Source: Fidelibacterota bacterium
GTDB lineage: Bacteria > Fidelibacterota > Marinisomatia > Marinisomatales > TCS56
DNA: 45,009 bases
Assembly: GCA_043822705.1 (NCBI GenBank)
Contig: JBDRBK010000110.1
Span: 1 to 45,009 of the forward strand
Direction: 5' to 3'
In this document: positions 1-45,009 of the stretch, piece by piece
How the letters are laid out: each line of letters opens with the position of its first letter
Position numbering within the stretch: the stretch's first letter is position 1
Position numbers and translations under genes: made by a program
Notes under the pieces: generated by a model
Told to the model about the DNA's origin: nothing
The model's database searches: none
The model's input: only the letters and a program-made list of their open reading frames with translations

Positions 1-134
1 CCATAGGACTGTGCCGTCGGGTCACCCAGCCGGAAGGCCATCCAGGCATGGGCGAACTCATGGAACGAAAGCGCAAAAATTATCACCGGCAACAGAATTA
101 CCTGGACGGCCGGATCGAGACTGATTATTCCCAT
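1..134 (-). CDS. Site-2 protease (M50 family) metalloprotease, N-terminal part, runs off the window edge
   Basis: Manual translation from ATG at 134: MGIISLDPAVQVILLPVIIFALSFHEFAHAWMAFRLGDPTAQSY; hydrophobic helix containing HExxH (HEFAH) followed by LGDPT, typical of this family. Not in ORF track. Confidence 0.85.
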   Translation of the reverse strand, partial: MGIISLDPAVQVILLPVIIFALSFHEFAHAWMAFRLGDPTAQSY

Positions 135-166
135 GTTAACATATTTCTTATCACTATTTACCTTCC

Positions 167-1057
167 TCAACGCGGATGAAACGTGCGATGAACCTCCTTT
201 AAATAAGCCTTATCCAGATGCGTATAAATCTGCGTCGTGCTGATGTCGGTGTGTCCCAGCAATTCCTGCACCACCCGCAGGTCGGCGCCGCCTTCCAGCA
301 GATGGGTGGCGAATGAATGCCGAAGCGTGTGCGGACTGACCGATTTAGCGATACCGGCTTCCGCCGACCAGCGTTTCAGGATATTCCAGACCACCATGCG
401 CGTCAACTGCTGACCGTTACGACTCAGAAACAGGTAGCCGCTATGCCGGCTTTTCCGGGCCAGGCCGGGCCGCTGATGTTTCAAATATTCATCCAGAACC
501 CGGGCGGCCTGATCGCCCAGCGGAACAAACCGCTGCTTGGAGCCTTTTCCGGTTACCCGCAGCATGCCGTCGTCGGCCAGAATCGCGCTGAGCTTCATAT
601 CGCAGAGTTCCGATACGCGTAGCCCGGCCGAGTACAGCAGTTCCAGAATCGCATAATCGCGGATTGCCAGTGGCAACTGCGGATCGACGGCCCCCAGGAT
701 GGCCTCCACTTCAGCGACGGTCAGTACCTCCGGCAATTTCCGTGGCAGCCGCGGTGCTTCCAGCAACTGCGTCGGATTCTCGCTGACCAGTTTCTCGTCT
801 TTCAGGAACAGGTGATAGGATCGAATCGCCGAGAATATCCGGTTGACGCTGGCCGGTGCCAGGTTGGTGTCATTTAGATGGCGGATAAAACCGCGGATAT
901 GTTTTTGCTGAATCCGGTTCAAGTCGGTCAAGCCGGCCGAATTCTGTAAATAATCCAGATATTTTTTCAAATCCCGTTGATAAGCGGTAATGGAATTGGC
1001 CGCCAGGTTGCGTTCGACCCGCAACATGATCAGATAATCCTTGAGGTAGGTTTCCAT
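167..1057 (-). CDS. xerD: Tyrosine recombinase XerD
   Basis: LYSAGLRVSEL, GKGSKQRFVP, SPHTLRHSFATHLLEGGADLRVVQELLGH, TTQIYTH, C-terminal HPR; 296 aa. Confidence 0.92.
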   Translation of the reverse strand: METYLKDYLIMLRVERNLAANSITAYQRDLKKYLDYLQNSAGLTDLNRIQQKHIRGFIRHLNDTNLAPASVNRIFSAIRSYHLFLKDEKLVSENPTQLLEAPRLPRKLPEVLTVAEVEAILGAVDPQLPLAIRDYAILELLYSAGLRVSELCDMKLSAILADDGMLRVTGKGSKQRFVPLGDQAARVLDEYLKHQRPGLARKSRHSGYLFLSRNGQQLTRMVVWNILKRWSAEAGIAKSVSPHTLRHSFATHLLEGGADLRVVQELLGHTDISTTQIYTHLDKAYLKEVHRTFHPR

Positions 1058-1066
1058 GGTACCCGG

Positions 1067-1642
1067 TCAGCCCAGGACCGCTTGCTCGATCAGATCGCAG
1101 ATAATATGTCCCGTTAAGATGTGGCCTTCCTGGATGCGCTGGGTGTCGCCGGCGGGGATAATAATGGTAACGTCGGCTGTCCGCCCGAGCCGGCCGCCGG
1201 TCCCGCCGCAAAAGACCACGGTTTTGAGGCCCTGGTCGCGGGCGGTGCTGATCGCTGCGATCACGTTGGGGGAATTTCCGCTGGTGGTGATGCCCACCAG
1301 CACATCGCCGGGCGCACCCAGTGCTTCCACCTGGCGGGCGAAAATCAGGTCCGGATCGGCATCGTTCACCCAGGCCGTCAGAAAGGAAGTATCGGTGGTC
1401 AGGGCCAGCGAAGCCACCGGTTTCCGAATCTGCCGCAGTTTTCCCACCAGCTCGGCCGACAGGTGCTGAGCGTCGGCGGCGCTGCCGCCATTGCCGCACC
1501 AGAGGATTTTTTTCCCGGCTTTCACCGCGGCCAGTAACAGTTCGGCCGCCTGGGCAATATCACCAGCGCAGTTTTCCTGCATCGCCTCTTTGGTAGCGGC
1601 GCTGTCACGAATCTGTTGCCGGATATAATCGATCGTTGCCAT
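1067..1642 (-). CDS. gmhA: Phosphoheptose (sedoheptulose-7-phosphate) isomerase, SIS domain
   Basis: CGNGGSAADAQHLSAEL, LTTDTS, TTSGNSPNV, RIQEGH motifs; 191 aa. Confidence 0.9.
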   Translation of the reverse strand: MATIDYIRQQIRDSAATKEAMQENCAGDIAQAAELLLAAVKAGKKILWCGNGGSAADAQHLSAELVGKLRQIRKPVASLALTTDTSFLTAWVNDADPDLIFARQVEALGAPGDVLVGITTSGNSPNVIAAISTARDQGLKTVVFCGGTGGRLGRTADVTIIIPAGDTQRIQEGHILTGHIICDLIEQAVLG

Positions 1643-1645
1643 GCT

Positions 1646-2398
1646 TTAAATTTTGTAATGTACGGCCGTCGCCAGTTCGCGCATTAAACTTCCGTCGGTT
1701 TGCTCTTCGGTGACTGTCCCGGTCACCACGATCGCCGCTCCCGCCTCCACCCGCTGGCGGGCGGCTTCCGGCGTCCGGATACCGCCGCCGACAACCGCCG
1801 GTATTTCCAGTTCGCCGGCAACTAATCGTACCGTTTCCGTGGGAATCGGATTTTTCGCACCGCTGCCGGCCTCCAGATACACCAGCCGCATCCCCAGATA
1901 CTGCGCCGCCAGGGCATGGGCCAGGGCGATATCCGGCCGGTTCAGCGGAATCGGGATCGTATTGCTCATGAACTCCACCGCCGAAGACCCGCCGCCATTG
2001 AACAACAGGTAGCCGGTGGGAATGACTTCGATGCCCAGATCACGAACGATCGGAGCGGCCAGCACCTGCTCGCCGATCAGATAATGCGGATTCCGACCGG
2101 ATAGGATGCTCATGAACAGAATCGCATCGAAATGCGGCGACAACTGGCTCAATCCGCCGGGAAAGAAAATCACCGGTACCCGCGCCTGCTCCTTGATGCG
2201 CCGGACGCGTTCCTGGCAATGGCTGTCCATAATCAGGCTGCCGCCGACAAAAATGGCGTCCACTCCCGATTCGTTGATCTGGGCGACCCGTTCCTCGATT
2301 ATTCCGTCATTCTTGCGATCGGGATCGATCAAGACGACATAGGCCGCACCTTTTTCCGAGCGGACATCCTGCAAATATTTATAGATTGCCTGTTTCAT
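1646..2398 (-). CDS. Geranylgeranylglyceryl phosphate synthase family (GGGPS/PcrB, group II-like)
   Basis: LIDPD, FVGGS, FPG, PTGYLL, YLEAGSGA, VGGGIR motifs; 250 aa; ATGA overlap with gcvPA stop. Confidence 0.9.
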   Translation of the reverse strand: MKQAIYKYLQDVRSEKGAAYVVLIDPDRKNDGIIEERVAQINESGVDAIFVGGSLIMDSHCQERVRRIKEQARVPVIFFPGGLSQLSPHFDAILFMSILSGRNPHYLIGEQVLAAPIVRDLGIEVIPTGYLLFNGGGSSAVEFMSNTIPIPLNRPDIALAHALAAQYLGMRLVYLEAGSGAKNPIPTETVRLVAGELEIPAVVGGGIRTPEAARQRVEAGAAIVVTGTVTEEQTDGSLMRELATAVHYKI

Positions 2399-3738
2399 CG
2401 GCCGTTGTTCTTCAGTATCTCCGCCAGTTGGTCAATATCGTTTTTGGTGCGTTTTTCGGTGACGGCGATCCTGAGCAGGTCAGGCGCACCCGCAACGGTC
2501 GTGCCGGCCAGCACGCCCTGTTGGAGGGCGGCAGCGATGACTTCAGTGGCCGGCCGGGGACAGCGAACTACAAATTCCTTGAAAAAGTTTTTGCCATAGG
2601 CCAGCTCGAAACCAGGCAGGGCGGCGATCCGATCGGCGCAATAATGACTTTTCTGGAAACACAGCCGGGCCAGTTGCCGAAAACCCTGCTTGCCCACCAG
2701 ACTCAAATAAATCGCCGTCGAAAGCGCCATCAGTCCCTGGTTGGTGCAAATATTACTGGTGGCCTTTTCGCGGCGGATATGCTGCTCGCGGGTCTGTAGC
2801 GCCAGAACAAATCCCGGCCGACCATCGATATCGCTGGTGGCGCCGATTATCCGGCCCGGCATTTTGCGGACATGCTGCTGCCGGATGGCGAAAAGTCCCA
2901 GGTAAGGGCCGCCAAACGATTGCGAATTGCCCAGTCCCTGCCCTTCCCCAACGTAAATATCGGCGCCGCATTCGCCGGGAGTGGCGAACATTCCCAGCGC
3001 CAGCGGATCACCGACCGCCACGAACAGGGCCGGTTGGTCACGACAGATGTCGCCGATTGTGGCCCAATCCTCGATCAACCCGAACCGGTTGGGTGACTGT
3101 ACGACAACGGCGGCCACATCGGAAAAATCCGCCGCCTGCAGAAATTCCAGATCCACCAGACCTGCCTGCTCCGGCAGTATTTCGATCGCCAGGTCGTTTT
3201 GTTGCAGATAAGTTTCGACTACCTGCCGGTAATTATGAAACAGGCCGGCGCTGACTAACAATCGTCTTTTCCGGGAAACACTGCCGGCCACCAGACAGGC
3301 CTCGGCGACGGCGGAAGCACCATCGTATAGCGAGGCATTGGCGACATCCATGTCGGAAATTTCGCAGATCATGGACTGGTATTCGTACATGGCCTGCAAG
3401 GTCCCCTGACTCACCTCAGCCTGATAGGGCGTGTAGGCTGTATAAAATTCCGAACGCATTACTAACGCAGGAATTATGCTGGGTACGAAATGATCGTAAC
3501 TGCCACCCCCCAGAAACGACGGCAGGGCGGCTGCGAGAACATTCCGGGCGGCCATTTCCTGCAATACCGGCAGGACCTCCAGTTCGGAGAGCGGTTCGCC
3601 CACCGGCATACCAAATTCTTTTCGCAGCTCCGCCGGAATCGCCGTCAGCAGATCGGCAAAGGAAGCAATACCGATCGCCGCGAGCATTTCCCGCTCATGC
3701 TCGCTGGTGTTGGGAATATAGCGTGATTGCTCAGTCAA
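2395..3738 (-). CDS. gcvPA: Glycine dehydrogenase (decarboxylating) subunit 1
   Basis: RYIPNT, EFYTAYTPYQAEVSQGTLQ, NASLYDG, LQTREQHIRREKATSNICTNQ. Start re-called to TTG at 3738 (447 aa) overlapping the gcvH stop; the track's 3903 start lies deep inside gcvH. Confidence 0.92.
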   Translation of the reverse strand: MTEQSRYIPNTSEHEREMLAAIGIASFADLLTAIPAELRKEFGMPVGEPLSELEVLPVLQEMAARNVLAAALPSFLGGGSYDHFVPSIIPALVMRSEFYTAYTPYQAEVSQGTLQAMYEYQSMICEISDMDVANASLYDGASAVAEACLVAGSVSRKRRLLVSAGLFHNYRQVVETYLQQNDLAIEILPEQAGLVDLEFLQAADFSDVAAVVVQSPNRFGLIEDWATIGDICRDQPALFVAVGDPLALGMFATPGECGADIYVGEGQGLGNSQSFGGPYLGLFAIRQQHVRKMPGRIIGATSDIDGRPGFVLALQTREQHIRREKATSNICTNQGLMALSTAIYLSLVGKQGFRQLARLCFQKSHYCADRIAALPGFELAYGKNFFKEFVVRCPRPATEVIAAALQQGVLAGTTVAGAPDLLRIAVTEKRTKNDIDQLAEILKNNGR

Positions 3739-4108
3739 GGAGTTTTTTATAGTCATCGGCACTGAGCAATTCATCAATTTCGGAAATATCGGATGCTTCG
3801 ATCTTGATAATCCAGCCTGCTCCGTATGGATCGCTGTTGATTTTGGCCGGCTCATCATCCAAATCCTGATTGACATCGATGATTTTCCCGGATACCGGTG
3901 CATATAAATCAGCTACCGTTTTGACCGCCTCGATCGTTCCGAAGGGGTCCCCCTGAGAAAATTCCTGTCCTACCGCAGGTAATTCGACAAAGATAATATC
4001 GCCCAGTTCACCCTGGGCGAAATCTGTGATGCCGACGGTAATTTCACCACCTGAATTCGATGCCCATTCATGATCGTTGGTGTAAAACAAATGCTTGGGA
4101 ACACTCAT
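3731..4108 (-). CDS. gcvH: Glycine cleavage system H protein
   Basis: HEW, VGITDFAQGELGDIIFVELP, lipoyl-Lys motif IEAVKTV, NSDPYGAGW. Confidence 0.95.
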   Translation of the reverse strand: MSVPKHLFYTNDHEWASNSGGEITVGITDFAQGELGDIIFVELPAVGQEFSQGDPFGTIEAVKTVADLYAPVSGKIIDVNQDLDDEPAKINSDPYGAGWIIKIEASDISEIDELLSADDYKKLLD

Positions 4109-4152
4109 GAATCAACCTCCATCTCGATATGCTATTTTTTTTGAAAATTAGG

Positions 4153-5502
4153 TTAGTCTGGATTGTACTCAAAACTCTCAAGAAAACTGGTATCATATTC
4201 ACCGGCGCGGAATTTTTCATCATGCATGATGGCCTGATGGAATGGAATCGTGGTCTTCGGACCTTCGATGATGCATTCCTCCAGCGCCCGCTGCATCCGG
4301 TTGATCGCTCCCTGGCGACTGTTGGCACGGACGATCAGCTTGGCGATCAGTGAATCGTATTGCGTCGGTATCTGATAGCCGGCATAGACATGCGTATCGA
4401 TCCGCACGCCCTTGCCACCGGGCATGTGAAAACTATCGACCCAGGCTGGTGACGGAACAAAATTATGCGCCGGATCTTCGGCGTTGATCCGACATTCGAT
4501 CGCATGCCCGCGCAATTTAACATGTTTGAAATAATCGGGAAAGCGTTCACCGGCATGCATCCGGATCTGCTGTTTCAGCAGGTCACAACCAATGACCATC
4601 TCCGTGACCGGATGCTCAACCTGAATTCGGGTGTTCATCTCCATGAAATAAAATTTCTTATCCTTATCCAGCAGAAATTCGACCGTACCGACACCGATAT
4701 AACCCACTGCTTTGGCACCCCGGATCGCCGCATCACCCATTTTCTGGCGCAGCTTGTCGTCGACAGCGGATGAGGGCGATTCCTCGATCAATTTCTGATG
4801 ACGGCGCTGTATCGAACATTCACGCTCACCCAGATGAACCACGTTACCAAACGCATCGGCAACGATCTGAATCTCGATATGCCGCGGTTTTTCGACATAT
4901 TTTTCAACGTAGATATCACCGTTTCCAAAAGCGGTCAATGATTCGGCCGTAGCGGTTTTGAAGGCTAATTCAATTCCCTCCGCCGAACGTACCACCCGCA
5001 TACCGCGACCACCACCACCGGCGGAGGCCTTGAGGATCACCGGGTAACCGATTACATCCGCCTGCTCCCTGGCTTCCCTGGCGTTTTTCACCACGCCCGC
5101 ACTCCCCGGAATCACCGGAACGCCCGCCGCCTTCATGGTCAGTTTGGCCTGGGATTTATTCCCCATGGCATTGATGATCTCGGCACTGGGGCCGATAAAG
5201 GCAAAGTCGTTTTCGGCACAAATATTGGAGAAGTTGGCGTTCTCCGCCAGAAATCCGTACCCGGGATGAATGGCATCGGCATCGGTGATTTCGCCGGCGG
5301 CGATAATGTGTGGAATATTCAGATAGCTCTCGCTGCTGGCAGGCGGACCAATACAGACCGCTTCGTCGGCAAACCGCACATGTAGCGACAGCTCATCGGC
5401 GGTGGAATAAACCGCGACGGTTTTAATTCCCAATTCGTGGCAGGCGCGGATTATCCGCAGGGCGATCTCGCCGCGATTGGCGATGAGAATTTTCTTAAAC
5501 AA
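4153..5502 (-). CDS. accC: Acetyl-CoA carboxylase biotin carboxylase subunit
   Basis: [59 protein letters not shown] start. Confidence 0.95.
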
Positions 5503-5541
5503 CCGACACCCCGCCCACTTGCGTTTGATCCGGGAAAAAAA

Positions 5542-5988
5542 TCATTCGATCAAGAATAATGGCTGGTTGAATTCCACCGGCTTGCCATTTTCCACGAGTA
5601 CTTTCTTGACCGTACCGCCGATGCTGGTTTCGATTTCATTCATGATCTTCATCGCTTCGACGATGCATAGCGAATCGCCCTTTTCCACCCGGTCGCCGAT
5701 TTGGACGTATGGTTCAGATTCGGGATTCGGGGCGCAGTAAAATGTGCCGGGCATCGGCGACTTGACTTCAACACCATTTTCAATGACACTATCCACCGCG
5801 GATGCTGAATCAGCATCCGGGCTGTTTACCGGAGCTGTATTCACTGTCGTGGCTGGCGTCGTTGTGCTGTGAAATGACCCGGGATTTTTCACGACCCGGT
5901 ATTTGCGTCCCCAGAACGTAGCTTCGATCTCGTTTACATCGCTTTGCTCGAGGATATAGATCATTTCTTTCAGTTTATTCTTCCACAT
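5542..5988 (-). CDS. accB: Biotin carboxyl carrier protein
   Basis: SPMPGTFY, biotinylation motif EAMKIMNEI, Thr/Pro/Ala-rich linker; directly upstream of accC. Confidence 0.95.
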   Translation of the reverse strand: MWKNKLKEMIYILEQSDVNEIEATFWGRKYRVVKNPGSFHSTTTPATTVNTAPVNSPDADSASAVDSVIENGVEVKSPMPGTFYCAPNPESEPYVQIGDRVEKGDSLCIVEAMKIMNEIETSIGGTVKKVLVENGKPVEFNQPLFLIE

Positions 5989-6017
5989 CGGCTTGCCCTT
6001 CTACCTTTCCGGGATGA

Positions 6018-6584
6018 TTATCCAATCTGGACCCGCTCGATATATTCACCGGTCCTGGTATCAATTTTCAGGATATCGCCGGTATTGATGAACAACGGTA
6101 CCGTGACGGTATAGCCCGTCTCAACGGTGGCGGGCTTGGTGGCGCCGGTGGCGGTGTTACCTTTCATTCCCGGTTCGGTATGGGTTACGGTCAGCTCGAT
6201 ATGAGCCGGCAGCCGCACATCCAAAGCTTCCGTACCATCAAAAATAAGATCGACATTCAGTCCGGGCTTTAAAAAATTCTTGCCTTCGGCAACGACTGCT
6301 TCCGGAACCTGAACCTGATCATAGCTGTCGTTGTCCATAAATAAGTAAGATTCACCATCCTCATACAAGTATTGCATCTGTCGGGCCTCGATCCGGATGG
6401 TCTCGATCCGGGCACCGGAATTGAAAGTGTGATCGATTACCTTGCCGGTCTGGATATCTTTTAATTTGGTGCGCACAAAAGCGCCGCCCTTGCCGGGCTT
6501 GACGTGTAAAAACTCCACAACTTTCATCCTTTTACCGCGATGCAACAGTACTACACCATTTTTTATTTCAGCCGTCGTCGCCAT
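6018..6584 (-). CDS. efp: Elongation factor P
   Basis: HVKPGKGGAFVRTK, PGMKGNTA, VPLFINTGD, DTRTGEY. Start re-called to ATG 6584 (MATTAEIKNG, 188 aa) with AAGGAG at 6595-6600. Confidence 0.95.
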   Translation of the reverse strand: MATTAEIKNGVVLLHRGKRMKVVEFLHVKPGKGGAFVRTKLKDIQTGKVIDHTFNSGARIETIRIEARQMQYLYEDGESYLFMDNDSYDQVQVPEAVVAEGKNFLKPGLNVDLIFDGTEALDVRLPAHIELTVTHTEPGMKGNTATGATKPATVETGYTVTVPLFINTGDILKIDTRTGEYIERVQIG

Positions 6585-6618
6585 TAAAAATATTCTCCTT
6601 TTGAACGTAAAATTTACG

Positions 6619-7608
6619 TCAGGCGGTCGGACTTTCAAATTTTGATTCACCGCTATCAGCGACCGAATTTTGTTTCCAGATGGAGACGGTGGCGGCAATA
6701 AAATTTCCGGCCTGATCGAGATCGGTCCGGCAAATCTCCGGTGTCGGAATCTGCCGTGCAAATTTTATCAGGTCAGATCGTTTCAGCATCTCCAGCCATT
6801 CGTCCACCAATCCGGTCGGAAACGGCAGCAACCGGCGATTTTCTTCGATCTCAGTTGTGGTCATCTCAAGCGTTTTAATGTACACGCTGTTTTCAACATA
6901 CTCACGCAGAAGATAAGATAAATCGAAATAATAATCCTTGACCCGCCCCTTTTCCCAGGGCCGGTCAGTACCAAGACGTTTCAATTTGGCCAACGCGATC
7001 ACATCCGCCGGTTCCGTCGGCACTGTTGCCACCCCTGGCCGTACGGGAGCAACAAAACGACGGCGCCAGAGCAGCACCAATGTTGCCATCAAAGTAAATA
7101 GAAGTGAAATATATAACATTGTTTTCCAGGGCCAGGGAAAACGAACCGGTACCGGCCCTTTGATTGGACGCAAGCCGCTTTGGGTCGTCGCTCCGATCAG
7201 GGATTGCACGCGGATCGGAACCGGATCGGTGGTCAGGATGAAACTGTCACCAGTTTCCGGTACCGTGATCCGGACGGGAAAGGCCGGGATTTCCAGACGT
7301 CCCGTGTCCCAGACGGCGATACCGATAGCCAACCCATAGTCGTCGCGGTACTCACCGGTTAATTCCCGGCGATCCCTGATTTCCAGACGACTGGAATCCA
7401 CTTCCCAGTTCAGGAATTCAACCACGCGCTTTCCGGCCCCGTGCACCCAGATTCGATAGTCGATCACATCACCGATAGTGGCGATGGTCGTATCCACTTG
7501 TGCCTCGATATAAAAGGATTCGGGTGAGTAATTCGAGCCACAACCGGAATACAGCACCAGCGATAGAGTGAGCAAAAATAGCGGTGACCGGGGCCGGCTG
7601 TTTTTCAT
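6619..7608 (-). CDS. Bat/MoxR-associated membrane protein (BatD/DUF4381-like), possible lipoprotein
   Basis: Signal peptide ending LYSGC, beta-rich domain, one TM helix (residues about 160-181), C-terminal YYFDLSYLLREYVE...LEMTTTE...SDLIKFA; follows the DUF58 gene. Confidence 0.65.
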   Translation of the reverse strand: MKNSRPRSPLFLLTLSLVLYSGCGSNYSPESFYIEAQVDTTIATIGDVIDYRIWVHGAGKRVVEFLNWEVDSSRLEIRDRRELTGEYRDDYGLAIGIAVWDTGRLEIPAFPVRITVPETGDSFILTTDPVPIRVQSLIGATTQSGLRPIKGPVPVRFPWPWKTMLYISLLFTLMATLVLLWRRRFVAPVRPGVATVPTEPADVIALAKLKRLGTDRPWEKGRVKDYYFDLSYLLREYVENSVYIKTLEMTTTEIEENRRLLPFPTGLVDEWLEMLKRSDLIKFARQIPTPEICRTDLDQAGNFIAATVSIWKQNSVADSGESKFESPTA

Positions 7609-8483
7609 CAGTAACGTTTTTCGCGCTTTCTGAAATAGGCCATAATCGGTTCGACGAAATCGTCACGGGTGGAGATCTGAATCAGGTCGAATTTCATCTG
7701 GTCGCAGGTTTTTTTAAAATCTTCAAATTCCTGCTGGCGCGCAGTCTTAAAGGCCAGTCGCTCTTTGTATGAACCGGTATCGATCCAGAACTGCTGGTCG
7801 TTTTCCGGATCGTGCACTTTTACCAGCCCGATGTCGGGCAGTTCCGTTTCCAGCGGATCGAACAACTGGATGCCGATAAAGTCGTGTTTTCGATTGGCGA
7901 TCCGCAGTGATTTCAAATAATCCTGATCGATAAAATCGGAAATCAGGAAAACAACGCTGCGTCTTTTGGCGACCTGCAGTAAAAAATCCACCGCATTGGC
8001 GATTGACGTGCCCTTGCCTTCCGGCTTGTGGTATAACAGTTCACGGACCACCCGCAGCACATGCGACCGTCCTTTTTTTGGTACAATATATTTTTCGACT
8101 TCTTCGCTGAACAGGATCAGACCGACTTTATCATTATTTTTAATCGCGGAAAATCCCAGGACCGCCCCGATCTCGGCGCCGATTTCAGTCTTGAATTTGT
8201 CGCAACTGCCAAAGTGGCCGGAGCGGCTCACATCGACGAGCAGGAAAACCGTCAGTTCACGTTCTTCTTCAAAAACTTTGATAAACGGATTGCCGGTACG
8301 GGCGGTGACATTCCAGTCAATCAGGCGGATATCATCCCCGGGTTGGTATTCCCGCACTTCGGAAAACATCATACCGCGCCCTTTAAATACGGAATGATAT
8401 TCACCGCCAAACAGCTCGTTGACCAGTCCCCGGGTGCGAATCTCAATCCGCCGGACTTTGCGCAGAACTTCCTTTGGGATCAT
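7608..8483 (-). CDS. DUF58 domain protein (MoxR-associated, vWA-like)
   Basis: GEYHSVFKGRGMMFSEVREYQPGDDIRLIDWNVTAR, EEEREL, VDVSRS, FLISDF. Confidence 0.92.
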   Translation of the reverse strand: MIPKEVLRKVRRIEIRTRGLVNELFGGEYHSVFKGRGMMFSEVREYQPGDDIRLIDWNVTARTGNPFIKVFEEERELTVFLLVDVSRSGHFGSCDKFKTEIGAEIGAVLGFSAIKNNDKVGLILFSEEVEKYIVPKKGRSHVLRVVRELLYHKPEGKGTSIANAVDFLLQVAKRRSVVFLISDFIDQDYLKSLRIANRKHDFIGIQLFDPLETELPDIGLVKVHDPENDQQFWIDTGSYKERLAFKTARQQEFEDFKKTCDQMKFDLIQISTRDDFVEPIMAYFRKREKRY

Positions 8484-8489
8484 AATAAA

Positions 8490-9482
8490 TCAGGGAACTT
8501 CGATGGAATCAAACAGTCGCTGAATGATATCCTCGGAGGTCAATTCTTCGGCTTCCGCCTCGTAGGTCAGTATAATCCGGTGCCGCAGCACATCGGCCCC
8601 GATATAGCGCACATCCTCGGGAGTTATATAGCCACGGTGCTGCAGAAAAGCCCGCGCCTTGGCCGCCAGAATCAGATTGATCGAAGCCCGCGGCGAGGCG
8701 CCATAGGCGATCAGGTCACCGAGATCATTCAATTTATAATGCCGGGGATCGCGGGTGGCAAAAACCAGGTTCAGTACATAATTCTCGACTTTCTCGTCGA
8801 CATAAATTTCACTAATGGTTTTCTGGGCCTGAATAATCTGTTCCGGCGTGATGACCGGCTGAATTTCTGCGGGCTGTCCGGTCCGGGCGACTTGCCGAAT
8901 TATCTGGCGTTCTTCCTCGAAATTAGGGTAATCCACCTTCAGTTTCAGCATGAAACGGTCGACCTGCGCTTCCGGCAACGGATAAGTTCCTTCCTGTTCG
9001 ATCGGATTCTGCGTGGCCAGCACCAAGAACGGTTCATCCAGTTTGAAGGTGTTCTCGCCAATCGTGACCTGCCGTTCCTGCATCGCCTCCAGCAAGGCGC
9101 TCTGGACCTTGGCCGGGCTTCGATTGATTTCGTCTCCAAGGATAATATTGGCGAAAATCGGTCCCTTGCGGGTCTTGAAACCACCGGATTTCTGGTCGTA
9201 GATCAGGGTGCCGATCAAATCCGCCGGTAGCATATCGGGCGTGAACTGGATCCGTTGGAAGTGGGTGTTGATAGCCTGGGCCAGGGTCTTTACGGTCAAG
9301 GTTTTCGCCAGACCGGGAACCCCTTCCAGTAGAATGTGGCCGTTGGCCAGCAGGCTGATTATGATCTTGTCGATCAGTTCGGATTGGCCGACAATTACCT
9401 GCCGTAACGCTCGTTTAAGATCGTCGACAAAAGCCGATTCGCGGGCGATCCGCTCATTGATTTCGCTTAGACTGAATTCCAT
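8490..9482 (-). CDS. moxR: MoxR-family AAA+ ATPase
   Basis: HILLEGVPGLAKT (Walker A), RIQFTPDMLPAD, DEINRSPAKVQSALLEAMQE, ATQNPIEQEGTYPLPEAQVDRF. Confidence 0.95.
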   Translation of the reverse strand: MEFSLSEINERIARESAFVDDLKRALRQVIVGQSELIDKIIISLLANGHILLEGVPGLAKTLTVKTLAQAINTHFQRIQFTPDMLPADLIGTLIYDQKSGGFKTRKGPIFANIILGDEINRSPAKVQSALLEAMQERQVTIGENTFKLDEPFLVLATQNPIEQEGTYPLPEAQVDRFMLKLKVDYPNFEEERQIIRQVARTGQPAEIQPVITPEQIIQAQKTISEIYVDEKVENYVLNLVFATRDPRHYKLNDLGDLIAYGASPRASINLILAAKARAFLQHRGYITPEDVRYIGADVLRHRIILTYEAEAEELTSEDIIQRLFDSIEVP

Positions 9483-9512
9483 GATTCCCTAATACCAAAT
9501 GAAGGTGAATAA

Positions 9513-10004
9513 TCAGGAGGTAATATTTTTCAATACCTCGATTTCATTAATATCTTTGCCCAGATACTGTAGTTCAAACCTGACCGAAGGAGCCAGCTCG
9601 TGGTCCGGGAATTTCCCCAGAAATGCCTCATATTCGATCTTGGCTTTTTCAAATTGAGACAGAATGTTACTGTAAATATAACCGATCATGAACCGGGCAT
9701 GTGGTTCTTCAGGCGCATTGTCAAAATCATCGATCACCTTGCGGTATTCTTTGATCGCCTGTTCAAAATCACGCAGATCATTCATGTATATGTCACCGAT
9801 GATATACTGTGATTTAGTAACCAGATTATCGCCGCTGAAATGCTGAACCAGCAATTTAAGATCGTTGATGGCAAATTCTGTTTCCTTGGCCTGCCGATGT
9901 TTTTCCGCCCGGTTGAACAGTTCCATCGCCGTCTTGGGAATTTTTTCACCGCAGGCCGACAGCAACAGGATAACGACAGTAATAAGAATTAGTTTAACCT
10001 TCAT
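9513..10004 (-). CDS. TPR lipoprotein (BamD/YfiO-like)
   Basis: Lipobox LLSAC; helical repeats SQYIIGDIY / ARFMIGYIY with FPD turns; next to an Omp85 gene. Confidence 0.7.
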   Translation of the reverse strand: MKVKLILITVVILLLSACGEKIPKTAMELFNRAEKHRQAKETEFAINDLKLLVQHFSGDNLVTKSQYIIGDIYMNDLRDFEQAIKEYRKVIDDFDNAPEEPHARFMIGYIYSNILSQFEKAKIEYEAFLGKFPDHELAPSVRFELQYLGKDINEIEVLKNITS

Positions 10005-10117
10005 GGTTCCCCTTTTTAGTAGCTTAAACAGTTATGCAATTTATTTATCGGTGTTTTTGCCATTCAAGTCAATTCACACGGTGCTGTAGGCCCGGATCGC
10101 GTCCTTATCCTGTCAGA

Positions 10118-11944
10118 TTAAAACGCATATAGTACGCCCAGCAGCAGCATTCTGTTCCGCGTATTTTCCGTCTGAATGGCATAATCCACCCGAATCGGCC
10201 CCAATGGCGACTGCAACACCAGGCCAGCACCGGCATTCCACTGCATCTCACCCACCGACAGCGATTGAAATGAATCGGCCAGATACCCACCATCCATGAA
10301 TAATTCGCAGCCAATCTGCCGGTAGATTGGAATTCGCAGTTCCCAGTTGGTCATTATGCGGTAGGGCTTTCCTAACGGAATCGTATAGGCATCACCATCA
10401 CCGTCGATTAATTTTTCTTCCAGAAAGCGGAACGTATCCCAACCGCGCATGCTGGTACTGCCGCCCAGGTAGAATTTATCAAATTGCGGGTCGTCGTATT
10501 TAGTATCATCCCAGCCGTATATGAAACCGTATTTGACACGCCCGGCCAGGACTATCCGCCAAAACAGCGGCGTGTAGGTGGTCAAGCCCAGGTCAATTTT
10601 GATGAAATCACGATTGCCGCCGAGAATACCTCCGGCACTGGTCAGGTTCACCTGGGCAACCGATCCCTGGGTCGGGTTCAGCGGATTGTCGGAACCGTCG
10701 AGCCGGACATCGGCATTGATCGTCCGCTTTTCGATTTCAGTCGTGCTGGGGCTTTCGGGCTGCAGAAATTTTTCCCACTGCAAGCCGGTTCGCACGAAAG
10801 ACCGTTCCGATAGTCGGTATAAATAGGTCAGGTCAACACCGTACCGTTGGATTCGCGGATTATCTTCCAATGCAAAATCGGAGTAGGTTATGTAATATCC
10901 CGACAAACTGGTGGGCAACCTGAAACCCAGGAACCATTGCGATGAAAGTGTCATGGCGCTGGTGAATTTGATAAATTGCCACTGATTGATGGTTTCGATG
11001 ATCGGCAGATTGGCGGAGGTTTTGATACTGAACCGGCGCAACGATTCGAACAGGTTCCGATTGCGCCACTCAATATTTCCGCCGATACTGGGAAGTTCCT
11101 CGGCAACTTCCTTGTACTGAAAAGGATAAAAGCCGCCTTCGGAGATCAACTCCCGCGGTTTGAATTTGCGTAACTCGATTGTCAGATCCACGCGGCTATC
11201 AGAATCACTGACACGGGTCGGTACAATATTCACATAGGAAAATATACCAGTTTCCGTTATGCGCTTTTCGGTCTCGTCGACTAACTCCTGCTGGTACAAA
11301 CTGCCGGGATTGAAAACAACTTCACGTAATATATATTTTGCATCAATATTTTCATTTCCTCGTACAAGGATATCATTTATAAAAACATCGGGACCTTCCA
11401 CAATCTCGAGCACTAATTCGATAGTATCTTCAATTGACTCAAATACTTTAATATCAGTAAACAGCTTGCCGATTTTGGAATATTCTCCCTCCAGCAGACT
11501 CATCCTGGTATTCAAACCAATCGGGTTATAGGATCGGCCCGTTTCCAGATCCAACGTCTTTAATATTTTTTTTGTCAACAACGATTGATTGCCGTTCACT
11601 ACCACCGATCCCAATATAGTCCGGGGTCCCTCATTGACCCGGAAAAACAAATCCACTGTGTTGTCTTCGCGCAGGGCAAAAGAATCAGTGACGGAGGCCG
11701 TCAGGAATCCACGGGAAATGTAATAGTTCTTCAGGATAATTGCGTCCAGTCGCAGAATCCGACGGTCGAAGTCGGATTTGGTGATCAGCCGCGGCTCCTT
11801 AAGCCGCAAAATCGATCGCAATTCACGATCCTTGATGGCAGTGTTGCCGGAAATATCAATTCGGTTGACCGTAATTGTGGTATTATCGGCACAAAACAAC
11901 GTACCGGTGAGCAGCAGTATTGAAAAGAAATTGTTATTTGACAT
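10118..11944 (-). CDS. Omp85-family outer membrane protein (TamA/BamA-like)
   Basis: Signal peptide, about three POTRA-like repeats (IDISGN, VVVNGN, ILVRGN), KFYLGGSTSMRGW, SPLGPIRVDYA, terminal Phe; 608 aa. Confidence 0.88.
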   Translation of the reverse strand: MSNNNFFSILLLTGTLFCADNTTITVNRIDISGNTAIKDRELRSILRLKEPRLITKSDFDRRILRLDAIILKNYYISRGFLTASVTDSFALREDNTVDLFFRVNEGPRTILGSVVVNGNQSLLTKKILKTLDLETGRSYNPIGLNTRMSLLEGEYSKIGKLFTDIKVFESIEDTIELVLEIVEGPDVFINDILVRGNENIDAKYILREVVFNPGSLYQQELVDETEKRITETGIFSYVNIVPTRVSDSDSRVDLTIELRKFKPRELISEGGFYPFQYKEVAEELPSIGGNIEWRNRNLFESLRRFSIKTSANLPIIETINQWQFIKFTSAMTLSSQWFLGFRLPTSLSGYYITYSDFALEDNPRIQRYGVDLTYLYRLSERSFVRTGLQWEKFLQPESPSTTEIEKRTINADVRLDGSDNPLNPTQGSVAQVNLTSAGGILGGNRDFIKIDLGLTTYTPLFWRIVLAGRVKYGFIYGWDDTKYDDPQFDKFYLGGSTSMRGWDTFRFLEEKLIDGDGDAYTIPLGKPYRIMTNWELRIPIYRQIGCELFMDGGYLADSFQSLSVGEMQWNAGAGLVLQSPLGPIRVDYAIQTENTRNRMLLLGVLYAF

Positions 11945-11948
11945 TTAC

Positions 11949-14900
11949 TCAGTAAGAATAGCGGAGGCGGTATTTTACCTGCAGATTTCCTGTTTCATCA
12001 TAATTACCAACCAGGGAAAGATAACGATTTAATTTATATTCCACACCAACTAATTGCTGGTCCGGATTAGTTAAACCAAAGGACCGCCGATAGGAATAAG
12101 TATAATTCAAAGCAAGTTTATTGGACAATTGCTTCTGGGCGGTGATTTTGGTAACATCCTCTGTCGTACCGTTACCAATGGCAGCCTGACTGGTGGTTCT
12201 GATATCGACTTCATCGATGATACCAAGCTGACGGGTCACCTGCAGCAGATTCTTTTCTAATTGCTGGCCGAACCAGGCACTTAATATTGACGACGGCAAC
12301 TGCCCAAAACCGGTGCTGGCGAAATCATAATCCTCAATTCGTCTGCGCAGAGTCAGCAATTGCAGTATGTCACTTTGCGACAAAGTTGGATCCGATTCGA
12401 AGGTCAATGTGGGATTATCGAGTTTGCCGGTTAATTGAACATTGATTCTGTAAATATCAATATTAGTATAGGCAGCAATGTCCATTGTCGGATTGAATCC
12501 GCGGCCATCAAAGATCATCGAGCTGCCTTCAATGATGGTAAAGACATCGCCGGTATAATAGAATTTGCCGCCACGCACGAATAATTCACCGGCATAATCC
12601 GCATCTTCCTCTCCATACTGTACCAGACTCAGTTCACCGGACAGATCAGCATCTAACTGCGTATTCACCAGTTTGAAATCACCGGTAATCGGGAAGGTCA
12701 ATTTATAGACCGTCACGATTGAACCGGGCTGGTGGGTTGATTCGTCGATTTCAGACGATGAGAATTCTTGTTTCATTTCCACATTAAGGGGCGTGATACG
12801 ACCGGAATAGGTAATTATTTCCCGACCGGTCATGGTCAAATCAGCGTCGACCAGGCCTTCAATATCGCCTAAAAGAGTGCGGATGTAGGCATTGCTGGCC
12901 TTGAGATTCAGATCGAAATGCGGTTTGAAAAACCGGGTCAGATCCATCCCGCCTGAAATTGTCAGGTTCTGCTTGGTTGATTTCTTCTGGGCCGTCAACG
13001 CGGCCCGTAAATTCGATCTGCGGTTAAAATCCGCCGATGGAGGCAACGCGCCTCTGAACCGATCAATTTTCAGTTGATTGTCCGTGATTGTCAGACCTGC
13101 GGAAATATTTTCGATTGTATTATCAAGTAAAACAGTGTAAACCCTTCCATTCTCAACAGTCATCTGTCCATTGCGTAGAATTTTTTCCGGTACGCCGGAC
13201 AAAGTCAGCCGGATATCAAAATTCCCTTTCAGAGAATCGGCGGCATCAAGGTAATTGCTTAAAAATACCAGGTCTTCGGTAATGGCAGCCACATCCAGAT
13301 ACAATGAGTCGCCCTGGACCATTCGCCCGAATCTGGAAGAGGCAATATTAAAATCCATCGGGAGATAACCATTGGCCGAAATACTGTTACCACGATATTT
13401 CGACTGTAACTGGTGGAAATCGACTCGTTGTTCGCTGTAGCTTCCTCGACCGCTGACGGTACCCAATGGGATAATATCAAAAATGGCATCGGCGATTGTC
13501 AGATTAAAGTCGAACTCCGTGTCCGAAGTGCTGCCGCTTAAATTGAAATCACCGGATATTTTACCTCCCAGATAGAAAAATTCCGGCATGAACTGATGAA
13601 TGATGGCAAAATCCACTGAGCGTAATTGTGAGAATAGTTCAATCGGAACCGACTGCGTAAGCTTTGATCCCAAAGGTATTACACCACTAAGCTGGATGCC
13701 TACATCATTACCGTGGGTCAATGTGAATTCCTCAAAATGGATAATGCTGTCGGCCAATACAGCGGAAACGACTAGATCGTCAAATTGCTGGTTTAAAATT
13801 CCGCCATTTTTAACGGAGAGTTCAATTTCGACAACCTCCTCGCCGGCCAGTCCCGACATTGTAACCTCGCCGAATAAAAGACCGCTCAATCCAAGAAATC
13901 CCTTGGGGGTGTGTTCGAGTACCGCATCGGAATCAAAATTCGAAAAGCGCATGCGACCTTCCCGGTAATCAGCGGAACTGAAAAATCCTTCCAGGATACC
14001 GTCATCAATATGGACCACAAACGGTTTCAGGTTAAAACTATTTTCGGTCCAACCAATATCGATCGGATGGGTGCTGACGAAATAATGCTGATTGTAGGCC
14101 ATTTGGAATTGATCGAGGTGCAGCGCACCAGAAGGATCAATATTTCCGTTCATCTGAATAAAGTTAGCCTGATCCTTGAGGTGAGCGCTGTTGATTTTAA
14201 TCAGTTTATCCTGCAGGGAAATATCGAAGAATCCCTCTTTAAACGAGTATTGGCGCCAGTTGCCGTTAGCAACATCCAGGGTCACCGTGCCGGCAATATC
14301 CACCGGTGTACCACGTAACGTCGATAAAAGATTAACCTGTTCAAGTCTGATTCCCTGATAATCAAGGTTCCGGATCACCAGATTGGCATTGACCAGCGGT
14401 GTTCTTATTGATCCTTCCTGTTTGAGATTGCCGGAGATCGTTCCCCCATTCAGGTTGATTTTACCGATTCCGTTTCCAAGCGTCAGATCAATATTGGTCA
14501 AATCAGCCCTGATTTCGGATTTCTTGGCTTGCCAATCCAGCCATCCATCTATAACAATATTTCCAGTATCCAGGGATATGCTGACCGGATTATCCACACT
14601 GATTAATCCATCGCGAATCAGCAGCGTACCCGACGCGGTCAGCGATTTGTCCGGAATCAGTACCGTATCCTGTAATTCCAGAGATATCCACACCGCGGGC
14701 CGGACCAGTCCCGGGGCCGTCATTTCCACCAGCACAATTCCATTCTGATTGGTCTTCGGAGCCTGTTTGATAAACCGGCTGATATCAAATCCGTGCAATT
14801 CTACACGTCCGCCGATTCGTCCATCGGGTTCCACGATTCCCCTACCAATCACCCGTGAAACACCCGCTGCTAATTCGATCCTTTCGATCTGGTAGGAATC

Positions 14901-15800
14901 AGCAATTCCGGTGATAATAGCATCGCCCCTGATCGAATCTTCGCCGGCAAAGACGATAAACCGGCCAGTATGGCGCTTCAAATCGGAGTCGAAATGCAGA
15001 CTGATATCCACTGTATCCCATTGAGCCCACAACATTGTTTTTAAAGTACTGTCTGCCGACCAGCAATAATTCTCCAGGTTCAAATTGCCCGACAATGAAA
15101 TTTCCGGACTGAACCGCGCTACCAGATCGCCGGAAAAATCCTGTTCATTAAGTGTCCCAATAAATGATTTTATTATCAATTCCTCAGGGAATAATTGGAA
15201 TCCGGAATCAGTCAATGTGAAATTGCGCCGATTATCCGAATCGCGGTAGCGGAAGTGCTGGGCGAAAACGAATGATCCATTAGGCCGGTACCGGATACGT
15301 CCCGAGAAGCCAATTTCACCGGTTTCCCGGGAACGATTTTTCAACTGCCAGTCGATCATTCCGGATACGGTAAAATTCTTGATGTAAATATCCACATTAA
15401 GCAGCGAATCAGTCGAAAATACCGGACGTTCAGTTGGCAATCTTTCAACGGTGTCAAGATACACCGCCGTAAAATCTTCTACTGTCACTTTTCTGAAGTT
15501 GTACTCACCATATAACCATGGAATCGGATTAATATTAAAACTCATCCGGGGAGCGGCAAAGACCTGTGATGAATCGCGGTTGTAGTATAAAAAATCAGTA
15601 ATGACCGTTTCCGTCAATAAATGACCGTTGATACTGCCGTAGCGGATCGTCCACTCGCCCTGCGCATTCAAAAGCTCATCGATGTGGGCGGCAATGTAAT
15701 CGGACCAGACTGCCGGAGTCAAAATAACGAACAGTCCGATCGTGATCAACGCGATCAGGACAATCAGTGACAGGATGATATTTTTAAGATACCTTTTCAT
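11949..15800 (-). CDS. TamB/AsmA-like translocation and assembly module protein
   Basis: 1283 aa, N-terminal anchor helix, long beta-rich body, DUF490-like C-terminus (NPTMDIAA, VQLTGKLDNPTLTFESDPTLSQSDILQLL, VGVEYKLN..YRYSY-like end); directly upstream of the Omp85 gene. Confidence 0.8.
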   Translation of the reverse strand: MKRYLKNIILSLIVLIALITIGLFVILTPAVWSDYIAAHIDELLNAQGEWTIRYGSINGHLLTETVITDFLYYNRDSSQVFAAPRMSFNINPIPWLYGEYNFRKVTVEDFTAVYLDTVERLPTERPVFSTDSLLNVDIYIKNFTVSGMIDWQLKNRSRETGEIGFSGRIRYRPNGSFVFAQHFRYRDSDNRRNFTLTDSGFQLFPEELIIKSFIGTLNEQDFSGDLVARFSPEISLSGNLNLENYCWSADSTLKTMLWAQWDTVDISLHFDSDLKRHTGRFIVFAGEDSIRGDAIITGIADSYQIERIELAAGVSRVIGRGIVEPDGRIGGRVELHGFDISRFIKQAPKTNQNGIVLVEMTAPGLVRPAVWISLELQDTVLIPDKSLTASGTLLIRDGLISVDNPVSISLDTGNIVIDGWLDWQAKKSEIRADLTNIDLTLGNGIGKINLNGGTISGNLKQEGSIRTPLVNANLVIRNLDYQGIRLEQVNLLSTLRGTPVDIAGTVTLDVANGNWRQYSFKEGFFDISLQDKLIKINSAHLKDQANFIQMNGNIDPSGALHLDQFQMAYNQHYFVSTHPIDIGWTENSFNLKPFVVHIDDGILEGFFSSADYREGRMRFSNFDSDAVLEHTPKGFLGLSGLLFGEVTMSGLAGEEVVEIELSVKNGGILNQQFDDLVVSAVLADSIIHFEEFTLTHGNDVGIQLSGVIPLGSKLTQSVPIELFSQLRSVDFAIIHQFMPEFFYLGGKISGDFNLSGSTSDTEFDFNLTIADAIFDIIPLGTVSGRGSYSEQRVDFHQLQSKYRGNSISANGYLPMDFNIASSRFGRMVQGDSLYLDVAAITEDLVFLSNYLDAADSLKGNFDIRLTLSGVPEKILRNGQMTVENGRVYTVLLDNTIENISAGLTITDNQLKIDRFRGALPPSADFNRRSNLRAALTAQKKSTKQNLTISGGMDLTRFFKPHFDLNLKASNAYIRTLLGDIEGLVDADLTMTGREIITYSGRITPLNVEMKQEFSSSEIDESTHQPGSIVTVYKLTFPITGDFKLVNTQLDADLSGELSLVQYGEEDADYAGELFVRGGKFYYTGDVFTIIEGSSMIFDGRGFNPTMDIAAYTNIDIYRINVQLTGKLDNPTLTFESDPTLSQSDILQLLTLRRRIEDYDFASTGFGQLPSSILSAWFGQQLEKNLLQVTRQLGIIDEVDIRTTSQAAIGNGTTEDVTKITAQKQLSNKLALNYTYSYRRSFGLTNPDQQLVGVEYKLNRYLSLVGNYDETGNLQVKYRLRYSY

Positions 15801-15844
15801 TAGTTACTAAACTAATGAATATAACTGTGCCTGGTTCCAAATAC

Positions 15845-15874
15845 AAAAAAAGCGGGATCGCGCCCGCTTTTTTT
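15845..15874. terminator. Rho-independent terminator after dnaK (symmetrical)
   Basis: AAAAAAAGCGGG-atcgcg-CCCGCTTTTTTT perfect inverted repeat with A/T tails, 18 nt past the dnaK stop. Confidence 0.9.
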
Positions 15875-15892
15875 GTCGGTCAAATAAAAATA

Positions 15893-17800
15893 TCAATTAA
15901 CTACTTCGAAATCGGCATCTTCAATCTCGCCGTCATCCTTGCCGGACTTTTTATCCTTGGATGGCCCGGCCGTCGGTTCGCCCTGAGGCGGGGCTTGTTC
16001 TTTGGCGGCATCGTACATTTTTGCCGATAATTCATTCCAGGTTTTAGTTAATGCCTCCAAAGCCGATTTGATGTCACTGCTGTTTGAGCCGGCCGCGGCC
16101 TTTTTCAAGGCCTCTACCTTTTCCTGCAGTTTCTGTTTGCCATCATCGTCCAGCTTATCACCGAATTCCTCGATATTCTTCTCGGTCTGATAAACCATTT
16201 GATCGGCCTGATTACGCAAATCAATTTCCTCGCGCTTGGCCTTGTCCTCGGCTTCATGATTTTTGGCATCATTGACCATTTTTCCGATTTCAGACTCATT
16301 CAATCCGCTGGATGCCTCAATCCGGATACTCTGCTCCTTGCTGGTGGCTTTATCCTTGGCGGTCACATTCAGAATCCCGTTGGCATCAATGTCAAAGGTC
16401 ACTTCGATCTGCGGAATACCGCGTGGTGCCGGTGGAAGCCCGTCCAGATGGAAACGACCGATCGTTTTGTTGTCATTGGCCATTTCCCGTTCGCCCTGCA
16501 GGACATGAATCTCAACCGTGGTCTGACTGTCGGCGGCGGTACTGAACACCTGGGATTTTTTCGTCGGAATCGTTGTGTTCCGCTCGATTAATTTGGTGCA
16601 TACACCACCGAGAGTCTCGATACCCAGTGACAATGGCGTCACATCCAGCAGCAGGATATCATCCACCTCGCCGGCCAGTACGCCACCCTGAATAGCCGCA
16701 CCCAGTGCCACAACTTCATCGGGATTGACGCTGCGGTTCGGTTCCTTACCAAATATTTCCTTGACTTTATCCTGGACCATGGGAATTCTGGTGGAGCCCC
16801 CGACCAGAATCACCTCATCGATTTCCGCAGCCGACAGACCGGCATCCTTCATTGCGCGAAGACAGGGTTGAACCGTTCGCTCGACCAGGTGACGTACCAA
16901 TTCTTCAAATTTCGCCCTGGTAAGGCTCAAATTCAGATGTTTTGGCCCGGAAGCATCGGCCGTGATGAACGGCAAATTGATTTCAGTCTGCTTGGAACTG
17001 GACAACTCCTTCTTGGCATTTTCACCGGATTCCTTCAAGCGTTGCAATGCCATAGGATCTTTCCGCAGATCAATTCCGTCGCTCTTGAGAAACTCACCGG
17101 CGATCCAGTCGATCAAAACCTGGTCGAAATCATCGCCGCCGAGATGAGTATCGCCATTGGTTGATTTTACCTCGAACACCCCATCACCCAATTCCAGGAC
17201 GGAAATATCAAAGGTACCGCCACCCAGGTCAAACACAGCAATTTTTTCATCTTTTTTCTTGTCGAGACCATAACTCAAAGCAGCGGCGGTTGGTTCATTA
17301 ATGATCCGGCGGACATTCAACCCGGCTATTTTTCCCGCATCCTTGGTTGCCTGACGCTGAGAATCGTTAAAATAAGCCGGAACGGTAATAACGGCATCGG
17401 TGATCTTGGACCCAAGATGCTCTTCCGCCATCTGTTTCAATTTCTGGAGAATCATGGCACTGATCTCCGGTGGCGTGTACTTTTTGTCACCAACTTCCAC
17501 GACAACCCCGGATCCGGATTGCTTGCCGACTTTATAAGGCACTTCCTTGATTTCCGTGCCCACTTCATCGTAAATCCGTCCCATGAACCGTTTAATGGAA
17601 AAGATCGTGTTGTGCGAATTGGTTACCGCCTGCCGCTTGGCCGGCTGGCCTATCAGGCGTTCGCCATTTTTCGTAAAAGCAACTACCGACGGCAGCGTCC
17701 GACCGCCTTCGGGATTGGTGATAATCGTTGGTTCGCCACCTTCCAGAACCGCCACACAGGAATTCGTCGTACCGAGGTCGATTCCAATAATTTTACCCAT
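15893..17800 (-). CDS. dnaK: Chaperone DnaK (Hsp70)
   Basis: [47 protein letters not shown]-terminal DADFEVV. Confidence 0.98.
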
Positions 17801-17846
17801 TTTTCTAATCTCCTAATTCCGATTTAATAAAATTTATAATCAGGCG

Positions 17847-17862
17847 AACAATAAACGTGCCG
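17847..17862 (-). promoter_or_regulatory. Possible sigma54-like (-24/-12) promoter for dnaK
   Basis: Minus strand CGGCACGtttaTTGTT versus consensus TGGCACG-N4-TTGCW; the -12 C is not matched. Confidence 0.4.
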
Positions 17863-17977
17863 TCGGAGATACTAAGTCCTTTTGGCAGAAAAACAGGATT
17901 AAACAATATATGTGGCAGAAACCGTCATCTGGAAATTGACAGTCTGCCGGAGCTTGGCCACCGGCCTTGTTGATCGA

Positions 17978-20434
17978 TTACGAGGTCGTATTGACAGTCA
18001 GCGCTTTATCAGTAGCCGAAAAAATGAACTCGCCCTTGATGTAATCGATTTTAATCAGATCGCCGGCAACAAACGTCTGTTGCAATAATTTTTCTGATAT
18101 CACATCTTCAATGGAAGTCTGAATCTCCCGACGCAGATAGCGGGCGCCATAGTCACTGTTAAAACCCTTTTCAAGTAACTTCAAACGGGCACGTTTGGTC
18201 AGAGTCAGACCGATATTCAGTTTACCCAGATTAACAATGACATCCTGGAGCTGTAGATCGATAATCTGTAGTGCATCCTCCCGCGACAAGGAATGAAACA
18301 CAATCGTCTCATCGACCCGGTTCAAAAATTCCGGATTAAATTGAGTTTTGACATGTTCCAGCAGTTTATCACGCAACGCTTCATACCCGGCTGACTCGGT
18401 CGCTTCAATGAATCCGATCGATTTACCATACAAAATATCTTTAGAACCGGTATTGGACGTCATGATAATGATCGTGTTCTTGAAATCCACTCTCCGCCCG
18501 AGTCCGTCGGTCAGTACACCTTCATCAAATAATTGCAGTAAAACATTGTAAACGTCAGGGTGCCCTTTTTCGATCTCATCGAATAGAATCACCGAATACG
18601 GGTTGCGCCGGACCCGTTCGGTCAGTTCACCACCCTCTTCATACCCGACATATCCCGGCGGTGCGCCGATCATGCGCGAAACCGAGAAACGTTCGCCATA
18701 TTCCGACATATCCAGTTTGATCAGCGCGTCGTGACTGTTGAACAGATAGGTCGCCAGCGCTTTGGCCAGTTCGGTTTTGCCGACACCGGTCGGTCCCATA
18801 AATAAAAATACACCGATCGGCCTTTTGGGACTCTTCAACCCGGCCCGCGCCCGTTGAATCGAACGCGTCAGACTGTCGATTGCCTGATCCTGGCCGATTA
18901 TGTAGCGATGCAGACCTTCTTTCATTTTCAACAGTTTCTGGGTCTCGGTCTGGGCGACTTTGGTTACCGGAATCCCGGTTACCACCGAGACTACTTCGGC
19001 GATCTGTTCTTCGTCGATTACCACCGGGTTGGCGCGGTCATCTTCCTGCCAGATTTGCTGCTCATGCGCCAGCTTTTCCAACAATTGCCGTTCGCTGTCA
19101 CGAAGAGCGGCCGCGTCTTCGAAACGCTGATCCGCCACGACCTTTTCCTTCTCGACCCGGATTTTATCGACTTCTGTCTCGAGTTCGAAAATGCTTTTCG
19201 GCACCTTCACATTCAACATATGCGCCCGCGAGCCGGCTTCGTCCATGATATCGATTGCCTTGTCCGGCAGGAATTTATCGGTGATGTAGCGATCGGCCAG
19301 TTGCACACAGGCGGTGATCGCCTCATCCCGGTATACTACATTGTGATGCTTCTCGTAATGTTCCTTGAGGCCCATCAGGATATGCAGCGATTCCTCGATT
19401 GAAGGCGGATTAATCGTAATTTTTTGGAAACGCCGTTCCAGAGCACCGTCTTTCTCGATATATTTACGATATTCATCCATGGTCGTGGCGCCGATACAAT
19501 GAATATCGCCGCGGGCCAGAGCCGGCTTGAACATGTTCGATGCATCCAGCGAACCGGACGCGCTGCCAGCCCCTACCAGCGTATGTAATTCATCGATAAA
19601 TAGGATCAGATCAGCACTGGATTCTAGTTCCAGCATGATCGTTTTCATCCGTTCTTCGAATTGTCCGCGGTACTTGGTTCCGGCCACCAGCGCGGCCAGA
19701 TCGAGCGATAAAATTCGTTTATTGTAAAGCAGGCGCGGGACCGATTTCTCTACAATTCTCTGTGCCAGTCCCTCGATAATCGCCGTTTTACCGACGCCCG
19801 GTTCACCGATCAGAACCGGATTGTTTTTCTTGCGCCTGGTCAATATCTGGGCCACGCGCTCGATTTCCCGCTCGCGTCCGATGACCGGATCGAGTTTAAG
19901 CAACCGCGCCAAATGGGTTATATCGCGGGCAAAATGATCCAGTGCCGGCGTCGTCGATTTCTTGGTCTTATCGGCTACTGCCATTTCACCGGCGGCCCGA
20001 ACCATCCGATCATCCCGAATGAATGTCAGAACCCCATCATAATCAATGTTGAAGAATGATAATGCCTCGAAGGCAATCCCTTCTTCCTCTTTCAGCAACG
20101 CCAACAGCAAATGTTCGTCGTCAGCAGCCAGCGCCCCCAGACCAACAGCTTCGGCATAGGAATTCCGCAAAATACGCTCAGCCCGCCGCGTCAATGGGAT
20201 ATGCCCCAACGTCATCGTTCCCCCGGAAGATTTGATTACTTCGATAACCCGGGAGCGCAAATCATTCAAGTCGCAGTTAAAATTCTCGAAAATTCGGATG
20301 CTGTTGGCGCCGGCTTCGCGCAGCAGTCCCAGCAACAGATGTTCGGAACCGACATAACTGTGCCCCAGCCGAATGGCCTCTTCGCGGGACAGTTTCATGA
20401 TATTCTGGACGCGTTTGGAAAAATTTTCTTTCAT
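17978..20434 (-). CDS. clpC: ATP-dependent Clp protease ATPase subunit ClpC
   Basis: Double Clp-N repeat, [11 protein letters not shown]-like coiled coil ([11 protein letters not shown]), [21 protein letters not shown], ClpP-docking IGF loop; 818 aa. Confidence 0.92.
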
Positions 20435-20460
20435 CTTGTAGTCAATTTACCGCTTGAAGA

Positions 20461-21141
20461 TCAATCTGTCAATTCAGCCGGTTTCAGAATTCCTGATTCC
20501 AGTTCCAACTGGCGGTCGCCGATTGCAGCCACGGCCGGATTATGGGTCGTTATCACCAGCGATTGTTTAAAATCATGATTTATCAACCGGAACAGGTTGA
20601 TCAGTTTAGACGCATTGGCCTCGTCAAGGTTCCCGGTGGGCTCATCGGCCAGAATTATCTGCGGCCGATTGATCAATGCCCGCAGGACGGCGATCCGCAG
20701 GCGCTCGCCCCCGGACAATTCGGACGGGTAGTGATCACTGCGATCACTCAGTCCGACATATTCCAGTAATTCCAGCGCCCGGCTGTTCCGCTCCTGACTG
20801 CCACCACCGATCAGGCTGGGAATCAGGACATTTTCCAATGCAGTAAATTCCGGCAGCAGATGGTGGAATTGAAAAACGAAACCAATCGATCGATTGCGCA
20901 GAGCCGCTAACTCCAGGTCCGGCAGGGTGCTGACATCATGGCCATTGATCAGCAGCGTACCGGTCGTCGGCTGGTCCAGCGTCCCCAGGATATTGAGCAG
21001 GGTCGACTTGCCCGATCCGGACGGCCCCATAATGGTGACGATTTCACCTTCTGCCAGTGAGAAGTCAATCCCCCGCAACACACTCAGGGTTTTGAATCCG
21101 TTTGAAAAAGTTTTATGGATATTTTTTGCTTCAAGTATCAT
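20461..21141 (-). CDS. lolD: Lipoprotein-releasing ABC transporter ATPase
   Basis: GPSGSGKST, GFVFQFHHLLPEFTALENV, LSGGE, LADEPTGNLD. Confidence 0.9.
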   Translation of the reverse strand: MILEAKNIHKTFSNGFKTLSVLRGIDFSLAEGEIVTIMGPSGSGKSTLLNILGTLDQPTTGTLLINGHDVSTLPDLELAALRNRSIGFVFQFHHLLPEFTALENVLIPSLIGGGSQERNSRALELLEYVGLSDRSDHYPSELSGGERLRIAVLRALINRPQIILADEPTGNLDEANASKLINLFRLINHDFKQSLVITTHNPAVAAIGDRQLELESGILKPAELTD

Positions 21142-22331
21142 TTTTCCAACTGCACCGCATCTTTAGGTTTTATTGAAACCGCCCGCCGGCTGGCGATGAT
21201 TGACGCCAGGATGATCAGGACGAAGGCGATCGCCGGAACGGCCGCCAGATCATGCCAGTAAAGCAGCATCGGCAGAGCGTCAATAATATAAATCTCCGAT
21301 GGCAGGGGGATAATTCCGGTCAACTGCTGAAGCAGCACCAGCAGCAGGCTCAGGACCAGTCCGGCCGCGGCCCCCAAACCGCCGATGATCAGTCCCTGCA
21401 CCAGCAGAATATTCCTGATCCCGCGCACCGGCACGCCCATGGTGCGCAGAATCCCGATTTCACGAATTTTCTGGTAGGTAATCAGCACCAGAGTCGAGGC
21501 CAGATTGAAGGATGCCACCAGAACAATCAGACTGAGCACCACGACCGCGCCGATCCGTTCCATCCGCATGGCGCTGAACAGCCCCTGATGCATTTCGCTC
21601 CAGCTTTCCGAATGGACACCGGCCGGCAGCAAATCATCGATCCAGCGCCGTTGCCATTCGAAATCAGACAATGGCAGGAACCGCAGGTCAACGCCATCCA
21701 GTCCCTGTTTGCGGGTGAAAAGCTGCGTTCCTGCCGATAACGGGATAAATACCGTGCGATCGTCGAAATCGAGTACTTCCGCCCGGAAGATTCCGGCCAC
21801 CGGCAATCGCACGATCCGCGGCAGACCGATCCCCGCCGGGGCATCGATCGGACTCATGATTCGCAGGTAATCGCCGACCATCAGGTTCAGCCGCTGGGCC
21901 AGCAACGCCCCCACCAGTACGGCGGGACCGTCCCGGACGCTATCCAGACCCAGGTCATAAAAAGTCAGAGCCCTTTCCATATCGACTGCTTTCAGATCGA
22001 CCATGCGATTCTCATCAAAATCGTTGATCACCAGCCCTTTGCGTTCCATAAACGGCATATACCCTGCCAGCAATCCCTGTGATTGCCAGTCCTCAGCCAG
22101 TCGAACGATATCGACCGTTGCCGTATCAGCACTGATCCGCAGATCACCTTCGAAACCAATTATTTTTTCCGTGACCCGCGCTTCGAAGCCATTCAACACG
22201 GCCAGGGATATGATCAGTGCGAAGCAGCCGACCGCCAGACCGATTACGGCTATCCAGCCGGTGAAACGGCTGGTGCCGCTGCCTTTCCCGCCCAGCATGA
22301 AACGTTTGGCTACCAGGACGGCAAACTTCAT
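21138..22331 (-). CDS. Lipoprotein-releasing ABC transporter permease (LolC/E family)
   Basis: AVLNGFE, MacB/FtsX topology, VASFNLASTL...KIREIGILRTMG, IYIIDALP; ATGA overlap with lolD. Confidence 0.85.
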   Translation of the reverse strand: MKFAVLVAKRFMLGGKGSGTSRFTGWIAVIGLAVGCFALIISLAVLNGFEARVTEKIIGFEGDLRISADTATVDIVRLAEDWQSQGLLAGYMPFMERKGLVINDFDENRMVDLKAVDMERALTFYDLGLDSVRDGPAVLVGALLAQRLNLMVGDYLRIMSPIDAPAGIGLPRIVRLPVAGIFRAEVLDFDDRTVFIPLSAGTQLFTRKQGLDGVDLRFLPLSDFEWQRRWIDDLLPAGVHSESWSEMHQGLFSAMRMERIGAVVVLSLIVLVASFNLASTLVLITYQKIREIGILRTMGVPVRGIRNILLVQGLIIGGLGAAAGLVLSLLLVLLQQLTGIIPLPSEIYIIDALPMLLYWHDLAAVPAIAFVLIILASIIASRRAVSIKPKDAVQLEK

Positions 22332-23533
22332 TCGTAGCGTAACGCTTTCGCCGGACGAACCGCCGCCGCCCGTGCCGTTGGTCCCAGTGCCGCCAGTAGC
22401 GCCGCTCCGACACCGATAACGATAAATGTAATGACGGTCAGACCATCGAGATAAGCCGGAACCCGATCCATGAAATAGACATCTTCGGGAATCCTGATTA
22501 ATTGGAAACGATCCTGCAGCCAGATCAGAATGGTAGCGACCAGGGCGCCGCCTGCGGAACCGGTCAACCCGATGATGCCGCCTTCAATCAGGAATATCTG
22601 CCTGATCCGGCGGCGGGTGCAACCCATCGATTTCAGGATACCGATCTCGCGGATTTTCTCGAGCACGATCATGGCCAGGGCCGCCACAATATTGACCACG
22701 CCGACCAGGGCGATCAGGCCGAAAATTATCAGTATCGGCCATTTCTGAACCGCCAGCCAGTTGAACAGGATCCGATGTTTTTCTTTCCACGACAGAACGA
22801 AATAAGGGTAGCCCAGGCTGTTTTCCAGTGTCTGCAGCGCCTGATCGAGCGCTTCGGCCCGATCCAGAAATACCACGCGCCCGGTGATCTGTTCCGGCAG
22901 TGCGAACAGGCGCTGGGCGGCAGCCAGGTCCAGGTACACCATCAGACCATCGTATTCCTGCAAACCGGAGTGATAGATACCGGAAATCGTAAATTGCCCC
23001 AAGCGCCGGGCGCTGGACACCCGGTGTATATTCGCCAGGTCGAACAGGATAATTTTATCACCCAGTTTCAGACCCATTTTTCTGGTCAGTTCACTACCGA
23101 CAACGACGCTCTGTTCATCCAGCCGGAATTCGCCTGCGCTGAGCAGGGAAAGGAGTCCCGCCGGGATCGATTCGCCGCGATAGGCTTCCACCACGATCCC
23201 TTCAGCCTGCTGACCATGCCGCAGAATAGCTGGTTTCTGGATGTAGGAATAGACCGCGCAGCCGGCAGTCAGGCGGGTCAGGGCCGAATCTACCAGAACA
23301 TCGGACATACCGAGCGCTTGATCCATAAAGTGCTCAATGCGGATATGCCCATCGAAATCAGTCAATTTGGCGCTGAGCGTGCGTTCGAATCCGGCGAGGA
23401 TACTGAAGGTCAGGATCAGGGCCGCGATTCCCAGACCCAATCCGGTCATCGCCATGACACCGGCATAACGCGAAAAACTCGATAGCTGCGGAATACCAAG
23501 ATGGCGCCGGGCGATCTTGAAAGTCAAGCTCAT
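22328..23533 (-). CDS. Lipoprotein-releasing ABC transporter permease (LolC/E family), second paralog
   Basis: SILAGFE, GIYHSGLQEYD, EKIREIGILKSMG, VYFMDRVP, terminal ALRYE. Confidence 0.85.
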   Translation of the reverse strand: MSLTFKIARRHLGIPQLSSFSRYAGVMAMTGLGLGIAALILTFSILAGFERTLSAKLTDFDGHIRIEHFMDQALGMSDVLVDSALTRLTAGCAVYSYIQKPAILRHGQQAEGIVVEAYRGESIPAGLLSLLSAGEFRLDEQSVVVGSELTRKMGLKLGDKIILFDLANIHRVSSARRLGQFTISGIYHSGLQEYDGLMVYLDLAAAQRLFALPEQITGRVVFLDRAEALDQALQTLENSLGYPYFVLSWKEKHRILFNWLAVQKWPILIIFGLIALVGVVNIVAALAMIVLEKIREIGILKSMGCTRRRIRQIFLIEGGIIGLTGSAGGALVATILIWLQDRFQLIRIPEDVYFMDRVPAYLDGLTVITFIVIGVGAALLAALGPTARAAAVRPAKALRYE

Positions 23534-23655
23534 GCCGACTGAATTTCAATTAATCTATGAATAGTATGCATAGCTTTCCGCCGATCACAGCCGGATCGGT
23601 GGATAATGAACCGGACACTGAATTGTCCCGGTAATTAAGCTTCCCGTAGTTCCGG

Positions 23656-25146
23656 TCAATCGATTTTACGCATAGCGGGAAAGAGCACCACATCGCGGAT
23701 CGAGCGTTGCTCACCCAGCAACATCACCAGCCGGTCGATGCCCATACCGACACCACCGGTAGGCGGCATGCCGCATTCGACGGCCTGCAGGAAATTCTCA
23801 TCCGGAACCTGGGCTTCCTCGTCCCCGGCCGCCTTCAGGTTCGCCTGCGCCTCAAAGCGCTCACGCTGATCCAGCGGATCGTTCAGTTCGGAAAAGGCGT
23901 TGCAGAATTCGGCACCGCCGATGAACAGTTCGAAGCGTTCCACCAGTTCCGGATCGCCACTGCGATGCATTTTAGCCAGGGGTGAGATCGCCTTGGGGTG
24001 ATCGGTCACAAATGTTGGTTGCAGTAAATTAGGCTCGACCAGTTCACTCATCATGAGGTCCAGTAGATTGCCGTAATTAGCTTTATCGGGGACGACAATT
24101 TCAAACTCGGCGCAGATTTCAGCCATTTCCCGGACGGAGGCATTGCCCAGATCGTGCCCGGTGGCTTCCTTCAGCAGTGTCAGAATCGGTTTGCGAACAA
24201 AGGGACGGTTCAAGTTGATCTCAACACCGTTCCAATTAACTTTTGTTTTTCCAACCGCCTGCGCCACCGTTCGGATCAGATCCTCGACCAAGTCCATCAT
24301 ATAGTTGTAATCCACATATGCCTGGTAAAATTCCAGCATTGTGAATTCCGGGTTGTGATTCCGGTCCATGCCCTCGTTACGGAAATCCTTGGAGATTTCA
24401 TAAACCCGGTCAAACCCGCCGATAATCAGCCGCTTTAAGTACAGTTCGTCGGCGATCCGTAGGTACAAAGTCTGATCCAGGGCATTGTGGTGCGTAGTAA
24501 ATGGCCGGGCATTGGCGCCGCCGTACAGCGGCTGCAGCACCGGCGTCTCGACTTCGAGATAGTCACGCTGATCAAAATAGCGGCGCACGGCGGTAATAAT
24601 TTTACTTCGCAGGATGAAAATATCCCGGACTTCCGGGTTGACAATCAAATCCAGATGACGGTGACGATAACGCAGTTCCTTGTCCTGGAAGGCATCGAAG
24701 GTTTCGCCATCCTTTTCCTTGACCACCGGCAACGGCCGGATACTTTTACTCAGTATCGTAATTTCCCGGGCATGAATGGAAATCTCGCCGGTCTTGGTTG
24801 TAAATACATAACCGGCCACACCCAGAAAATCACCGATATCCAGCTTTTTGAATACCTCGTAGGAATCGTTGCCGATATCGTCGCGGCGCAGATAGCACTG
24901 AATCCGGCCGGCATGGTCCTGAATATGGACAAAAGCAGCTTTACCCATGATCCGCAGCGACATGACCCGTCCGGCCACTGCCACATCGCAGCCCTCCAGT
25001 TCGGCGTAATTATCGCTGACGGCCAGACTCAAATGCGTGGGCTGGTAACCATACGGGTAAGGATTGACACCGGCATCACGAATCGCCTGCAGTTTTTCCT
25101 TACGAAACTGGATGATCTGATTTAAACTTTGTTTTTCTTCTGACAT
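23656..25146 (-). CDS. lysS: Lysine--tRNA ligase (class II)
   Basis: N-terminal OB anticodon domain, YGGANARPFTTHHNAL, YLRIADELYLKRLIIGG, FRNEG, GMPPTGGVGMGIDRL. Confidence 0.97.
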   Translation of the reverse strand: MSEEKQSLNQIIQFRKEKLQAIRDAGVNPYPYGYQPTHLSLAVSDNYAELEGCDVAVAGRVMSLRIMGKAAFVHIQDHAGRIQCYLRRDDIGNDSYEVFKKLDIGDFLGVAGYVFTTKTGEISIHAREITILSKSIRPLPVVKEKDGETFDAFQDKELRYRHRHLDLIVNPEVRDIFILRSKIITAVRRYFDQRDYLEVETPVLQPLYGGANARPFTTHHNALDQTLYLRIADELYLKRLIIGGFDRVYEISKDFRNEGMDRNHNPEFTMLEFYQAYVDYNYMMDLVEDLIRTVAQAVGKTKVNWNGVEINLNRPFVRKPILTLLKEATGHDLGNASVREMAEICAEFEIVVPDKANYGNLLDLMMSELVEPNLLQPTFVTDHPKAISPLAKMHRSGDPELVERFELFIGGAEFCNAFSELNDPLDQRERFEAQANLKAAGDEEAQVPDENFLQAVECGMPPTGGVGMGIDRLVMLLGEQRSIRDVVLFPAMRKID

Positions 25147-25155
25147 GCTGTCCTG

Positions 25156-26272
25156 CTATACTTTTTTCCCGGCGCTATCCTTCATCTGCCATAGCAGGTA
25201 GGCCCGGATAAAACGGTCGATCTCGCCGTCCATGACCGCCTGAACGTTGCCGGTCTCTTCTTTGGTACGGTGATCTTTGACCATGTTGTAGGGATGAAAT
25301 ACATATGACCGAATCTGACTGCCCCAGCCAATATCCAGTTTACTTTTCTCCAGCTCAGAATGAGCATCCCGCTCACGGTCGATTTCAATCTGGTACAACC
25401 GTGATTTCAGAACCTTTAAGGCCTGGGCCTTGTTTTTATGCTGTGAGCGTTCATTCTGGCAGGAAACCACGATTCCGGTGGGCAGGTGGGTGATCCGGAT
25501 CGCTGAATCGGTTTTATTGACATGCTGTCCGCCGGCCCCGCTGGCCCGGAAGGTATCGATCCGCAATTCACTGGGATTGATTTCGATTTCGATATCCTCG
25601 GTGACGGCCGGATAGACAAATACCGATGCAAATGAGGTGTGTCGACGGCTGTTGGCATCGAATGGCGAGATGCGCACCAGGCGGTGAATGCCGGCTTCGG
25701 CCTTGAGCAGTCCGTAGGCATAATCGCCCTGAATCTCGAAGGTCACGTCCTTAATGCCGGCCTCGTCGCCTGGTTGATAGTCCAGGATGTCGACCTCGAA
25801 TCCTTTTTTTTCGAACCAGCGCTTGTACATACGCGACAGCATATCAGCCCAGTCCTGGCTCTCCGTTCCACCGGCGCCGGGGTGAATTTGCAGAATCGCC
25901 GGCAGGACATCCTGCTCTTCGCCCAGCATCATTTTTAATTCCAGATCTTCGATGATGTGTCGGTACTCCCGCAATTCGAGCTGTACTTCGTCGCTGGTCG
26001 CTGCGCCGGCTTCGGCAAATTCCATTAACACTTCCAGATCGCCGTGACGGCGTTCCAGATCGTTCCAGAGCGCAATTTCTTTTTCCAGGAGGGATATTTT
26101 TTTCAGAACGGACGAAGCAGCGGCATTGTCATTCCAAAATGCGGGAACCGCCGATTGCTCCCGGAGCTGATTCAGTTGGGCTGTGTGCGAATCCAGGTCA
26201 AAGATACCTCCGCAATTCGAGGTATTTTGTCTCCGTGGCGGTAAAATGCTCTCTTAGCTCGGCTAATTCCAT
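25156..26272 (-). CDS. prfB: Peptide chain release factor 2, translated via programmed +1 frameshift (371 aa)
   Basis: ORF1 ATG 26272 MELAELREHFTATETKYLELRRYL then TGA; +1 frame continues DLDSHTAQ...FWND...; GAGGTESQDW, RISPF (SPF), GAGGQHVNKT. Confidence 0.97.
26197..26211 (-). other. prfB programmed +1 frameshift site
   Basis: Minus strand GGAGG-TAT-CTT-TGA-C: internal SD 3 nt before the CTT TGA C slippery site. Confidence 0.97.
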
Positions 26273-26468
26273 GAAGAAAATTAAGCAGATTCAGGAAATA
26301 ACAGCGACGGAAAATATGCGGGCGTAACACCGCACGCCCCGATATGTCAATCAGAAATAACCGGTCAGGAACCGAGCCGCCGGTCTGCCGGATAATCTGC
26401 CGGACACGACCACTGCCATTCGACAATCAGCGGCCGTCAGTCACCGGACGAGCGCCGCAACTATCCGA

Positions 26469-27710
26469 TCAATTCGGTTTTTTCTCGATGGCCCGGATGT
26501 AAAGGTACAGCACTATTGCCAGGAAACTGATCATGATTGTAGCGATTCCCAGACCGATACGGCGCCAGCGAAAATCAGCGATCAGTTCATCGACACCGAG
26601 AATTACGGCACGGGCGATTGCCAGCCCGGGACCGGTTGATTCGGTCACCTGGTCAAGATCGAAACTATGTACCGTAGTGCGTGATTGAACCAGGCTGGTA
26701 TGGCCGTTCTGGATATCAAATATCAGATTTTCGGTTTCCAGCCCCTGCTGCTCGGCCAGTTTCACCGCCGTCTCAGCCGCCTCCAATTCGTCGTTCAATT
26801 CGTTCAAAGCAGCCTTAATGCCGTCACCGATTTGGGCTCCCGGATCGCCGTCGGCATGGCAACTCCCGCAGATACCGGGCGCTGCAACACCGATCATTGC
26901 TTCCGAAGGATGGATAATCGCATGGGCGGTGTGGCAGGCGGCACAGCCATGAATGTCATTTTCGAGGAAAACAGTATGCATAACCGTTCCGTTGAACAAA
27001 GCCTGGTTTTTCACATGGCAGGTACCACAAACCTCCTGAATCGATCCCAGCGCCGGCGGGGCGGCACCATGATTGCCGTGGCAATTATTGCAGGTGGGAG
27101 CCGCCAGGTCGCCCTTTTCCAGCAGGGCGATGCCGTGAACACTGGCTCGGTATTGACCAACCGATTCGAATGGCAGCCCGTATTTGCCCATCAATTGCCG
27201 GTCACTGTGACAGCGACCGCAGGTTATATCGACATTGGCATGGTACACGGAGGCGGCCGGGTCGTTCTTCTTCCTGATTCCATGCACGTCATGACAGGAG
27301 ACGCAGGTCGCCATGTCAACGTTACCCTGTTTAAGGCTGGCACCGTGACCGCTGGTCCAGTATTTGGCTTCCTGATCGGTGGGCATATTGGGATTGTATG
27401 TCCGCATGAATTGTGGATTACTGTGACACTTGCTGCAAACTTCAATAATTCCAACGCCGGCAGGGACACCAATAAATCCCGCCTTTTCAGATTTAGCCTC
27501 ATCATAATCCCAGGCTTCCGGATCGCCGCCATGGCAGATGGTGCAGTTAAATCCGGCGACCGAATGGACATCATCAGCGAACAGTTCGACCGGGGCGTTT
27601 AAAGGCTGGTCCAGTTCCTGATGGCAACCGGCACAGGATACAGCTTCATTTTGAGCAAAGACGCTGACAGTGATCGCCAGCCAACTGATAATAAGTTTTG
27701 TTAGTTTCAT
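26469..27710 (-). CDS. Membrane-anchored nonaheme cytochrome c
   Basis: Nine CxxCH (CAGCH, CTICH, CSKCH, CVSCH, CGRCH, CNNCH, CGTCH, CAACH, CGSCH), Sec signal, helical stalk, C-terminal TM helix. Start re-called to ATG 27710 (ATGA overlap with the cyt b stop). Confidence 0.9.
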   Translation of the reverse strand: MKLTKLIISWLAITVSVFAQNEAVSCAGCHQELDQPLNAPVELFADDVHSVAGFNCTICHGGDPEAWDYDEAKSEKAGFIGVPAGVGIIEVCSKCHSNPQFMRTYNPNMPTDQEAKYWTSGHGASLKQGNVDMATCVSCHDVHGIRKKNDPAASVYHANVDITCGRCHSDRQLMGKYGLPFESVGQYRASVHGIALLEKGDLAAPTCNNCHGNHGAAPPALGSIQEVCGTCHVKNQALFNGTVMHTVFLENDIHGCAACHTAHAIIHPSEAMIGVAAPGICGSCHADGDPGAQIGDGIKAALNELNDELEAAETAVKLAEQQGLETENLIFDIQNGHTSLVQSRTTVHSFDLDQVTESTGPGLAIARAVILGVDELIADFRWRRIGLGIATIMISFLAIVLYLYIRAIEKKPN

Positions 27711-28771
27711 ACCAGGTACCCCCATACGGTCATGATGAGGATGTAAAGAATTATGATCGACCCAATAATCTTTAATCGCCGGTAGCGACGGACATCATCC
27801 TTGCGGTCCAGAAATGGCACCAACAGCCAGATCAGCCCGCCGATCATAAATCCGAGGATTCCCAGCACCTCACCCTCGATAAACCAGACATGTCCGGGAA
27901 TAAATTTCAGGGTCTGGAACATGAACATAAAGTACCATTCGGGCCGGATATTGGCCGGTGCCGAAGCGAATAAATCCGCTTTCGATCCCAATTCCCAAGG
28001 AAAAAACACCGCCAGAATCGCCAGCACGTTCAGGACGATCAGCCACAGGAGTATATCACGCAAAACAAAACTGGGGAAGAATGGCATAAATTTGCGTTTT
28101 TGTTCCGGCAATTTTTCCCAGTTATGGGGAGTGGACATCCCCTGGATTTGGATCAGGGCCAGGTGAATCCCCAAAAACACCACAAAAATTCCAGGGAAAA
28201 TGGCCACATGAAAACCGAAAAACCGTGGTAGCGTAGCGCCGGTAACATCGGGACTACCACGGAGCACGGTCATGATGCCCTTGCCGACAACCGGAATGGC
28301 ACCCACGATTTCCGTTCCCACTTTCGTTGCGAAAAAAGCCAGTTCATTCCAGGGTAACAGATAACCGCTGAATCCGAAACCGAAACCCAGCAACAGCAGG
28401 ATAACACCACTGACCCAGGTCAGTTCACGCGGTTTGCGATAGCTACGATCGAAAAACACAGAAAACATGTGTATGAAAGCAGCCAGGATCATCAGATTGG
28501 CCGACCAACTATGCACGGATCTGATCAACCAGCCGAACTTCACCTTGGACATGATAAACTGAATCGATTCAAACGCCTCGCTGGCACTGGCCTTGTAATA
28601 CATCAGCAGCAATATGCCGGACAAGACTTGCACCACGAACAGGAATAGGGCCACTCCGCCCATATAGTACCAATACCAACCGGGACCGGCCGGTACTTTT
28701 TTCTTGGCCATGAATAGAACTATCGGCTCGAAATCAAAGCGTTCTTCCAGCCAGGCTCTGATTGTCTTCAT
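27707..28771 (-). CDS. Cytochrome b of a Rieske/cytochrome b complex (b6-like and subunit IV-like parts unsplit)
   Basis: GWLIRSVHSWSANLMILAAFIHM, GYLLPW, RFFGFH...IH, PEWY. Start re-called to ATG 28771 (354 aa; GGAGG upstream, TGATG overlap with the Rieske stop). Confidence 0.93.
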   Translation of the reverse strand: MKTIRAWLEERFDFEPIVLFMAKKKVPAGPGWYWYYMGGVALFLFVVQVLSGILLLMYYKASASEAFESIQFIMSKVKFGWLIRSVHSWSANLMILAAFIHMFSVFFDRSYRKPRELTWVSGVILLLLGFGFGFSGYLLPWNELAFFATKVGTEIVGAIPVVGKGIMTVLRGSPDVTGATLPRFFGFHVAIFPGIFVVFLGIHLALIQIQGMSTPHNWEKLPEQKRKFMPFFPSFVLRDILLWLIVLNVLAILAVFFPWELGSKADLFASAPANIRPEWYFMFMFQTLKFIPGHVWFIEGEVLGILGFMIGGLIWLLVPFLDRKDDVRRYRRLKIIGSIIILYILIMTVWGYLV

Positions 28772-29247
28772 CAAGCCTCCTTTCGCGAAACCCAAATTTC
28801 GCCATTGGACTTGATATTGACGGCAAATTCCTCCAGCGGGCGCGGCGGCGGACCGGATAGGATATTACCATTAATATCAAATTTTGCGTTATGACAGGCA
28901 CACCAGATATACTTGTCCTCCTGCTGATACTGGACGATGCAGGATAAATGGGTGCAGGTCGCCGACAAGGCTCGATAATTGCCTGTTCCGTCCTTGAATA
29001 AAATGCCCGGTTTGCGTCCGAAAGGAAAAATCTTAAATGCTTTCTCCCAGGTATCGTCGATTCGGCCCACCTGAATGGAATTGACAGCTGCTTCTCCGGC
29101 CGGGGGCGGAATCAGGTAGCGGATTACCGGGTAAGTGATACTGCCCAGCCAACCCAGTATACCTAATCCAAGTAGTTTCTGTAGAATGCTTCTCCGATCG
29201 GTACCGACTACTTTTTCGTCGGTGACCGCCTGTTTTTTTTCCATCAT
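28771..29247 (-). CDS. Rieske iron-sulfur protein
   Basis: Tat-like DRRSIL plus TM helix, box I CTHLSC, box II CACH, GPPPRPL. Confidence 0.93.
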   Translation of the reverse strand: MMEKKQAVTDEKVVGTDRRSILQKLLGLGILGWLGSITYPVIRYLIPPPAGEAAVNSIQVGRIDDTWEKAFKIFPFGRKPGILFKDGTGNYRALSATCTHLSCIVQYQQEDKYIWCACHNAKFDINGNILSGPPPRPLEEFAVNIKSNGEIWVSRKEA

Positions 29248-29367
29248 ACCTAGCGTTCCCGTTTGTTAGACTGTGAATCAGTTGATGCTTGTACAGTGCC
29301 AACTCCCCCGCTAGATCAATTTTGGGCAATAATCTGAATTTAGCCGTCGGATAAATTCCAGTGGCAT

Positions 29368-30867
29368 TCAGTTACTGGTCCGTAAAAATTCCTCCTGCAG
29401 ATACTTATGCAAAATTGCCTCCCTGCCGGCAATCCCCGACTTTTCCAGGTATTCAAAAATCTGGTCTGAACGTTGTGCCAGAATCGAATGGCAGAGGGTG
29501 CAGTTAGCGGAAATATTGTTCCCCTGATCATCCAGCAGATACTGGTTATGACAACGATAACACCCCAGATCATGCTCGTGACCGACATGATCGGGATAGC
29601 TGCCCCAGGTGATGCTCATCCGGGGGTGGATGTTGCGCTTATAGACGTCCTGAAGTGTTGCGATCGCCTGATCTAACAGGTCCTGGTTGGCGGCCGTGAA
29701 TTCCGGATAATTATGATTATAATAGGACTGGATAATAAATCGGATTTTTTCCAGACCATTTTCCTTAGTCCGGAAATTGGAATTCTTTAACGCTTTCAAT
29801 CCCTCGCGCTTGATGTATGGAATCCGGCGATCAATCAGGCCAGAGCGAATCCGGTCATCGATGGCGTTATCCGGATCCTCGTAAATATGAGTCGCCCGGT
29901 TATGGCAATCGACACAGTCGAGAGTGCGAACTGTTTCGGAATTAATTTCCGAATTATTCAGATTGCGGTTGTTGTAGCGCTTGTAACTACCGTCCGGTTG
30001 CAGCACTTCGACCCAGGCGATTTCCTCACGTTCATCGGTAACCGAAACAAATCGTACTTCATTCTCCCGGGCGATGTGCCAGTGAATCCCCGACGGCTGC
30101 GCCCCCTTTCCCGCATCGATTTTCAGCAACAGCGTGGTATACTGCGGATTCGAATGCTCGTCCTGACCATAGTGAATTGTCGATTTCAGGCGCCGACCGT
30201 AAAATTTGTCCGGCCAGTGGCATTTTTCGCAGGTTTCCCGGGCCGGGCGCAGGTTGTGCACCGGCGTTGGAATCGGTCGATTATAAAGATCGAAAGTGGC
30301 GGAAACCATCTGCCAGACACCATTCAATTTGGCATCAAATTTGGCGCCGACCCCTTCACCGATATGGCAATCAACGCAGGCCACCCGAGCATGCGGACTC
30401 TGCTGATAGGCCGCCCATTCGGGTCCCATGACGTCGTGGCAGGCGGTCCCGCAAAATTCGGAGGAATCCATGAAATGCAGCGCATTGATACTGACCGAAC
30501 TGAGAAATACAATACTGGCGACGGTTAGGATGGTGACAATCCACAAAGCTCGCGAACCGGTAATCCGTGCTTTCAAATCATCAGGATCGAAACTTTCCGC
30601 GAACAGTTCACGGGTGGTTTTTCCGGTTGTTTTCCGGAATTGCCACCAGCCGATCGGTACCAGGATCAGGCCCAGAATGAACAGGGCCGGGAATAAAAGA
30701 TAGGCAATCAGTCCGGCATAGGCATTAGCGAATAGTCCGATGAATTGCAGTATCTGGAAAAAGAAAAAAGATACCGTCGACGACAAGATCAGGATCACAC
30801 CCACCTTACCGGTCCAATGTCGTGATAGACGCCGGACGATATTGATATATTTTAGAAAGCGGTTCAT
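29368..30867 (-). CDS. NapC/NirT-like membrane multiheme cytochrome c (6 heme motifs)
   Basis: Three N-terminal TM helices, FCGTACHDVM (CX3CH), SPHARVACVDCH, CEKCH, CVDCH, CYRCH, CTLCH; ATGA overlap with the upstream gene. Confidence 0.85.
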   Translation of the reverse strand: MNRFLKYINIVRRLSRHWTGKVGVILILSSTVSFFFFQILQFIGLFANAYAGLIAYLLFPALFILGLILVPIGWWQFRKTTGKTTRELFAESFDPDDLKARITGSRALWIVTILTVASIVFLSSVSINALHFMDSSEFCGTACHDVMGPEWAAYQQSPHARVACVDCHIGEGVGAKFDAKLNGVWQMVSATFDLYNRPIPTPVHNLRPARETCEKCHWPDKFYGRRLKSTIHYGQDEHSNPQYTTLLLKIDAGKGAQPSGIHWHIARENEVRFVSVTDEREEIAWVEVLQPDGSYKRYNNRNLNNSEINSETVRTLDCVDCHNRATHIYEDPDNAIDDRIRSGLIDRRIPYIKREGLKALKNSNFRTKENGLEKIRFIIQSYYNHNYPEFTAANQDLLDQAIATLQDVYKRNIHPRMSITWGSYPDHVGHEHDLGCYRCHNQYLLDDQGNNISANCTLCHSILAQRSDQIFEYLEKSGIAGREAILHKYLQEEFLRTSN

Positions 30868-32180
30868 TCAGAATCGTAAAAACGCCGGTACAAAGCTTCC
30901 AGCTCGCCACTGTGAATCGCTTTTTTCAACTCGCTTTCAGAGCGGTTCATCCAGTTGTGCAGTGGATCTTCAATCAGCAACCGATCGATCATCGCATTCA
31001 CTTCGGCATCGTTCAGTTTCCGCGCTTCCGGTAGCAACTTGAAATAGAAATTATGCGCCACATCGTACATCCCGTGCCACCAGGCGTAATCCGGACCTGC
31101 CATCGCCACACCATGACGCGCCCGGCGGCCTTCATGATGCCACAGTTCCCAATAAATCCATTCGATTCCATTGCCGAAAGCCGCCTGGTTCTCCAGCAAT
31201 CCTTTCTTCTTGATCAGATCGATCAGCTCAGTGGCCGGACGGGCAAATTTTTCATCGTACAGTTTTACGAAGCTATCGAATTGGTAAAAATGACCGGAAA
31301 TAAATGTTGAAGTATGGCAGGCCTGACAGACATCCTTCATATTCTTGCGCTTCTCGGAATAATCATCTTTAAGCTGTGAGATTGGAGGCCGTAGCGACCA
31401 TTGAATACGGTTTCCCACATCATGGGTGGATTCCTGAAAACGGGTGGCTCCCATATGGCAGGTAACACAGGTCGGCGCTTCATAATAATCCTCGCCGACT
31501 ATCCAACTGTATGAATCAAGATTCATCTTATCCCGGTTGGTGTAATAAATATTACCGTGCTTGGATTCCTCATATACTTCTTTCTGAGGATGATCCGGCC
31601 CTAAATGACATTTCGAGCAGGCTTCCGGCTGGCGGGCCTGGGCCTTGGAAAAACCGTGCCGGGTGTGGCAGGCATTGCAGGAGCCTTTGGATCCATCGGG
31701 ATTGATGCGACCGATCCCGGAATTGGGCCAGGATTGGCGATCCAGCTTGTTCGGCGAATTGGGATCGATTTTTATTCGAGCCCCATGGCAACTTTCACAA
31801 CCGGTAACCACTACCTGATGACCGCCGAGCACATTCGCCAGATAGGCATCCTGCGATTCGAGGATCATTCCGGCCGTGGCATGATAGGAAGCGCCGACTT
31901 CCTCCATTTCCTTCTCATGGCAGATGCCGCAATCATCAGGTGTGACCAGGGTTGCGACATAACTATCTTCGTGCAGGAAGGCATCCACGTCGTCTTCCGC
32001 CGCACCATGGCAATCGATACAGGTAACCTCATATTCGGCATGAGTCGATTCCAGCCACTGCCGGTAAAGTCCAGGCGTTTTTTCCTTGTGGCACACCATA
32101 CAGCGCGCAGCATCCTGCGCCGGAAGAAACGCCGGTAGCAATAAAAGGATAACTAAATATCCTGATAAGCGTTTGTTCAT
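30864..32180 (-). CDS. Octaheme hydroxylamine oxidoreductase (HAO)-family cytochrome c
   Basis: Sec signal; eight CxxCH; CNACHTRHGFS, CSKCHLGPDHPQKEVYEESKHG, APTCVTCHM, helical C-terminus with HHEGRRARHGVAMAGPDYAWWHG. Confidence 0.88.
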   Translation of the reverse strand: MNKRLSGYLVILLLLPAFLPAQDAARCMVCHKEKTPGLYRQWLESTHAEYEVTCIDCHGAAEDDVDAFLHEDSYVATLVTPDDCGICHEKEMEEVGASYHATAGMILESQDAYLANVLGGHQVVVTGCESCHGARIKIDPNSPNKLDRQSWPNSGIGRINPDGSKGSCNACHTRHGFSKAQARQPEACSKCHLGPDHPQKEVYEESKHGNIYYTNRDKMNLDSYSWIVGEDYYEAPTCVTCHMGATRFQESTHDVGNRIQWSLRPPISQLKDDYSEKRKNMKDVCQACHTSTFISGHFYQFDSFVKLYDEKFARPATELIDLIKKKGLLENQAAFGNGIEWIYWELWHHEGRRARHGVAMAGPDYAWWHGMYDVAHNFYFKLLPEARKLNDAEVNAMIDRLLIEDPLHNWMNRSESELKKAIHSGELEALYRRFYDSE

Positions 32181-32256
32181 TTACTTAACCCCAGACAAGT
32201 TTCGATGCCTGAGATTAACAATATTTCCAGTCAATAACAACCGACCAGATATCGGC

Positions 32257-33081
32257 CTAACTACGATAAACTCGCAATCGGCCGGCAAAATATTTTATAA
32301 CATAGCTGAGTCCCAGCAATAGGGCTCCCAAGGTGATTATCACCGGTCCTGACGGCAGGTCGAAAATGTATGAAAAATACAGACCACCCAGTGAAATGAC
32401 GATTCCGATCAGCGTCGATATCAGGATTACCAGCAGGAATCGGCGCGCCAGCATTAGACCGATCAACGGCGGTATTGTCAGCAAGGCGATGACCAGAATC
32501 ACCCCCACCAGTTGGATCAGCAAAACGATGGAAACCGCTATCATCAGCATGAACACGATCATCAGTGTCCGAACCGGCAGACCTTGCACCCGGGCAAATT
32601 CCTCATCGAAAGATATGGCGACGAATTCCTTGTAGAATGCAAAGATCACCGACACGACAATGATGTCGATTATCAGGGTCACCAATATATCCTGATTGGA
32701 AACGGCTAATATATTACCGAACAGGTACGTCATCAGGTTCGGTGCGTAACCAGGCGTCCGGGCAATAAATATAATCCCGACTGCCATTCCCAGGGCCCAC
32801 AGAATGCCGATTAAGGAGTTTTGACTGATTAATTTTTCCCGGTTAGCCAGCCCAAGAATTACCGCCATTATCGCAGTTACCAGGAATCCACCCGCCAGCG
32901 GATTTAATCCCAGATAATAAAAGGCACCGATCCCGCCAAAAGCCGCATGACTGATACCACCGCTGATAAATACCAATCGTTTAACGACAATGAAGGTGCC
33001 GAGCAGTCCGCAGAGGATGCTGGACAGTACGCCGATCAGAATGGCGTTTCGAATAAATTCGTAACTGAGCAGTTCACCCAT
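32257..33081 (-). CDS. znuB: Zn/Mn ABC transporter permease
   Basis: ISHAAFGG, YLFGNIL, SFDEEFARVQG, VGVILVIALLTIP, LPSGP. Confidence 0.88.
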   Translation of the reverse strand: MGELLSYEFIRNAILIGVLSSILCGLLGTFIVVKRLVFISGGISHAAFGGIGAFYYLGLNPLAGGFLVTAIMAVILGLANREKLISQNSLIGILWALGMAVGIIFIARTPGYAPNLMTYLFGNILAVSNQDILVTLIIDIIVVSVIFAFYKEFVAISFDEEFARVQGLPVRTLMIVFMLMIAVSIVLLIQLVGVILVIALLTIPPLIGLMLARRFLLVILISTLIGIVISLGGLYFSYIFDLPSGPVIITLGALLLGLSYVIKYFAGRLRVYRS

Positions 33082-33082
33082 G

Positions 33083-33835
33083 TCAATCCCGGTGGCGTTT
33101 CAGCACCCGATGAGGTACGCCATGAGCGATTAATTCCACCGGACAGCCATACACTTGGTTGAGTGTCGCTTCCGAAACCTCACCTGAATCGTGAACATAA
33201 ACCTGGCGGTTCACACAGACGATCCGTTTAGTCGCCGGAGTAATGGCGGTGGCATCATGGGTGATCAGCACTATCGGGATACTTTGATTGAAACGGTTCA
33301 GTATCGAATTCAAAGTATTTCGTGAATCGGAATCAATGGCGGCGGTTGGTTCATCAAGAATCAATAATTCCGGTTCGGAAATCAGGGCCCGGGCGATCAG
33401 GACCCGCTGCAACTCGCCACCGGATAATTCACTGACGAAGGCATTCAGCAGATGAGTAATCCGGATTTCTTCAGCGATGTCACGAACCGCCCGGTCATCA
33501 GCACTGTTAAACCATCGCAACAGACCACGCCGATAGCAGCGCCCCATCCGGATGATTTCAGAAACCTGCAATGGGAATTGCCAGTCAAAAGTGGAAAACT
33601 GGGGCACATAGCCAATCCCGCGCCGCCCCTTCTCGAGCCGCAGGATTACCTTCCCTAATCGCGGAGCAAGCAGACCCAGAATCAATTTGGCCATAGTGGT
33701 TTTACCACCACCATTGGGACCGATAACGACCATATAATCCGTGGCATAGATTGCGAGGTTGACCCGTTCCAGCACCGTGCGGTTATCGTAACCGAAGCTG
33801 ACGTCATTCAATTCTACTAATGCCGGTTCAGTCAT
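33083..33835 (-). CDS. znuC: Zn/Mn ABC transporter ATPase
   Basis: GPNGGGKTT, IGYVPQ, LSGGELQR, LDEP, C-terminal YGCPVELIAHGVPHRV. Confidence 0.88.
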   Translation of the reverse strand: MTEPALVELNDVSFGYDNRTVLERVNLAIYATDYMVVIGPNGGGKTTMAKLILGLLAPRLGKVILRLEKGRRGIGYVPQFSTFDWQFPLQVSEIIRMGRCYRRGLLRWFNSADDRAVRDIAEEIRITHLLNAFVSELSGGELQRVLIARALISEPELLILDEPTAAIDSDSRNTLNSILNRFNQSIPIVLITHDATAITPATKRIVCVNRQVYVHDSGEVSEATLNQVYGCPVELIAHGVPHRVLKRHRD

Positions 33836-34739
33836 TGGTCAATGAATTTTTAAATATTTGGGCGACTTTTCGCAGATTATTCAGCCAATCATATTCCAGT
33901 GGATTCAACTCCACGATTTGGCCGCCGGTTTCACGGGCAATGATTTCGGCGCTGCGCCGGGAAAATCCCTGCTGCACGAAAATCACTTTGATGTTCTCGG
34001 TCTTTGCCTGATCGATGATATCGATCAATTGCGCGGGGCTCGGTTCCTTGCCCTGCGCTTCGATTTCAACCTGTTCCAGATCATATTCCCGGGCAAAATG
34101 TCCCCAGACCGGGTGATAGACCAGGAATTTTCTGCTTTGTACCGTGCTCAACTCTGTCCTGATTTCCTGATCCAGATTAACAATTTCATCAAGGAAGATA
34201 TCGCTGTTTCGTTGATAAAAACCGGCATTATCGGGATCGAGCGACATCAATCGGGCGGTAATGACCTTCACGGCGGAACTGACGGTATTCGGTGAAATCC
34301 AGATATGCGGATCGGTCTCATCACCACCGTGTGAATGCACCGCTGTCGGCTCCGCGCCATGCTCCGGCCGGTTGACTTCTGGACCAGCCCACATCGAAAT
34401 CACGGTAATCGTGGGTAATTCGGCCAGGACCGGTTCGATATGAACCGGTTCGAAAATAAAGTTGGGGTGGCCAATCTTGACATAAATCGCACTCCGGGCA
34501 AGCTTTACTACTTGCCGTGGTGTCGGTGCATAAGTCGCCGGCGCCGCACCGGATGGTATCAGGTAATCGACCGTGACCTTATCGCCGCCGATCCGCTTGA
34601 CGAAATAAGCCTGAGGCGCGATACTGGTCATCACCGGTATTGGTGGTCCGGACCGGGCCATTGTCATCGATAAGATTAAAATCAGTGGCAGTGATCCGGA
34701 GCGGACGGTGAGTGATCGCAGTAATCTTAGCTGTCCCAT
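33828..34739 (-). CDS. znuA: Zn/Mn ABC transporter substrate-binding protein
   Basis: Short His-containing loop (EHGAEPTAVHSHGG), DPHIWISP, VYHPVWGHFA, GKEPSP; start codon uncertain. Confidence 0.85.
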   Translation of the reverse strand: MGQLRLLRSLTVRSGSLPLILILSMTMARSGPPIPVMTSIAPQAYFVKRIGGDKVTVDYLIPSGAAPATYAPTPRQVVKLARSAIYVKIGHPNFIFEPVHIEPVLAELPTITVISMWAGPEVNRPEHGAEPTAVHSHGGDETDPHIWISPNTVSSAVKVITARLMSLDPDNAGFYQRNSDIFLDEIVNLDQEIRTELSTVQSRKFLVYHPVWGHFAREYDLEQVEIEAQGKEPSPAQLIDIIDQAKTENIKVIFVQQGFSRRSAEIIARETGGQIVELNPLEYDWLNNLRKVAQIFKNSLTND

Positions 34740-34854
34740 TTTGCATCGGCTGAATTGGCCGATGAATCTACATTATTTCGGGTAAACGTGGGACAGGCAG
34801 TTTGACAGATAAGTGACGGTTGAACAGGACGATGGCCAAGATATCAAAAAAACA

Positions 34855-35271
34855 TCAGCCGACGACCGGGGACTTGAGAGTAAGTTTGCCGTTGCCACCA
34901 TTGATCAGTTCCAACTGGGCAATCAGTTGTCCCTGATTTACCGGTTTGCGCAAAACTCGGTCGGCGCCGGTAATGGTCAAATTATCGGATATTGTATCCG
35001 TGGCGGTAACCACCACTATCGGTTTGGTGAATCCTGTACGCCGTAATTCCCGGATTGTGTCCAGACCGCTCATGCCGGGCATGTGGATATCCATGAATAC
35101 TATCTCCGGCTGATGGGTATTACAGAGTCGAATCGCTTCATCGCCACTCAGGGCTGATAAAATATTCCCGTTATAAGCCTGCTTCAAAAAAAACTGGTAC
35201 AGGCGATTGACGGAAATATCGTCATCTACAATTATAATCGATCGGTCTATCGTTGGTTCAGTGGATTGCAT
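34855..35271 (-). CDS. Stand-alone response regulator receiver (CheY-like)
   Basis: IIIVDDD, VFMDIHMPGMSG, VVVTA, LRKP; no output domain; TGATG overlap with the TPR gene stop. Confidence 0.9.
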   Translation of the reverse strand: MQSTEPTIDRSIIIVDDDISVNRLYQFFLKQAYNGNILSALSGDEAIRLCNTHQPEIVFMDIHMPGMSGLDTIRELRRTGFTKPIVVVTATDTISDNLTITGADRVLRKPVNQGQLIAQLELINGGNGKLTLKSPVVG

Positions 35272-36761
35272 CAGTCCAGACCCTTAGTTTTCATCAGTAC
35301 TTGTTGGTAAGAAATATCCAGATCGTCGGCCAGCTTTCGTTTATTATGCTGGTATTTATTGAGCAGGAAATCAAATAGGTCACTATCGAATTTTTTATTT
35401 GCCGATCGCCAATCAAGAACGGCAATGCTGTCAAGATAACGCTGGAAATAGGGATTATTTTCAATTTGTTTCGGAATTCCCGGTCCCCGTTTTAAGCCCA
35501 GTTTTTTCTGGTGTGTAAAGTAGGTCCTTGGTTCGATTTTAAGTTTCTGGCACATGTCCGGTGCGTTTTTGGAGCGATCCAGATGAAGTTTTAGCAGATT
35601 TGTATGGAAAATATCACGAATATCCTTCAGTGATTTATCCATGGTAAACCTGAATATTTCAGCGTTGAGATCAATCTCGACAATAGATTTATTTCGGTCA
35701 AGAAAACTGATGTAGGAATTCAGTAATTTCTTCCGATATCCAAGAATCCGTAGGCCCAGATCGATCTCCTGTTGCAGGTCCTTATAGCCCGTTGCATAGT
35801 ATTTATCCGCCAGCGCTTTTTCCCCGATTTTATCATGGCACAGACCCAGTTTATAATAATCTTCGAATGCCATGTCGCGCATCTCATAGCGCGTTGTCAA
35901 TTGAAGTGATTGCGAATGATAGCGAATGGCCTCTTGATACTCCCCCTGTTCGAATTCCAAATATCCGAGGTTTTGCAATGCCAGACCTTCTTGATAGGGT
36001 GACAATTCATGACTCAGGATGTCCGTATATATCAATTTAGCATTGATGAAATCACTCTCCATCACGAATAGCCACCCCCGATCATTCAATACATCATATT
36101 TATATAAATCGAGCTTATGCCTTTCGGATAATTCAATGGCCTGATCGTAGTATTTCCTCGCCAAACCGAAATCATTCTTCGCTAAGTACGTTGTACCAAG
36201 ATGACGGAATAAACGAGCGATACGTATATAATTATACTTTTCTTTGTAGTAACTGAGGCAACGATTAATAATTTCAATTGCCAAATCTGGATTACTGAAT
36301 TTATAACTCAAGGCTAATTGCGTAGTTAATTTCCAATAGAGTCCATTATTCTTTGTTAATCTGAGAGCCTCATTCAATATCGCAATTGCTTCGTTTTTAT
36401 ACCCTAGTTTTCTCAATAGATTGGATAGTTCCGAATAAAGTAAAGCAATAGATTCGTCACCCGATACTAAATCAAAAGACGTTTTAAAGGCTGCAAACGC
36501 CTTTAGATAATTTCCAACGAATGTATGAATCCCCCCAATTCCTGCTAATACTATCCCCTTTAACTCTTGATCTTCTACATTTTCTAATTGTATTAATTTA
36601 TTTAAAGCAATTTTACTCGAGATAATATTCAGATCTGATATCTCAGTCATTACTTCAACATAATTTTGTACAATTAGGTTTTTTGTTAAATCATTTAAGG
36701 ATATCTCTATTTTTGGAAATGGAACAAGGGATTTAACATCTATTGAAACGGTTTTATTCAT
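35271..36761 (-). CDS. TPR-repeat protein with two C-terminal Fis-like helix-turn-helix motifs; putative transcription regulator
   Basis: TPR-like units (LGTTYLAKNDFGLARKYYDQAIEL; LQNLGYLEFEQGEYQEAIRYHSQSLQL; LGLCHDKIGEKALADKYY); residues about 376-423 and 449-496 resemble each other and Fis/HTH_8. Confidence 0.75.
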   Translation of the reverse strand: MNKTVSIDVKSLVPFPKIEISLNDLTKNLIVQNYVEVMTEISDLNIISSKIALNKLIQLENVEDQELKGIVLAGIGGIHTFVGNYLKAFAAFKTSFDLVSGDESIALLYSELSNLLRKLGYKNEAIAILNEALRLTKNNGLYWKLTTQLALSYKFSNPDLAIEIINRCLSYYKEKYNYIRIARLFRHLGTTYLAKNDFGLARKYYDQAIELSERHKLDLYKYDVLNDRGWLFVMESDFINAKLIYTDILSHELSPYQEGLALQNLGYLEFEQGEYQEAIRYHSQSLQLTTRYEMRDMAFEDYYKLGLCHDKIGEKALADKYYATGYKDLQQEIDLGLRILGYRKKLLNSYISFLDRNKSIVEIDLNAEIFRFTMDKSLKDIRDIFHTNLLKLHLDRSKNAPDMCQKLKIEPRTYFTHQKKLGLKRGPGIPKQIENNPYFQRYLDSIAVLDWRSANKKFDSDLFDFLLNKYQHNKRKLADDLDISYQQVLMKTKGLD

Positions 36762-36912
36762 TCTCGTTTGTGCCGGAGTCCGCCTGTACTGCTGTTAAAT
36801 AAACAATGTCAATATTCTGTTTTGAATCTGATGAATCTAAAAGATTCGCGCCGGAATATACCGCTAAAGAAATGGTCAATGAAACTAATGCTACTATTTG
36901 ATTGATGGTCAT
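36754..36912 (-). CDS. Small 52-aa protein with signal-peptide-like N-terminus; candidate signalling propeptide
   Basis: Manual translation MTINQIVALVSLTISLAVYSGANLLDSSDSKQNIDIVYLTAVQADSGTNENE*; AGGAG 6 nt before ATG; stop overlaps the TPR gene start by 8 nt (ATGAATAA); below the ORF-track cutoff. Confidence 0.75.
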   Translation of the reverse strand: MTINQIVALVSLTISLAVYSGANLLDSSDSKQNIDIVYLTAVQADSGTNENE

Positions 36913-36943
36913 GATAATCTCCTGTTAGGTTAATTTTCACTCT

Positions 36944-36972
36944 ATTGTACTGAAATATTTTGTATATATCAA
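36944..36972 (-). promoter_or_regulatory. Sigma70-like promoter for the small ORF-TPR-regulator operon
   Basis: Minus strand TTGATA (36972-36967), 17 nt, TACAAT (36949-36944), about 30 nt upstream of the small ORF ATG. Confidence 0.65.
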
Positions 36973-37066
36973 GATTTATTTTATACATTCAACTACGCCA
37001 GAATCACCGTACTCAATAGATTAACCAACACTAATCTGAAACGGAGTTTGATCGAACGATTAAACA

Positions 37067-38653
37067 ATGCTGACCTTGACCGAAAAAACAACAGAACATT
37101 TCCGCTATCACCCCCTTACCGGTTCTACCAACCCGACCACAACGAAAGTCCTGATAGTCGAAGATGACAAGAATATTGCCAAGAATCTGAGTTATTATCT
37201 GTGTGAAATGAACTATTCCCTATGCGGCGTCATTCGGTCAGGGGAAGAACTTCTCGAACGAATCAATGAGTACCAACCTCAAGTGATCTTGATGGACATT
37301 CAACTGGCGGGTGAATTGGATGGGATAGCTACGGTCGAAAAATTGAACCGAATCTATGACATTCCGGTTATTTATTTGTCGGCTCGCACTGATATGGAGA
37401 CGTTATCCCGGGCCCGGGCTACCGGACAGTTTGGCTATCTGATTAAGCCAGTGAATCCGCTGGAGTTGCATTTCACGATTCAAATGAGCCTCTATAAACA
37501 CGAAGCCGATAGCGTTATACAATCCACCAGGGACTGGCTGCAAACTGCTTTGAACAGCATTGGTGACGGCGTGATCAGTACCGATCCGTGCGGTGTGGTG
37601 ACATTTGTAAATCCGGTCGCCGAAAATATTCTTACAACCACAAGGGACCAGTTATTCGGCCAAAATATTCATGATAACCTGTACCTGATCGACGACAATG
37701 AAATAAATTCGCTGTTCATTTCATCCGACCAGGTAATCGAAGATGAACAATCCCGGAAAATTGCGGGACAAATTCTGGTAAACCGGAAGAAGGGCACGGA
37801 GATTCCCATCGACGGGACCGTTTCGCCGATCATCCGACAGAATGGTAACTTTGATGGCAGTATCTTCGTCTTCCGCGATATAACCAGCCGTATCGAAAAC
37901 GAAAAGTCACAGAAATTACTGGGCGAACAATTGCGTCATTCGCAGAAAATGGAGGCAATCGGATTATTGGCCGGCGGAATTGCCCATGAGTTCAATAATA
38001 TTATTGCCAGTATTTCCAGTTACGCACAAGTGGCTATTACCCAGATTTCGCCCGATGCACCCACCCTGCCGTACTATCAGACGATCCTGAGAAAGTTAGA
38101 TCATGCCACGGTTTTGACGCGCAAGCTGCTGACGATGAACCGCAAGCAGGATCTGAACTTCATGGCGGTTGACCTGAACCAGGTTACCGGCGAACTGGTC
38201 CGGTTTCTTCGTCAGACCATTGTCAAGGATATCAACATCACTTTTGAATTGGATAAGACCATCAAGCCGGTTCGGGCCGATGTGAACTCCATTGAACAGA
38301 TTATCACTAATCTCTGCCTGAATGCCCGTGACGCGATTGATGGCCATGGTACGATTCATCTGTCGACGGCCCAAGTCCGTTCGAGTTCGGAGATCCATGA
38401 TTCATTGACCGATCTGACCGAACCGGAATATGTGCAACTGACTGTGACCGACAACGGCTGTGGAATGGATGAACAAACATTGCAGCGGATATTTGAACCA
38501 TTCTTCACAACCAAATCCGGTGAAAGCGGTACTGGCTTGGGATTATCGATGGTTTACGGGTTGATGAAACAGCACAAAGGAGCGGTACACTGTTCCAGTC
38601 AACCGAACATCGGTACAATTTTTAACCTGTATTTTCCAAATGCTGCACCTTGA
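37067..38653 (+). CDS. Hybrid sensor histidine kinase (REC-PAS-HisKA-HATPase), soluble
   Basis: VLIVEDD...LMDIQL...[15 protein letters not shown]...[55 protein letters not shown]. Only convincing plus-strand gene. Confidence 0.93.
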
Positions 38654-38678
38654 ACTGTAACGGCTGACGATCACGTGT

Positions 38679-38715
38679 AAAAAAAATCCCCGGTAGTTTA
38701 ACCGGGGATTTTTTT
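38679..38715. terminator. Bidirectional rho-independent terminator
   Basis: AAAAAAAATCCCCGGT-agttta-ACCGGGGATTTTTTT between the convergent kinase and MFS genes. Confidence 0.92.
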
Positions 38716-38729
38716 ATCCGGAAATTCTA

Positions 38730-39980
38730 TCAGGCGGAAACCGCCTTAGGCGGTTTCACCATGGTAATAATACCGGCGGCCACCAGACACAGGATACCGC
38801 AGATCGTAAACGCCAGCGGAAAATTACCCAGATCACCCAGTTTGCCGCCCAGCATCGGACCAAATATACCGCCGATCCCGTATGCCAGGAATACCCAGCC
38901 ATAGTTCTGTCCGACATGTTTTGCCCCGAATGTATCGGCGGTGATGGTCGGGAACAAAGCGAAATTGCCACCGAAATTAAACCCGATCAGAGTCGCCCCG
39001 AGGTACAGCAGCGCCGGGGTCCCGGCCATCCACTGGAACAGGATAACGACAATTCCCTGAGTCGCCATCATGATCGTGATCGAGGTTTTTCTGCCCAGTT
39101 TGTCGCTCATAGCACCCCAGGCGATCCGGCCCAGACCATTAGCCAGGGAATAGAATACCGCCATGGCGGTACCGGCGATGGCACTGGCATTGGCTACACC
39201 GGCGGCGGTCAAAGCCTGGATTGGAAACAGTTTCATCAGACCGATACTCATCAGACCGGCACTGGCACCGAAGGCAAAAGTCATCAGAATCATATAAAAC
39301 TGCGGTGTTTTCAACATCTGGCTGCTGATGAAATCAACCGAGCCGGCGACCGGTGCGGCACCGGCCTTGGCGACTGGCGGATTCCAACCGGCCGGTTTCC
39401 AGCCTTCCGGCGGGAATACCATCCAGATACCACCGATCACGACCGATACCAGAAAAACAACGCCGTAAATCGTGAAGGTCGAGCTTAATCCGATATCGGC
39501 GATCAGATTGCCCCAGGCCCCGGCCAATTTGACCCACAACATGGCGCCGAAACCGAATCCGGCCACGGCCAGACCGGTGATGAGTCCTTTTTTATCCGGG
39601 AACCAGCGCATGCCCACGGCAATCGGAACTACATAAGCCAGCCCAATGCCGGATCCGCCGATCACGCCGATAAAAACGAAAATCGACCAGAAATTTGTGC
39701 CGCCGAATATACCGGCCAGCAGATAACCAAGGCCCAGCACAATGCCACCGGCCATCGATAGTTTCCGTGGACCGATCTTCGGCATCAAACGGCCGGCGAT
39801 GACCATTACGATGGCGAAGAATGCCAGTCCGGCGGAAAAGACCGCCTGAGTCTGAGACGCTGTCCAGCCGGCCTGTTTCAATGATGGCGTAAACACCGAC
39901 CAGGCATATATCGCACCAAGGCACAATTGAATAATAATTGCACCGACGACTACCAACCAGCGATTCATAGTTTTATTCAT
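38730..39980 (-). CDS. MFS transporter, OFA family (oxalate/formate antiporter or L-lactate/monocarboxylate type)
   Basis: RW..LGAIYAWSVF, RWFPDKKGLITGLAVAGFGFG, NGLGRIAWGAMSDKLGR, FGAKHVGQNYG; about 12 TM helices; AAGGGG RBS. Confidence 0.88.
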   Translation of the reverse strand: MNKTMNRWLVVVGAIIIQLCLGAIYAWSVFTPSLKQAGWTASQTQAVFSAGLAFFAIVMVIAGRLMPKIGPRKLSMAGGIVLGLGYLLAGIFGGTNFWSIFVFIGVIGGSGIGLAYVVPIAVGMRWFPDKKGLITGLAVAGFGFGAMLWVKLAGAWGNLIADIGLSSTFTIYGVVFLVSVVIGGIWMVFPPEGWKPAGWNPPVAKAGAAPVAGSVDFISSQMLKTPQFYMILMTFAFGASAGLMSIGLMKLFPIQALTAAGVANASAIAGTAMAVFYSLANGLGRIAWGAMSDKLGRKTSITIMMATQGIVVILFQWMAGTPALLYLGATLIGFNFGGNFALFPTITADTFGAKHVGQNYGWVFLAYGIGGIFGPMLGGKLGDLGNFPLAFTICGILCLVAAGIITMVKPPKAVSA

Positions 39981-40195
39981 TACTTCCCCTTGCTTGGATT
40001 ATTATGGCTCCGTGGCGGCAACGTGTATGTGGCGTAATTACAGTCAATATGCTGTCTGTCATCCTGAATTCTGCTGTCCAAAGCCCTTATTAAGAAAATT
40101 TTTAGCGACGGGAATTTATCCTGAATTCCCCGATACTTGATAATATAAAATCGGAAAAAATGGCCTCTTACAGGTACCGCGGCGGTGAGTGAAGA

Positions 40196-41038
40196 TTACT
40201 CGATTGTGAAAAATGCCCACTCCGATTCGGCACTGGCCTCGTCCAATCCGGTATGGTTGTCGACTTCGCTGATTGCCTTCACTTTCCAGCGGTAAACACC
40301 AGCCGGCAGTTGGCTGGAGATTTCATTGCAGGCGATCACCTCGGCCTCAGCCGATGCTCCCTGAGAACAGGGAAAATAATCCAGCGGGATTGGGTAAGAA
40401 TTGGCATAATCATACCAGGCATTCATGAACCGACAAACCCAGACCGACCGGTTCAGGTCTAGGTTATCCAGGCGCAAGGTGTATTCGGTCGTATAATCAT
40501 ATTGCCCGACCCGGTCGAACCAGATGAATGTAAACGGTCCGTGGACGACCGTATCCGACGGTGCCAGTGCCTGTGGCGGCAACAACAAACGGTAGGTGAC
40601 GGTATCGGACGGGTGGCTGCGATTACCGGCATTATCGCGCGCCCGGACATAATAGTAATAATTCAGGTGCGTACTGATACTATCGTCGTGATAGATCGTA
40701 TCGGCACCGAGAATGTGAAATATATCGATCGCGGCAATTCTGCGGAATTTATTGGTCCGCAGCGTATCGGCCCGGTAAATCTCATACCCGCTCAGGTCCT
40801 CTTCCTGGTTAGGGTGCCACATTAAAACGATTCGGTTGGTGCCGGTATTGTCGGCGTCGATGCCTGCTTCCTCCCAGGCCTCCGGCAGCGATTTAGTCAC
40901 CAGCAGCGGCCGGGCCGGCGGATCGGGATCTTCAACCGGTTCGGGACAGCCAATAAAAAGGCCGGCACCAAGCAGCAGCAGTCCTGCTTTCACCAAGTAA
41001 CCGCGAAAATTGAGTAGCCGGTAATATTTATTGTTCAT
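40196..41038 (-). CDS. Lipoprotein with fibronectin type III-like domains
   Basis: Lipobox LFIGC; LMWHPNQEEDLSGYEIYR, YYYYVRARDNAGNRSHPS, GVYRWKVKA. Confidence 0.7.
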   Translation of the reverse strand: MNNKYYRLLNFRGYLVKAGLLLLGAGLFIGCPEPVEDPDPPARPLLVTKSLPEAWEEAGIDADNTGTNRIVLMWHPNQEEDLSGYEIYRADTLRTNKFRRIAAIDIFHILGADTIYHDDSISTHLNYYYYVRARDNAGNRSHPSDTVTYRLLLPPQALAPSDTVVHGPFTFIWFDRVGQYDYTTEYTLRLDNLDLNRSVWVCRFMNAWYDYANSYPIPLDYFPCSQGASAEAEVIACNEISSQLPAGVYRWKVKAISEVDNHTGLDEASAESEWAFFTIE

Positions 41039-41056
41039 TCCCGCTGGTTCCGATCC

Positions 41057-42079
41057 TTAAAAATAAATCCCGGCACCGATACGGTGGGCATTGCCCAGAT
41101 TGTGTGCGGTAAAGCTGTAGTCGATACTCACGGAATTGCCGCCGACGGGAATCCGCAGCCCCAGGCCACCCTGCCGCCGGCCCAGATTATCGCCGACACG
41201 AACAGCGACCAGGTTAAAACAGACAATCTCCAATCCCAGGTTCGAGTCTGTTTCAATGGTTTTTTTCTGGTAAAGAAATGTCATTTCCACCGGCAGGCTC
41301 CGGAATGTCTGACGATAGCCGAATCCCGCCGTAACTGCGGGTGGAATCCGGTCGGTTTTCCCGCTGTTCCAGTACACCAGCGTACCGGCCGCATCGGTAA
41401 AGGCCAGTCCCAGGGTCAGGTCACCCATCCAGCCATAACCGACGGCGTCGGCCAAGCTGAATGACAGCATCGATCCAATATCCAGACCGATGCCGTTGCC
41501 AATCAGACCGTATAATGCTTTGTTCAGCAGCTTGATATTGACACCCGCCGAAATCCGCACCGGAAACGGCGTAATCATCCAGCCCAGATCGAAGGTTTTG
41601 TTGATATCATGTACCATGTTCAGAAACACCGCCGTCTCACGATCGCGGAAAGTCCTGAACCCGCCCGCCACCAGGGTACGAATCGAATCACGACGGGTTT
41701 CCAGATCGATGATACGCCGCAGGTCCGGTCTTTCGGGAATACCATCGACCGAAAAATTGATCAGATTCAAACCGATTTTCCAGTCACCCCGCCAGCGCAC
41801 GGTGGTGGTAATTGCCGTCAGGTCCGCCAGATCGAATTGATTGATATACATCAGCGCGGCCTGGGAGTGGGCAACGAATCCGCTGGCCGCCGGATTTACC
41901 AGGTAGCCGGTCGGATTTTCCGGCAGGGCGCACACGGCCTGCCCCAGCCCGATCGAACGCGGACCGGCACCAATATTGAGAAAGGCGTCACTGTATTGTC
42001 CGGCCGACAGAAAAAACAGGCTGAATGCTGCCAGTAAAAAAAACCGATGGAAACACACCGTGCATTTTCCCCGCCTCAT
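41057..42079 (-). CDS. Outer membrane beta-barrel, PorV/PorQ (FadL-like) family
   Basis: FLNIGAGPRSIGLGQA, NPAA, GIGLDIG, IDYSF..HNLGNAHRIG, terminal Phe. Confidence 0.7.
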   Translation of the reverse strand: MRRGKCTVCFHRFFLLAAFSLFFLSAGQYSDAFLNIGAGPRSIGLGQAVCALPENPTGYLVNPAASGFVAHSQAALMYINQFDLADLTAITTTVRWRGDWKIGLNLINFSVDGIPERPDLRRIIDLETRRDSIRTLVAGGFRTFRDRETAVFLNMVHDINKTFDLGWMITPFPVRISAGVNIKLLNKALYGLIGNGIGLDIGSMLSFSLADAVGYGWMGDLTLGLAFTDAAGTLVYWNSGKTDRIPPAVTAGFGYRQTFRSLPVEMTFLYQKKTIETDSNLGLEIVCFNLVAVRVGDNLGRRQGGLGLRIPVGGNSVSIDYSFTAHNLGNAHRIGAGIYF

Positions 42080-42085
42080 ACCGGA

Positions 42086-42868
42086 TTAATCTCCGGAGGC
42101 GATGAACAATTTCTGATTGAGCTGACGCCGCAGCTCCATCTCATCCATACCGATTTTGATAAAGCGACCGTTTTCGGCCATTGCGACCCGTCGTTTCTCT
42201 TCCGAAACCACGATCACGATCGCGTCGGTTTCCTCGGAAATACCAAGGGCGGCGCGATGGCGGGTTCCCATTTCCGGATCGACCATGGCACTTTCGGTCA
42301 GCGGCAGAATACAGGCCGCCGTATCGAGGATATCGTTTTGGATGATCACGGCGCCGTCATGCAGCGGTGATGTCGGATTGAAGATCGACAGCAGCAGCGG
42401 CATGGTGACTTCGGCTTTGAGATTGGTGCCGGTTTCCTTGTAGGTCCGCAGACCGGTTTCACGCTGGATAACGATCAGGGCGCCCCAACCACGTTTGGTC
42501 AACTCGGTGGTGACTTCGGCGATGGCCGCGATCGTACGTGAGGTGCCCATTCGGAAAATCGAGCGGATGAATCTGGTTTGCCCGATGTTGATCAGCAGCC
42601 GGCGTAATTCCGGCTGGAACAGGATCACGAAAGCCACCACCCAGACCGTCTGGAACTGATTGACCAGCCAGGATGTACCGCTGAACCCCAAGGCATTGAA
42701 CAGGAAAGACGCAAACAGTATAATGATCAGTCCCACCAGCATCTGACCGGCGCGGGTGTCGCGAAAATATATGTATATCTTATAGAACAGCCAGGTCACC
42801 AGAATGATATCGATTATATCAATAATGGTGATATTGAGGAAGCCGATCTGGATCAGCAGCGGCGGCAT
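42086..42868 (-). CDS. dacA: Membrane diadenylate cyclase CdaA/DacA
   Basis: Three N-terminal TM helices, ILFQPELRR, catalytic PLHDGA and GTRHRAALG, VVSEE. Confidence 0.93.
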   Translation of the reverse strand: MPPLLIQIGFLNITIIDIIDIILVTWLFYKIYIYFRDTRAGQMLVGLIIILFASFLFNALGFSGTSWLVNQFQTVWVVAFVILFQPELRRLLINIGQTRFIRSIFRMGTSRTIAAIAEVTTELTKRGWGALIVIQRETGLRTYKETGTNLKAEVTMPLLLSIFNPTSPLHDGAVIIQNDILDTAACILPLTESAMVDPEMGTRHRAALGISEETDAIVIVVSEEKRRVAMAENGRFIKIGMDEMELRRQLNQKLFIASGD

Positions 42869-43710
42869 CAGGCCGTTACTCCCCGGATCGCATCGGCGAT
42901 CAGCGTCGTCCGTTTCATGAACTGCACATCGTGTACCCGGACGATCCGGGCACCATTGAGGATGCCGGCGGTGACCGCGGCCGCCGTCCCTTCGAGCCGT
43001 TGGTCGGGCGGCAGGTTCAAAGTCTGCCCGATAAATGATTTTCGCGATGGACCGATCATAACTGGATATCCTAAATCCACTATTTGTTTTAATTTACGAA
43101 TAATTTCAAAATTATCCTCGACCCGTTTTCCAAAACCGATGCCGGGATCGAGGATAATCTGGCTATCGTCTAACCCTGACTCGCGGGCAAATTTTATCCG
43201 CTCGCGGAAAAACTCCGTGAGTTCGGCCAGCAGATTGGTATAGCGGGGATCCTTTTGCATATTCCGCGGCGTGCCCTTGATATGCATGATAATAACCGGT
43301 GCGTTGAAATCGCGGACGACGTCAACCAGGTCGAGGTCGAACATGAAACCACTGATATCGTTGATCAGATCGGCGCCGTTCAGCAGTGCCTCGCGGGCCA
43401 GTTCGGCTTTGTAAGTATCGACTGAAATAGTGATCGAAGAGCGTGCGCGAATTTTTTTTATCACCGGTAGGACTCGTTCCCGTTCCACATCGAAGGGTAC
43501 CGGTTCCGAGCCGGGACGGGTAGACTCGCCGCCGATATCAATCAGGTCGGCACCGTCGCGCTCCATTTTCAAAGCTTGCTCCACGGCGGCATCGGGATCA
43601 ACGAATAGGCCGCCGTCGCTGAAAGAATCGGGTGTTACATTTAAAATGCCCATCACCAGCGTCGGCGCGCCGGTTTGCCGGAGCTGGTTTCGGAGTTGGG
43701 TGATATCCAT
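42868..43710 (-). CDS. folP: Dihydropteroate synthase
   Basis: MGILNVTPDSFSDGG, DIGGESTRPG, LDPGIGFGK, SRKSFIG, RVHDV. Confidence 0.97.
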   Translation of the reverse strand: MDITQLRNQLRQTGAPTLVMGILNVTPDSFSDGGLFVDPDAAVEQALKMERDGADLIDIGGESTRPGSEPVPFDVERERVLPVIKKIRARSSITISVDTYKAELAREALLNGADLINDISGFMFDLDLVDVVRDFNAPVIIMHIKGTPRNMQKDPRYTNLLAELTEFFRERIKFARESGLDDSQIILDPGIGFGKRVEDNFEIIRKLKQIVDLGYPVMIGPSRKSFIGQTLNLPPDQRLEGTAAAVTAGILNGARIVRVHDVQFMKRTTLIADAIRGVTA

Positions 43711-43748
43711 CGGAAAACAACCTTAAACAAAATTAAGGCTGTTTTCCG
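43711..43748 (-). promoter_or_regulatory. Stem-loop abutting the folP start codon
   Basis: Minus strand CGGAAAACAGCCTTAA-ttttgt-TTAAGGTTGTTTTCCG then ATG; 16-bp stem with one G-U pair. Confidence 0.6.
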
Positions 43749-43774
43749 ATTAAATAAATGAAATTGGCGGACAA

Positions 43775-45009
43775 TTATCCCGCCGCCGGGACTGCTTCAC
43801 CGGCAGCCGGTGGCTTGGCGCCGCCAGACCGTTTCCGTGGCCGGCGAGGCCGCTTGGGAGCCCGCTGCAGCTTCTTGCCTTCCATGATTTTCTTGATATC
43901 TTCGGCATCGATGGTTTCGTATTGCAGCAGTATATCGGCTATGGCATGGAGCAGATTGATATTGTCTTTCAGCAGTTTTTCGGCCCGCTGCTGACCGCCG
44001 CGGACAAACAGGACCACCTCTTCGTCGATCATGCGGGCGGTGGCTTCGCTGTAATCCCGGTGCCGCTGGATTTCCCGACCCAGGAATATTTCCTCATTCT
44101 TGTTGCCGAATGTCATCGGTCCCAGGCGCGGACTCATGCCCCATTCACAGACCATCTTGCGGGCGATCACCGTTGCCTGCTCGATGTCATTACCGGCGCC
44201 GGTGGACAATTCATTGAAGATCAACTCCTCGGCGCCACGTCCGCCCATCAGGATCGCCAGACGGGTCTCGATATAGGTTTTGGAATAACCATGCCGCTCA
44301 TCGATCGGCAACTGGGTGGTGACACCGAGCGCCCGGCCGCGGGGAATAATCGTGACCTTGTGAATCGGATCGGCCCCGGGAACCAGCGAGGCGACCAGGG
44401 CGTGACCAGCCTCGTGGTAGGCGGTTAGACGCTTTTCTTCGTCAGTCAGAATCATGCTGCGGCGCTGAATACCCATCATGACTTTGTCCTTGGCCTCTTC
44501 AAAATCGGACATATCGACGGCGTTTTTCTGTTTGCGCGCCGCCAGCAGAGCAGCCTCGTTCACCAGATTGGCCAGATCAGCTCCGACCAGTCCCGGCGTG
44601 CCCTTGGCCAGCGTCTGCAGATTGACCCGTGCCTTATTCAGCACAATATTCTTGGTATGCACTTTCAGGATGCCGAGACGGCCCTGGTAATCGGGTGCAT
44701 CGACCACGATCTGCCGGTCGAAACGGCCCGGCCGGAGCAATGCCGGATCGAGCACATCGGGACGATTGGTAGCAGCCAGAATAATCACCTGCAGATTCAC
44801 CTCGAAACCGTCCATTTCCACCAGCAACTGATTCAAGGTCTGTTCACGCTCATCGTGCCCGCCGCCCAGTCCGGCGCCGCGCTGGCGACCGACCGCATCC
44901 AGTTCGTCGATGAAGATGATGCAGGGAGCGGTTTTCTTACCCTGTTCGAACAGATCCCGAACCCGGGAAGCACCGACACCGACGAACATTTCGACGAAAT
45001 CGGCACCGC
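43775..45009 (-). CDS. ftsH: ATP-dependent zinc metalloprotease FtsH, 5' part outside the window
   Basis: [45 protein letters not shown]; frame open to the window edge. Confidence 0.97.

Follow-up and report, generated by a model that had tools for sequence, protein, structure and literature searches.

The window, a stretch of 45,009 nucleotides of DNA that was analysed as a whole (contig JBDRBK010000110.1, positions 1 to 45,009, of the Fidelibacterota bacterium assembly GCA_043822705.1, the source genome being called G000 below), carries a three-gene operon on the minus strand and, divergent from it, a kinase gene, laid out as follows:

34855..35271, minus strand: single-domain receiver of 138 aa, CheY/Spo0F-like (PF00072), accessory to the system
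35271..36761, minus strand: regulator of 496 aa, predicted to be cytoplasmic, with a TPR solenoid (residues ~62-357) and two Fis-type HTH units (~365-422 and ~437-492)
36754..36912, minus strand: precursor ORF of 52 aa (type III, see below), with a hydrophobic N-terminal segment, a polar spacer and a C-terminal heptad
36757..36777, minus strand: the heptad SGTNENE, residues 46-52 of the precursor and its predicted mature signal (family consensus S-G-x-x-(E)-N-x)
36919..36923, minus strand: RBS AGGAG of the precursor, with AGGAG also at the six homologous type III loci
36944..36990, minus strand: promoter block of 47 bp, conserved over seven loci, and a putative operator
36972-36967 (-35, TTGATA) and 36949-36944 (-10, TACAAT), minus strand: promoter hexamers with a spacer of 17, inside the conserved block
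within 36944..36990, minus strand: inverted repeat TGTATA-N15-TATACA, straddling the -35 box
37067..38653, plus strand: hybrid histidine kinase, REC-PAS-HisKA-HATPase, divergent from the operon

The three ORFs lie where the original prediction had placed them, with overlaps of 8 nt between precursor and regulator and of 1 nt between regulator and receiver, and the AGGAG claimed for the 52-aa ORF is present at 36923-36919. The promoter TTGATA-17-TACAAT was also located as predicted, inside the conserved block, but its hexamer match alone is at chance level, with 8 promoter-like sites found vs 8.1 in shuffles. The block itself (36990-36944) has 95% column identity over seven homologous loci vs 67% for the DNA farther upstream, and a regulon scan of G000 found no second copy of it (next score -0.2 vs 69). 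A terminator-like site at 34868-34856 was discarded as being at chance level, two such sites having been found vs 1.7 in shuffles. The locus is AT-rich, with 30-43% GC vs ~53% for the genome; since synteny is kept across the family, it is not regarded as a recent insertion.

The small ORF is real, as an equivalent 52-54-aa ORF with its RBS precedes the regulator in all six other members of the subclade, and the view that it is a chance ORF is refuted by its conservation at the protein level. The hydrophobic N-terminus ascribed to it was borne out by a Kyte-Doolittle 12-residue maximum of 2.5, although the n-region Lys of its homologues is missing. The expectation that most homologues would have a 40-60-aa ORF upstream did not hold, however, and most have instead either tandem-heptad lipoproteins or lipoproteins of ~175 aa with the motif at their end. 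Precursors come in three forms. Type III (52-54 aa, without Cys) comprises the window and its six relatives, with M1, S46, G47, E50 and N51 invariant in 7/7. Type II is a lipoprotein-type ORF of 49-105 aa that ends in 2-10 tandem heptads and is often separated from the receptor downstream of it by 350-700 nt or by one inserted antisense gene; two single-heptad relatives are convergent and downstream of the receptor. Type I is a lipoprotein of 165-240 aa with a beta-rich body and a variable, unstructured tail. The lipobox Cys is invariant in the type I and II relatives. Types I (175 aa), II (49-105 aa) and III (52 aa) have only the signal and the tail in common; on this comparison it is the tail that is retained, and the carrier can be dispensed with. 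In the model of a type I lipoprotein the tail is the unstructured end, and the fold has no clear match, the best being cupin-like beta sandwiches at Z 5.8; Foldseek gave no match to it at E 0.001, and no Pfam or NCBIfam family was found for the body.

Several variants of this arrangement occur. Two type I precursors (L194:1297-2470 and L195:1622-2762) have the beta carrier domain doubled in tandem (~380 aa) with one tail. At locus L025 a second lipoprotein (232 aa, tail GGETNN) stands before the type I precursor, ~650-1360 nt upstream of the receptor. An opposite-strand gene of ~2.8 kb splits precursor and receptor at L006, L012, L017, L029, L030, L048 and L052, from three families, and the linkage persists. 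In contigs from one RNA run 5/30 bins were covered, with the precursor outside these, and sequencing runs gave small shares only (0.07-0.16).

The last heptad of the precursor reads S-G-x-x-(E)-N-x in the clade of the window, with S1 in 25/26, G2 in 26/26 and N6 in 24/26 and with positions 3-5 and 7 variable, the 26 heptads being those left after L024, L014 and L021 (one N-masked, two hexamers) were dropped. Among the tandem copies in nine precursors there are 37 synonymous codon variants vs a single amino-acid variant, and the codon record indicates that the heptad is under purifying selection. The tail pattern, which was defined post hoc after the data had been seen, occurs in 3/832 exported-like ORFs of G000, the window ORF included. 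An overlap with the receptor start codon might have forced the motif, and this was ruled out because the motif persists without overlap: it is retained where the precursor lies 350-4200 nt off or is convergent downstream. SGTNENE itself recurs as a tandem pair in another genome (G220:C58), ~390 nt from the receptor and with the genes not overlapping, so that the overlap is not the source of the motif. SGTNENE is named as the probable mature peptide on the evidence of sequence comparison. The distant tails are merely Gly/acid-rich, without a fixed motif. Paralogues within one genome differ in their tails (SGTNENE, SGTDQNS and SGFNEN in G220; SGHRENG and SGGSDRG in G175; and also in G124 and G104), much as pherotypes would by analogy.

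The regulator was predicted as a TPR protein, and this was borne out by Pfam (TPR_12, E 3.8e-21). It has no N-terminal hydrophobic segment and, at 496 aa, falls within the 250-500 aa range of cytoplasmic TPR receptors. Its predicted C-terminal HTH motifs gained support at the level of the family, but the window's own protein scores nothing for them in Pfam; HTH_8 is matched in 11/24 family members, the NtrC-family DNA-binding domain 3e7l matches the C-terminal module at E 0.01, and structure rows of the ESM Atlas include matches to both C-terminal halves. In the AlphaFold model (pLDDT 87) the TPR solenoid comes first and two small helical modules come after it, and the reversed domain order that had been predicted is confirmed, with TPRs at ~62-357 and the Fis-type HTHs at ~365-492. 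In structural comparisons the TPR model reached Z 21.8 with LGN, Z 21.4 with peptide-bound Rap (8rte; rmsd 5.2, 304 aligned) and Z 19.3 with NprR (4gpk), the top rows being tied among Rap, eukaryotic LGN and other TPR proteins, so the modelled fold match shows no function. Sequence similarity to NprR, at E 5e-5, is at the generic TPR level and below that of many unrelated TPRs. Clusters with a TPR plus Fis HTH_8 architecture were also seen in Acidobacteriota, with a feature score of 0.93-0.94 (ESM Atlas).

Relatives of the regulator, 72 of them near full-length among 74 matches, carry the labels Marinimicrobia or Fidelibacterota; a few matches are labelled Bacteroidetes or Chloroflexi and may be misbinned. 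With a 49-row profile at E 1e-30, relatives were found in 84/401 Marinisomatota (Marinimicrobia) genomes, and none of the 139 candidates from viral contigs was one. The 140 distinct full-length receptors fall into three groups by FastTree, namely the window's clade (50), a distant group (51) and a partnerless clade (39); the tree came with long-branch warnings, and thus no root and no order of events are claimed. A partner was found by HMM for 63 of the 140. In the window's clade it is present at 29/50 loci, most of the others being at contig ends; where 3.7 kb or more of DNA upstream is available the figure is 21/23, which leaves 2/23 informative loci without a precursor. Among the 51 distant receptors 34 have a type I lipoprotein, and of the 17 that have none many are second copies, divergent from a complete pair; receptors without an adjacent precursor therefore number 56/140 (39 + 17). 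These linkage counts are partly circular, because the partner HMMs were built from these same loci, and no p-value is claimed, since every count includes kin, which are not independent of one another.

A genome-wide lipoprotein profile that takes no account of the receptor matched 50/401 genomes, 46 of which are receptor-positive when the lists are compared by hand (base rate 84/401). Of the four that are off the receptor list, three are explained by contig ends and one by an adjacent receptor that has diverged. Twenty-nine new lipoprotein matches were inspected, and a family receptor lies directly downstream in 22/22 that are informative, the other 7 being at contig ends. The type II profile matched 10/401 genomes, 9 of them receptor-positive. 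Taken together, the comparison across genomes shows that a predicted cytoplasmic TPR plus tandem-Fis-HTH protein is accompanied by a precursor that has an apparent export signal and, at its C-terminus, a heptad under selection.

In the partnerless clade, a sister clade (L084-L101, L105-L111, L113-L114, L117, L119, L131, L135-L140, L142-L143 and L159), the gene immediately downstream and coupled to the regulator mostly encodes a large secreted protein, which is variable. In another set of loci, family f24 (L103, L115, L121, L124-L130 and L163), a second diverged receptor without a precursor of its own is divergent from a lipoprotein-receptor operon, and it may share that neighbouring operon's peptide. 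The receiver, confirmed as CheY-like by PF00072 and with its phosphoacceptor set (D16-D18, D61, T89, K109) intact, had been counted as part of the core of the system and turned out to be accessory: where there is enough downstream DNA it follows the receptor at 15/44 near-clade, 3/32 distant and 0/38 partnerless loci, with three further near-clade downstream genes resembling receivers by eye. The divergent hybrid kinase was found at 6/7 type III loci and is possibly a regulated gene or the partner of the receiver.

Among the receptor residues, R117, N264 and E300 are invariant within the window's clade, and R180, R186, N226, D227 and Q263 are 92-98% conserved. N226 is found at 92% and 91% in the two precursor-bearing groups, but the 39 receptors of the partnerless clade have His in its place in 94% of cases; there R117, R180 and N226 are replaced and His184, His219 and His226 stand at 100, 100 and 94%, while N264 is also retained, at 92%. 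The three histidines possibly mark a branch that senses a metal or another ligand. In the TPR position numbering that we assume, N226 and N264 occupy helix-A positions 5-6, which would face the groove according to the repeat register. In RRNPP proteins the backbone of the peptide is bound by conserved Asn residues of the groove (PMC4794775).

Heptad position 3 covaries with receptor residue 190 (1/300 permutations, 19 dereplicated pairs), and among held-out pairs the rule fits 6/10 and misses 4/10, the fits having among them the combination of His and an aromatic residue, seen in a lineage apart. This covariation in the alignments is suggestive. A second candidate, position 7 with residue 140, was perfect in the 19 pairs and was rejected as phylogenetic after it failed the contrasts L004, L009 and L024. 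A complex prediction with receptor residues 1-362 and precursor residues 23-52 scored 0.02 (mark 0.32) and weighs neither way.

The nearest known systems are the RRNPP(A) systems of the Bacillota, such as NprR-NprX and Rap-Phr. Common to both are a small, apparently exported propeptide beside a cytoplasmic TPR protein of 250-500 aa, a Spo0F-like receiver in the vicinity and the TPR fold match, as well as a C-terminal core of 5-10 residues and tandem copies, as in the tandem-pheromone Phr of PMC11343458; conserved Asn residues stand at putative groove positions. PMC10075063 gives five signature features, of which four are present in the window, the signal peptide being putative; its propeptide range of 10-100 aa covers the 52 aa of the window and excludes the 165-240 aa of type I, and gene adjacency is seen as the 8-nt overlap in the window and as linkage across the family. 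An effector at the N-terminus and TPRs at the C-terminus, as in RRNPP(A), is not the order of the window's regulator, which begins with its TPRs and has a tandem Fis-type HTH as the effector at its C-terminal end. The systems also differ in that the host here is a diderm phylum of the FCB group rather than Bacillota or their mobile elements, that most precursors here are lipoproteins, many with a folded beta carrier of ~130 residues, and that Opp is often not found in these genomes; copies run up to 10, vs 1-4 in PMC11343458, and sequence similarity is only at the generic TPR level. The upstream position of the peptide gene, offered in the original prediction as a departure from RRNPP, is not one, being nothing unusual there according to PMC11343458. 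Because domain order and host differ and no specific homology was seen, the module is treated as one that would work like RRNPP and is not filed as a member. As for the DNA-binding end, each of the two C-terminal modules resembles the NtrC/Fis-family domain (PF02954), with the difference that here two modules stand in one chain, fused to TPRs and without an AAA+ or receiver domain.

Action between cells must involve passage of the peptide across the outer membrane. The original prediction had seen no importer and left re-import unexplained, and this stood in so far as SBP_bac_5 (Opp) and PTR2 have no match in G000, which is 93% complete, but an OPT-family gene is present. SBP_bac_5 is matched in 37/53 system-bearing genomes and unmatched in 16/53. 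OPT is found in 52/53, but also in 313/401 genomes of the phylum, and was therefore rejected as a dedicated importer; being phylum-wide, it offers a possible route for the peptide and is not evidence of one. The OPT-family transporter of G000 (G000:C90:7863-10870) is translationally coupled to a gene that is probably deaminase-like, judging by its motif, and this coupling may point to a non-peptide substrate. No protease gene was found linked to the module. A further parallel is Qsp1/Opt1 of Cryptococcus, a secreted peptide that acts inside the cell after uptake by an OPT-family transporter (PMC7537855); G000 has an OPT gene too. That system is fungal and without a TPR receptor, and the link is a lead only.

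The best explanation, to which we give a probability of about 0.6, is an RRNPP-like one-component module whose regulator would bind the tail once this had been exported, cleaved and re-imported, with a change in DNA binding as the result. The exported propeptide and TPR/HTH receptor proposed for a diderm have strong comparative support; export, release, re-import and binding are steps that we infer. The precursor would leave the cytoplasm through Sec, as a lipoprotein (SPII) in the case of most relatives, and a periplasmic or extracellular protease would free the heptad, here SGTNENE, with tandem forms yielding several copies. The peptide would then re-enter cells, possibly via the OPT-family transporter or via Opp where present, and would bind in the concave TPR groove through the conserved N226/N264 and R117/R180/R186. 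Binding would alter the hold of the tandem Fis module on the block over the -35 box, so that the operon, and perhaps the divergent kinase too, would be regulated by its own product. A tie to a phosphorelay, through the receiver and the kinase, would be confined to this lineage.

The same ligand-receptor pair could instead work within one cell, reporting Sec/Lol capacity or envelope proteolysis, with the un-exported precursor as ligand or a tail that is cut off in the periplasm and at once returned to the same cell. Such a cell-autonomous monitor would suit a system in which the majority of precursors are membrane-anchored lipoproteins, neither a dedicated importer nor a protease is linked, and the operon's own promoter is the sole copy of the block in G000. 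However, up to 10 identical copies under apparent purifying selection are better fitted by signal amplification and the distinct tails of same-genome paralogues by separation of channels, and the system is patchy, not being found in 317/401 genomes searched; we consider such a monitor rather unlikely. It is distinctly unlikely, in our judgement, that the heptad is not the regulator's ligand and acts outside the cytoplasm as protease bait, a modified or RiPP-like core or a surface tag, with the TPR-Fis protein sensing some other molecule. Among the neighbourhoods inspected there is no recurrent modifying enzyme, the putative groove residues are changed in the partnerless clade, and the adjacency of precursor and receptor survives both inversion and insertion. 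What lends this idea weight is that the repeats are Gly/Ser/Asn-rich and of low complexity and that many members have no adjacent precursor, the clade of 39 being found mostly with large secreted proteins instead, so the family can work without a peptide.

That the module serves against phages or resembles a toxin-antitoxin pair, or that the small ORF is there by chance, might be suspected from the AT-richness of the locus and from two weak generic TPR matches in PADLOC. Synteny across the family, conservation of the ORF at the protein level, the 0/139 result for viral contigs and the lack of any effector domain make this highly improbable. The preferred reading of an exported and re-imported peptide can be taken one step further, to a peptide communication that evolved independently in diderms and is phylum-wide, in which the variable C-terminal tail of a folded lipoprotein was the first form of the signal, later reduced to multi-copy or minimal propeptides, the TPR receptors carry a single-chain DNA-binding unit like a Fis dimer, and several separate channels operate per genome; this wider proposal is tentative, and we put it at somewhat under an even chance.

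In PMC10075063 and PMC11343458, intracellular peptide-receptor signalling is described only for Bacillota and their mobile elements. No published description of the TPR-Fis/heptad family was found in a search made mostly outside subscription journals. Clusters with N-terminal TPRs were discarded in the RRNPP detection of PMC10075063, and the dropping of a TPR-first architecture by strict filters is maybe why the family was overlooked. If true, a working equivalent in the Marinimicrobia, an uncultured diderm phylum, would mean that this logic is not confined to monoderms, having either arisen or spread outside them, would pose the problem of a peptide's passage through two membranes, and would make available a series of precursors from lipoprotein tail to propeptide. 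Dozens of cognate receptor and heptad pairs and a candidate operator can be named, and the proposal is therefore testable without culturing.

Beyond the operon, on the same strand, lie metal ABC transporter genes of the znuA-znuC-znuB type (32257-34739 in the window), znuA being called by Pfam and the znuC- and znuB-like genes by eye. The transporter is possibly a target regulated by the module. Similar znu-like genes likewise follow the operon at L003, L004, L005 and L007.

Follow-up and report, generated by a model that had tools for sequence, protein, structure and literature searches.

A conserved 52-codon gene beside a TPR-Fis regulator: a candidate peptide signal precursor in Fidelibacterota

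The stretch of DNA that we analysed (the window, 45,009 nucleotides of a Fidelibacterota contig) carries on its minus strand a conserved gene of 52 codons, which overlaps the gene for a TPR regulator of 496 aa. Comparative sequence analysis suggests that the small protein is probably an exported and processed precursor, from which a peptide would be re-imported as the ligand of the cytoplasmic regulator, in a manner resembling the RRNPP systems but in a diderm phylum. A sequence-only reading had proposed an exported propeptide from which a C-terminal peptide is cut. This proposal, with the TPR neighbor as recipient of the peptide, now has strong comparative-genomic support, except that the released peptide would be SGTNENE and not DSGTNENE. 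The features of the locus, in window coordinates, are these.

36754..36912, minus strand: 52-aa precursor ORF (P0002), frame and position conserved in eight loci
36847..36912, minus strand: predicted export signal or anchor, residues 1-22; hydrophobic core 6-18, no basic residue, no lipobox Cys, presumed cleavage site
36757..36777, minus strand: likely mature heptapeptide SGTNENE, residues 46-52; in tandem in locus L259, with SG-initial ends in mini-lipoproteins
36918..36923, minus strand: AGGAGA ribosome-binding site, 5 nt before the ATG; GGAG invariant in eight loci
36944..36990, minus strand: 47-bp conserved block with a sigma-70-like promoter and an inverted repeat; nearly invariant in eight loci, flanks divergent
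35271..36761, minus strand: 496-aa cytoplasmic regulator (P0001), likely receptor; Pfam TPR over cut-off, overlap with the precursor, AlphaFold model
34855..35271, minus strand: single-domain receiver of 138 aa (PF00072); 1-nt overlap with the TPR gene
37067..38653, plus strand: REC-PAS-HisKA-HATPase hybrid kinase, divergent; same position in L072, L073, L043 and L044

A conserved 52-codon gene and its operon

The ORF exists with exactly the sequence first quoted for it, to which we add its strand. It had been called unannotated; the exact protein is publicly catalogued as a called gene, while three of the seven relatives looked up bear the name "hypothetical protein". Its product has no Pfam or NCBIfam match. 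That the frame stays open along AT-rich DNA is true and, alone, weak (p ~0.03 for an open frame of 51 codons at the given composition). Seven related loci hold an ORF of 52 to 54 aa at the same place, with the same ribosome-binding site, overlap and layout, and in all eight precursors the start is hydrophobic, the linker is acidic and the end has the form [DEN]SGxxEN[DEG]. Checked for conservation, as had been advised, the precursor frame is free of stops at 8/8 loci, whereas all other frames contain them. Identity across the eight is 0.48, 0.67 and 0.40 at first, second and third codon positions, and S46 and G47 are invariant despite three and four different codons, respectively, varying synonymously only. 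The pooled pN/pS ratio is 0.75, and it approaches 1 for the two closest pairs of precursor ORFs, so most of the 52-aa ORF is weakly constrained. The 52-aa ORF is a conserved protein-coding gene.

A profile of the eight short precursors (A3) matched strongly in 5 of 301 genomes, each of them from the window's family (f1), and gave six weak matches outside it that cover the hydrophobic start alone. Neither tblastn nor the profiles A2 and A5 found a second precursor or paralogue in the window's own genome (G000, 93% complete). Only three of its 18,008 ATG frames end in SGxxxN[DEGS], and among these a hydrophobic start occurs in P0002 alone. GC content is 0.33 over positions 36001-37000 and 0.43 over 35001-36000, with a genome value of ~0.53; the locus is nonetheless syntenic in several family members.

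The claim that the precursor has the only good ribosome-binding site of the operon holds by eye, since the TPR and receiver genes lack a GGAG-type site of their own. The last 8 nt of the precursor ORF (ATGAATAA) overlap the start of the TPR gene, and the two genes are translationally coupled through this overlap. In the short forms, the overlapping ATG in part dictates which two residues end the precursor. Within the 47-bp block, a sigma-70-like site (TTGATA-17-TACAAT, 36972-36944) lies 31 nt upstream of the ORF. A promoter scan was no richer than shuffles (8 versus 8.8), so the support for this site comes from its conservation and not from the scan. The block is single-copy in G000 (score 68.6, next best 10.7) and also holds an inverted repeat, TGTATA-N15-TATACA (36961-36987), that might serve as an operator. 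Ahead of 28 other precursors the likeness to the block is weak and promoter-like (8 at shuffle p <=0.03) and thus does not establish a family-wide operator. Farther downstream, on the minus strand, positions 29368-34739 hold a ZnuA-type ABC operon and two multihaem cytochrome c genes, in an order similar to that in L042-L044.

The heptapeptide and the forms of its precursor

Tandem repeats in relatives delimit the peptide. The L259 precursor carries two tandem copies of SGTNENE, identical to the end of P0002, and other relatives repeat SGSNEND three, SGTDQNS five, SGPSQNG seven and SGVSENG ten times; the copies differ mostly at synonymous positions (15 precursors compared). An SG-initial heptapeptide closes 30/30 distinct mini-lipoproteins, most of which were retrieved with a profile that includes the tails. 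These proteins, of 45-105 aa with 1-10 copies of the heptapeptide, lie beside receptors first scored as orphans. Of the two cuts first proposed, the one by signal peptidase after SGA stays a candidate. The second had been placed after AVQA, a motif that is ruled out as a conserved cut site; the repeats set a 7-residue unit beginning at Ser. Since the residue preceding the first SG is variable (L, A, G, Y, Q, D, E, S or N) and AVQA is not conserved, the mature unit is likely residues 46-52, SGTNENE. The idea that the tail is merely the ribosome-binding site and start codon of the TPR gene was also rejected, because non-overlapping and internal copies keep it.

Precursors come in three forms: long lipoproteins, mini-lipoproteins and the 52-aa form without a lipobox. 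The long forms are lipoproteins of 160-240 aa, reaching 380 aa, many without receptor overlap, with tails such as RSGFNENE or GGDGGENG; one of them (L157) carries five internal copies of its own tail, and some end in acidic tails without an SG or GG motif. The model of a long form contains a confident beta domain of ~150 aa, with the last eight residues free and of low confidence. Foldseek returned no match for this fold at an E value of 0.001 or better. Its best Z score is 5.2, to cupin-like domains, and ESM Atlas matches to the long precursor (0.86) serve as leads only. The 52-aa form most likely derives from a longer lipoprotein precursor that lost both its folded domain and its lipobox. 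The receptors of the 52-aa forms nest inside the SG-tail clade, which fits such a shrinkage.

The lipobox Cys is invariant in precursor alignments A2 and A5 and absent from P0002. At the residue number of the relatives' lipobox Cys, P0002 has a Tyr codon (codon 19, 36856-36858, minus strand), TAT, one base from TGT; speculatively, it is possibly a trace of the lost lipid anchor. Three loci depart from the three forms: lipoproteins of 92-98 aa upstream of receptors (L170:2298-2576, L172:2298-2588 and L174:1446-1742) contain an internal RSGFNPKNG or RSGFNNRNG followed by ~15 residues, a fourth layout that would need a C-terminal cut. In L175, L178 and L180, hairpin-like inverted repeats occur just past the precursor stop, between the precursor and receptor genes, and may let the precursor be transcribed in excess.

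The likely receptor, its pairing and the proposed route

The AlphaFold model of P0001 (pLDDT 85.8, pTM 0.68) comprises N-terminal helices, ~7 TPR pairs and two further helical modules, with the TPRs at residues ~65-357 and a tandem Fis-type HTH after residue ~378. HTH_8/HTH_50 matches occur at the C terminus of all four homologues scanned, over cut-off in two. Structural matches include LGN (Z 22.7), apo NprR (Z 22.1, rmsd 5.0, 311 residues aligned) and a phage Rap protein (Z 21.2, rmsd 5.4, 306 aligned). Because the NprR and Rap scores are tied with those of the eukaryotic LGN TPRs, the model points to a peptide-binding type of fold, not to RRNPP descent. The profile match between P0001 and NprR (E 4.5e-5) ranks below generic TPRs. 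Pfam AimR has no match in P0001 and reaches its cut-off in one of the four homologues scanned (P0066, 26.8 versus 26.7 bits). Grooves of TPR proteins are lined by A helices; conserved polar residues of the receptors number 17 on A helices versus 5 on B helices, and N264 is kept in 133 of 145 receptors.

Named homologues of P0001 are almost all from Marinimicrobia/Fidelibacterota, and the receptor family is present in 81 of the 301 phylum genomes sampled. A search of a representative library returned many full-length relatives, which come without names or context; in viral contigs, 143 pattern matches included no receptor relative. ESM Atlas matches to P0001 (score 0.93-0.96) belong to clusters of TPR or TPR-Fis proteins, 470-580 aa long, that are most frequent in Acidobacteriota. 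In L276/L290 (G308:C10), the receptor appears split over three frames beside an intact SGGSEHG precursor, through either pseudogene formation or an assembly error.

Precursor and receptor genes occur together across the family. Directly downstream of 50 of the 58 distinct long precursors lies a receptor, and the other 8 precursors are at contig ends. For the 33 close-clade receptor loci, a precursor was found on the same contig in 26, the locus is split by contig ends in 2, and none was found in 5. In a phylogeny built from 145 receptors (FastTree, rooted at the midpoint, without partial, masked or over-long frames), tail type tracks receptor clade. One genome (G230) holds three precursor-receptor pairs with three different tails, and two others (G022 and G261) hold two pairs each. 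Five precursors lie 3.3-4.2 kb from their receptor, behind a large opposite-strand gene, and four others are convergent with it, which means that the product must act in trans at those loci. For the 43 receptors of a more distant, well-supported clade, no precursor was seen within ~1.7 kb upstream or 0.8 kb downstream. Receptor-peptide covariation across 26 pairs is mostly phylogenetic signal. One post-hoc lead associates Y256F with Ser at peptide position 5 (3/3 versus 0/23, with one partial exception), for which three held-out pairs are uninformative.

Several other genes recur around these loci. In family f24 (L139, L148, L158, L159 and L238-L242), a second, partner-less receptor paralogue is divergent from the precursor-receptor pair and sits behind a conserved ORF of ~105-130 aa. 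At L118, L119, L142, L153, L156, L025, L028 and L032, the receptors come after large secreted proteins whose C-terminal ends are T9SS-like and some of which have Asp-rich or Cys-rich repeats; such neighbors are common where no precursor is directly upstream. Several families also have a secreted protein of ~940-990 aa that combines an HExxH motif with a TolB-like propeller and is encoded either between the precursor and the receptor or immediately past the precursor:

L244:2-2767, L246:3-2720, L247:4845-7700, L249:4722-7499, L250:4750-7500, L245:5920-8001 and L248:118-2937: HExxH/TolB-like protein

Its homologue in G000 (L296:3980-6943, G000:C70; 22% identical) is encoded elsewhere in the genome. 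This protein could be a target or a processing peptidase, or simply a long-standing neighbor.

In the route that we propose, the precursor would be exported via Sec, and a cut before Ser46 would release SGTNENE. The heptapeptide would then re-enter the cytoplasm, with OPT or CstA transporters as candidates, and is predicted to bind in the TPR groove of the regulator encoded next to the precursor. Binding would switch the action of the C-terminal pair of Fis-type HTHs on target promoters, possibly the regulator's own promoter or that of the divergent kinase gene, and the coupled receiver protein could provide another output. The peptide may signal cell density or serve as a periplasmic self-signal, two options that we weigh about equally. 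Neither the Opp binding protein (PF00496) nor PTR2 was found in G000, and of 25 genomes that carry the system only 13 yielded PF00496; the canonical route of import is thus missing. Genes for OPT and CstA are present in G000, where nothing ties them to the precursor locus.

An unlikely alternative dispenses with re-import altogether: the unprocessed precursor tail would bind the TPR regulator in the cytoplasm and export would remove the precursor, so that the pair would sense Sec or lipoprotein export capacity. Needing no importer, such a checkpoint fits the failure to find Opp in G000 and in 12 of the 25 tested genomes; translational coupling would fix the precursor:regulator ratio, and some receptors of the family adjoin secreted proteins with T9SS-type C-terminal domains. 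However, up to 10 exact tandem copies, and several different tails in one genome, better suit dose amplification and private channels.

Rather improbable, too, is a membrane-anchored or surface mini-protein whose Ser/Gly/Asn/acidic tail would serve in glycosylation, metal binding or the envelope, with the role of the TPR protein confined to regulating its transcription. A small membrane-anchored modulator had been raised as a caveat on the ground that the n-region lacks a basic residue. This is true of P0002, whose N-terminal hydropathy is 2.64 over 13 residues and 1.78 over 19, but 7/7 orthologues have such a residue. The lipobox of most relatives and the folded beta domain of the long forms would also suit a surface protein. 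The unit is nevertheless exactly seven residues and flush with the C terminus in 30/30 mini-lipoproteins, the rest of the protein can be lost or replaced, and the tail follows the receptor clade. The caveat is weakened by the multi-copy relatives, which have a lipobox, although P0002 itself lacks the lipobox Cys.

We consider it very unlikely that a sensor in the membrane or periplasm perceives the exported peptide and that the TPR protein, instead of being the direct receptor, acts downstream together with the receiver and the kinase. Import would be avoided, a receiver gene follows 17 of 42 close-clade receptors (versus 1 of 88 others), and a divergent kinase is found in family f1. Yet the TPR gene is the sole neighbor common to all arrangements, and the kinase shows REC, PAS, HisKA and HATPase domains only. 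From its domains and position, we infer that this kinase is a candidate regulated gene or phosphorelay partner.

Least probable of all is a cis-acting leader, ribosome-arrest peptide or vestige that delivers ribosomes to the TPR gene, despite the 8-nt overlap, the absence of a strong ribosome-binding site for the TPR gene, last codons constrained by the overlap and a weakly constrained linker: the same tail occurs in precursors that are non-overlapping, 3-4 kb away or convergent, and the purely synonymous variation of S46 and G47 also argues against it. Coupling is real at P0002 but leaves the motif unexplained. Leader peptides of the SecM and MifM type are known only from positions immediately ahead of the gene that they regulate, within one transcript; here, precursors sharing the tail type are convergent in four cases and distant in five.

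Beyond the re-imported heptapeptide itself, we tentatively entertain, with somewhat more doubt than belief, a broader picture: Marinisomatota would have independently built a form of peptide communication in which lipoprotein or mini precursors shed Ser-Gly heptapeptides that pass the inner membrane independently of Opp to switch TPR-Fis regulators, with several orthogonal dialects side by side in one genome and with precursors derived from a folded beta-domain lipoprotein that shrank to its tail, which then multiplied.

Relation to known peptide systems

Cytoplasmic TPR receptors for exported peptides are described in Bacillota and their mobile elements (PMC10075063, PMC9765709). The criteria for RRNPP(A) systems, as set out in the first of these studies (PMC10075063), are a propeptide of 10-100 aa, Sec export, a TPR receptor of 250-500 aa and adjacent genes; the detection discards clusters with an N-terminal TPR region. 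On the criteria so stated, P0002 (52 aa) falls within the propeptide range, the mini-lipoproteins have 45-105 aa and the long forms exceed it; P0001, with 496 aa and TPRs, falls within the receptor range; and the genes overlap by 8 nt here, while some relatives are 3-4 kb apart. Like NprR-NprX, Rap-Phr, PlcR-PapR and AimR-AimP, the locus pairs a small precursor, with a hydrophobic N terminus and a C-terminal candidate peptide, with a TPR protein encoded beside it. Tandem duplicated pheromone peptides are reported in Bacillota (PMC11343458), and SPII-type propeptides are predicted for a minority of RRNPP systems (PMC9765709). The differences concern the order of domains in P0001 (TPRs N-terminal and tandem Fis-type HTH C-terminal, versus an N-terminal HTH in RRNPP), the diderm host phylum, which is not Bacillota, and the precursors, mostly lipoproteins and some with a folded beta domain; in addition, Opp was not found in G000. 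The system would work like RRNPP, but we do not file it as a member; domain order and host differ.

AimR shares the domain order of P0001, with the TPRs first and the DNA-binding part last. The homologue P0066 just reaches the Pfam AimR cut-off. Unlike AimR-AimP, the present system has a chromosomal setting and a precursor upstream of its receptor, P0001 gave no AimR match, and no receptor relative was found among the pattern matches in viral contigs. In heterocyst-forming cyanobacteria, a peptide from the small precursors PatS/PatX binds the cytoplasmic transcription factor HetR (PMC4649674, PMC7761841, PMC12756182). PatS/PatX-HetR is a diderm precedent for a short peptide acting with a cytoplasmic regulator; it differs in its basic RG(S/T)GR motif, where the heptapeptides here are acidic and SG-initial, and in its role in the cell patterning of filaments. 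HetR is, moreover, not a TPR protein. A search of largely open-access literature listed no paper on such a system in Marinisomatota or other diderms.

The family offers more than 20 natural peptide-receptor pairs that could be tested with purified protein and synthetic peptide, without culture of the host. If confirmed, they would trace a path from a folded lipoprotein to a multi-copy pheromone and extend the TPR peptide-signaling design to an uncultured marine phylum.
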